Assembly: GCF_001194135.2 (NCBI RefSeq)
Contig: NC_069006.1
Location: 6,997,261 to 7,061,260, forward strand
Source: Octopus bimaculoides
Taxonomy: Eukaryota
Length of the DNA stretch: 64,000 nt
Reading direction: 5' to 3'
The position numbers and the translations under genes were made by a program. Below, in pieces: positions 1-64,000 of the stretch (positions within the stretch are counted from its first letter, which is position 1; each line of letters begins with the position of its first letter). The notes under the pieces are model-generated. The model saw only the letters and a list, made by a program, of their open reading frames with translations, was not told the origin of the DNA and did not search any database.

Positions 1-656
1 GGAGTTTGCTTCCCAACCATGTGGTCTCGGGTTCAGTTCCTCTGAATGATCATTTTGGCACTTGTCCTCTGCTATAGCCCTTAGTTAGCCAAAGCTTTCA
101 TAATGGATTTGGTAGACTGAAACTGAAAGCAGCCCATTTTGTATGTATGCATGTGTGTGTATGTTTCCTCATCTTAATATGGCATGGTTGTCGTAAATGA
201 GTTTCACTGTCATACAAGCAGGGTTGTTCATTTCCAATTTTCCATGAAAATGTCCATCCGTGGGGAAATATCAACTGGCTTGGAAACAGGTGATGGGTGG
301 CAATAGGAAGCACATCCAGCCCTAAAAATCTGCCTTGATTTCTGATCCATACAAGCATAGAAAAATGAATGTAAAATGATGATGACAGTGCAATGCTAAC
401 ATTTTGTTAGTCAATTGTTGTGGAAGGATTCTGACCACCCCTCAAGTGACTAAAAGGTGGACTGACTCATTGTTATAAAACAAAAAACTCTGAGCGATTA
501 GCAGTTCAGTGTGAGCCTTTCATACAGAGCATTGAGTCTCGTGTAATAGTAATGTGTTTTGTATATACAATCTTTCCTTTTGCTTCATTATATTCTGTAT
601 CCAATACAAGGATACAAACCCAACAAATACCAGAACAAAAAATACTTCTCGGTTCC

Positions 657-903
657 TTAAAATACAATTTCCTGGGCAGATTCCATGTCTACTTTAGGTT
701 TTGAACCTTTGGCTGCAAGACTTAAATCTCTTGCCCACAGATATTCACAAATTGTAGTCAACACTAATTCAATAGAAGGCACTGATCCCCTTTCCTGAGT
801 GGTGTCTGTTAAATTCTGAATCTTCAAAACTGGGATTTCCCAATTTTGTTCAAAATTCTCAATATCTCTTTGAGTGATTTCGCTCTCATCGAATTTATCA
901 AAT
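657..903 (-). CDS. CPLANE2: CPLANE2 terminal coding exon 5 (K-FDKFDESEITQRDIENFEQNWEIPVLKIQ...ICEYLWARDLSLAAKGSKPKVDMESAQEIVF*)
   Basis: Matches human KFDQYMHTDVPERDLTAFRQAWELPLL...LAEQLWHQD. Joined CDS is 106+153+125+137+247=768 nt, giving 255 aa. Confidence 0.9.
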
Positions 904-1898
904 CTGGAAGGTGTCAAGGAATACATAAAATGTCAAGTTTTTAATATCACCAACAGTTAATGATGTATGAATGAAGCTTATTCTAGCTGTCATCAGCTGA
1001 GATAATCTCTCTTACTCTCTCTGCACAAGAATGTCAGTTTGTCACAATATAATGGAAAACCTCTTAGCCCCTTGTGGAGTATAGGGCCGATTTCCATGGC
1101 GTATGTGTTCTCTGCTAGCTGGATGGAACACCAGTCCATCGCAGCTTTTTTTTTTTTTACTCAAGAAAGAGTGAGAGAAAGCTGGGGCGAAAGAGTACAA
1201 CAGGGGTTGCCACCACCCCCTGCCGGAGCCTCGTGGAGCTTTTAGGTGTTTTTGCTCAATAAACACACATAACGCCCAGTCTCGGAATCGAAACTGCGAT
1301 CCTCCGACCGCGAGTCCGCTGCCCTAACCACTGGGCCATTGCGCCTCCACTGTCACAATATAAACTCGTAATATAATTGTCAATTACACAAGCCTCTATT
1401 CCTTAACCCTTTTAATATTAAGATTTCTGTCAAATCTAAAGCTGATTTATTTACATTGTTTTTAATTAATCATGTATCATTTCGTAGCTTTGAGTTTTCA
1501 ATGATGTGATTGTATATATTTTTAGAATGACATTGTAGGGTAGGTGTGAGAAGCTGGATCTTGCTGGCTTGAACATAAAACAGGTAGAATAATATTTGGA
1601 TTAGATATGGCCAGTTTAAATCAATATGCTGTTGATGTAACCCACTTCCCCTCCCCTCAAAAACTGGTGGCCCTGTGCCATAATTTGAAGCCAATATTAT
1701 TAAAGGCTGTGAACTGGCAGGTCAAACTTAATAAATAGCGGCTTCCTCATTGGCTCAAGCTATGTGCTACACTTTACCATGGTACCTATTTATCAGTAAA
1801 AGGAGTGAACATTTGACAAGTGTTTTTACTGAAGAGCCAGTCACTTGCCTCTCTATTCATGTCACTCACTAATGATACTAATTCATTGAAAAGGATAT
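904..1898 (-). other. Putative U12 (minor spliceosome) intron with AT-AG termini
   Basis: 5' end ATATCCTTTTC (1898 downward). Branch-site TTCCTTGAC at 921-913. 3' end ccttccag at 904. This junction restores GTKFD in frame. Confidence 0.8.
1140..1350 (-). mobile_element. SINE family E (tRNA head GGCGCAATGGCCCAGTGGTTAGGGC), in CPLANE2 intron 4
   Basis: Longer copy at about 51745-52097 and 3' part at about 47020-47170. Confidence 0.8.
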
Positions 1899-2035
1899 TT
1901 GGTTCCAACAGCAATGCGGCAGATGTCATCACCAAGTTCTGTGAATCGACAGATCATCTGAGAGAGGTCATCAAAACTACTTTTGTCAACGAGTGAGAAG
2001 AGGAACATCACACAGTCGATGCCATCCTTGCAGGC
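1899..2035 (-). CDS. CPLANE2: CPLANE2 coding exon 4 (ACKDGIDCVMFLFSLVDKSSFDDLSQMICRFTELGDDICRIAVGT-K)
   Basis: Matches human ACMENTDAFLFLFSFTDRASFEDL...VIGSK. tacag acceptor; followed by ATATCCTT (U12 5' splice site). Confidence 0.92.
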
Positions 2036-3398
2036 CTGTAACAGATTAGCCACAAAAAGTGAAGCACTAAAATTATCTATAATAATAATAATAATGATAG
2101 TAATGAAATTCTGTTTGTCATAGCATGTGTTTGAGTGTTATGCCTTAACTTTGAAATGAATATCAAAAACATCTTTCAAATCTTTTAACATTATAGGTGC
2201 AGCAGTGGCTGTGTGGTAAGTCACTTGCTTAACAGCCACATAGGTGCAGGAATAAGAAGCTTGCTTACCAATCACATGGTTCCAGGTTCAGTCCCACTGC
2301 GTGGCACCTTCGGCAAGTATCTTCTACTAAAGCCTCAGGTTGACCAAAGCCTTTTGAGAAGATTTGGTAAACGGAAACTGAAAGAAGCCCATCATTTACA
2401 TATGCATTTATATGTGTGTCTGTGTTTGTCACCCCACCATCACTTGACAACCGATGCTGGTGTGTTTACTAAGTCCTAGGATTGATTTGTTCAACTAAAG
2501 GTGGTGCTCCAGCATGGCCACAGTCAAATGACTGAAACAAGTAAAAGAATAACAAACCTAGTTTGGGTGTTCTGCTTTAAACAACTTTACAGAACAAAAC
2601 TGAAGACACAATTGAAACATTTATTAAAGGTTGTAAGGTGACGAGCGTGCCAGTTCCCATCAAACTGTCCAGCTCGGAAAACAGATGTATGATGATGATA
2701 TTTAAACACAAACAGAAGACGGCAACATAGCAGCCATTAAGGAGTGCAATAAAATACCTTGTGGGGCTAATAAAAATAAACTACCTTCACCCAACCAACC
2801 ACAATCCTGGTTCCTCAGTCTCCATTCACTTCTACTCACTTCATACCTTGACACCTCATCACCCCTATTTTTATTTTTTCCCAGCTCCAGCCCCAGTCAC
2901 TCTCGCCCTCTCTTAAAATGTGAGTAGTCATGTGACCGTAACCCCTCAGTACCAAGAAATCTGATATGTTCTGGGCCCCTTCTTTCTCATTTTAACCCCT
3001 CGTTTCCAGTAGAAAGCCTCCTCCCTCTCTACTGTAGCCCCACTCAGCTGAAGGCGATCTCAGTGTTGCAAGCTGCATGGTTACCTCATTAGTGTTGGTG
3101 ACACATAAAAAGCCCCCACTGCACACTATAAAATGGTTGGTTTTAGGAAGGGCATGCCAAAGGAGACATTGGAAGCTGATGTAGTCCTTGGACCTGATGA
3201 ATCCTTTCAAACTGTCTAACCCCTACCAGCATGGATCACAGACATTAAATGATGATGAAGACTGGAAAAATTGTTGGTGTGTCGGACAAGCTGCCTTGCA
3301 GTGTTTGTTTTATCTCTTTTTACGCCCCACAGCCCTTCCCACCCCTCTGACTAAGCAGTAAAAGAAATAGACTAAAAAATTTTTAAAGTAGAACTGAC

Positions 3399-3523
3399 CG
3401 GAAGGATGTGGTCAAACTTCTTTGCTGCCATTTCTCCACTTTCCCAGAAATTTAGATTAAATAACACAACTTTGTTTAATTGGCGTATACGGGCGGGCCA
3501 GTAATTCCGGAACACTTCAATGC
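3399..3523 (-). CDS. CPLANE2: CPLANE2 coding exon 3 (G-IEVFRNYWPARIRQLNKVVLFNLNFWESGEMAAKKFDHILP)
   Basis: Not in the ORF track. Manual translation matches human FWPAKL...FEFWDCGESALKKFDHMLP. cag acceptor, gtcagt donor, phases consistent. Confidence 0.92.
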
Positions 3524-3761
3524 CTGTTTAATAATAATAATAATAATAATGATAATGCTGATAAAGATGATGATGATGACAACATAAGGAACTTTAACAG
3601 AGACAGACATTTTCAGTCTTAGCTACATTGTATCTGAACTCTTTAGATTACGATTGGAATGTAATCAGTAAAATGTAATGCTTATTAAAATAATAATAAC
3701 AATAATAAACAAGTGTAAATAAATTCTTTATGGCATCACAAATGAATGTAATGATTTTTAC

Positions 3762-3914
3762 CTGTTGTTTCGTAGTGGTTCTCTGGAATAGGATGTCCTG
3801 TAAGATTAGCTGCAGTAGCCGTTTTTCCAACTCCAGTTTTACCAACCAACAATATTTTATATTCAACTTCCTTGACAGAAACTGTCTTTGGCAGATTTGG
3901 CTGTTCCAGTAAAC
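3762..3914 (-). CDS. CPLANE2: CPLANE2 coding exon 2, P-loop GKTGVGKT
   Basis: GLLEQPNLPKTVSVKEVEYKILLVGKTGVGKTATAANLTGHPIPENHYETT matches recalled CPLANE2 GLLERP...YKIFVSGKSGVGKT...HHETTG. AG acceptor at 3916-3915, GT donor at 3761. Confidence 0.93.
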
Positions 3915-4903
3915 CTTTGTAAGAGACAATAGACAAAAACATATTCCACAGAGAATAATCCAATATTTTGGGGATTAATCATTTCATGACCATATTTCTG
4001 ATGAGATACATTTATTAATCATCATCATCATCATTTATCGTTTGTGTTCCATACTGGCATGGGTTGGATGGTTTAACAGGATCCAATGGATCTAAGGACT
4101 ACATTGTACTCTAGTGTCAGTTTTGGTAAGGATTCTATGGCTAGATGCCCTTCCTAATGTCAACCACTTTACAGCGTGGACTGGGTAGGTTTTTTTTTCC
4201 ATCCCACTGGCACTGCTGAGGTCACCATACAGCTCACAAGGTTTCAAAACCCAAGAAGCGGGGGAGACAGTAGCTTTATACTAAGACAGTGGTTTTCAGC
4301 TGGGGTCCACACAAACAAAATAATAAATTGGGGATCCATTGTAGCATTTTAAGGGTCCTTGAAAGGTTTTAATCTAAGTGTATCTTTTGCAAGAAACCAG
4401 TTTTTTTTATCTCATTTTATATAGTTCAGCCTACACGAGTGAGTAAATAACAAAATAGGAATCTTGAAAGAAATATCTTTAGAATTAGTTTTTAAACATT
4501 GAATGGTTATAGGGGTCCACCAGAATAAAATTGTAATCAGAGGAGTCCATAGGTAAAAGATGGTTGAGAGCCAGTGTGCTAAGAAATGAGTGAAGTGGGT
4601 GGAGCAGAGCAGGTTCTTGTAGAGGAGCTAAATGGCTTCTCGCATTTGGCACAGAGAGAGAGAGAGAGAATGAATCCTCTCTTTACAGCTAATTCTGATT
4701 CATTCTCATTGTATATGTGTTTTAATTAATTCTGAAAGGATATTAAAAGCTGTTACAACCAAAATTCTTCAATTAAAAATCTGATATAATCCGCAAAAAA
4801 CCAACACACCGGATCCCCTAAAAGATATCAAACCAAAGCCCCTAAGAGCCTGTGTATGAAACCCCCAAAAGGTGATGCACCCATCCCCTAAAAGGCTACT
4901 TAC

Positions 4904-5009
4904 CAAAGACCTTCCGAGACCCATCAGCATGTTGTAGTGAGAATAATATTTCCAAACCAATCTTTGATTGGTACCATTTGAAATCAAGTAAAGACCCAGT
5001 CTTCAACAT
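4904..5009 (-). CDS. CPLANE2: CPLANE2/RSG1-like small GTPase, coding exon 1 (MLKTGSLLDFKWYQSKIGLEILFSLQHADGSRKVF-G)
   Basis: Manual translation from ATG at 5009 to donor G|GTAAGT at 4903. Resembles the recalled human CPLANE2 N-terminus (PGSVVVPNWHESAEGKEYL...RRVFG). Phase 1 matches the next exon. An acceptor (ttttctattacag) just upstream implies a non-coding first exon. Confidence 0.85.
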
Positions 5010-7551
5010 CTTCATTTATTAACAGAACTGTAATAGAAAAAGATGATTGGTTATTAATGAGAATAAAATAATTAAAATACATTTTCTAATTACAATGGAG
5101 GATGCTCGTTAGGAGAGATAGGAAAGAAACTGGGGTTGGATCATCGCTGAAAAGGTTAGAAATGACACAGAGGTTCAAATCTTCTTAGATGCTAGATTTA
5201 GTCCATTGTCCAGTTTAACACCATCGCCTGGTCTTTGAGCGTCTTTAGAGGAATCCATTCAGGTCAGCCTGGGAGTACAGAACAACAACAACCAAGCTAC
5301 ATATTTTATCAACTTTTGAGGGGTGAAAGATAAAAATTAATTTGGGAGAAATTTAAACTCTGAACATGGACATGTATCATCATCCTCATTTTATGTCCAT
5401 GTTGACAAAGACTAAGATGATTCAACAGGATCCAATTGATCAGAAGACCATGTCTCACTCACATCTCAGCTTTGACTATTTCTACAGCTGAATGCCTTTC
5501 CTAACACTAGCCACTGTACAATATAATGGATGAATTTTCTTCATGGCATCAACACTACAGAGGTTACCTAGCCCCCAGCAACACTAGAGTCCTCACACCT
5601 CTGCATTGTCTCTACTTGATACACCAACCGTTTATGGCATATTGGCAGCTATTTTTGTGAACATCAGCACTAATGAAGCCACATATATATCATGCAGATT
5701 AAAACGTGTCAGTAAGATGTGTGAGGGAAAGTATAAACTGATTAAATCTAAGTTTTTATGTGAATGATAATTGATCTAAGAGGGTGGAGTGGCATGAAAG
5801 GAAAAACAGCTCATCAGAATTTCTATGCAAAGGTTAACATAACATATTCACTTAATCAAAACTTCAGTTACATGATGGCCAAGGAAGTTTTTTTTTTTTT
5901 TTTTTTTTTNNNNNNNNNNCTGAGTTCCTTTTGAATGTTGGGACTCATGAAGGCAAAGTGGTTGAGTTCCTTTCAAGTGTTGGACTTCACGGAGACAATG
6001 GCCGAGACCTTTGGCATTATGTTGTGCTTGAGAAGAAGACCCATCAAGTCGAGCAAAATCGAAGTCATGGCAGATACCAGCATCACATAAATGGCACCTG
6101 TGACAATGGCATGTAAAAGCACCCATTACACTCACAAAGTGGTTGGTATTAGGCAGAGTATCCAGCTGTAGAAACCCATGCCAAATCAGACTGGGGTCTG
6201 GTGTAGCCTTCCAGCTTACCAGCCCTGGTCAAGCCGTCCAACCCATGCCAGCATGGACAACAGACGTTAAATGATGATGATGATGTTACAGCCATGTTGT
6301 TTGTCATACAGAATATTTGGGATAGCAATTAAGAATTATTTGTTGTCATGTTCTGGTTATTGTTAAATTTCTGCGATTTTTCCTTTTCTTTTCTAATTAG
6401 TTCTTGCGTAACACCACAAACATGAACAATGGTAACGCACAGGAAAATAATTCTTCAACAAAAAAAGGAAAGAATACAAAAGAAAAAACAACAACTAAAA
6501 TACAAGTTATAAATCTTAATTAAACCTGCCAAATAGCCCTTATGACAAACAAGCTGATTCAAGCAAAACGTAAACACTTCTGCAGGTGTCAAACTAACAC
6601 CAGCTACAATGTGAGAGAGAAAGTGAAAGTAGTACGTTATAGTCAAAAGATCACCCAACGATGGCACTATGTGGTCGCTCAATCTGCTAGAAATAGCAAC
6701 CAAATCTCACCTTACCGCCTTAAATATGGAAAGGACACGTTGCATAATAATGTGGTCCTAAAAGTAGCTCTAAGACGACGTGGTCATGGTTGATATGACT
6801 TTGATCTCAAATGTGCTCAATGAGGACTGACGCCCACTGAACCCCGCCACTAGAGATTTACGAAACTAAATTTAGATAAAAAATTATGTCGAACTATGTC
6901 AGTCAGCCATTGTTTAGTAATCAGAAAATGACTGGGAAATTAAAACGATTGTAAGAAAAACGAAAACAATATTGTAAGAAAATATATATACATATATATA
7001 ATTACAGCATTACATGAGCATAACAAGAAATTTAAAATGTCTATTTTTTTAAAGATCAGAACAGTGAACGAATAACTGGAAAACATAAGATGTAGAATTT
7101 AAAGATTCCTCACAGAAAAAGCACCTTCGGTAACTATGACACCGGTTGATAGAACAGTGGTAGTTATCTGCTCTTGCGAAAACACTCGATAGGTGTCAGT
7201 TTAACTTAGTGAACTGAATAAAATAAAATAAAATAAAAACTGGAAACTGAAACAGGAAACAAATTTCGTTTCAGTGAGAGAAACTCTCATTGCATGAAAT
7301 CTTCAAAGAGAAGCACAAAATCAATTTTCCTGATGTTTTAGTTCCAAAGAGTTTCCAGATTACCGAATCTTCCGAACAAGGAATGGGCTACTTTGGCTAA
7401 TACATTCTAAATTAAGCAAATATTAAATTTACTTACATAATTAAACGAAATACTCGTACCTGTACATTAGTGTAGATAATAAGAGGTTCCGGACTAATGG
7501 TGTCCAGAAAGACCGTGTTGCACCTGCACACGCACACACACATATATGAGT

Positions 7552-7885
7552 AAAGACCTCTTTCGGTCATAAATGGCCATGGGATTGTACCTAGAAAGTT
7601 CTCCGAGGAGGCACAAGCCCAGGCAAGGTTGTTTTATGGAAGACCAGCAGTCGCCCATGCATACCAGCCTCCCCTCTCCACGCCACTGATGTTATCCAAG
7701 GGAAAGGCAAAGGGTCCGATACAGCTTGGCACCAGTGACGTCGCAACTCATTTCTACAGTTGAGTGAACTGGAGCAACGTGAAATAAAGTGTCTTGCTCA
7801 AGAACACAACACAGCCCGGTCCGGGATTCGAACGCACCACCCTATGATTGGGAGCCCGACGTTTTAACCACTCAGCCATGCGCGC
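7552..7885 (-). mobile_element. SINE family D (tRNA head, CORE/Meta-like central domain GTTCTTGAGCAAGACACTT)
   Basis: Head GCGCATGGCTGAGTGGTT...GTTCGAATCCC. Fragments at about 10780-10995, 30770-31010, 34455-34712 and 57000-57105. Confidence 0.75.
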
Positions 7886-7888
7886 ACG

Positions 7889-7933
<45 letters not shown>

Positions 7934-8963
7934 TGATTTCTTGGTTTAAAGTGGAAGTGGGGTATATAGCTGAGTACTATTATGTAAAACAGTCTATGAG
8001 ATGAACGAGACTGGTTCGTCTTTGATCAGAGATCTGTTCCATGAAGGATAAACAACAGATTTCTTCGTTAAGACCTAAGAATCAGTTAAATAGTTTTCAC
8101 ACAAGGTCCACTAGTTTTAAACACTTCACAGAGACAAATGTTTCGTTTTCCAATTTCTAAGTCGCACTGAATAACCCTGAAAAACTTTAAATAAATAAAT
8201 AAGTTCACTTCCAAACTACGTGATAGTGGTTTCAGTCCCACTGCTCAGCACCTTGAGCAAAGTGTATCCTACTATAGCCTTAGGCCGACAAATACTTGTG
8301 AGAGGAAAGAAGCCCATCGTGTCTGTGTGTCCGTCCGCACCACTGTTTGACAATCAAGGCTGGTTTGTTTGCGTCCTTGTAACTTAACGGTTCGGCAAGA
8401 GATCGGTAGAATGAGCACCAGGCTTTAAAAAATAAGCTCTAGGGTCGATTTGTTCGAGTAAACCCCTTCAAGGCGGTGCCCCAGCATGGCCACAGTCCAC
8501 TGACTGAAACACGTAAAAGATAAAATGATAAAAGAAATAAAGAAAAAGCACAACAAATAAATAAANNNNNNNNNNNNNNNNNNNNNNNNNNNNNNNNNNN
8601 NNNNNNNNNNNNNNNNNNNNNNNNNNNNNNNNNNNNNNNNNNNNNNNNNNNNNNNNNNNNNNNNNNNNNNNNNNNNNNNNNNNNNNNNNNNNNNNNNNNN
8701 NNNNNNNNNNNNNNNNNNNNNNNNNNNNNNNNNNNNNNNNNNNNNNNNNNNNNNNNNNNNNNNNNNNNNNNNNNNNNNNNNNNNNNNNNNNNNNNNNNNN
8801 NNNNNNNNNNNNNNNNNNNNNNNNNNNNNNNNNNNNNNNNNNNNNNNNNNNNNNNNNNNNNNNNNNNNNNNNNNNNNNNNNNNNNNNNNNNNNNNNNNNN
8901 NNNNNNNNNNNNNNNNNNNNNNNNNNNNNNNNNNNNNNNNNNNNNNNNNNNNNNNNNNNNNNN

Positions 8964-9011
<48 letters not shown>

Positions 9012-9206
9012 CATATGTGTTACGTGTGTAATTATTATTCACAATGAAAATAAATAGATTTCAAGGGAAGTAACTCAGTTTACTCTTTAGGAAGGTAAGA
9101 GTTTTGTCCCTTCGGTCGACAAATATTTAGTTCTTCGTTTGGCCGCTAGAGGAAAGGAGATGTCATCCATGGCGATCTTTGTTGCTTTGTGAAATTCCTC
9201 CTCGTC

Positions 9207-9285
9207 ATGTCTCGGTCTTGTATTTCTTTTCTCTTCCAGCGAGGAGCATTCAAATGGCATCAGACGTCAACCAAAAACAACGGTG
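9207..9285 (+). CDS. MRPL16: MRPL16 exon 1, probable mitochondrial targeting peptide (MSRSCISFLFQRGAFKWHQTSTKNNG)
   Basis: Only ATG found in frame with donor GTG|gtaagc at 9286. Basic/hydroxylated with no acidic residues. Gives a 251-aa product. Confidence 0.75.
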
Positions 9286-11750
9286 GTAAGCTCTGTTAAA
9301 TTTTAAATTGTATTGTTACCTTTTTGTTTCTGTGCATAGTCATTTTTTTATTGTAAGCTGAAGGTCATTCCGTCTTAGGACATCGATGTGGTTAGGATTG
9401 TATTGAAACTGTCGCAGTTGGCTGGTCATATATAAACTTGGTGGACACAGAAATATCGTTGTGAGAGATGGCTAACAAACTTTGGCATTCTTTCGTTGCC
9501 CAAATTTTCCAAAGAAATCATCAGTGTGGAATCCCAGGACCGGATACTGGATTTTGGATGCTGGGTTTAACATGGAAGCAATAAAGCACATGGAATCTAA
9601 TCTCTACGAAATGAATTCCATTATATACTTGTTCCATCTTGGAACATGTATAATGCCTGACATGTGGGCTGCTATCACAGAACCATTTTGTCGGTGTTTT
9701 AAATGGTTTCCTTCTGTCTACAAACATAGTAGCAGGAACTTGGAGAAACTGCCAGTTCCGGGCTTTGTACTGTTGATAAATCAGACTCGTCTTTTTAAGA
9801 GTTACGTGCTGTGTTTCTTGTTTCTTGTAGATTCACTACTAAAATAGATTGAACACACTCTTTCGTAATGTCCCCATAAGCTTGCTAGAATCCAGTACGC
9901 AGAGCTTTCAACAGGCAGCACTTTGCATTTGGAAGTTCTTTGCAAAAAAAATCTACATTTAAAATATTTTGAAGTTGTCAAATCTTATATGTAAACTACG
10001 ATCTCCAGTACAAAATGGAAAGTACTACGCAGAAACGACATAACTGCATTCACCAAATCTATAATAAATTATCATTTTACATAAATAACAACTTAGATTG
10101 ATTTAAACTGAGTCAATAACCGTTTTATGATGTGTTTTATTGGCATGACACAACACACTTAGAATTTTTGAGAACATTCGCAGATTCTACGTGTGTAGAT
10201 CAAACAATACTTTATAAGCCAATCAAGGAACTTGTAATTACTAAGGCTAATTAAACTGACTTAACTGTCGTTTCATAGTATATTATAAACAATAAACACA
10301 ATATTTTAGAACGGACCACAAAGTGTTGCCACCATATACGTATTTGCTTTAGTTGAAAGTATGTTATGTTTAAAGAAGGGAGCAGCCATTATGGCTACCA
10401 CTGAGGGCAAACTAAACCCTTTCTATGCACTGTATCAAAGAGGGAACCAGAAAGATAGTCCAAATATTTCTACAAGGTTATACACCTCCATTGGCACTTC
10501 CAGGTCCTTTAACTCTAGCAATTTAGACCAGCCATATCCATATTCTGTTTTATGTTCAAACCGGCCAGATCTGACGTCTCACACCAACCCTACAATGTTA
10601 TTCTAAAACAATCACATCGTCATAATCTCAAAGCTACGAGATAATGCAAGATTAATTTAAACAATGTGAATAAATAAGCATTAGATTTAATTGCTAAAGG
10701 GATAAAGGGCCAGTACTGTGTCCAGAAATCTCTCCAGTTACAAGTACCTGTTCTCGATGGTTAATCCACATTCTTCTGTACGGCACATAAGGCTGGTTTC
10801 CTGGTTTTCTTGGCATATATATTCTTTCCAGGACAGGGTGCCAGTCTGTCACAGGGTTACTCATTTTTACCAAGTAGACTGGAGCAACATGAAACTAAGT
10901 GTTTGTCTCAAGAACATAACACATTGCTTGGTCTAAGGATCAAAACCACAATCTTATGATCATAAGTCCAGCACCTTAACTGCTCATCCATGCACCTTTT
11001 GATGGTAATGTAGAATTAAGTGTTGTGGACTATTGCTGATAAAGTCCCTGCTTTGGATATGAACTCCTGATCTCTGAATAAGTAGTCTGATACCTTATCC
11101 ACTCAGTTCACCTCTGTCTTGGTAGAAGTAAAGTTATTAGAAGTTTGTAGGTCAGTCAGGGAAATTTCTACGTTTTGCTGAATATGCTCACTTCATTTAA
11201 ATCTTTATTGTTAACATCAACCCACCTGAGACCATCCTCTTTCTCAAATACACTTTTCATGTTTTCAAATAATCTAAATCAGTGGTTCTCAACTTTTTCA
11301 ACATCCAGAATTTTTTTTTTTATGGGGCCACACAAAATCAACCGGGATTTTTTAGTGGGTTGCACTAAAAATACCTGGATTTTTTTAGGGCGCTGCACCA
11401 AAAAATCCACGATTTTTTGCGGAGGCTGCATCAAAAACACCTGACTTTTTGGGGGGGGTGGGAGGAGACAAAAAAAAAAACTTGGATTTTTTTTAAGGGG
11501 CTGCCTATAAGGGATGTCTTATATAAGGTACAATAACAACAATGGCCCTTTATTAAAAGTTCACCGATTCATAGACAACATATTAAATATATAGTATATA
11601 ACCAAAAAAGATATTAAATATTCTGTGTAGGTATGTGTGTGTATGTATATATATATATATACACACACACATATATATATACACACACAACAAAATATTT
11701 TTTTGTACCATACATCACCTGTAACTAGTTTCTCTTGTTTTTCTTTGCAG

Positions 11751-11810
11751 CTCTGATGTTTATTCCTGCTGCTGGTCTAAGAGATTTCCCTCATCCACCA
11801 GATTATAGCA
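11751..11810 (+). CDS. MRPL16: MRPL16 exon 2 (A-LMFIPAAGLRDFPHPPDYS)
   Basis: Strong ttctttgcag acceptor and gtaagt donor. Phase 1/1. Resembles human LLPASAGVKTLLPVPSFE. Confidence 0.85.
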
Positions 11811-12454
11811 GTAAGTGAGATTATCTGTCTGTCTGTCCATCTTTTAATTTGTTTGTTCATTCGTTTTACATGCTTGCATGGGTTCGCCTAATCTGTTATT
11901 GGGGCATTGGACTACAACTGGATGCCTTTCCTGTCACTTACCCCTGCCTGGGTTCAGTCCCTTTGTTACTTCTGTAGCATTGATTACCTGTTATGTCATT
12001 GTGCACTCACAGCGATTAACTAACTCAGAAGGAGTACAATTGTGCTTCTTAGTCTCTTTCAACCATAGACACATTGTCTTATCACTGTAAATGAGTACCA
12101 CTGTCATACAAGCAGTGTTGTTCCTTTGCAATGTTCTGTGAGAACATGTCTGGTCATGGGAAAATATTGCCTAGCTTGGAAACACGTAAGGGTTGGTGAC
12201 AGGAAAGGCATCCATCCGTAGGAAAAACTGCCTCAACAAATTCCATCTGACACAGCAAAGACGGCAATGTGAATGTTAAAATGATGGTGAATGTGTGTGT
12301 GTGTACTTACATATACTTTTCCATTCTTCCTGAGCGTCAAACCAATACACCTGTTTGTTGTTCCCTCACTTGTCTTCATCTTTTGTTTTCTGTAAATTTG
12401 AACTATATATATATATACATACACAACATATACACAAAATGAAATAAAGCAGGT

Positions 12455-12635
12455 GACACGTAAAAGCACCCACTACACTCTCTGAGTGGTTGGCGTTAGG
12501 AAGGGCATCCAGCTGTAGAAACTCTGCCAAATTAGATTGGAGCCTGGTGTTGCCATCCAGTTTCACCAGTCCTCAGTCAAATCGTCCAACCCATGCTAGC
12601 ATGGAAAGCGGACGTTAAACGATGATGATGATGAT
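12455..12635 (+). mobile_element. SINE family C, young copy in MRPL16 intron 2
   Basis: Ends in GGACGTTAAAC(GAT)n. Confidence 0.8.
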
Positions 12636-12788
12636 ATATTGTTGTTATGATAGTAAATTAGCCACTGTTGAAGCCGTATTGTAACATTTTGTAACAAGGT
12701 ATTGTAAGGTTTTAAGACGTATCAGAGAATCCCAAATCAAGATGTGTGTTATTCATAATAAACATATATGTTGTTGCTATTATTGCAG

Positions 12789-12946
12789 ACATTATATTAC
12801 CGGAAAGAAGAAGATTAAAGACGGTAGAAAAGGTCCCTCAGATGCCATCGAACCAACGTCCACCAAAGATGCCAAGACGCAACTATTTAATGAGAGGACC
12901 AGAATTGGTTCATAATAAACTCCAGTACTGCGACTTCGGCATTCAG
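12789..12946 (+). CDS. MRPL16: MRPL16 exon 3 (N-IILPERRRLKTVEKVPQ...MRGPELVHNKLQYCDFGIQ)
   Basis: ttgcag acceptor, CAG|gtaagc donor. Similar to human IPEKPKLRFIERAP...IRGP...GNFAIL. Confidence 0.92.
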
Positions 12947-13035
12947 GTAAGCTTTTGTTTTATTTCAAACTTCTTGTATTTATTCATTTGTTTATTTATT
13001 TATCTATAGTTATTGTCATTAGCAAAATATAATGC

Positions 13036-13508
13036 GGATCTTTTTCTCTTAGTCTTCTTTAAAAAAAAAGAAATCCATAAATTATTCCATGTTAAAGTTG
13101 TCGTATTTCTGTAATTTCAACCAATCACTGACGTCCATTCAGCCGATATACATTAAATGCCGACTACATAAACAAACGATTCTGAAACAATTAACCCTAA
13201 CCCTAGGGTTAGGGTTAAAGCAAATTTAAAATGAAAAAAGCAAATAAAACGAAGGTATGGAGATTAAATACGCTTTACATCGCTTAATCAGCCAAAGGAG
13301 TAAATGTAAACAACTGAATACTTGTCAGTGATTGGTTGAAATTATCGAAATAAGGCAATTTTTTACAAGAAATAAATTCGAATACAAAAATATTTTTCTG
13401 TTCTATAACACAAAATAGATAAGTATACGAAGTTTGAAAGTCTTTCCGTACCAAAAACACTACGTAAAACATTAATGAAAAATGTGGCCCCCGTTTTAAA
13501 AAAGATCC
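13036..13508. mobile_element. Second copy of the same MITE, with most of the left TIR deleted
   Basis: Near-identical body to 47704-48272. TSD TATAATGC / TTTAATGC (7/8). Lies in MRPL16 intron 3. Confidence 0.9.
13191..13218. repeat. Perfect 28-bp telomeric-repeat palindrome TTAACCCTAACCCT-AGGGTTAGGGTTAA
   Basis: Read directly. Confidence 0.97.
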
Positions 13509-13676
13509 TTTAATGCTTAAGTATAAATATTCATTTTTCTAGCTATATTCCTGCTTTAAATATATTTAAGCTGAATATAATACATAAAAAATTAATTGGT
13601 GGCAGAAGCAATAATAATACCAAAAGGTAATATTTATCCGCACTTAAAAGAGAGTGTTGTGATAGAACACAGAATA

Positions 13677-13842
13677 CTGCAATAGTTAGCATGAGAGAAC
13701 TTCTAATATGGAATTGGAGTGCACAAAAGCACTTGTGTGTTTAATGCTGGTGAAAAATAATCGGGTGTAGCAGATGATTATCTCCTAGCAGCAATATAAA
13801 CACAAGTGCATACAAAAGGTTCTCTCATGTTAACTATTGCAG
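13677..13842. mobile_element. Fold-back MITE flanked by TA (Tc1/mariner-type)
   Basis: CTGCAATAGTTAGCATGAGAGAAC / GTTCTCTCATGTTAACTATTGCAG inverted ends, further internal inverted homology, TA on both sides. Confidence 0.75.
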
Positions 13843-13844
13843 TA

Positions 13845-14073
13845 TACTGTAGTGGTTAAGAGCATGGGCTACTAACCCCAAGATTCTGAGTTCGATTCCA
13901 GGCAGTGACCTGAATAATAATAATAACATCGAAAAATACCTTAGGAATGAGAACCCAAGTTCGAAATTTCCCCAAGACACTTGATGAAGGCCGGAGGGTA
14001 TATCAGCCGAAGCATTGTGTTAACAACAAACAAGATGAGGACAAATATCCATCAAATGTAAATAATGTAAATA
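13845..14073 (+). mobile_element. tRNA-headed SINE with hammerhead-like 3' module
   Basis: A-box-like TGTAGTGGTTAAGAGC, B-box GAGTTCGATTCC, (AAT)n linker, and AATGTAAAT tandem tail. Confidence 0.7.
13976..14021 (+). ncRNA. Degenerate minimal type I hammerhead ribozyme fold (Penelope-type)
   Basis: GACAC-[T]TGATGA-A-GGCcG-loop-CaGCC-GAA[G]-C[A]-TT-GTGTT. Stem I, stem II and core are in the correct order, with three substitutions versus CTGATGA...GAAACGTH. This copy is probably inactive. Confidence 0.5.
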
Positions 14074-14160
14074 CATGATTAATTTAAGACAGTGTGAATA
14101 AATAAGCATTGGATTTAAGTAAGTAATGTGAATACTAAAGGGTTATACATATATATGTAT

Positions 14161-14376
14161 CCCTTTAGCATTTAAACCCATCATATTCAGGGTCCAAATA
14201 TTCTACTTCTTTAATGTTCAAACCAGCCAGATCTGGCCTCTTACACCTACCCTGCAATGTCATTCTAATAATAATCACATCATCAAAATCTCAAAGCTAT
14301 GAGATAATGCAGGATTAATTCAAACCAATGGGAATAAATCAGGATTACATTTGACAGTAATCTGAATGCTAAAGGG
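14161..14376. mobile_element. piggyBac-like MITE family 1 (CCCTTTAGCATT...AATGCTAAAGGG|TTAA)
   Basis: 12-bp TIR, CCC/GGG termini, TTAA at the right end. Related copies at about 1400-1625, 10425-10700, 18155-18350, 35475-35700, 52920-53145, 59250-59452 and 63535-63951. Confidence 0.75.
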
Positions 14377-14492
14377 TTAAGATTTCAATAATGAACTATT
14401 TAGATATAAATAAATTACCCCTACCTACCCTTTTTTTTTTTTTTTTTCTTTCTGTTGAGGATGTATTTTTAATTGCTTTCTGTTGTGTCCAG

Positions 14493-14951
14493 GCATTGAC
14501 TGGTGGCCGAATGAAATGGGGTCATTACGAAGTGTTGCGACTGGGCATTCTCCGGAAATTTGATGAAAGTCGAATGTTTGCTGTGTGGCGGATTGATCCT
14601 CCATGGAAACCAATGACCAAAAAGGGACAGGGCCATCGTATGGGGGGTGGCAAGGGCTCGATATCCCATTACGTTTGCCCGGTGCGTACCGGGCGTATCA
14701 TCATCGAAGTTGGTGGCAAGTGCGAGTTTTCAGACGTCAAAGGCTTTCTGTCCAATTTGGCACATCTGATGCCATTCCCAGCCAGAGCCGTTTCCAAACA
14801 AATGTTGGAAGAAGAAAGACAACAAGAAATCGAAAAAGAAGAAAGAAATGTGAATCCTTTTAGTTTCGAATATTGTGTGAAAAATAACATTTATGGTTGT
14901 CAAGCAAATCTATCCAAATACACAATGTTGTGGTATGGAAAATACAGGTGA
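14493..14951 (+). CDS. MRPL16: MRPL16 exon 4, ribosomal L16 domain
   Basis: Contains uL16 signature KKGQGHRMGGGKG and MFAVWRIDPPWKP. Joined CDS is 79+60+158+459=756 nt. Confidence 0.96.
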   Translation, partial: ALTGGRMKWGHYEVLRLGILRKFDESRMFAVWRIDPPWKPMTKKGQGHRMGGGKGSISHYVCPVRTGRIIIEVGGKCEFSDVKGFLSNLAHLMPFPARAVSKQMLEEERQQEIEKEERNVNPFSFEYCVKNNIYGCQANLSKYTMLWYGKYR

Positions 14952-15459
14952 TTTGTTGCTATAAAAAGTTTAGAAACATTAATTACAATTTTCAATTGTT
15001 GTTGTTTTTCTTATTTGTTTTATTTAATGAATATTTTGCTATAATTTGTTTGGGTTGTGTATTTCATTGGTTGTTTTTAAATCGCAGAGGAATCTGCTGT
15101 GTTACATATATCATCATCATCATCATCATTTAATGTCCCAGGAACTAGTAAGGCTGGGAACCACCTCAGGCTCCGTTATCTACTTTGATGTGGTCTCTAC
15201 AGATGGATGCCCTTCTTAACACTTTCCAACCACTTTACGAAGTGTGCTGAGTGCTTTTTACAAGGCACCCACACCAACAGGGTCACTGAGTAACTTGCAA
15301 GACAAAGTCCCCCCCCCCACCTCGTCAATTGGGAGGAGGGAGACTTAGTGAGGGGTTTGGTGGCTTTGTGCCAGTTGATGGGAGCTTAGGGGTGTGGAGG
15401 GAAAGGGATAGGTGTCCAGCTGTGGAGTTGATACATGACTATACATAGACATGTGTTCT

Positions 15460-15663
15460 TTTATTCTTTTACTTGCTTGTTATTCGACTGTGGCCATGCT
15501 GGAGCACAACCTTTAGTTGAACAAATCAACCCCAGGACTTATTCTTTGTAAACCTAGTGCTTATTCTATCAGTCCCTTTTGCCAAACCAGTAAGTTACGG
15601 GAACGTAAACACACCATCAGTTGTCAAGCGATGATGGTGGTGAGGGCAAGCACAGACACACAA

Positions 15664-15722
<59 letters not shown>

Positions 15723-15870
15723 ACAGGCTTCTTTCAGTTTCCGTTTACCAAATCCACTCTCAAGGCTTTGGTCAGCCCGAGGCTACAGCAGAAGACACTT
15801 GCTCAAGGTGCCACACAGTGAGACTGAACCTGGAGCCATGTGGTTGGAAAGCAAGCTTCTTACCACGCAG
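15460..15870 (-). mobile_element. SINE family A, full-length copy
   Basis: Reverse complement of 53768-54180, with an internal (CA)n(TA)n. Confidence 0.85.
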
Positions 15871-16141
15871 ATGTATATATTGAAGGGTATAATTAATAAA
15901 CGTTCTAATTGGTCAAAATTAACTTTATAACACTCTCATATTATCACATCATTGATCGTAAATATATATTATGAACATGAGAGAATTCAGTGGTAAAATG
16001 GAGTGTTATAAAGTTACTTTTTACCAATTAGGGTGTTTATTCATTATACCCTTCAATTTTCTTTTTGTCTGAGCCTTACCTGAGCACTTCCACCTGCAGT
16101 CCTATTTTTATTTTTCGGTTTAACGAAATTATAAAATTACC

Positions 16142-16176
<35 letters not shown>

Positions 16177-16179
16177 CAA

Positions 16180-16615
16180 AATTGCTGACATGGCTGATGA
16201 CAGTACCTCCTGATTGGCACTTGTGCTAGTGGAACGTTAAAAGCACCATCCAAGCGTGATCGTTGCCAGCATCGCCTTACTGGCACATGTGCCAGTGGAA
16301 TGTGAAAAACAACATTTGAGTGTAGTCGTTGCCAGTGCCGCCGGACTGGCTCCTGTGCAGGTGGTACGTAAAAAAAAAACCTTTGGGGTGTGGTCGTTGC
16401 CAGTACCGGCATGACTGGCCCTCGTGCTGGTGGCACGTAAAAGCACCCACTACACTCTCAGAATGGTTGGCATTAGGAAGGGCATCCAGCTGTAGAAATC
16501 TTGCCAGATCAGATTGGAGCTTGGTGCAGCCTTCTGGTTTACCAGCCCTTGGTCAAACCGTCCAACCCATGCCAGCATGGAAAGCGGATGTTAAACGATG
16601 ATGGTGATGATATAA
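16180..16615 (+). mobile_element. SINE family C (RTE-type tail ...GCATGGAAAGCGGATGTTAAACGATGATG) with a 5' tandem array
   Basis: Shared body with about 3100-3262, 4020-4215(-), 5960-6285, 12455-12635, 18360-18660(-), 26545-26675(-), 30110-30245, 38215-38410(-), 39790-40025, 45885-46225 and 58265-58372(-). Confidence 0.8.
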
Positions 16616-17009
16616 ATATATATGCACCTTCTTTCAACGTTATATTCAGTACTACCGGATATGTCGATAGAGTTTTAACCAACACTTTATATAAACAAGT
16701 GTATATACTCTGTTTCAGAATGAATCTACAGGTATTTAAGAAACACTACATGTATGGATAGATAGACATATACTCTTTGTTTCAATACTGTTTACTGTAA
16801 TATAGGATAGATTTATAGATTTATAATCCAACCTGAATGTACAGACAGTTGTAAACACCTTGTTTCAATTCTGTAAATATTTAGCCAACATTCTACAGGT
16901 AGATGTGAATACTTTGTATGTACAATACCTTTGTGGAATGATAAAGCACAGCTTATAAACCCACATTCGTCAGTCATTCTTCAATTCCTGGTTTTCTTAA
17001 TAATCACCA

Positions 17010-18160
17010 GACTATAGAGTGTGGAACTCTGTCAAAGACTGTCTCCAGACAGACGTAAGAGAGGCTCACTCTTGTCTAGGAACTTCTGCTGTTGCTTCAC
17101 TATGAAGAGAGCATCAGTAGTACTCCAGTCTGGAACAAACTGTGTCTCATCTAAGTGGATTCTCTCCCTAATCGAGATGGTGCTAAGACTTTTTCTGTTA
17201 CTTCCCTTACTCGGTCCATCAGTTTCATATTTCTGTAGCTGAGTCTTTCTTAGCATCTCTTTTCACATTGTTAAAGGTTGATGACTTATTCTGCTCTACC
17301 AGCTCCTTGTATAACCTTCATTGATTTGTATGAGTGACATGTTTGAACCTTGTCCCACCAGATAATTTCAGTATTTCAAATACTATACTTGAGGGGCCAG
17401 CAGCATTCCCCAACATTGTACCCTTAATAGTCACGTCTAGAGCTGGTCCTTCTGTTGGTCACACTTCAAATAGATCCACTTCCTTCCCCACACTTTCCAC
17501 ATAAAACAATCTCTTTTTATAACATGTCCAGGCCTCTTGGATGATAGCATAGTTTCCCTCACCGAGGATAGGTTTGCTATTATCATTCTTTCTTCCAGCA
17601 TCTTGGTTCACTCTCATCCACTGCTTGGCAGTCCAGAATACCTCACACTTCTTATTTCTTTATTGCCCACAAGGGGCTAAATATAGAGGGGACAAACAAG
17701 GACAGACAAACGAATCAAGTCGATTACATCGACCTCAGTGCGTAACTGGTACTTAATTTATTGACCCCGAAAGGATGAAAGGCAAAGTCGACCTCGGTGG
17801 AATTTGAACTCAGAACGTAACGGCAGACGAAATACCGCTAAGCATTTCGCCCAGCGTGCTAACATTTCTGCCAGCTCACCGCTTCTGATTCTTCTGCTGC
17901 TAGACATTGGTAAATTCTTCACTATGTACACTTCTCATCTAGCAATATAGTATTCCTCTCTGTTGCCTTCCCAGGCCTGTCTTTTAGTATTCCACCACTG
18001 TCCATCTCACTGGTGCACTGCTTCTACAAAAGATCTTGTTAGTAGCTTTCAGGAGATTATCTTGTGGAAGCTTCTAGTTGTCCTCAAAATTACAGGTCTC
18101 TGCTTCCTCCTTTTCATTAAAACTCATCATCTCAAAGTGGAGGACAGAAAGTGTTGTAAC
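17010..18160 (-). mobile_element. Degenerate RTE-clade LINE ORF2 (reverse transcriptase) remnant, interrupted by a SINE
   Basis: Translations IRERIHLDETQFVPDWSTTDALFIVKQQQKFLDK (RT Q.GF..GRST.DAIF motif) and WWNT-KRQAWEG-NREEY. Stops and frameshifts present. Confidence 0.75.
17655..17882 (-). mobile_element. SINE family B (tRNA head plus GGTCGACTTTGCCTTTCATCCTTTCGGGGTC central domain)
   Basis: Near-full-length copy. Others at about 19795-19922, 21235-21345, 48300-48485, 55735-55935, 61030-61185, 62405-62600 and 62600-62830. Confidence 0.8.
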
Positions 18161-21100
18161 CTTTAGCATTTAAACCAGCCATATCCGACCAAAATATTCT
18201 ACCTGTTTTATGTTCAAACTGGTCAGATCCAGCCTCTTACACCTACCCTACAATATCATACTAAAAGTATACAATCACACAATCAAAATCTCAAAGCTAT
18301 GAGATAATGCAGGATTTATTGAAAACAATGTGAATAAATAAGCTTTACATTTTAATATCATCGTCATCATCATTTAACGTCCGGTGTCCATGCTGGCATG
18401 GGTTGGACAATTTGACCAGGGCTGGCAAGCCGGAAGGCTGCACCAGACTCCAGTGTGATTTAGCGCAGTTTTCTATGGCTGAATGCCCTTTCTAATGCCA
18501 ACCACTCTGAGAATGTAAGGGGTGCCATTTGCATGACACCGGTATCTGCCATGACTGTGATTTTGCTCAGCTTGATGGGTCTTCTTCTCAAGCACGACAT
18601 AATGCTAAAGGTCTTGGTCATTTCTTCTATGTGGCCCAACACTCGAAAGGAACTCAGCCACTGGTTTTGGTACTCTTCGTGTCATGACTCTTAACACAAG
18701 TCATCTTGTTGACATCTACCTCATTATAAGCCTATGGTCGTATTAACAAGCTAATTAAATATTCATTATAATTATATGTAGTTTTCCAATGCTCCCTACT
18801 CTAAATGTCAATGCTAACTTAAATGTTATTGTTTTTCATGTGGATGATGTTGGCGTTAATCTCTGACCAATTCTATTTTCCTCTTGTTGACCAACTTGTA
18901 AACTCACCTAAGTCTTTCATCTGTTATTGTATGAAGTATGAGGAAGTTTATACTCCATTGATGAGGTCAGAATAAAGCAGAAACAAAATGGTTTCAATAT
19001 TTGATGATATAATTAGAAAAATAGTAGCCATTGATTTTTTTTTTTTTTTTACCCCCATAATTCTAGATAGCTTTTTCTCATTATTCTCTCCATATTCATT
19101 ATCAGTATGTTTTTTTCCCTCTTCCATGGTTTGAATAGGTTTTCAAATGTTGTACAACATCTCACCAATTGTTGTCATTTCCTTCTTGAGGTCAAACTTC
19201 CACCTGTGTTTTTGTCTTCGAATGCCTTCCACTTCTTCACCCAATGGTCATCCTCCAGACCGACTCGGTCTTCTCCCTTGCATCTCACATCATATTTCCT
19301 CTTCAACCACTTTTTTTACATCAGCTCATTTGTCTGCCATCGTCATTCACGTACACCGTTGCTTCTCAACCAGCATCCACATAAGATTTTGCTTTTAGAA
19401 TCTAAGTGCAATAAATTCCGTATACGTCTACAATACACAAAATAATTAAATCTTTTTTTTTACAATTCTTTGTTTAATTGTAAAAATAAGGTTTTTTTAA
19501 AAATATACATTGAATGGTTTATGAGGGTCCAGTAACATAAATTAGGGTCATTAGGTTTAAAAAATGGATGGTTGAGAACCACTGATATACAATAATAGTA
19601 GATAGACGTCCAGCAAAGCTTGCTTGCCTCCTATCCTCCCCAGCCTTCATATTTTCAAGCTCCACCATACAATCTGGGAGTAAGTTTCTTTTTGTTCCCT
19701 CTGACATTTATCTGCCCCCATCTTTCTCTGCTCATTGCTTTTGGAACATATTCTTTTCTACTCTAGCCACAAGGNNNNNNNNNNTGGGGGGGGGGGCCTC
19801 GATTAGATCGACCTCAGTACACAACTGGTATTTAATTTATCAATCCCGAAAAGGATGACAGGCAAAGTCGACCTCGGTGGAATTTGAACTCAGAATGTAA
19901 TGTCTCTGCCAGCTCGCCGCCTTTTTTGGAACATATTCTCCAGATATTAAGTAATTTAGGGAACAGAAACCACCGACTCCTTCCACAGTCCACTGCCTAT
20001 ACAGTGATCCCTTGACTATCGCAGGTGTTACATTCCAAAACCTTCTGTGACAAGTGAAAATCCATAAAGTAGAAATAGTGCTGTGCTCTTCTACTTGTTT
20101 CAGTCATTTTGACAGCGGCCATGCTGGATCACTGCTCTTAGTCAAACAAATCGACCCCAGGACTTACTATTTTGTAAGCCTAGTACTTATTGTATCGGTC
20201 TCTTTTGCTGAACCACCAAGTTACGGGGACGTGAGGATAAACACAGACACACAAATACATATATACATACAACGGGCTTCTTTCAGTTTCCGTCTACCAA
20301 ATCCACTCACCAGGCTTTGGTCAGCTCGAGGCTATAGTAGAAGACACTTGCCCAAGGTATCATGCAGTGGGACTGAACGCGGAACCATGTGGTTGGGAAG
20401 CAAACTTCTTACCACACAGCTGTGCCTGTGTATTTTTTTTTTTTTTTATTTCTATAATTTGTATAAATTTTATTATAAATGCAAAGCAACACCACGGAGG
20501 AATTGGCGTAATCTTAAATAATAAGCTATGATATGGCAAGGGATTACTATGTTGGTATCCTTGGGCACCCTTCTCTCTCTTCTCTGCCACCTAAATATCC
20601 TCATTTCTGGCCTACCTCCAAGAAAACCTTCCAAACCACTTGCCCTTGACCACCCTCTCCAGACTCATCACTCACATCATCTGTTCATAACATTCCCTAG
20701 TGTGTGGGTTAGCTCTGTCACTTAACACACGACCTACCTGTTCTTTTAATAATAGAAGTCCTTGTAGGCCATTTAGTTTTGTAAAATGCAAGACCGCTTC
20801 ATCAAAGCAGGTGGTACAAATAAGGCAATCCGCACACTCTGGAAAGTGGCTGGCCTTAAGAGCACCCAGCCATAGAAACCTCGGAGTACCGGTCTTCCTA
20901 AACTGTCCAACCCATGCCAACATGGAAAAGTGGACTGTAATGATGATACTGTTTCTCTGCATTTGCTCTATTCCCCGTCCTTTCCTGTCAGCCTGGTCGT
21001 GATTCCTCTGCATCTCTTTTAGATCCACAATTCACACCAAGTAACCAGCACTTTTCCTATATATCAAGGCATTGTCACTATGAGAACGTATCCACTCCTA

Positions 21101-22818
21101 TACAGATGTTCTCATGAAAACCTGTCAAAGGCCTTCTCCAGGTCGGTAAATGCTGTGTGTAGTGGTTTGTATTCTAAGAATATCATTTCTACAGTTGTTT
21201 GCTTTATTAACAAGGCCTCAATGGTGGCACAGCCCCCAACATGCAACTGGTACTTAATTTATCGACCCTGAAAGGATGAAAAGCAAGGTCGACCTCGACG
21301 GAATTTGAACTCAGAACATAAAGACGGATGAAATACTGCCAGCTTGCTACAATATCAGTTTGTCCCTGGCATCGCTTGACAACTGGTGTTGGTTTGTTCA
21401 CATCCCTGTAACCTAACAGTTCAAGAGGCTGATGGAGTAAGTATCAAACTTTAAAGAAAACAGACTAAACCCTTCAAAGTATTGCCCCAGCATGGCCTCA
21501 GTTAATTGGCTGAAAGAAATCAATGAAGACCAAAACTGCAAATGTCTATGCCCCTGGATGCATTTCAAAATATTTCAGAATAATTTGAACTGTGCAGGGA
21601 TACAAATGGTCATTTCTGCTGTTGAAACTTCAAACAGGTGTCACTAATCCCTGAGAGCCGTGATTCCCCAACATGGGGCATGGTAATATTTTGTACACCA
21701 TAAGGAGGCAATTCGAGAATGAGTTATTGAAAAAAAAATTCTTTACACCCCTTCTATGGACAATTTTATCAAATTTGACACTTTAGAGACAACAGATCAT
21801 TTTCATCTTGCTCACACATTCATTAGATTTGATGTCTCTAAAGTGGAAAAATAGATTATTTCCTTTGATTCAGTGGTATGTGAAAATATGTAGGCAAAAA
21901 TACAAATTATGGGTGAAAAACTCGAATCTTGTGAATTTTCTGAAGTCTTCCCCCACCCCGTTGATTTCCACGCATTTTTTTTTTTTTCATATTTGTTTCC
22001 TACACATTTTGTTTACGTCTGTTGCACTATTTTTTTTTTTAATTTTGTTCCCGGGTAATATTGTAAACATTGAATAACACAAATTAAATATCACAAGGGG
22101 GCATAGCCAAAAATCGGTTGAGAGTCTGAAATTAAATGTTTTAAAGAATTTTAATTGCATTTCATTGAAACAAAACTGGAACTTAACAGAAACGGTTTTT
22201 GTTTTATGTCTTTTTTTCATGTAGGGGTCCTTTCTGTCACTGATCCTTACTTTGTCCTTCCAAGATGGTCCCTTGGAAGGGGGGGTCCCCCACCCCTCCC
22301 CAACAGAGCTATAACATGTATTGTATCAAATGGCACCATCCGAAAATGTAAAGTCACACAGATACACAACAGGCTTCTGTACAGTTTCCATTTCTCCATC
22401 TCACAAGGCATTGGTCTGCTACACGATTATACAGCTAAACTTGCATCTATTTGTTTAGGGATTAGTCAGAGGAGAAAGGGCCTAAAGGGGCTAGCAATGC
22501 CCAGGACTGTTGCAGGGTCTTTGAGAATGGTGGTGCAAAAGAAAGGACCTTTTGGGTCTGAGGTGAGAGGTGTTATCAGACTGGAGAAGAGGTCCGGATG
22601 TATGCAACAAAGCAAGACCTTGCTAAAGCACACACACACATGCCCGCCAGAGATACAGGTCACTTTCAGGGCTTCAGTACAGTTTTTGTCAACCCAAAAA
22701 GACTTGGTTTGTTTGAGGTGAAACAGCCCGAAGTGCTGAGCAGCAGTGGAACTGAACCCAGAACCATGTGATTATGAAACAAATTTGTTCACCACAGATA
22801 AGTTAACAAGACAAATAC

Positions 22819-22849
<31 letters not shown>

Positions 22850-23339
22850 AATAAGATGTTAGACACAAAAACAAAACAAAAACAATAAGAATTTCCTCAA
22901 TATTTTTATGTTTCAGTTTTCTAAACTGGTATGGATGGAACTGTGTATGTGTATTATTATTTATATATATATATTTATGTAGTCTTTTGTATGTTTATCA
23001 ATGCCTGGTAAAGTTTATGATTGTGCAAATAGCAATGAATGTATGTTGACATGCATGCGAGTCCTGTCGATAAGTTTCTCACTGTCCTGTAGTGTTTTTG
23101 CTGCCAGGGTTTGCTGTGTTTAAAGCGATTGGCAATAAACTCAGACAAGACTTAGGAAACATTCGATAGAATAAAAATAATGATAACAAAAAAAAAAAGA
23201 GAAAAAAAAAACATTCAGAAACTAAAAGACAAGGTGCCAGAAACAAGAGAGATTATTTCTAAGACTTTTGAAAAGATGCTGTTTAGACACAGAGAGCAGC
23301 AAAAAAAATATCCTGAGACAAAAGCTTAACTATTTACAT

Positions 23340-23613
23340 CAGTGGTTCTCAACCAGGGTCCACATGACCCTTGTGGGGGTCCATATAAGATTCTGTTGCT
23401 AAAATTTAGGCACAATAAACTGGTTATACTTCTGTCATACACAAAGTATTTTAACAATATTTTCCCCTACAAATTCCTAATATTATTTAATTCTATAAAC
23501 ATTCTAGGATGTTGTTTTTAAAGCATTGAATGGCTGTGGAGTTCCATTAGAGCAAGATAGGAATGAAGGAGGGGGGGGTGACCATAGGTTAAAAAATTGG
23601 CTGAGAACCACTG
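23340..23613. mobile_element. hAT-type MITE (CAGTGGTTCTCAAC termini)
   Basis: CAGTGGTTCTCAACC ... GGCTGAGAACCACTG with a degraded 8-bp TSD. Similar copies at about 4286-4577, 19355-19585, 40437-40630, 45600-45850, 52645-52912 and 61325-61510. Confidence 0.7.
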
Positions 23614-24339
23614 ATACACAGTGAAAAAGAAGCTGGAAGAATTGGTGAATGGGAAAACAAATAAAATTAAACGCTTTGATATATTTTTGAAAAGTATCTT
23701 CCTTTTATTGACTGTTTGTTTGTAAATGTCCCCCTTTTTAATAAAAAAAAAAAAANNNNNNNNNNNNNNNNNNNNNNNNNNNNNNNNNNNNNNNNNNNNN
23801 NNNNNNNNTTTTTTTTTTTTTTTTTTTTTTCCAGTTTAGAATTTATGTACAACTGTTACTAAAACTAGATTCTCTTAGGTGAATGAGTTTTTTTTTTTAG
23901 TGTTTTTTTTGAATTTCACATTTTAACCCCCATTTTTTGGTTTTTTTCATATTTTTCCACTTTTTAATAAAGTAATAAAATGTATTAATGCTAGAACGGT
24001 GTTCTAAATCCAATAATCCATGGGTGTTGAAGAAAAAAACAAAATAAAAATAAAAGAACAAAAAAAAACTTAAATTTTAACAAAAACAGGCTTCAAGAAA
24101 AATGTTATATTTATAGAAAGCAGCCACTAAATGGTAATGTTGGAGTTGTTCTTCTCTTTGACTTTGGTCTTTCTTCAGTTCTTCAATTCACTTCCTCAGA
24201 TTTCCAATGCTACATTTTCTTCTCAATGCTTTTATATTTATTATAATTATTTTTATAATTTTTTTGTTTTGTTCTTTGGAATTCAACACAAATTTCTGGG
24301 CAAAGAGACAAATAAATAAAGTGATTATTATTAATATTA

Positions 24340-26332
24340 TTATATTCGCATATAAGCTATTTTCTCGTCAGGATGGTGCTGCTTAATGTGAGGTTCAACT
24401 TCAAAACTATCCAAAGGAACATTGTCGGGGCAATAAGGACATTTGTAGATCTGAGAATGTCTGAAGCTGTGATGGGTTTTCAATGCTGCCCGATATGTGG
24501 TCTTGAAGTTGCATTTGTCACACTTGTAGATCTCCTTGCTGTATCGATCTTCAGACGTGTGTACAGCCTTGCTCAACGAGTGGGCAGTAGGAAACTCCGA
24601 AGTCTGTATAGGGGGGCCAATGGGAACAGGGCTGGGGTATGCATTTGGTGAAGATGAAAGATAGGAGCTCAGCTGAGAGGATGATGGACTCAAGTTAAAC
24701 ACTTTGAATGCGTCTGGAGGTATGTCATCAGGGTCTGAGGTACCCGTCGAGGATAAGTCCAAAGGAAGTACCCCCTGTGCTGCCTGCAGGGAGACGGGCA
24801 CCACCTGGTCGTTATGAAGAGAGGCAGTATCAGTTGTCAAGTACATCTCTTGTTCTTTTTCTTTTTTAATCACTTTGATGCCAAAAGTTGGAGGTGGGGT
24901 GAGGTCTGAGGATGCATGGTCTGCTGCTGAACGCGCTGCTAACTCCGACAAGTGCTGGCTGGCTGTCCGAGACGGACTACTTATTGGCCGTTTCAATCCC
25001 TTTAAGCCCAACGATACGGATTTAGAAATGGTAATGGGCTCAGAAACGCTCGTTTCTGAATCCTCTTCTACAACTGTATCCATTGGGCCGTCTTCTTCTA
25101 CACTTTCACAGTCCATATCTAAAGTTCCGTCCCCAGAGGGGTCTGTGCTGCTGTTGTTCTCTGACAGAGGTAGTAGTTTCGGTGTGCGTTCTGGATGATC
25201 GATAACAATAGGAGGGTTGCCCTGGTTCTCCTGGTGTGCAGCATTAGCAACTATCATCATTGGTTGGACAGTACCTGAAGGAGTTGTCGATGACGATGAC
25301 GAAGACGCAATTGCTCGGGCTTGTAACATGTTCCGCAGTAAAATAGTCTGAGAGCGAGGCGGTCGACCCCGACTCCGGCCTCGAGCGCTCAACGGCCCTA
25401 ATGATGATGTCGACACAGAAGTCGGTGTCTTCAGGTCGGAATCTTTCAAAATAACCACGTCGTCGTCGTCTTTCCGAGCTATTTTGGGTTCAGGCGGCTT
25501 AGGTGGACTAGGAGCAGGAGATGGAGGTAGGACTGGCTCGACCATAAGGCCACCAGATGAGGTGTTGCGGTTAGGCTTGCCATCACAGATAAATGCAAAC
25601 ACCACTTCACTACTGACGTCTCTGTCGTGGCAGTTGGCTATGTGTTCGCGGGCTGGTTTAGAGGTACTGGAATTAAATTCAGTGCAGTACGGACAGTGGT
25701 AGGACAATTTTTTATCGTGCACACGGTTGGAATGCAAGAAAAGAGAGATTCCATCAGGATACTCTTGGCTACACACTCTACATTTATAATGGGACAATTT
25801 GCCGACAAGCTTCTCTTTGTAGCGGGTCTGTTGATTCTTTTCAATGTTAGCTATGTACTTGGTGATGTAGACTGGGTCAAGGAAGAATGAAAGAGGCACA
25901 CCTCCATCACATTCGGGATGAGCGATACCAATATGTTTATAGATGTCGGCCTCCTTCTCCCCCTTGAATGTACAGTAGGGACAGGTGTACATGCAGAAAG
26001 CAGAATGAGAATTGATAATGTGGTCCTGCATCTGACTGAGGAATTTTGCTTCACAACCACATTTCTTGCACATGTAAATGGAACGGCCAATAAGAGGATC
26101 GTCGTCACCGGGGTACTTGCACTTGCGGTTCGAACTGGAGCTGGCATATTTTAAAGACATTGTTTTGGCATTCAACAAAACGGGAACAGCAAAACCTTCA
26201 GGAGGTATAATACAGTTATTGTTTGTACCGGTTCCTGGACGCCGAGTTGGACCAGAAATGCGGCCGCTATGAAGACTTACAACATTCACTATTTTCAGGC
26301 CCATATCTGTCCCAGAACTGTTCGCTGGTCCA
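24340..26332 (-). CDS. Large C2H2 zinc-finger protein, terminal exon (6 C2H2 fingers, AT-hook, PLDLS)
   Basis: 654-aa ORF extended to acceptor tcttgcag at 26333. Fingers CKKC, CPYC, CRVC, CPYC, CDKC, CPYC, each with H..H. The join with 31095-33544 totals 4443 nt (1480 aa) if no exon is hidden in the intronic N-gaps. Confidence 0.88.
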
Positions 26333-27202
26333 CTGCAAGAGAAAAATCAGACTGTTTATTCCTTTGATTAAGAAAAGTAATTAATTTAATAGCATCAACT
26401 GTCGTCTATTTTCAAATAACATTTCAAAGAACCAGAAATATCAAAGTCGGAGCGTAAATAAAAATAGTGATTTTAGTTTAAATGAATTTATATATTCTTA
26501 AATCACAAATTAATAAAATTGAGATGCTGTGTCACAAAGCATATATCATCATCGTTTAACGTCCACTTTCCATGCTAGCATGGGTTGGACAATTTGACTG
26601 AGGACTGGTGGACCAGGAGGCGACACCAGGCTCCAATCTGATTTGGCAGAGTTTCTACAGCTGGATGACCTTCAAAATAACCATAGTTATAAAAAAAAGG
26701 ATTATACATTCATTGCTATATAACATAGAATATGGTGTCTATACACACACAGGTTTCTTATTAGCACATCTAGAATACCACTTGGCTTAAACTCTTAAGA
26801 GTTACCAATTCCACAGACTGGTGGCTAATGTATAGTCTAAGCTCAGGATGGAGGTGTATCTGCCTATAAAGGATCGTTCTGCTAAAATGAAACACTTATT
26901 ATCATAAATCAACTCCCAACTCTCACAACATGTTTATTCGAATGTTTCACTTTAAACAACCTTCACTACAGAACAAAATCAAGGACACAAGGGAAATCTT
27001 TCACATTAAGGTGACAGAGACTTAAAAATTGAGAAACATTCACAAAACGTGTGGAATTTCCATGAATTCCTGCTCGGATATGTTATGGGGGAGGGGGTAA
27101 TTAATTCGTTTAAGGAAGCAGAGATAGAACTCAGTTCACTGAGGGAAAATACTACACATACATACATGTCAATATATGCAATTTCTCCCAAACTAGTATT
27201 AA

Positions 27203-27257
<55 letters not shown>

Positions 27258-27678
27258 NNNNNNNNNNNNNNNNNNNNNNNNNNNNNNNNNNNNNNNNNNN
27301 NNNNNNNNNNNNNNNNNNNNNNNNNNNNNNNNNNNNNNNNNNNNNNNNNNNNNNNNNNNNNNNNNNNNNNNNNNNNNNNNNNNNNNNNNNNNNNNNNNNN
27401 NNNNNNNNNNNNNNNNNNNNNNNNNNNNNNNNNNNNNNNNNNNNNNNNNNNNNNNNNNNNNNNNNNNNNNNNNNNNNNNNNNNNNNNNNNNNNNNNNNNN
27501 NNNNNNNNNNNNNNNNNNNNNNNNNNNNNNNNNNNNNNNNNNNNNNNNNNNNNNNNNNNNNNNNNNNNNNNNNNNNNNNNNNNNNNNNNNNNNNNNNNNN
27601 NNNNNNNNNNNNNNNNNNNNNNNNNNNNNNNNNNNNNNNNNNNNNNNNNNNNNNNNNNNNNNNNNNNNNNNNNNNNNN

Positions 27679-27950
27679 TGGGGCCGAAGAGATGATAGTC
27701 CAGTGACGAGGAAGTGAAAACTGTAGTGAAGAAGTGGCTCAAAGAACAGTCAACAGAATTTTACGGGGCAAGGATACATGCTCTCATTCGAAGGTGGAAC
27801 ATTGCTATTGAGAGAAACGGTGACTATGTTGAGGAGTAAGGATGTGATCCACAGAGGACCAGCTTCATTTTGATGTATGATACATGTTCCTGTGTTGGTA
27901 ATTATACCTGTCCTAAACAAAATGGCATTACTTTTTGACTCACCCTCATA
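27679..27950 (+). mobile_element. Mariner transposon 3' end (transposase C-terminus plus TIR); the remainder is probably in the N-gap
   Basis: 27702-27839 translates SDEEVKTVVKKWLKEQSTEFYGARIHALIRRWNIAIERNGDYVEE*, a typical mariner ending (W..CI...GDYVE). TIR-like AATGGCATTACTTTTTGACTCACCCTCA followed by TA. Confidence 0.88.
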
Positions 27951-30900
27951 TATATATATATATATATATTTTTTTTCACTCATTTCAATCATTTGACTGT
28001 GGCCATGCTGGAGCACCGCCTATAATCGAACAAAACCCCCGGACTTATTCTTTGTAAGCCTCGTACTTATTCTATCGGTCTCTTTTGTCAAACCGCTAAG
28101 TTACGGGGGTGTAAACACCAACATCAGCTGTCAAGCAATGGTGGGGGGACAAACACAGACACACAAATACATACATATATATACAACAGGCTTCTTTTAG
28201 TTTCCATCTCACAAGGCTTTGGTCGGCCCGGTGCCATGCAGTGGGACTGAACCTTTCTGTGCTAGTACGTGATATGTGATTTATTAACAGTCCAAATCAG
28301 TTGTCATTTGAATGACTCATGTTTTTAGATGTCTTAAATGTGTCAGTTTTGTCCCAATTTCAACAGTTTGATCACACATCCTCCTCCTAACACTCAACTC
28401 TTTATGATGTACTTGGGTTGTAGTCTATCATGGCATTAGCACTAGGGACATCACTAGACCCTGTCTATGCTGTGTTCATCAATTCACCGACCACATAACA
28501 AGGTGTACCACAAATATGTCTTTGATCAGGGTCCAGCAAGAAACCTTATTCGTATCAATGGTACAATAAAATTGTTGGGGACAGGAAGAGCATCCAGTTG
28601 TAAACTCCCTTCCCCATGGAATGAATAAAGAAGGCACAGTCCCTGCAAGGGAGGAAACTTGTCCAGGAGAAAAGTAACTGATTAGAAACTGAGATGAGGT
28701 AAAAAAAAAAAGGGGGGGGGCTCTTTAATCCTGCTGTAGTCAACCTTCCTAGAGCCAGAATGAAGTCCGAATGCATACAATCCAAGCTGTAAAGTGGTTG
28801 GCCATAAAAGAAAAATCAGGACATTCATTTTGGCACAAGGCCAGCAATTCTGAGGGTGAAGGAAGTTGATTACATTAATCTTAACCCCAGTACTTAAGTT
28901 GTACTTTATTTTTATCTCACTTGAAAGGATGATAACAAAGTTGATCTTGGTGAAATTGGAGCTCAACACATAAAACAGCTGAAAGAAATGCCATGAAGCC
29001 TTTTGTTTGATGAACTTTCTGTTGACTCACTGTCCTCAAGAACACAGTAACGAGATCAGATTTTCTGTTGGTGTGTCAGATGACAACATGACTGGAGACA
29101 TTGTGGAACCAGCCAAAGCCATGCAAACATGAAAGAACACAGGCAAGAGGATGATGATAGCTTCAAGTACATCAATTTGAAGTTAACCACACTTATAGCA
29201 TTAACACAAATAGAGAAAAAAAAATGGCTTTGTGTGTTGAAAGGATTTCTTATTTATGGAGATTAAACACTAAAAATTTGGAAATATACAAATTGAATAG
29301 CAACATCATTCTTAATTAATAAACAGAAAGATCTGTAATGAAAATTTTATCCAATTTCCATATGTAAATGGATCGACTGAATTAACATTTTAGCGACTGA
29401 GTATTCCACAGAAACATTTCTGTGTTTATATACACTGTCTTTGTTTCAATTCATTTAGAATTACATCCCACTCTTTTGGTTACCCCATCTCAAAGTATAT
29501 CTTCCATTCCTTAGAATCATCATCCCTACTTACACTATTTCTACCTATCACCTCTTTCTTGTGCCTTCAGCCACTGCTCTCCACCCACCCCGACATTCTG
29601 CTAGACTCCATTCTTAACACCTCTCTCGTCCGATTTCTTTCTTGTAACAATCATCTCATGTCTCACATACTATATATATATATATATATATAACCCCTTA
29701 TATACTCCTATATCTCGCCCTTTCATGNNNNNNNNNNNNNNNNNNNNNNNNNNNNNNNNNNNNNNNNNNNNNNNNNNNNNNNNNNNNNNNNNNNNNNNNN
29801 NNNNNNNNNNNNNNNNNNNNNNNNNNNNNNNNNNNNNNNNNNNNNNNNNNNNNNNNNNNNNNNNNNNNNNNNNNNNNNNNNNNNNNNNNNNNNNNNNNNN
29901 NNNNNNNNNNNNNNNNNNNNNCCTTTCTTCTATTTCCTTCAGCCATGTTATCTCCTCTACAACAAAAGACACCTATGCTTGTCTCTTTATCTTACTTTAT
30001 TTAACCTTTCCACACCTGGCATGAGGCTACCCCCCACTCCTCTCTCAAATAACAGCGGGAGGCTTTTCTTTCTTTCTTTCTCTCTTGCAAAATCACACAG
30101 CAACCTCATTAGAGCATTCGGCTATAGAAACCATGCCAAAGCAGGCATTGGAGCGTGATGTGGCCTTACAGCTCACTAGCTCCGATCAAACCATCCAACC
30201 CATGCCAGCACGGAAAACGGATGTTAAACGATGGTGATGGTAATGATGAACTATCATTATTAAGTTGGTGTTTAGAACATAAACAAGAAATTTAAATGGA
30301 AGATTTTTAATTTATTCTCAGAGAACCAGAGACATCCTTGGGCAGAATCAGCACAACACAAGTGTGCGACACACAGCTACAATCCATCTGATGGCTTTTT
30401 ATCCAATTTTATTGAAGGTTGGGGTTGACTTGAGGCTAAAGTAAATGACACTCCTTTGCCATTAAACTGGAGACTTCATGATCACAAAATGAACTCAGCC
30501 AAAATACCACCGTTCAGCCATCACTTCCCTCCTTGACCTAACAGAATGCCCAGGATATGACAGCATCAGAACGAGAGAACTGGGGTGATGTGAAATGAAA
30601 TATCTTGCTCAAGGACACAATGCAAAGGCTGGTCCAGGGATTGAACTCCTCACAACCCTATGATCAAGAATCAAACACTCAACCCACTCAGACAAAGTCC
30701 TTCACAGTAAAATCATACAAGACAAATTACACGATCATGGGACCGACCAGACTATCAGATGTTGTTATACATCACTGGTCACAATGCACTTCACGTTGTT
30801 CTAGCTTTCGAATGGATGCCACCATTCCCCTTTGATCAAAAGGTTATTCCGTCATAGGGTGACCTATTTACAGCTGAGTGGACTGCAGCAACATGAATTG

Positions 30901-31094
30901 AAGTGTTTTGCTTGAAAACACAACACACTGCCCTGTCCAGGAATCGAACCCATAATCCAGCAACCGTGAGTGCAACACCCTAACCACTTGGCCATGTACC
31001 TTCACACAAGACAAATATTCTAATTAACTTTAAAAAAAAATAATAACAGGTGATCATTAGTACGCATAACAAAGAAGGCATAATTAATACATAC

Positions 31095-33544
31095 CTTGTT
31101 TTTCCTTGCATATACATACCACCCCTGCCGTATGCAGTGTTGCGGTAACGATTGAAGCGATTGCTTGCAGGATCCACAGGAGTCTGCGGTTCTTCGCTGT
31201 CTGTGAAATCAGGTAGCTTCCGGCATTTTATAGTTTTTCCCGGGTGAACAGTATTATAATGACTAAGAAGATTGGCCTTTGACGTTAAGACAAGTCCATC
31301 GCACAGTGTACATGTGTAGTGCACTGCTCCTGGATGTTGACCAGTAACATGCTGCTGTATTATCTCGCGCTGATCAGTGGAAAATTTGCAGTATGTACAT
31401 TGGAACCGATCAGGCACCTCGACAACATCCTTTTGGTTGCCTTGCTTCCCACCTGGGCTGTTTCCATTGACAACAACTGAGATAAAGACAGGGTTAGATT
31501 TTGAATTCTTTTCATCGGTTGAACTAGCATCACCGGAAGCTGATTTAGTCGTGTTGCTGCCGCCGCCGCCGCCACCACCACCGCTGCTGGCGGTGCTGGT
31601 GCTTGTCACGTTTTGTTTGCTATCGTCGTCATCAGAAACGTTTTCCCGAATCTCAAGATAATGCTCCTTCTCATTAATTTCAGTGGTTTTCTCAATTTTC
31701 TGTGGAAGATATTTGTGACTGGACTGATGGTGGATGGCAGCTGTGCCAAAAGTGGTGAAATCAGTGCTGCAATGACCACATCGGAACACTTTCTGGGTGA
31801 TATGTGCATAAATATGTTCTGTCATCAAGTCTTTTTCCTGACATGAATATTGGCAATGAACACAGCTGTAACTTGGGGGGGTGGCTCCAGTCTTCTTTTC
31901 GGAATTAATTAGGAGTTTGGAAACGGTCACAGTTCGATTTTCATTGCCTTCTGTCCACTGTTTCGAATAAGATGTCCGTTTGAAGCCTTTGTTGGTGTTA
32001 TTCGATTCATTCTGACTGGAGATAAAGCTGAGAAAACTGCCTTCGTAGCTGTCCTGCTCAACACTAGGCGGATTGTTTGCTTGAGAATTGTAGTCAATAA
32101 CCTTAATGCGTTTGACAAGAGGAAAATCTTTAGAGAGCTCGGAAACATCAATGTCGAGTTCTTTAAAGAAATCCGTTAAACCAACTTTACACGGTCGGCA
32201 ACGCTTGATCATTTCCCTGACTAAGCCTCGTTTCCTTGACACACCTTGCCTGTAGATAGTTGCCGAAGTTCCACCGTCCTGACAGTAGATGTTAGCTGAG
32301 GGGCTGCCATCTGGACGATAAATCGTAGCAGACGTGTTACCATCCACATGATAGATTTTGGCCGAAGTACTGCCGTCTGGACGGTAAATAGTTCGTGAAG
32401 GAGAAGAACCATCCATACTTGAATCTGGGGTGGAATCATCAGAATGCTCTTTGTCAAGTGAGAAACTCCCAAAACCTTTCTTGCCACTTAAAGACAAGTC
32501 TCTCTGTTTGATATACGATGGTGTCGGACGCCATTTCGAGCCACGAATGAAACCTTTCCTAAGCAACATGCGCCGCAGTGCACTAATCTCTTTAGCAAAC
32601 TTTATCTTTTCCTCTTCTTTCTCTCGGTCTTCGTCATTCATATCATCCAAGTTGATAGGAAGTCCATTCTCATCCAGATCAACTGCAGGAATGCTGCTCT
32701 CATCATAAATACCATATTCTCGATGCATGACATTCTTATCAAGAGTCTCACTGGTTTTCTTCAGCTTCATGCCTTCTCCCAGAAGCCCTATCTTCTCAAA
32801 AAACGATTGTTTGCTCTCAGAATCTGATTGGACATCAGGTGACGTACTGCGGTGGCCCATAGCAGATTCATTGGCTTCAGTTTCATTATTGTCCGACTGT
32901 GTGGTTGCATTATCGTCTAAAAGAGCAGATGGACTAATGCCATCTTTTTGGCGAGATAAATTTGAATTTGGTTTGGAATCCAGCTGAGATTTTACTTCGT
33001 CTGTTGATGCCATAGACCTTGAACCATCATCCCCCTCATCAGCCAAGAGGTTTTTACTTGAAGATTCACTTTTACAAGTGGAAACTTCTTCTTTCAAATC
33101 GTCTGAAGTCATGTCTTCCTCATTCGCGCTGTCATCAACTTCTTGTTTCACAGTCACAACATTTTCACTCTTCTTCTTAACACCTGTTTTAGCATCAACA
33201 TTGCTCTTTTCGTCAACATCACTTTTTTCCTCAACATCACTTTTTTCCTCAACATCACTTTTTTCCTCAACATCACCTTTTTCTTCGACATCGCTCTTTT
33301 CTTCGACATCGCTCTTTTCCTCGACATCGCTCTTTTCCTCGACATCGCTCTTTTCATCATCAACATCGTTCTTTATTACGTCAGCTTCACTCTTTACATC
33401 AGCATCACTCTTTTCATCGCCGGTGCCCTTTTCTTCAACATCACTCTTTTCTTCAACATCACTCTTTTCTTCAATGTCGCTCTTTTCTAGAGAAGAGCTG
33501 TCTCCCTCGGAGACATCTGTTGGCTGAGGAATCGAGCTGGACAT
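31095..33544 (-). CDS. Large C2H2 zinc-finger protein, first identified coding exon (KSDVEE repeat, 11-aa repeat, 4 C2H2 fingers)
   Basis: Long ORF. Acceptor tttcctatcag at 33582, ATG at 33544 in caccATG context. Fingers CVHC..H..H, CGHC, CTYC, CTLC. Donor AAG|GTATGT at 31094 is in phase with the downstream exon. An upstream coding exon cannot be excluded. Confidence 0.85.
32243..32392 (-). repeat. Coding 33-bp repeat, 4.5 x (T/K/N)IYxxDGxxSA
   Basis: TIYRPDGSTSA KIYHVDGNTSA TIYRPDGSPSA NIYCQDGGTSA TIYRQG. Confidence 0.9.
33193..33487 (-). repeat. Coding 18-bp minisatellite (EKSDVE)n, about 16 units
   Basis: Read directly in the ORF and in the DNA. Confidence 0.95.
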
Positions 33545-34836
33545 GGTGAGATGATGTTTTAAACCAAAACAACAAACTGAGCTGATAGGAAATTTAAAAA
33601 AAAAAAGAAACAGAAGAATTCTTATAAATACATAAAAACTTGTGTCTGGTGGCACATTGCAAATATTGTTAATGAACCATTAGGTATGTTTATTTGCTTC
33701 ACATAATTATTGTTGCGGGTGGTGGTGGTCGTCTCTGGCTTGCTGCTATATGGAAGACCAGACTTAAATGAAAATCTGAATTCAGAGTTTTATCTTATCT
33801 TAAAGGGAAGCCAACAAAAATAGTTTAAAATCAGAAGCCATAGAACAATTTGGGGCAAGTTGCCAAAGAATAAGGAATCACGTTACATGGAGAAATTCTG
33901 TGTTTGGAAAATCAGGCAGATCTGATTGATGAATTGTCCTCTTGTTGGGTAGATTAGTTCTTTTTAAGGAATGTCCATTACAAACTCTGGTTCAAGATTA
34001 GCTGCAGTTTTCACCTGGAAATCACATGCTGCAGGATGTTCTAGAAGGAAAAAGAAAAAAAAGAACCAACAATCAGAATAAAAGAAATAAAAAAATCGAA
34101 CAGATTATAAGGGAAAAATACAAAATGTTTATATATCATCATCATTTAATATCTATTAATAAATGTATGTTTGCATGGGTCAGATTTTCTAATGGTCAGA
34201 TCTTCCTGCCATCAACCTTTACCTGTTTCCAATCAAGGCAAATATTTCCCCTATGACCACAAGTTTTACACACAACACTGTTTACAACTATCACAATGCC
34301 AAAATACACACACACTCAAACAAGGGCTTCTTTCAGTTTCTGCCTACTAAATCCAATCACAATGCTTTGGTCAGCCTGTGGCCATAGAACAAGACACCTG
34401 CCCAAGGTGTCACACAATGAGATTGAACCTAAAAACCACATGGATGGACAGTGTATATACATCGCTGGTCACAATGCACTTTGATTCGTTTTAACTTTCA
34501 AACAACGCCACCTGGCAGCTAGGCAAGCAGGCCAACATTCACCCTGATCGGAAAGCTAGTCCGTCCAGGGTGACCCATTTACAGCTGAGTGGACTGGAAC
34601 AATGTGAAATGAAGTGATCTGTTCAAGGACACAACATGCAGCTAGTCTGGGAATTGAACCCACAATCTAGTGACCATGAGTGCAACATCCTTAGCCACTA
34701 AACCACATGCCTTTAGTCAGCCCGAGGCTATAGTAGAAGACACTTGCCCATGGTGCCACGCAGTGGGACTGAACCTGGAACCATGTAGTTGGTAAGCAAG
34801 CTACTTACCACACAGCCACTCTTGTGCGCATATATG

Positions 34837-34890
<54 letters not shown>

Positions 34891-37800
34891 TGCATTAAAG
34901 AAAAAACAAAATCTGTTATGTTGTCACCTCTGGTCTCAATTAACTGCAAATAATTTCAGGCAATAAAAACAGACATCCAACGAGGTTAGAAACGTTTTTC
35001 CTTTGTTAAACCAACAAATCTCAGCCAGCATCAAGATTATTAAAATTTTAACAATCAAAAGAAATTAAAATCAAAATTATGTGCAGGTGAAAACCTGCAA
35101 GTCTGGTGTTTTATGCCTACCTGTATCTGAAACCATTACTTAGAATTACGGGATTGGCTCCATAGTGACAATCTGGTGCCCAAATACCCAGGTGGCTATG
35201 TTTATACAACACAACAGCTACATACAATGATATTCAAATGTTAGGTAAAGAGCTGGAAAAATAAACTTCTCCTGCACACAAACACTACATTGCAATTATT
35301 TTAAACATTACACATATTGTATACATTTATGTCATGTTGTTTTGAAAATAAAATACCATTATTATTATCATTATTATTATTATTAGAGACACTGTACAGG
35401 TCATTGATGCACAACATTTCTGACAACTAACAACAATACCACCAAAACAATATCCCAAATATACACGTGATTCAACCCTTTAGCACTTAAACTGACCATA
35501 TCTGGTCAAAATATTCTACCTGTTTTGTGTTCAAACAGGCCAGATCTGGCTTCTCGAACTTCCCCTAAAATGTCATTCGCGAAATATAGAATTACATCAT
35601 CATAATCTGAAAGCTGTGAGATAATCCATGATTAATCCAAAATAATGTGAATGAATAAGGATTATATTTGACATAGGAATCAACTGAATGCTAAAAGAAT
35701 TAAGTAACTAGTATGACTTTGTCTATTCATTTCCTTCAATACATGATTTCAGATCATGCAATCACTGAAGAAATTTATATGACTCCAAAACCAATCTCTG
35801 TTAAGACTCTAGACCAAGCATGGGCAAACAGTGGCCCGTGGCACTTTCTGAATGGCACACCTAACAAAAATTGACCTGGAATTTTTTCTACTAGTGAAGC
35901 CCACCAAATGAAGAACCATATCTTGTGTAGCCCACTTCTTGAAAACTATTCTCCATGTCTGATCTACACTTAGAGACTAAATTCCTTCCACATATTCAAA
36001 CAGGGAAGATCTCAATTCAACTTACCTATTTATTCCGTTAAATATTTAAAGTTGTTGTATCAATATGGAATTTAATTTGACAAAGCAACAAGTTAAATCA
36101 ATAAAACCAATCTCATCCAATACAACACTGGATCTGGACAGTCTCAATTCATCCTAAACCAAGAGTGCCATGTTATGTTGGCAAACAATCTTTACTACAA
36201 AGTACTATTGCTGAATATCTCATATTGTGAGATTTAAAAATAGTAATTTTCTAATTCATAAATCAGTGACTAGTTGTCACTTTGAACAGGAATTTGGCAG
36301 CGCCACCTCTACCCGAACAATTATTCTGTGTTGATGAAGGGAAATAACCAAGAAATCATGATACACAGAGCTGAGTGGGGGTGGTAGATTCCCTTGTTCG
36401 AAAATGTAAGGACACAGATCGTGTTGTATAGCCAGCTGGAGACGATGTCTCCTGGGGTTAAATTACAGCAACATTCATCCTAAACCAGGACCGCCATGTT
36501 ATGTTGGTAAATAATCTTTATTAGAAAGAACTGTTGCTGAATATCTCACGTTGTGGGATTTATAAATAGTAATTTTCTAACTGAACAGTCTCCTCTTGAA
36601 CTTTCTGCTCCTGTCCAAACACTTTCCCCGCTCAAAGTTAAATATATCGCATCTCAAAGATGGTCAAACCAAAGCTTCACGTTATAAATGTCCAAAGTTG
36701 ACCACCCACCTCCACTTTGGCCACCTTGCTCCACAGTGTGGAGAAAGTGAGAGGTTAAATGAAAGGAACGTAGACAAACGAGTTAAGCCTGCTAGAAATA
36801 TCAACCAAATCCCATCCCCCACAGCTCAAAAAAGGAAGCACACACTGAATCATGCAGGTCTGAGGCATACGAAAAGACAAGATAGTTACAGGTGGAATAC
36901 CACAGATCAGAGCTAACCCATAACAAAAGCTGCTACTTCATAACAACTTAGATTGTACTCCACACAGTACTCTTATAATTCAGATTAAAATCTTAACTGT
37001 CCACTCATAATTATTCCTATTTTGGGAGTTTTAATTCACATGCATTACCATCGGTGATTCAGTCATCTTCAGGTTTACATTCTGGAAGAGTTAGAAACAC
37101 TGACATCTGTTGACATTTTCTTGTCAGCAGACCAACTGAGGGCTCTGTGCTTTCAATGAACAACAATGAATACTCCCTCACCTGATGAAAGAAACCAGTA
37201 CTGACCGATCACAATAAGGCTGCTCCATGGAGAACTTCCTTACTCATATACAATATATAGTGTGTGTGTATACACATACACACCCACCAATGGCAGGAAG
37301 GCCCACGAGACGTGAAACAATGCCTTTAATAGCATAAGCACAGAATGTAAACACAAGAGACACACACACAATGAATGAAATCCAGTCATAAGGAATTGTC
37401 AACCCAGAGCTATAGTAACTTTAACCAGAGTGCTGAGTAATGGGGCTGAACCCAAAACCATGTGATTACAAAATGAACTTCTTAACCACACAACCATACC
37501 CACCCCCATAATGATACAAAATGGTTACAGAGTTAAGTTATAATGTTGCTAACCAGACAGTTATGAGTTCAAATCTAGAAGAGCCATTGATTTTGCTTTT
37601 CACCCTTTCGGGGTTAAAATACTGAGTACTGATAATTGAAACACAAACTACAAATACTGGAGTACAATGCAGCCCTTGGCCCCACACATGAGAGACAAAA
37701 ATCCTTTCGTTACCAACATTTCTGATGAAACACAAAGCTTTGTTTCAATTAATTTTGGAAATAAAGAATTTAGTTAAATAACTGTCGTTATTAAGATGGT

Positions 37801-38764
37801 TAAAGATAGTGAGCTGACAGATTCAAAACCAAGCCAGACAAAATGTTTTGTGGCGTTTCGTTTGTCTTTACATTCCAAGTTCAAAGTCCACCAAGGCTAC
37901 CTGACCCTTTCAGGGTTGATAAAACGAAAACCAGTTGATCACCAGGGTCAATGTAATTGACTTACTCCCTTTTCCAAGCATGCTGGCCTTGTGCCAAAAT
38001 TTGAAACCATTATTAAAATGGTTAAGGTGGCAAAATTGTAAACACATCGGGCAAAATGCTAAGCAACCTTTCATCTGTCTTTCATATTCCAAGTTCAAAT
38101 TCTGCTCAAGTCAATTCTGATAAAAGAAGTACCAGTTAAGTACTGGGGTCGATGTAGTCGACTGTCTCCCTCTCTACAAAATTGCAGGCCCTGTGCCTAA
38201 AGTAGATATGCTTCATCATTTAACGTCCACTGTCCATGCTGGCATGGGTTAGACAGTTTGACGGGGGCTAGCACGCTGGAAGGCTGCACCAGACTCCAGT
38301 CTGATTTGGCATGGTTTTCTACGGCTGGATGCCCTTCCTGACGCCAACCCCTCCGAGAGTGTAATGGATGCTTTTATGTGCCATTGGCACAGCTGCCATA
38401 TGCACGACACCAGAACATTTAATTTTAGATCACTTCAAAAACAGAGAATTTATATAATTGAACCAAGGAGCCAATATCAGGCAGGTTGGTATCCAAAGGA
38501 TTAAAAAGATGACGATGATGATGATGACTGATTTGATTTTACTCCAGGCCTAAATGGGACAACACAATTTCTTCCTCTCAGACAAAGGGCAAAGACTGAA
38601 GCGTTAAGAATCTATATTCTTCAAAACAAATAAACCAATCAAATTCCTCTCCTATTGACTAATAATTGATGCCAATGCAGACCACCACCCATTACCATTT
38701 GTTTCTGCTGAAGTAAAAGTTGGCACAGTGCCTTGTCAAAAGTAATCCATAAAGTATTTAAACA

Positions 38765-38798
<34 letters not shown>

Positions 38799-39241
38799 GC
38801 AGTCTTATAGATTTGCCCTAACTGAACAATCACTAACACTGGAATCAATGAAGTTACTGGTGGTGTTTGTTGTTAGTATGGGTACTATCAATGCTGCACT
38901 GTATCCATAACCAAAATACTGAATCACTGTGAAAATGGTGAGTGTTGCTGCCGTCAAGGGGAGCCAAATCCAGTGCAGACTGGAGTCCAGTACTGAATGA
39001 TCGCAACAAGGTTGCTCACCTGTCCATGAAGAACTTCCTTACTCATATCCAATATATAATATGTGTGTGTGTGTACATATATATATATACATTTATAAAC
39101 AAAATTAAGGGATCAGCAACAGGTTGCTTCACCACATACCGAAGTTCAGAAATAGCAGCTAAAAATGCTTACATACCGAAGGGCTTGGTAAAAATTATTA
39201 ATTATTAATAAATTGATAATCCTTTACCCTTTTAATTGTAA

Positions 39242-39244
<3 letters not shown>

Positions 39245-39335
<91 letters not shown>

Positions 39336-39340
39336 TTCAC
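39245..39340. repeat. (TA)n(CA)n compound microsatellite
   Basis: Read directly. Many similar tracts flank SINEs and N-gaps. Confidence 0.95.
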
Positions 39341-39354
39341 ACATGCAGACATAA

Positions 39355-39735
39355 AGCAGGTGAGGTAAGAAGTTTGCTTCCCAACCACATGGTTCTGGGT
39401 TCAGTCCCACTGCATGACACTGTGGAGCAACTGTCTTCTACTATAACCTTGGGCCAACCAAAACCCTATAAGTGGATCTGGTAGATGGAAGCTGAAAGAA
39501 GCCCATCATGTGTGTGTGTGTGTGTGTTTCTGTCTTGTGTTTGTCCCAGCTTGACAACCAGTGTTGGTGTATTTATGTCCCTGTAACATAGTGATTCAGC
39601 AAAGGAAACTGATAGAATAAGTGCCAGACTTAAAATATAATATGCACCAGGGTCGATTCATTCAACTAACAATCCTTCAAGGTGGTGCCCCAGCATGGCC
39701 ACGGTCAAATCACTGAAACAAGTAAAAGATAAACG
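39355..39735 (+). mobile_element. SINE family A, full-length copy
   Basis: Same head, microsatellite and tail as the other copies. Confidence 0.8.
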
Positions 39736-42109
39736 ATAAGAGGCTGGCTCTGAATGTCTTCTTCTTTCTCATCAGACAAAAGAAGGACATTTGTGGCAGA
39801 TACAGGTGTCACGCAAACTGGCACCCGTGCCGGTGGTATGTAAACGCACCCAGGTGTCATGCAAACAGCACTCATGCCGGTGGCACATAAAATCACCGAT
39901 TACACTCTCAGAGGGGTTGGCATTAAGAAGGGCATCCAACCATAGAAAATCATGCCAAATCAGACTGGAGTCTGGGGCAGCCTTTCAGTGTACCAGCCCA
40001 GTCAAACCGTCCAACCCATGCTTTGTTTTTAACAGCAGACTGCATCTCCCACACTAAACTCACTCAACTGTGAACTGACATGGGACTGGCCACTCTGATC
40101 CTCTTGCCTCTGTCACCTAATATTTTAAATTGTGCATTTGTGGGTGTACATATAGAAAAAGATAGGAGTTATCATCGTCCACTTTAACTTCCAGGTTTCA
40201 TGCTGATTATGTTGGACATTTCCGACATGATCCAGCAAGCCAGAACAGCTGTAGTGATCTCCTATGTCAGGTTTGGTATGGCTGGACACCTTTCCTAAAA
40301 CCCAACCATTTAAGGGTTGGTGTTTAGAACTATTAAATGATTTCTGAAATAGACACAAGATCATAAATCTGAGGCCAGGGTATGGTCAATTACATTGACC
40401 TGTCTTTGTATGTATCAATAAGGAAGCCACTAGCCCAATGGTTCTAACCGCAGCTCCGAGGACCTCACCCAGCCCTCAAGCATCCTTCCAGTGTCCCCTA
40501 ATGGTCTTCCCTCTACAGATGTAAGTTTTTCTTCAATTGACTTGTATTTTACATTTTTTTGGGTGCAGCCCCCTAAAGAAATCCAGGTTTGGGACTCAGC
40601 CTGGGTATTAAAAAGGTTAAGAATCACTGCTCTATGCAACTGATTGAACTGTTAAAAATACTAGCTAAATCTCCCCATTTTGTATTTAAAAGTGAAGGTA
40701 ACACCACACAACGTAAACCAAGATATTTTAAAAGGATGGAATGATCACAACTGCAATGCATCCCACATAAACTTGCACAATAAGGGTTAACCTCAGGATA
40801 AACAATATCAGGTACATACTTTATTAACCCCGGAAAAATGAAGGGCAACGTTGTCCTCAGTATTATCTGAACCCATAATGTAAAGAGCCATAACCTGATT
40901 TGATCTGGTAGTTCATATTATCAGTATTTTAACATCTACTTTTCCATGCTTCCATGGGTTGGATGGAAATTGAGGTGGATTTTGTATGGTCAGATGCCCT
41001 ACTCATCACCAATCCTCACTTGTTTGCAGGTGAGGTAATATATCCCCCCATGACCAAACATGTTTTCACAGAAGATTGGAAAGGATACTAGTTGCGTAAC
41101 AGTGACTCTCACTTGCAAGTATCATGGGAAGACAAGGAAAGGAAATGACAACACACCCATGCACATATACATACATATATATATATAAAGAAAGAGAGAG
41201 CTTCTTTCAGTTTCCATCTACCAAATCCACTTGCAAGAGTTTGGTCAGTCTGGTACTATAGTAGAGGACACTGGCCCAAGGTGCCACACAGTGGGACTGA
41301 ACTTGGAACCATGTGGTTGGGAAGCAAGCTTCTTACCACATATGTGTGTAGCAATGGCTTTTTTTCCATTGTTAGAAAACAAATCCCATTCCAGTTGCCT
41401 AGATGCTTTAGCGAACACAGTAAAAAGGCCATTATTAGCCACAAACTACAAAAGTTTTATGAGTTGACAAAACATGAAGGATATCAACCACCGGAACACC
41501 TTGTCTAGTAAACAATTAAAACATTCTATGTTTTCCAAGAACATGTGGTTGTTGCTAGCACAGTACACAACGAGCCTAACACACACACACACACAGTGGA
41601 ACAATGAAGTTAGTAAATCTGGAGGCAAGTTTGCAGAGGAAGAAAGATGACTTTGCTGATATTTGTCATGGTAGGTGGCCTTGTGCCAATGTCAGAAATC
41701 AATATTTGTCATGCTACTGTAGTCTCTCACCTAAAGCACTGTATATCAAAGTTAACTTAATCAGGTCATACACAATACAATGCTCTCTCGCTCTCTCTCT
41801 AGCAATATATATTTGCTGATAACTTCATCAGCTGATGTTGAAAAATCAAAGAAGGCCACATATATATANNNNNNNNNNNNNNNNNNNNNNNNNNNNNNNN
41901 NNNNNNNNNNNNNNNNNNNNNNNNNNNNNNNNNNNNNNNNNNNNNNNNNNNNNNNNNNNNNNNNNNNNNNNNNNNNNNNNNNNNNNNNNNNNNNNNNNNN
42001 NNNNNNNNNNNNNNNNNNNNNNNNNNNNNNNNNNNNNNNNNNNNNNNNNNNNNNNNNNNNNNNNNNNNNNNNNNNNNNNNNNNNNNNNNNNNNNNNNNNN
42101 NNNNNNNNN

Positions 42110-42148
<39 letters not shown>

Positions 42149-45100
42149 TTCTATCACATAATAAAAGCAATTTTTACATTAAACTGAAAGATTATTCAAT
42201 AGAGAAGAAATTTATTATTCTCCTACAAGAATAGTATTGACAGTGATTTTAAAGTTTTGTCTAGTCCAATGAAGGCTTTGCTGGCTGAAACTTCAAAGTT
42301 ACTATCAATACTATACTTGTTAAAGAATAATACACACACACACACACACACACACAGTGCAGAACAACTACTTACATAGGATGATTTTTTAAACTATTAT
42401 TGTACATAGTCAACTTGCTAGAAATAACAGCTAAAACTCCCTCAAAGTCCAGCCTATCATTTTAAAAAGAGATGGGATATAGTGGAAGAATCTGAATAGG
42501 ATATGCAAAATCAGACAAAGAAGACAAAAGTGATCATAGCTGGAACAGGTTTGATCCATTTCCATAGCAGAACTGGAGACAGGATTTCTCAAGATGAATA
42601 CCACCGTTTATCAGGCTTTCAACAATGTATCTGCTTTAAATACGATGCACAGATTGCTATTTTGAACTAATACTGCTTCTGTCAATAATAACAAATTTTT
42701 ATTCAGCTTGCTGGCAAATTGCAACACCAGATAGCTTTCAATCTCAGTTCAACTATATCGATAACAACAGATTTTCTCCCAGTGGGTATTTTGCAAGTGA
42801 GAAAACTCAAAGAAGCAAGAAATCTGTATTTAGCAATGCCATCATGCTGCTGGACATCTGCTTCTTATCTATTTCTGCATTCTTTAACACTCACGAGACA
42901 AATCCTGCAGTTTAGCAAGCTTTCAACAATAAAAAAAAATTATTAAAATAGACCATAGACCTCAGATGCCAATTAATGACACATTGACATTACTGAGGGT
43001 ATCCAGCCATAGAAACTGTGCCTGGCAGACATTGGAGCTTGATGTAATCCTTGTACACATTGGATCCTGTCAAATCATCCAACCCATGCCAGCAAGGAAC
43101 ATGGATGAGGATGACGAAAACAAACCCCTACACCACTAAAAAAAAAATTTTAATGGGGGTGGGGGTGGGGGAGTGTATGTGTTTGCCATCCAATGAACGT
43201 CAAAGAGAAAGATGCTTTGCCCCTAAGGGTTTGTAAGATGAATAAAAGATACCAATATCACCACTTCCAGCTGAGTTTAAATGAATTGATGGAAACAGAA
43301 ATTCTGTGATTTAATCAACTCCCAGCTGGAATTTGTGTCAAGTGATTCGGAGTGAGGAAGGGGTCTAATTTAAACAGATTCCTTCATTTAGCCCCAGGTC
43401 AGCCTTCACTAAACTCAACTATGATCAAAAGTATTCCAACTGTGATCATCTCTCTCTCTCACTCTCTCACTCTCTCTCTTTTTAGCCATAGTGTATCTAG
43501 GACTATATAATCTAATGTGTAATTCTGTGTTTTGATGGCTGCTATTTCCTGCAGGCCAAGCAACCATATGGAGGCTCCTTCACTAGATCAACAAAATCTT
43601 ATCATCCTGGCAGAGAAATCCTACATAGGATGTTCAGATGTGCTGGAGAGTACCCCTGACTTCCATACCACAAAGAGTACTGGTGATAGGAATACTTACA
43701 GACAGTTTGGTGCCCATAGAAAAATTTGAAATGAACACTACAAGGCTGCCTCATCTCCTAGAAATAGCTGCCAAACCTCCTTCAACCCACACTATACTAC
43801 CTTAAGATAGGAAGGTCCTATTGGATACTGTAGTCATAAATAGATTATACCATGCCTGAAAATCAAAAAGGCAGGATGGTCACAGTTGGAACGCCTTTGG
43901 TCATATATAAGTCTGCTCGTTCTGTGTACTGACCAGGAGCTAAACAACAAATGACAGGCACTACTCTATGGTGCTTTCATAACTTTCGCCGATTTATAAG
44001 GATGCTTGAAGGGAAAATCTGTTACTGTGAGAGAAAATTAATACAGCAAAAGATTTCTGAAATAAGGTTTAAAAAGTCTAAATATACAAGAGAATTTAAC
44101 CATTTTGATATGAACTCATCTGAGACCACTTCTGGTTCGGTGATGCTCCAATAAGGACAGAATTGAAACAAAAGCAGTGTTGGACAACAGAAATATGGGA
44201 ACAAAAGGGTTAAAGTGATTTGAATTAAAACCATCCATCGAAATTTCATGTTAATCTGTTCTAAATACCAGCTTAATAATGACAAAGTTATTATACTAAA
44301 TTCTTTGTTATTTTCAAAATTAATTCAAAGAAATATGGCAACAAAAAGTTTGAAAGATACAATATATTTGGTATCAAAAAGGATTCAAGCTAACCTGAGA
44401 GAAAAACTGGGTGTAAAAGGCATCAGATGTAGGGAAGAAGATGAAGAACATATGGATGATGACAGGTAAGGAAGTGTGAGGAAATCCTTTGGATGGTAAC
44501 AGAGGAAGGGGAAGAAATGGACAGAATTGGTAGAAATTGAACTCAGGATGAAGAACTTTGCAAAAGAGATGACAAAGAAGATCTCCAAGTGGTTTTTAAG
44601 ACTCCCTCACAATTTTAGGTGAAATCTCATTAGTTGTACTGATCCATTCAAAGGTAAACCATTTAACAGGGTGGCACTTGGTTAATTTTGTTAAATATAG
44701 TGGAATACCTTCTTAGCTGGCAGAAGCGGATACACATGAACGAGTAAGGACCTACCTGACCGCTATCATGGGTTTGCTTGATCAGAGCAGATCTACGATT
44801 AAAACAACTGAAAAAACTTTTGTGAAATCCATGCAAATATCTATGTGTGGACAAACAATTAGTTCACGCCAGCACTTTGTTTTGGTAGTAAAGGTCAACC
44901 AAAATATATTACTGGTACCTATTTCATTAACACTGGCAGGATTTTAACAAAGCGGAATGAAACTAAATACATGATTCAGCACACCAGCCACACTCCGCCC
45001 TTCAGTAGTAGTAGCAGTGACAGTTTACTGAGATAAGCCTGAAACATGAGGATTTTTAGAAATGGAGAAAGAGATGAAGTTGGCAACATTCTTAGCTTTG

Positions 45101-47703
45101 CCAAAGGTTAAGAATTTCAAATGAAACAGGAGTCTTCAGCGCAGACTGAGAAATACAGTATCATACAGTACCCTTGTACTGTAGTAAAGTACCTAGTCTG
45201 GTGCTCAGCTATTTCAACCAGCTCACATCTCATGCACACCACAAATTCTTGTGTTCTTGTTTTGTATTGTTCTCAGTCATTGCACTATGGCCATGTTGGG
45301 GCACCAGAGTATAGTCAATTACATCAACACCCACTACTCCCAGTATGTAATCTATCTCAGAAAGATGAAGGGCAAATTGAAATTGGGTGGGATTTGAACT
45401 CAGAACGATACCAAACACCTCCAGGTATTTCACTGTTCATTCTATCAATCCAGTTATCCATCCAGTACAATATTAATGATGTTTTAATTATATGTTGAAA
45501 ACCATATGTTTGTTAACATCAATTAGAATTAATGAACAAAGGTCTTTGGTTTTAATTAACCCTCAACAGAAATGAACCAATGAGAGTCTTCTCCAATGTA
45601 ATCGCTCTCAACCATTCCTTTTTACCTATGGACCCCTTTGATTACTATTTTATTCTGGTGGACCCCCAAATCCACTCGATGTTTAAAAAACTTGTTTTAT
45701 AGATACTTCTTTCCGATGTTCACTTGTGTAGATTTGTAACGGGTTTTAGTGGCTGGAAGCATGGAGAATTATATTAAGAGAAGGAAACCTAGCTGTTTCT
45801 TGCAATTAATACATCTAAAGCAACTTTTCATGGACCCTTAAAATACTTGAAAAGACTTGTCAAACTAAGTGAGACCATAATGTAACTGGCAGTTGTGCCG
45901 GTCGCACATAAAACGTGCCCTTCAAACATTGAACTTTACAGAGATGATGACATGTGACCAAGGCCTTTGGCGATACGCTGTGCTTGAGAAGACTCGTCAA
46001 GACAAGTGAAGTTGTAGTCATGGCCGATGCCAGTGTCATGTAAGTGGCACCCATGCCAGTGACACATAAAAGCACCCATTACACTCTCGGAGTGGTTGGC
46101 ATTAGGAAGGGCATCCAGCTGTAGAAACCATGCCAAATCAGACTGGAAATTGGTGCACCTCTCCAGTTTCAGTCAAACCATCTAACCCATACCAGCATGG
46201 AAAGCAGACGCTAAATGATGGTCACACCAATTTACTGTTTTGCTTGTGTGGACACCCAAAATTCTTATACTGACCCAAGTTAAGAACCACGCCTTTAATG
46301 TGACTCCTTGGCCTCACAAAAATAACAAATTCTCCCTCAAAGAACAAACAGTGCAGTCTTGGATATCCATAAGCAAATGGAATGGTCATGACTGGAACTA
46401 TTCACACATCTGATCAACCAAGGTTGATTTGGGATTAACGTTTGCGTTACCAACCCAGCTGAAACCGCTTCTGGCTCAGTAGTACAAATGTCTTGTTTCC
46501 AAAAGTTCTGAATTAAAATCTTCCACCAAACCTTAGTCACAATTTATATTCCTAACTAACACTAACTTAATGATAACTGAGTTATTTTAATAAAATATTT
46601 ATTATATTTAAAATTAAGTGAAAGAAACACAGAGCAACTCAAAATAAATACAGTAATGAAAGTGTTAAGCAACAACAACAACAACAATCTAAGAGATGGA
46701 TTATTTTGAGGTTTCTACTGAAGTATTGTGTATCTGTGTGGTTAAGAAGTTTGCTTTCAAGCAGGATGGCTTCAGACTCAATCCCACTATATAGGCACCT
46801 TGGGCAAGTGTTTTCTACTATAGCCCCAAACTGACCAAAAATTGCAGCTATAGTTGATTTCAAAGAGAAGATTTGACCCCAGTGAAGGATTTGTCTGTCT
46901 TTATCAGCCCAAAAAGAGTAAAAGGCTAAGTTCACCTTAACAGTATTTGAGTTCAGAGAACTGGAATGACTGTTAAACAATTGATTTGATGTTTTAATAA
47001 TGTAACTAACTAGCACTCCATCGGGGGTTCCAGTTGATCCAATTAACAGAATGGCCTGCCCATGAAATTAACATGCAAGCGGCTGAGCACTCCACAGATG
47101 TAACCTTAACATTGTTGGCAGGGAGATTCAGCATGACATAGAATGTGACAAGGTTGGCCCTTTGAATTACTGGTACATCCTCTTTAATAATATGAAAGTG
47201 CCTTGCTCAAGAACACAACACACCACTGAGAATCGAACTCACAATGTTACAATCATGAGCCAAATACCTAGTGCCTATGATGACTTGACTAATTCATCAC
47301 AGGAATGGAGATGAAAATTCTTTAATGTTTTTTGGAAGGACAGAAAAGAATTAGACATGAAGTATTGTCTTCACCTCCAACTGGAAGATCTGTCACACAG
47401 ATGTGCATTTGTCAATATTGCTGTCTGAGTGGAAATACAACAAATTAAGGAAAAATATTGAGAAAGAAAGAGAGAAAAAAGTATTTGAAACATAATGAGC
47501 CGTTTAATGTAGTTAATGTTTTTACAATTTCTAAAGAAAGAGGCTTCAAATTCTTTCCCATCGAATTTCACAAAGGAAAAGAATTAAGAGAAGAAAAGAA
47601 AGAAAAAATCAACCTCAACAAGGTTAATTCTTCAGTTTGAAGCATCTTAGCTGGAAATGGACTCTCTTCCTCAACCTTGGATTAATCAATTAGAAGAAAA
47701 ATT

Positions 47704-48272
47704 GGATCTTTTTTAAAACGGGGGCCACATTTTTCATTAACGAAACACTTTGAAACTTGGAACACTGTTAGAATGTGTCATATAAAACATCTTTTTTCTT
47801 TTAGTCTTCTTAAAAAAAAAAGAAATCCATAAGTTATTCCATGTGAAAGTTGTCGTATTTCTGTAATTTCAACCAATCACTGATGTCCATTCAGCCGATA
47901 TACATTAAATGCCGACTACATAAACAAACGATTCTGAAACAATTAACCCTAACCCTAACCCTAGGGTTAGGGTTAGGGTTAAAGCAAATTTAAAATGAAA
48001 AAAGCAAATAAAACGAAGGCATGGAGATTAAATACGCTTTACATCACTTAATCAGCCAAGGGAGTAAATGTAAACAACTGAATACTTGTCAGTGATTGGT
48101 TGAAATTATCGAAATAAGACAATTTTTTACATGAAATAAATTCGAATACAAAAATATTTTTCTGTTCTATAACACAAAATAGATAAGTATACGAAGTTTG
48201 AAAGTCTTTCCGTACCAAAAACACTACGTAAAACATTAATGAAAAATGTGGCCCCCGTTTTAAAATAGATCC
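47704..48272. mobile_element. MITE with 37-bp TIRs and 8-bp TSD (Merlin-like), carrying a telomeric-repeat palindrome
   Basis: TIR GGATCTTTTTTAAAACGGGGGCCACATTTTTCATTAA matches the right end at 36/37. Perfect TSD GAAAAATT at 47696-47703 and 48273-48280. Confidence 0.92.
47943..47982. repeat. Perfect 40-bp telomeric-repeat palindrome, 3+3 repeats
   Basis: Read directly. Confidence 0.97.
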
Positions 48273-48744
48273 GAAAAATTTGTGTAACAGGTGTACTTCT
48301 AAACTGGTTTCAAATTTTTTAGCACAAGGCCAGCAAGTTCAGGCAAGGATTTAAGTCGATAAGATCAACCCCAAAAGAATGAAAAGCAAAGTCAACCTCA
48401 GTGGAATTTTAACTCAGAACATATAGACGGACAAAATGCTTAGCAACATTTTGCCGGCCGTACTAATGATTCTGCCAGCTTGCTTAAACCTTCTAAATTA
48501 TACTTCTAAATTATACACAAGATTTTGTGTGTGTGTTTATGTGTGTATTTGTGTCTGTTTGTCCCCCACACCATCGCTTGACAACCGATGTTGACGTGTT
48601 TACATCCCTGTAACTTAGCAGTTCATCAGAAGAGGTCAATAGAATAAGCACCAGGCTTACAAAGAATAAGTCCAGGGGTCGATTTCTTTAACTAAAAGGC
48701 AGTGCCCCAGCATAGCCACACTCAAATGACTGAGACAAGAGTAA

Positions 48745-48860
48745 TATATGTATGTGTATGGATATATATACTTATATATGTATGTGTGTGTATATATATA
48801 CTTATATATGTATGTGTGTGTATATATATACTTATATATGTATGTGTGTGTATATATATA
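48745..48860. repeat. 30-bp minisatellite TATGTGTGTGTATATATATACTTATATATG, about 3.7 copies
   Basis: Read directly. Confidence 0.9.
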
Positions 48861-50214
48861 TATATATATATAATCATAAATATATAGGGATTGACAGTAA
48901 CCTGCTTCTCCAATATACTGAGAATTCAGAAATAGCAGTCAAAGAACTACTGATTTCAAAACTACAAATTATTCCCTGCCCTGCATATCTNNNNNNNNNN
49001 NNNNNNNNNNNNNNNNNNNNNNNNNNNNNNNNNNNNNNNNNNNNNNNNNNNNNNNNNNNNNNNNNNNNNNNNNNNNNNNNNNNNNNNNATAGCCTCAAGT
49101 CGACCAAAGCCTTGTGAGTGGATTTTGTACATGGAAATTGAAAGAAGACTGTCGTATATATGTGTATATTTGTGAGTGTGTCTGTGTTTGTCCCCCCACC
49201 ATCGCCGGACAACCGATGTTGCTGTGTTTACGTTTCCATAACCTAGCGGTTTGGCAAAAGGCACTGATAGAATAAATACTAGCCTTACAAAGAGTAAGTC
49301 CTGGGGTCGATTTGTTCAACTAAAGGCGGTGCTCCAGCATGGTCGCAGTCAAATGACTGAAACAAGTAAAACAATTAAAAACTATGCCATTTTAACCACG
49401 AGCAATGCCGAGTATCTTTGTTAGTACTTTTATTAAAGCTGCAAAATCTCCGTAAAAACTTCAAAAGACCGTTTACTCAGAGTTTTGCACTCTTGTACAC
49501 TGGACGGTTGTGATGAATGCTCTCATTCATCACAGCCGTCCAACAAATGGAAATGTGAAACTGAGTCAGTTTTGTGAAGATTTTGCAGTTTTAATAAAAG
49601 CATATTACTCTACCTTAGGTATTCGAGTACTATTTTTTTCCGCCTTGTTTTGCATTTACCTGAGTGTATGTGTGTGTGTGTGTGTATGGTTACTATAAAA
49701 TAAAAAGGAAGTTCAAAGTATGGTCCTCGAGTTCCATTAAGAAAGAAGGTAAAGTAGAGTAAGTCTCCTGGACATTCCTGTCTTTGAGTCCTATGACTGG
49801 TACATCTGGTTACCTTGGCTTATATGCAGGGCTGTGGAATCGAACCAAAAAACTTCAACTGACTCCTCTACTATTGGCTCCTCTTTATGTAATTAAATAA
49901 TTGTGGTCTACATATCTCATAAGGCAGATGCATACGCTTGTACTTTGTACCGGTTTATATAAAAGAACAAAGATATTGTGAGTCAGAGTTGATATAGTTT
50001 TACCGACTCTGACTCCACAGCCCTGCTTATAGGTGACTGAGATCACAACATTCCTCCTGCATCAGATACCAATCCAATCTAGAGTCATTCGTTTACAGCT
50101 GAGTGGGCTCAAGAACACAATGTACTGCCTGGTCATGGAATCATGATTACCTAACCACTGGGCCAGGTACCTTCACCATGTACCATTGGCAAAAAATGCC
50201 CATTGTTGTAAGTA

Positions 50215-50545
50215 TCAGGCCAAGTTTGGAGTTATCTTCCACCCTCTCTGACCCAGATGCCCAGTAAAGGGACAGAAGTAATTTTAGAAAGCTATGGTTC
50301 TGAGGAGGAACACGATAGGATGAAGTGTTTACTGTAAGAGGACAGAGAATGAGCTCCAGTAGGGGCAGCTGAGGTGATAGAAGAAACAACATGGCACCTA
50401 CATAAAAGGAGTAGAAGATTTGAGTGAACGTGAAGAATGCTTTTGGATATGGTTTATCAAAGGGGTTTGTACTTTTGGCTGCAGCAGCCATCCCAGATAT
50501 GTGAGAAGTAATTGAGTTATGGAGTAAGTCAGCAAATGACCAGAG
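50215..50545 (-). mobile_element. CR1/L2-group LINE ORF2 C-terminal remnant
   Basis: Frameshifted translation YFSHIWDG / AAAKSTNPFDK resembles the Y.SHIW.G...LD.IQ motif. Confidence 0.45.
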
Positions 50546-51407
50546 GTTTTTCAGATGTCCCAGGCTGACCAAAGCTTTGTGAGTGAATAGAAACTGGAAG
50601 CTGTTATGCACGTGCATATGTGTGTGAGGAAGAGAGAGAAAAAGATCATTAGGAAAATATAAATTTAAGAAAAATATTAGGGAAGAAAAAAACTGACAAG
50701 AACACAGTGACCCTAAAACAAATTCTTAAGGAAGTTGTTCCAGAAGAATAAAATGACCCACCAATTTACACAAATATACTGACACACACATATACAATGT
50801 GTGTGTGGGTGTGGGTGAGAAAAAAGTCTCTTGTACCAGTGTCATAATAATAGAAAGCACCTGCTCTTCACAGTGAAGTGGTTGATAAGGTCTTCTAGGT
50901 GAAAAAACTATGTCAAAACAAGTCGAATGAAAAAATGAATAAATATATATATATATATATATATACATATACATATTAGCAGAGATACTGCTTGGGATTA
51001 AAATGGAATAGTTTGTATATAATATACTACAGTTATGTTGAAACAGGTGATATGGGAAAGTGCAGCATTGACAACAAAACGTTTGTGGAGTAAATGGTGG
51101 GCTTATTCAACTAAGCAACATGCTGTGTGTCCGTTTGAAGTATTTCAGGCCCTAACCTGTCATGGAAAATTGGGGGTGGGGGTTATGTGATTTTTGAACA
51201 CACCGAAAAGCTGTCAGTGCCATGACACTGCATGGACCCCAAATAAGACGTGTAAAATTTGAATAAAATCAGTTGTGTAATTCTCGAGTTTTAGGGATTC
51301 ACACAGACACACTCTTTATATATATAGATAATATATAAGGCTATTATTGTTTACAATAATATCAGGTGGCATAGCATGCATAAAAAATACCATATGGTAA
51401 AAAAGTA

Positions 51408-51730
51408 TTAATAATTGAGGGTACTACAGGTAGCACCGGCACGCTAAAAATAGCAGTCAGAAGACAATTACATGCACAAATTTTCACTGATGCACATTAA
51501 GTGAAGTCAGGGAATGAACAAAAATTCTCAGCCCCCATACCAATAATGAAAAGAATCGTAAATTGGCTTTTCAATTTACAATTCTTTTCGTTATTGGTAT
51601 GGAGACTTAGGATTTTTGTTCATTCCCCCAATTTCAATTAATATGTATCAATGAAAATTTGTGGTTGTAGTTGTCTTCTGACTGCTATTTTTAGTGTGCT
51701 GGTTCTACCCGAAGTAGCCTTAATTACTAA
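51408..51730. repeat. About 320-bp fold-back (long imperfect palindrome), probably a MITE
   Basis: The arms pair along their whole length, e.g. AAAAATAGCAGTCAGAAGACAA / TTGTCTTCTGACTGCTATTTTT and ATACCAATAATGAAAAGAAT / ATTCTTTTCGTTATTGGTAT. Loop is only a few nt, near 51568. Confidence 0.9.
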
Positions 51731-51744
51731 TTTATATATATAGT

Positions 51745-52097
51745 GGCACTCCATCGGTTACGGTGACAAGGGTCCCGGCTGATACGATCAACGGAACAGC
51801 TTGCTTGTGAAATTAACATGTAAGTAGTTGAGCACTCCACAGACACGTGTACCCTTAACGTAGTTCTCAGGGAGATTCAATATGACACAGTGTGTGACAA
51901 GGCTGACCCTTTGAAATACAGGTACAACAGAAACAAGAAGAAAGAGTGAGAGAAAGTTGTGGTGAAACAGTACAGCAGGGTTTGCTGGAGCCTCATGGAG
52001 CTTTAGGTGTTTTCACTCAATAAACACTCCCAATGCCCGGTCTGGGAATCGAAAGCGCGATCCCACTGCCCTAACCACTGGGCCATTGCGCCACCAC
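51745..52097 (-). mobile_element. SINE family E, near full length
   Basis: Homologous to 1140-1350. Confidence 0.8.
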
Positions 52098-53767
52098 ACA
52101 CACATATATATAGTAAGAGGTGGTGCACAGATTTTCTATATCATATATTAAGAAAAAGGAGGTAGTCAGAATTTGGATAAAAACTATTTATTTAGCATTT
52201 TCTTCCCTTTGAGGGATTCACTATGTATTCTTTTTTTTTATTTTTTTTTAAGAAAATTCATAACTTTTATCAACCCACTCACATGTATATAAAAAGTATG
52301 AATTTTCTATAAATCATCATCCATGATGAATCCCTGAAAGGGACAAAAGCACAAAATAATAGTTCTTATCCAAATCTTGACCATCTTTTTTTTAATACAC
52401 ACACATACATATAGATAGACAGACAGACAGATAGATAAATGCATGTGCATGCACACACAAATACAATGGGTTTCTGCAGCCAGCCTTATGCAGTCATATT
52501 TAGGTCCAAATTACATAGAATCAGTGGACTTAGTCAGTGGTGGTGGTCAAAGGTTGTACTCAGGATTATTTGGTAAAGCCTCAAAGAATGGGCAGAAGGA
52601 AGGGAGGGAGAAATTTACCCTCAAACTGGATTAGCTAGTAGATCAGCAATCCTCAACCATGTTTTACCTATGGACCCCCTCTTTGATCCCTATTTTATTC
52701 TACAGGACCCTCATAGTCATTTGATGTTTTTTAAAAAAATCCCATTATGTTTATAGAATTAAATATTATTAGAAATTATATTTAAGAAATTGTGAAAATA
52801 TTTTGTGTACTGTAGTGTAGACATATAATCAATGTATTGCTCATAAAATTTAACAAAAAAAGTCTTGTATAGACCCCTAAGGCTTAATTGGATCCTAGGT
52901 GAGAACCACTGTCACAGACTGACCCTTTAGCATTCAGAATATTCTGTCAAATTTAATGCTTAATTCCTGTTGTTTTGAATTAATCGTGCATTATCTCTCA
53001 TAGTTTTGAGATTTCCAAGATGTGATTGTCTATTTTTTAGAATGATATTACAGGGTAGGTGTAAGAGGCCAGATCTGGCTGGTTTGAACATAAAACAAGG
53101 AGAATATTTTGACCAGATATGGCTAGTTTAAATGCCAGAGTTAAGGATGCAATTTGTCTTAATTTAGAAATTAAGGTCCTTGGTTAAAATTCAGTTTGTT
53201 ATTGTGTAAGACAATTGTGATTAGAAACCAAATGAATTCCAACAAAATTTACACGTAGATATTGAAATATTTCTTATTTCTAAAAATGGATTAATGGTTA
53301 TGCCAACAACCTATACCAAATTGATTCTAGCAGTTTCAAATTATAATCCTAAAGAAGCTGTTCAGCATATTCCACCAGAGAAAAGCTATCAATTTAATCT
53401 ATATTACATCAACTCACCCAAGACTACCAGTGGTTGTATGATAAAAAGTTTCCATTTTAAAATTATCAAAATCAAGTTGATTTGTTTCAAACCCAAATTT
53501 AATAAAGACAAAGTTATTTTGGTAAATTCTTCATTCTTTTCAAAATTAATTGAAACAAAAGCTGTGTATTCCAATAGAAATATAGTGACAAGAGTTGAAA
53601 TACTTAATGGCCACCAAGGCTCCTGGCAGTGTCCAAGACAGTAAAATAGGAGAACAGTCTAGTTTCATACATCATTGTCTATTGTCCTTCCTTCCAAGGT
53701 GAATGAAATAGAATCAGGTACACAGCCAATTATTGAAAAGTAAGAAAGAGGACTAAACCAAAATCTA

Positions 53768-54420
53768 CAACCATAGACATAGGAGTGGCTGTGTGGTAAG
53801 AAGCTTGCTTCCCAACCACATGGTTCCAGGTTCAGTTCCACTGCATGGCAACTTGGGCAAGTGTCTTATATAGCCTTGGGCCGACCAAAGCCTTGTGAGT
53901 GGATTTGGTAGACGGAAACTGAAAGAAGCCCGTCGTATATATGTATATATATATATATATGTAAGTGTGTATGTGTTTGTGTGTCTGAGTTTGTTCTCCC
54001 AACATCACTTGACAACCGATGCTGGTGTGTTTATGTCCCCGTAACTTAGCGGTTCGGCAAAAGAGACCGATAGAATAAGTACTAGGCTTCCAAAGAATAA
54101 GTCCTGGGGTCGATTTGCTCGACTAAAGGCGGTGCTCCAGCATGGCCACAGTCAAAAGACTGAAACAAGTAAAAGAGTATATATATATATATATATACAT
54201 ACATATGTATGTATGTGTTTGTCCCCCACCATCGCTTGACAGCTTATGCTGGTGTGTTTACATCCCTGTAACTTAACAGTTCGGCAATAGAGACCGATAG
54301 AATAAGTACTAGGCTTACAAAGACTAGTTTGTAGTCTAGCACCGCCTTTAGTTTGTTCAACTAAAGGCGGTGCTCCAGCATGGCCACAGTCAAATGACTG
54401 AAACAAGTAAAGGAATAAAA
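53768..54420 (+). mobile_element. SINE family A (tRNA head, internal (TA)/(TG) microsatellite, CCAGCATGGCC...GAAACAAGTAAAAGA tail) with a tandemly duplicated 3' half
   Basis: A-box TGGCTGTGTGG and B-box-like GGTTCAGTTCC. Other copies at about 1-150, 2195-2550, 8205-8530, 15460-15870(-), 20085-20425(-), 27975-28255(-), 39355-39735, 41195-41345(-), 49090-49380, 54685-55070(-) and 55135-55470. Confidence 0.85.
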
Positions 54421-55939
54421 GAACTATACTGGTACAATTTCATCAGCCCTAAAGAGACAAAAAAAGAAACGGCCTACCCTGGCAAGGTTTGAACCTGGTT
54501 CTGATATATATACAACATTAATTAGGTTAATCCAATGACCAGCCTGCTAATTCATCCATCTACACCATTGTCCAAGATAAATAAAATAAAATCAATTACA
54601 ATCCAATCAACAATAAACATTGGCCTAAACAAATCTAGTCTGATCAGTGTGGCTTGACTTGCTAGAAATAACAACCAAATCCCATTTTACTGTCTTTTAC
54701 TTGTTTCAGTCTTTAGACTGCGGCCATCCTGGAGCACTACCTTGAACAACTTTTAGTTGAATGAACCAACCGAAGTATTTATTTTTTTAAGCTTCCTACT
54801 TATTCTATCAGTTTATTTTGCTGATTTGCTAAGTCATGGGGAGATACACACACCAACACCAGTTGTCAAGCACTGGTGAGGGACAAACATAGACACACAC
54901 ACACACACACACACGTATGATGGGCTTCTTTTAGTTTCTGTCTACCAAATCCATTCATAAGGGTTTGGTTGGCCCTTGGCTATAGTAAAAGGCACTCGTC
55001 CAAAGTGCCACACAGTGGGACTGAACCCACAACCACGAGGTTGGGAAGCAAATTTCTTACCACACAGCCACAGTTTAAAAAATAAGACGGTCATGGTTGG
55101 AATATCTTTGACCCCAGTTTTAATTAATCAGGTTAGATTGTGTGGTAAGTAGCTTGCTTACCAACCACATGGTTCTGGGTTCAGTCCCACTGCGTGGCAC
55201 CTTGGGCAAGTGTCTTCTGCTATAGCCTCGGGCCGACCAAAGCCTTGTGAGTGGATTTGGTAGACAGAAACTGAAATACATATATATATATATATATGTA
55301 TGTATGTGTATAAGTTTGTATGTTTACGCCCCCCCCCCCGTAACTTAGCGGTTCAGCAAAAGGCACTGATAGAATAAGTACTAGGCTTGCAAAGAATAAA
55401 TCCTGGGGTCAATTTGCTCGACTAAAGGCGGTGCTCCAGCATGGCTGCAGTCGACTGAAACAAGTAAAAAAAATTAAAAGGACTAAGCAACAGCCTGTGT
55501 GACCCAACAAATAACCAGTATGAAGAACAGGTTGAAGAATATCTGTGCTTACCGAACAAGCAACAATGGAATCACAACAAACTCCTTTAACAGTTATTTG
55601 GAGTTTTATATAAATACAGTTGGTGATATTGATTGTAGTTCTTCACATCAAAGCTGAGTGAAGAAGATGAAGATCCAGCCAGGTACTGGGAGAAATCTTT
55701 TCTTTCCAAGTTTCTGGCTTTATTATTATTATTAAGGCAGCAAGCGAACAGAATTGTTATGGCACCGGACACAAATGTTCAGTGGTATTTCTTCTAGTTC
55801 TTTACAGTCAGAGTTCAAATTCCACCAAGGTTGACTTTGCCTTTCATCCTTTCAGGGTCAATAAAATAAGGACCAGTTGAGCCCTAGACTTTCCCCACTT
55901 CCTCAAAATTTCGGGCCTTGTACCTATAGTAGAAAGGAC

Positions 55940-56293
55940 TATTACCTCTGCCTTAGCGAAGACGGGGGTATTGTTTTCAGTCGTGTTTGTTTGTCTGTGG
56001 ACAAGATATCTCAAGAACCGCAGGATGGGTTCGGACGAAACTTTCAGGGATGTTTGGTATGAACTAGTTTGATTTTGGGATTGATCTGATACCATACAAG
56101 GATTCTGGATTATTTTTCCGTAGTTTTTATTACCTTAATTTTTGAGAGTGGTCAGGTTCATTTTTAGTATTCTCATTTGTGAGAGCAGTCGAGTTTATTT
56201 CAGATATTATCATTTTAAAAATCATCTCTGGCTAATCGTTGAGAGGACGTTGGTGTTGCCTTGGTGGAGGTTTACAATCTCTGAGTGCTCTAA
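55940..56293 (+). mobile_element. Non-autonomous Helentron/HINE (DINE-1-like) element
   Basis: Starts TATTACCTCTGCC, has a TGTTTGTTTGTCTGT microsatellite, and ends CCTTGGTGGAGG...CTGAGTGCTCTA. Subterminal IR CCTCTGCC/GGTGGAGG is consistent with CpG-decayed CCTCCGCC/GGCGGAGG. Confidence 0.65.
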
Positions 56294-59249
56294 CATTCTG
56301 CCATGGTCGACTTTACCTTTCATCCTTTCAAGGTTGATAAAATAAGTACCAGTTGAAAACTGGGGTCAATGTAATTGACTCATCCCCTCCCCCAAAACTG
56401 CTACCCTTGAAATTATTATTATTATTATCAAGGCAGTGAGCTGGTAGTATCAGGATGTGTGACAAAATGCTTAGAGGCATTTCTTCTGAGAACTCAACTT
56501 CCACTTTCATCCTATCAGCATTGATAAACATGAGAGCACCAGCTGAGTGTTAGGGGTCAGTATTATCAACTTGCCCCTTCCCATCAAAATTTCAGTAAAA
56601 AGAATTATTATTATTATTAAATGGAGTCTTAACTAAGATGCCAATTCCTTGACCAGTAATTCACAGACAATCTAACCATAATTAAAAGATGGTAGAATTT
56701 ACCATAATAAACCAGAAGAACCAAATTAGCAGGTAGTAGTACTGGGGCATGTGCTGCAACAGCGTGTCGCTGCATCTACCGTTTGTTGGTGATTCCTTAA
56801 TACTCCTGGTGGAGGATGCCTCTGCACCAGTTGGGCAACAACTGTCCAGCCCAAAGGTCTGTTTAAGTAGTCATTGCTAAAGTGGGACTTACAAGGTTGG
56901 AGTGCAAATCCTACTTCAACTTCTTTTTAGTTGACTTTTATGACACACACAGGAAACGGGTCTGTTCTTTGGCATGCTGGTCCCCACACAGCACAAGAGC
57001 AACGTGTAATGAAGTGTTTTGCTCAAGAACACAATACACCATCCAGTCTGGGAACTGAACCCACAATTTAATGATCATGAGTGCAACATCCTAACCACTA
57101 GGCCAAAATGACAGGTGAAAATCAATGGATGATATTTCAATTTTTGGAATTAAATTTTGTCTATATTCTTAACTGGTGGATTTAGACAAGAGAGACATAT
57201 ATTCCAGATGACAGCAAGTTAAAACTTCTTGACTGAAAGTTAAGAAAAAAAAATATTTAAAAATATATATTATAACCAACAACTTCGGAATATTGCAAAT
57301 AAATAAATAAATGTATATTTATTTAATAAATTGTGTATGATTTTATTTTAGTCACCATTATTATAATAATGGAGAATGAGAAATGGAAATAATCTAGTTG
57401 AAAGCTTGGGAAATATGGTAAATAGTTTTTGAAATTTTATGGTGGAAGAACCAAAGTTTGAATCCTGTGGCAACTTAGGAAATGAGAAATAGCATTCAGC
57501 AGATGAAAATTGTATTAAATGTTGCAGACTTTTATATTGGACTTTTACTGTGTACAAGGAAAAAAGAACTGAGAGATTGCGTATTTTTAGTAACTTTGAT
57601 AGAATGGAAGAGTAAAGGTAATTTGGTTAAAATTTCATTATCATCAGCAACAGCACTGTTTTAACATCCACTTTTCCATGCCTGCATGGGTCAGATGGAG
57701 TTTGTTATTAAGATCTTTGTAACATAATGCAATAAAGTGTTCCCCTGATCATCTATTGCAGTTAGGCATCCAAATGCACTTGGAACACCCAATACAGAAG
57801 CTGCAAATAACTACTGCAATGGTGAAGTGTGCACAGGAACTAAAAATCTATACTTGTGTTTATCTTTTCTGAAACAGATATTCAAGGAACAATGCCCTTC
57901 CTGGTGCGAACCCTCACCTGTTTCCAAAGAGGTAATATTTCCCTGTGGCTTGACTATGTTTTCCCATACAAGACTGGAAACGGAACACATTCCTTCTATG
58001 GCTGTGAGGCTAGTTAATAACTATAATATGATGTCAAAGGTACATAAAGACACACACACACACACACACACACACCATCAGAATTCCACATATCTCACCT
58101 CTCCAAAAGCATTAGAGCAGTAATATATTTAGATGGTTGTTTGTTATGGCCAGTCAGAAAGTGACCACCACTGGCTTCACATCGATAAAGTACTTGATAA
58201 GTCACCCATACAGCTAAACACTTTGTAGTTGCAAAACCAATGGTCACTCTCTAAGCAGCCATAACATCATCATCATCATCATCATCATCATCGTTTAACG
58301 TCCGCTTTCCATGCTAGCATGGATTGGACGATTTGACTGAGGACTGGTGCAACCGGATGGCTACACCAGGCTCATATATATAAAATCAGTTTTCATTTAC
58401 CAAATCCATTCATAAGGCTTAAAGGCAAGCCAGGGCTATAGGAAACACTTACACAAGTTGTCACACAGTTGGATTGAACCCAAGGCCACATGATTGGGGA
58501 AGCAAACAAGCTTCTTAACCACACAGCCACATCTGAACTCAGAAAAAAAGCTACCATAGGCAGCTTTCTAGAATACGCATCCTCAACAAAAATGAAGACT
58601 AAGCTCTACTGCTAAAATATCATTATTTTAAAAACAAAGACAAAAAAAACCACATTAATCTCACATATTTTTCTGATTTCCAAAACAAACATTATATTCT
58701 TTCACAAATGTTGCTGTGATGTCTAACAGTTTAGTCCTGTTCGCCTATTAATGGTGTAATTTACAATAACCAACAGCAAATGGTAATAGTTAGGAGGTAA
58801 ACGAGCTCCAATTATTAACAAATTTATTTTCAGAGTCATTTTCTAAGATAAAATTACTATTATCTAAAGCAAAGACCAACAACAGCATTGATAGCCATTT
58901 TAACTAACGCAGAACATACTGACACTTCGAAGTTGAAACTGGAGTTAATTAACAAAGAAGGAAGGCTGGAACTAGCCTAGTCAGGTCATTACGNNNNNNN
59001 NNNCATTTCAGTACCCACCAGAGACTTGTATCTTTTTGTCTTTTGCTTCTTTCAGTCATTAGACCGTGGCCATGCTGGGGCACCACCTTGATAAGTTTAG
59101 TTGAACAAATTGTGCTCAGCATTTATCTTTAAGTTTGGTACTTATTCTATTGGTCTCTTTTGCCAAACTGCTAAGTCACAGGGCAGGAATAGTGAAGAAC
59201 CTTGTGCCTTTAACAAACTCGCTTTATAACCACATGGTTTTAGGTTTAA

Positions 59250-59452
59250 CCGTTTAGTATTCAGATTACTGTCAAATCTAATGCTTATTTATTTACATTG
59301 TCTTGAATTAATCTTGCATTATCTCATAGCTTTGAAATTTTAATGATGTGATTGTTTAATTTTACTCTAACATTGTAGGATAGGTACGAAATGTTGGATC
59401 TGGCCAGTTTGAACATAAGAGGCAGGATATGGCCATTTTAAATGCTAAAGGG
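59250..59452. mobile_element. piggyBac-like MITE family 1, inserted into the B-box region of a SINE
   Basis: TTAA at 59246-59249 and 59453-59456. SINE sequence continues on both sides. Confidence 0.75.
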
Positions 59453-60342
59453 TTAACACAGCACGCCTCCTTAGACAAGTGTTTTCTACTCTAGCCCCTA
59501 ACTGACCAATGCTTCATGAGTGAAGTGATAAATGGAAACTATGTGGAAGCCTCTGCATGTATATGTGTCTTTGTGCTCTGCCACCACTTGACAACTAGTG
59601 TTGGTTTGTTTACATCCGAACAAAAGAGACCAATGAATTAAGTACCAAGTTTTAAAAAGTTAAATACTGGGATTGATTTGTTTGACTAATCCCATCAAAG
59701 GAAGTGCCCCAGCATGGCCACAGCTGAATGACTGAGAAGAAACGATACTGTGCACCAACTGACACCATCAGGACTACTCACTCTTTCCGTCACAATATGC
59801 TACAAGCACCCAGGAACTGTTTGCTGCTGTGCCAAGGTGATCCTTTTTACAAGCTACAGACACAATCAGGTTCTAAAGGACCAAGGAAATCATAACCCGA
59901 ACAACAGCCTTCGTCTGCATTTAAATGCTCTCTCTCCATTGACCTTTTCAACCAGAACATTCAGTGTTCCAACAGCCCATATTCTGTCAGGTATAAAACA
60001 TAGCAGGATCAGTCACACATCAATGAAAATAGAGTGAAACCTCAGTTTATGAAGTTAATTTGTTCCTGAAATCTTTGTAAACTGAACCTATTTTTCCCGT
60101 AAGAAATTCAAGAGAAATCACTGCAAATTTGAGCAGGGTTGTGCACTGAGCAAAGCTAGACACCAACTGACGTTCTTCCTCCCTGATACTCCAGCTTGTA
60201 CTCAACCCTTGTGGCCAGCTGATGCATTCAGTACTTGAGAGTTTGTCACTCAAGATGGTTTATGTTCACAAAGTTTTTGGTAAACTGAGGTTTCATTGCA
60301 GTTGGTCACATGCAGTCATACTCCCTTACATTCACAGTTTAA

Positions 60343-60564
60343 CCCTTTCATTACTGCATTTATTTTGAGATGCTCTGAGTTTCTTTCAATTAATTTTAAA
60401 TATAACAAAGAATTTAGTAAAATAACTTAGTTATCATTAAGCTAGTGTTAGGAACATAAATTGTGACTAAGGTTTGGTGGAAGATTTTAATTCAAAACTT
60501 ATGAAAACAAGACATTTGTACTACAGAGCCAGACGCAGTCTCAGTCAGGTTGGTAACGAAAGGG
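60343..60564. mobile_element. piggyBac-like MITE family 2
   Basis: TTAA|CCCTTTCATTAC ... GTAACGAAAGGG|TTAA (TIR 11/12). Related fragments at about 37700-37800, 44150-44350, 46480-46620 and 53440-53600. Confidence 0.8.
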
Positions 60565-61729
60565 TTAAACCCTACATGGGTCTACCTCATGTTTCATTTT
60601 TCAAGACTGTCAGTGTTGGTCAAGTAAACATTATCCATGTCGTTTTTTTTAAGTGGACACACAGTCATGGACACAGATGGGTCAGCCGTCCAGTTCAAAT
60701 AGACATAGCATGTTATCTTACAGAATTGTAATGGGCAGCAGGATCAAAACAAGCCAATCCCAAGCAAGCTTGACCGACCCTACGACAAAGGAATCTATCT
60801 GAGGGAGATTTGTCTATTTTTACCAAGTCAAACAACAGCATAGATATTTCTTTGTAACTTGATAAAATAGGTTCCAGGGTTGATATGATAGTGGTCCCCT
60901 AAGTATGTGATGGACCTAGCAAGGATTATAACCCAAAGAATAAAACCAATAAAGGAATATATATGAAGAGAAGATAGATCAATAAATAAGAGTTTAGCTA
61001 GATATAGGAATATTCTTCTACTCTAGGCATTTTGGGAGAGGGAGCCAGTTGATTAGATCAAACCACCGAAAGGATGAAAGGCAAAGTCGATCTCGGTGGA
61101 ATTTGAACTCAGAATGTAAAGACAGACAAAATACCACTAAGCATTTTGCCCAGCATGCTGATGTTTCTTCCAGCTTACTGCTTTAGATATAGGAATATCA
61201 TTAAATGAAATGTACTGGAGGAAGACAACCCACACATTTCTTGCTGATGGAGCCTTCTCTCTCTCTCTCCTGTCTATATATAACAGCCTTACTACCCTGT
61301 CTGCACCAACTACACCAACTACACCACTGGTTTTCAACTGGGGCCCATATAAGATTTTCGGGGTTAAAATTTATGTGTAATAAACTACTTGCATTTCTTT
61401 AATACATAAAATATCTTGTTCTGTGCAATTCCTAATATCTAATTCTAAAAAATATGATGAGATTTTTTGGCTATGAGGGAGGGTTCACTTAAAATTGTTG
61501 AGAACCACTGAACATCATCGTAAGAAGAGAACCTCTACTTACTAGAAAGAGCAACCAAATCTCTATAAAAGCACAACTTGTCCTCTGAGAAAAAAAAAAG
61601 GAGGGGGGGGACATGTTATATAATAAAGATTTAGATACACAATGCCAGAATAAAAAAAAATGGATGGGAATGAGTCGAATATCTTTGGCCAGAGATGAGT
61701 TGCAGCAAAGAACCAATAACATCGCAAGA

Positions 61730-62045
61730 TCCAATAGTTGATGTAGTGTGGTGACTTCTATGTCTCAATGGCCCTGAGAGATATGCCAGTGAAATGCAAG
61801 TTCCTGGGAGGGCCTCCCATGCTGGACAGGGGTCCAAGGAGAGAAGCCAGACTAATGTTATAGACCACCTCTTCCCAGAGGTAAAAAATGGGTGTGAAGA
61901 GGGCCAACATCCCTACATAGAAAAAAGCAAGTTACAGAAGCATTGGAAACAATTCAAAAGCAACAAGATCCAGGAGAGGGTGGACAGTCCAGGGGGAAAG
62001 TCATCGCTGGCCTATGTCCCATAGGGAGCAAAGGGCACAAGTAAC
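61730..62045 (+). mobile_element. Short RTE-derived non-autonomous element (5' UTR-like part joined to an RTE 3' end)
   Basis: GGGAGGGCCTCCCATGCTGGACAGG...CCAGACTAA...CAACATCCCTAC (RTE 5' UTR-like), then GGCCTATGTCCCATAGGGAGCAAAGGGCACAAGTAA (RTE 3' end-like). Recognition is from memory only. Confidence 0.4.
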
Positions 62046-62599
62046 GCCACTTATACCACTTTCATGAGCCAATAAGGGAGCTTCTATGCTCCACTTGCTA
62101 GAGCTCCCTCAAATAAGACTTTATTGTCTTAAGGCGCACATGGAACATGTAGGTCCATAATACACAAAAAGATGAAATATGTTCTGTTTGCTAGAAAGCA
62201 CAGCTAAATCTTCCTAAAATCACATGTAATCATTTTAAAATTGAAAGGACACACAGTTTATGTAAAAAAACTTGGTATTCATGGCTGGAAGGCCTTTGAT
62301 CAAGGTTAACCTGGGTCTAAACAACACCTCCACAATATCTTATTATATGAAAATTGTGTGAAATGGTGGAATGTCATTACAAACACATGAATAATAATAA
62401 TTTTCAACTCTAGGCACAAGGCCTGAAATTTTTGGATAAGGATGGGGGCCAGTCGATTAGATCGAACCCCCCCCCGCCCCCCAGTATGCAACTGGTACTT
62501 AATTTATCAATCCCGAAAGGATGAAAGGCAAAGTTGACCTTAGAACGTAAAGACAGACGAAATACTGCTAAGCATTTTGCCCAGCATGCCAACGTTTCT

Positions 62600-62830
62600 T
62601 ATTTCTTTACTGCCCACAAGGGGCTACACACAGAGGGGACAAACAAGGACAGACAAAAGGATTAAGTCGATTACATCGACCCCACTGCATAACTGGTACT
62701 TATTTAACTGACCCCGAAAGGATGAAAGGCAAAGTCGACCTCGGCAGAATTTGAACTCAGAACACAACGGCAGACGAAATACCATTAAGCATTTCGCCTG
62801 GCATGCTAACATCTCTGCCAGCTCGCTGCC
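62600..62830 (-). mobile_element. SINE family B, young copy tandem to another copy (62405-62600)
   Basis: High similarity to 17655-17882. Confidence 0.8.
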
Positions 62831-64000
62831 TTAACACATGAATAACAACAATAATAAATGTAGACACAAAATGTCTCAAAGCATTTTGCCCAGTGTGCTT
62901 AGCAATGCTGTCTTAATAATAATAATAATAATAATAATAATTCCACAAAGAAGTGGTGAAAGTGGGTGTTAGCCAAAACGATCAACCCTAGTACTTCAAA
63001 AACCATTGAAAGCAACATTTCACTGCGGGGCTGCTGCCCAGTGACTGAAGAACAAGAAACCCCAACAGAAACTTTCCATTTTTCTTTTCTATGTAAGAGC
63101 AGCAAATTCTGAAAAATTCAGAAATTTGCATGGAGGTAAGGGGCCAGTATTTGTTTCCCGCCACTGAATATTCTTGATATCAGTCCCATAATTCTAAATA
63201 CCCAGCATTCTCTACTGTGTTTCAGTGGTATATACACCTTCTCCTCGACTTATAACTGAGCTCCGTTCCAACTGACAGGTTGTAAGTCGATCTGGTCGTA
63301 TGTCAGGTTTATATTTTCATTCAAACGCAACTGATACCTGAAAGCGACTGAACAAGAGACAGTGGCAGGCAATGGATGCCTGAGTCTGAGGGGAGGGGGC
63401 CTGCGTTGCCAGATGCTGCCATAGTTATCATACACACAGCTGCCCAATGTCTGAAATCGATTTATTTATATATATTTCCTTATTTTTTTCTGGTCATATG
63501 TCAAGGAAAAAGTGTATATGTACATGTATATATACACATACACCTGCTCTATATTCAAACAGGCCAGATTTGGCCTCTCACACCCACCCTATAATGTCAT
63601 TTTAGAAATAAACAATCACGTTATTGAAACCTCAAAGCTTTGAGACAATGCGTGATTAATTCAAAACAATGTGAATAAATAAGGATTAGATTTGATTAAG
63701 GAATCTGAATCTTAAAAGGTTATACATTAAATATATATATAAGTATCCCTTTAATATTTAAAATAGTCATTTCCAGGGTGCAAATATTCTGCTTGTTTTA
63801 TGTTCAAACTGGTCAGATCTGGCATCTCATACCTACCCTTTCATGTCATTTTGAACATAATCACATCATCGAAAGACAATGCAGAATTAATTGAAAACAA
63901 TGTGAATAAATAATGCAGAAAATTTGACAGAGTAACCTGAATGCTAAAGGGTTATGTGCACTAAAATATGTACCCTGTAAATGTGCAGCTGAACCAGATG

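Follow-up and report, generated by a model that had tools for sequence, protein, structure and literature searches.

A U12-type intron of CPLANE2 with AT-AG termini in Octopus, apparently derived from a GT-AG minor intron

In this study, we report that intron 4 of the five-exon gene CPLANE2, encoded on the minus strand of a 64,000-nucleotide stretch of Octopus bimaculoides DNA (the window; chromosome record CM046626.1), carries the full set of U12-type signals, namely the 5' splice site ATATCCTTTT, the branch-point sequence TTCCTTGAC and a terminal AG, together with AT-AG termini. Read in the register of its donor motif, the intron is assigned to the non-canonical AT-AG (A-type, AT-AN) subtype of U12 introns. 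The sequence signals, the homology of intron position and phase, the polarity of the change at the first intron base and its fixation in three Octopus species are documented below, and from them we infer that intron 4 is removed by the minor spliceosome. In the reading that we favour, with a probability of about 0.88, an ancient GT-AG U12 intron underwent a G-to-A change at +1 that became fixed in the Octopus lineage, and the intron is still removed by the minor spliceosome.

The exons of CPLANE2 were located with bivalve CPLANE2 proteins as tblastn queries and by inspection of the sequence (Table 1). The spliced product of 257 amino acids is identical to NCBI XP_052832967.1 and its isoforms, annotated as "ciliogenesis and planar polarity effector 2", and also to the older O. 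bimaculoides entry XP_014784868.1. It contains a Ras-superfamily GTPase domain (Pfam Ras, E = 2.6e-11; Roc, E = 3.1e-8). A profile search recovered orthologues across Metazoa, and the family-named best matches listed were almost all annotated as CPLANE2/RSG1; the wider orthologue set was taken from this search, the word-indexed protein search with CPLANE2 having returned two bivalve matches only. The exact RefSeq match and the Ras-family domain bear out the gene name given in an earlier reading of the bare sequence (the original prediction), and the three exons found upstream agree with its numbering of the exon before the intron as exon 4. Introns 1-3 are of the ordinary GT-AG kind, their 3' ends rich in pyrimidines.

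Table 1. Coordinates of CPLANE2 and of features in intron 4 in the window, with the signals of the orthologous introns.
Feature	Position	Strand	Remarks
CPLANE2 exon 1, coding part	5015-4904	-	ATG at 5015; ends ...RKVFG/gtaagt
CPLANE2 exon 2	3914-3762	-	P-loop GKTGVGKT; GT-AG U2-like introns on both sides; tblastn and gene model
CPLANE2 exon 3	3523-3399	-	Following intron 3 is GT-AG, U2-like; tblastn and gene model
CPLANE2 exon 4	2035-1899	-	ACKDGIDCVMFLFSLVDKSS...CRIAVGTK, with the first two bases of the Lys176 codon; tblastn and gene model
CPLANE2 intron 4	1898..904	-	Assigned to U12 type, AT-AG termini; 995 nt; phase 2; splits the Lys176 codon (AA/A) in the G4 box TKFD
Intron 4 5' splice site ATATCCTTTT	1898-1889	-	Match to the U12 AT-class consensus; A at +1 is window position 1898
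U2-consensus donor GTGAGT, intron +30	1869-1864	-	Conserved in three Octopus species; putative cryptic/unproductive competitor
tRNA-derived SINE, poly(A) tail	1146-1348	-	Inside intron 4, sense orientation; not part of the splicing signals
Intron 4 branch-point sequence TTCCTTGAC	921-913	-	9-mer; branch A at 914, the 11th nt from the 3' end
Intron 4 3' terminal AG	905-904	-	Context CCAG/A
CPLANE2 exon 5, coding part	903-657	-	Third base of Lys176, then FDKFDESEITQRD...EIVF; stop 659-657
Orthologous intron, three Octopus species			Donor ATATCCTTT; 3' end AG; branch site TTCCTTGAC, branch A at -11
Orthologous intron, Mya, Liolophura, Haliotis, Lingula, Callorhinchus, Cricetulus			Donor GTATCCTTT; 3' end AG; TCCTTAAC-like branch site, branch A at -11 to -16
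Orthologous intron, Branchiostoma			Donor GTATCCTA; 3' end AG; branch site GCCCTTAAC, branch A at -15
Orthologous intron, Argonauta			Donor GTATCCTTT; 3' end AG; branch site CTCCTTAAC about 60 nt upstream, behind a T-rich stretch

Exon 4 terminates in ...GGA ACC AA and intron 4 opens directly with ATATCCTTTT, leaving the junction without a GT. The 3' end of the intron is TTCCTTGACACCTTCCAG, that is, the branch site TTCCTTGAC followed by ACCTTCCAG. When 1899 is joined to 903, the lysine codon AA/A is restored and the peptide GTKFDKFDE is encoded. From +1, the donor agrees with the extended U12 consensus [A/G]TATCCTT, and near the 3' splice site the intron contains the branch motif TCCTTRAY with the branch A as the 11th nucleotide from the end, the optimum distance between a U12 branch point and the 3' splice site being 11-13 nt (PMC3584512). 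The pyrimidine fraction is 0.73 over -25 to -4, a stretch made up mostly of the branch motif and the short spacer CCTTCC, and the 3' end has no long pyrimidine tract of the kind seen in introns 1-3. Every sequence statement in the original prediction was reproduced here, from the end of exon 4, the donor and the branch site to the spacing of the branch A, the terminal AG and the restored TKFD.

All donor and acceptor pairs that reproduce the CPLANE2 protein were listed with a spliced-alignment script, and three registers of intron 4 were found to give the same mRNA: AT-AG, TA-GA (shift +1) and AT-AT (shift +2). Junction reads alone therefore cannot separate the three, and AT-AG was preferred as the register that leaves the ATATCC motif in place and in which the orthologous introns read GT-AG. 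Two AC dinucleotides near the 3' end were also considered. The in-frame AC at 914-913, named in the original prediction, was rejected as a 3' splice site, being the branch site's own GAC. The AC at 912-911 was rejected as an AT-AC style 3' end: it falls 2 nt beyond the branch A, would break the reading frame and has no counterpart in O. sinensis and O. vulgaris, which read GACTCC here.

Both U12 motifs occur across the window at about the rate expected ([AG]TATCCTT, 7 against 5.4 expected; TCCTTRAY, 15 against 11.7 expected), and their significance lies in their placement at homology-defined exon ends and in their conservation across species. The chance of a donor motif falling exactly at a homology-defined exon end is about 4e-5 and that of a branch motif falling 9-16 nt before a homology-defined acceptor about 7e-4, giving a joint chance of about 3e-8 before conservation in ten other genomes is counted. 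One further candidate minor intron on the minus strand of the window was rejected. It pairs ATATCCTTC at 41484 with TTCCTTGACCCAGTCTAC ending at 25867 as an apparent 15.6-kb AT-AC intron that is motif-perfect, has its branch A at -11 and has flanks open on both sides in phase 0. Its "branch site" is coding sequence, situated inside the continuous exon PLSFFLDPVYITKY of a neighbouring zinc-finger gene onto which the homologue P0124 was mapped. Pairs of U12 motifs on their own can thus mislead, since such pairs arise by chance at the scale of the window.

The neighbouring gene has two very large coding exons on the minus strand (24343-26343 and 31100-33274), which belong to a protein of about 1370 amino acids with C2H2-like zinc fingers and long Ser/Pro-rich low-complexity regions. 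Its identity to the representative P0124 is 71-75% by tblastn and 63% by phmmer with the terminal exon. The terminal exon gave no Pfam match, and a word-indexed protein search with the 508-aa exon was empty, probably owing to low complexity.

The A at +1 of intron 4 is common to three Octopus assemblies (GCA_001194135.2, GCA_006345805.1 and GCA_951406725.2), and the base at 1898, for which the original prediction had asked for confirmation, is genuine in that O. sinensis and O. vulgaris carry the same A. The loci of these two species have the same donor ATATCCTTTT and the 3' end TTCCTTGAC[A/T]CCTTCCAG. Overall identity between the O. bimaculoides intron and those of O. sinensis and O. vulgaris is only about 80%, whereas 27 of 28 signal positions agree in all three species; with introns so diverged, agreement at 27 or more of the 28 has a probability of about 0.013. 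Set against an intron divergence of about 20%, this identity indicates that the signals are still under selection, or in use.

Annotation of the locus provides a further line of evidence. The RefSeq models of O. bimaculoides (from two annotation runs) and of O. sinensis use the junction that gives TKFD, and annotations that do not use the 1899/903 junction break exactly there: the O. vulgaris protein CAI9741450 runs on into the intron and then meets a stop (GTKYPFS followed by the stop), and VGTKFDKFDE is missing from the original O. bimaculoides model A0A0L8G1S7, which is consistent with a forced GT-AG pair. The NCBI pipeline is not known to take non-consensus splice sites without transcript support and, if this held here, the RefSeq TKFD models would amount to indirect transcript evidence for the junction. 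Use of the 1899/903 junction in the mRNA is indirectly supported by the RefSeq models and by protein conservation.

Intron 4 also contains a SINE (Table 1), whose diagnostic cores are absent from the introns of O. sinensis, O. vulgaris and Argonauta, indicating a recent, O. bimaculoides-specific insertion. Similar SINE-like sequence is present near 1-110 and 2197-2400. A scan of the whole window at the Rfam gathering threshold and an ARAGORN run on 1-6000 both returned nothing, and the SINE was not called by either. A 558-aa DNAJC11-like model on the plus strand ends at window position 2219 (TAA at 2217-2219). Its end appears to consist of a 23-nt terminal coding piece (2197-2219) that follows a ttatag acceptor and lies in SINE-like sequence in CPLANE2 intron 3; the last intron of the DNAJC11-like isoform would in that case span CPLANE2 exons 4-5 and the minor intron in antisense orientation. 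That isoform may be spurious or minor, arising from repeat exonisation. Antisense coding constraint from the DNAJC11-like model was considered and rejected, there being no plus-strand coding ORF over the splice sites. A further intronic sequence, GGUUAAGGAAUA (1397-1419), precedes the branch site by about 480 nt on the pre-mRNA, shows complementarity to the branch-site region (901-923) and resembles the branch-binding sequence of U12 snRNA. The pairing of 1397-1419 with 901-923 (23 nt, 74%) is probably a coincidence, as 13 other, similar chance-level pairs occur in the same 1.7 kb.

For comparison of the orthologous introns, the genomic loci of eight non-Octopus species were used (Argonauta, Mya, Liolophura, Haliotis, Lingula, Branchiostoma, Callorhinchus and Cricetulus), which include a clam, a chiton, an abalone, a brachiopod, amphioxus, elephant shark and hamster. 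A U12-like intron is present at the same position and in the same phase in ten other genomes, where it interrupts the codon for the lysine in the [TS]K[FYC]D G4 box. In 17 aligned orthologues this lysine never varies, and the [TS]K[FYCL]D box is conserved. In eight out of eight non-Octopus species the orthologous intron begins with the donor GTATCC and ends in AG; the donor is GTATCCTT(T), or GTATCCTA in amphioxus. A TCCTTAAC-like branch site lies 11-16 nt from the intron end in all the non-Octopus species but Argonauta. Human CPLANE2 (NM_030907.3) has been catalogued as containing a U12 GT-AG intron with the donor CCAAGTATCCTTTGG and the branch site CTCCTTGAC (PMC8280824, supplement). As the eight sampled orthologues and the catalogued human intron are all GT-AG, parsimony points to a GT-AG ancestor. 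On this distribution, intron 4 would be an ancient bilaterian minor intron of ancestral GT-AG subtype, and a single G-to-A transition at +1, later than the separation from the Argonauta lineage, would account for the AT-AG state in Octopus. The alignment across molluscs and vertebrates that had been proposed as a check thus yields an intron of the same position and phase that is GT-AG outside Octopus.

Octopus and Argonauta both belong to Octopoda, Incirrata, and the polarity is based on this single octopod outgroup together with more distant taxa, squid, cuttlefish, nautilus and other octopodids lying outside the sample. The 3' region of the Argonauta intron is atypical, which limits its value as an outgroup at the branch site but not at the +1 base. 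In Argonauta hians (L004, 3972-5236), the U12 donor is perfect, and the only good branch motif is CTCCTTAAC, placed within the last ~70 nt of the intron, about 60 nt upstream of the annotated AG. The T-rich stretch between this motif and the AG resembles an insertion or a nascent polypyrimidine tract. The Argonauta intron could be drifting towards U2-type 3' recognition, could have a long-distance branch site or could carry a mis-annotated acceptor.

The proposed mechanism would begin with an ancestral bilaterian U12 intron of CPLANE2 placed within the codon for the invariant G4-box lysine. In the Octopus lineage, after the split from Argonauta, the G-to-A transition at +1 would have been fixed, giving the AT-AG termini. 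The donor core TATCCTTT at +2 to +9 has stayed intact and would pair with U11 and then with U6atac, while the branch site TTCCTTGAC and the 11-nt spacing of its branch A, likewise intact, would pair with U12. The minor spliceosome handles both A and G at +1. With the pairing parts preserved and either base accepted at +1, intron 4 would still be removed by the minor spliceosome, and the mRNA would encode ...GTKFD.... The +1 change itself is most simply taken as neutral or mildly deleterious rather than adaptive. Dietrich, Fuller and Padgett in 2005 reportedly found that a 5' A splices to any 3' residue and a 5' G only poorly to a 3' C, in which case AT-AG would be a passable single-step neighbour of GT-AG.

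Published work bears on how efficiently such an intron might be spliced. Non-canonical termini support U12 splicing experimentally, often less efficiently, and AT-AG combinations are described as disfavoured and as probably spliced poorly (PMC3584512). Among the minor introns of human cells, those of the A-type (AT-AN), including AT-AG, show higher basal retention and depend on CENATAC, and A-type donors lose to GT-AG donors in direct competition (PMC8280824). In Octopus, intron 4 would most likely be a functional minor intron, possibly a somewhat less efficient one.

These data raise the alternative that the G-to-A change crippled U12 splicing, so that a cryptic major-spliceosome site or retention dominates and the TKFD mRNA is minor or a product of annotation. 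Besides the poor splicing described for AT-AG forms (PMC3584512) and the stronger retention of A-type introns in human cells (PMC8280824), the U2-consensus donor GTGAGT, 29 nt inside the intron and conserved in three Octopus species, speaks in its favour. Use of this donor would add 29 nt carrying an in-frame TGA and hence a premature stop; with either its use or retention, the TGA would follow right after Lys176 and about 80 C-terminal residues would be lost. These residues are well conserved, both within Octopus and across phyla, which argues that a productive TKFD mRNA is required, and the almost perfect conservation of the U12 donor and branch site against an intron divergence of about 20% argues that they are still in use. 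We consider dominant mis-splicing of this kind very unlikely. A related proposal, which we regard as unlikely, is that the weakening by AT-AG and the conserved GTGAGT together act as a lineage-specific throttle on CPLANE2; in a rarer variant of it, A-to-I editing restores GU. If true, an efficient G-type minor intron would have been turned into a weak A-type intron and stably fixed in Octopus, and the throttle would act on ciliogenesis and planar-polarity output, responding to minor-spliceosome or CENATAC-like activity. The original prediction had supposed that the intron may be a rate-limiting step for a ciliogenesis effector, a regulatory role that is conjectural.

The original prediction had suggested that the intron may lie on a path from AT-AC to GT-AG, as a transitional form whose 3' C had been replaced by G while its 5' A was still to be replaced. 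AT-AG has indeed been proposed as a viable intermediate between the two subtypes (PMC1557818; PMC3584512), and subtype switches are usually discussed in the direction AT-AC to GT-AG (PMC2831892). However, the sampled orthologues are all GT-AG, in protostomes and deuterostomes alike and including the closest outgroup Argonauta, so that many independent conversions from AT-AC to GT-AG would be needed in place of one G-to-A change. With all eight non-Octopus introns and the human intron GT-AG and no AT-AC ancestor seen among them, this part of the original prediction was not upheld, and an AT-AC ancestry is highly improbable. Cephalopods edit RNA extensively, inosine is read as G, and ADAR requires a double-stranded substrate. 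It could accordingly be supposed that the A at +1 is edited to inosine by ADAR, giving an IU-AG intron that is functionally GU-AG and spliced in an editing-dependent manner, and the circumstantial point in favour is that the organism is a coleoid cephalopod. Against this, shuffled sequence folds just as well as the 276-nt region surrounding the donor (z = +0.94; in 168 of 200 shuffles the fold was equally good or better), and a search for inverted repeats found none spanning 1898, only short chance-level pairs. Editing would also be superfluous where the minor spliceosome accepts A at +1, and we hold it to be exceedingly improbable. An assembly or sequencing error at 1898, with an ordinary GT-AG U12 intron behind it, has the prior plausibility that attaches to any single base; it is refuted by the presence of the same A in the assemblies of three species and retains next to no probability.

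The closest known system is the orthologous U12 intron of human CPLANE2, also named RSG1 (chr1:16232298-16232509, NM_030907.3), which splits the same codon (..GSK/FD..). The human and octopus introns have the same donor core TATCCTTT and the same CCAG 3' end, and their branch sites are near-identical (CTCCTTGAC in human, TTCCTTGAC in octopus), whereas the main human isoform is GT-AG and the octopus intron AT-AG. Human CPLANE2 has tandem donors, GTATCCTTTGG followed by ATATCCTTGG; the second (ATATCCTT), located 11 nt downstream, is used in the predicted isoform XM_011542126.2, which is classed as U12 AT-AG and is out of frame (+11 nt) (PMC8280824 supplement). The octopus intron, in contrast, has no tandem donor copy, and its AT donor is primary and in-frame. 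A strict tandem donor copy was not seen in the other ten species, in which only look-alikes with one mismatch occur, GTATCATT at +21 in Octopus and ATATCTTC at +16 in Lingula. The Octopus look-alike (1871-1878, minus strand) is conserved in three Octopus species, and its use would include an in-frame TGA.

Natural mammalian AT-AG U12 introns, such as those of NUP210, USP21, INPP5B and RAPGEFL1, are of the same subtype as the octopus intron and have a U12 donor and branch site, and in XPO4, ACTR10 and SCN10A the intron is AT-AG in human and GT-AG in mouse, a one-nucleotide difference of the same kind (PMC1557818). The mammalian cases span a short evolutionary distance, whereas the octopus change is polarised from GT-AG to AT-AG by many outgroups and is shared by three species. 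The CENATAC-dependent A-type (AT-AN) introns, a class that explicitly includes AT-AG (PMC8280824), may offer the best model for the octopus change. U2-type AT-AC introns, found for example in sodium-channel genes, share with the octopus intron a first dinucleotide other than GT, but they have a U2-like donor with G at +5 and lack a U12 branch site. With its C at +5 and its complete U12 branch site, the octopus intron does not belong to the U2-type AT-AC class (comparison: PMC2831892).

As the original prediction stated, AT-AG is a minority subtype of U12 introns (Sheth 2006, PMC1557818; Turunen 2013, PMC3584512) and ciliary genes carry minor introns, an enrichment already published (Khatri 2023). 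Among non-canonical U12 subtypes AT-AG is the most frequent, with 11 cases in human, 8 in mouse and 1 in Arabidopsis, and Sheth et al. 2006 already proposed it as a viable switching intermediate (PMC1557818). A pan-eukaryotic intronIC survey that included Octopus sinensis found 83% of human minor introns conserved in octopus and reported AT-AG among the conserved non-canonical minor introns of animals, typically with C before AG, a feature with which the CCAG end of intron 4 agrees. CPLANE2 is contained in cilium-related gene-ontology gene lists (PMC8280824 supplement), and in the main-text literature nothing was found that connects RSG1/CPLANE2 with minor introns, the gene occurring in supplementary tables only (PMC8280824). 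The novelty is smaller than the original prediction implied, the human intron having been catalogued before and the idea of an AT-AG intermediate dating from 2006. What appears to be new is the AT-AG state of this known minor intron in Octopus and its derivation from GT-AG, as shown by outgroups. Intron 4 is a tidy example of a documented AT-AG kind and not a new mechanism.

In practical terms, gene callers that insist on canonical splice sites fail at this intron, and cephalopod CPLANE2 annotations need checking. For the biology of minor introns, CPLANE2 intron 4 in Octopus offers a cleanly polarised change from GT-AG to AT-AG that has been kept through at least one speciation series, which supports AT-AG as a tolerated state and shows that the step between the two forms can go in the less-discussed direction.
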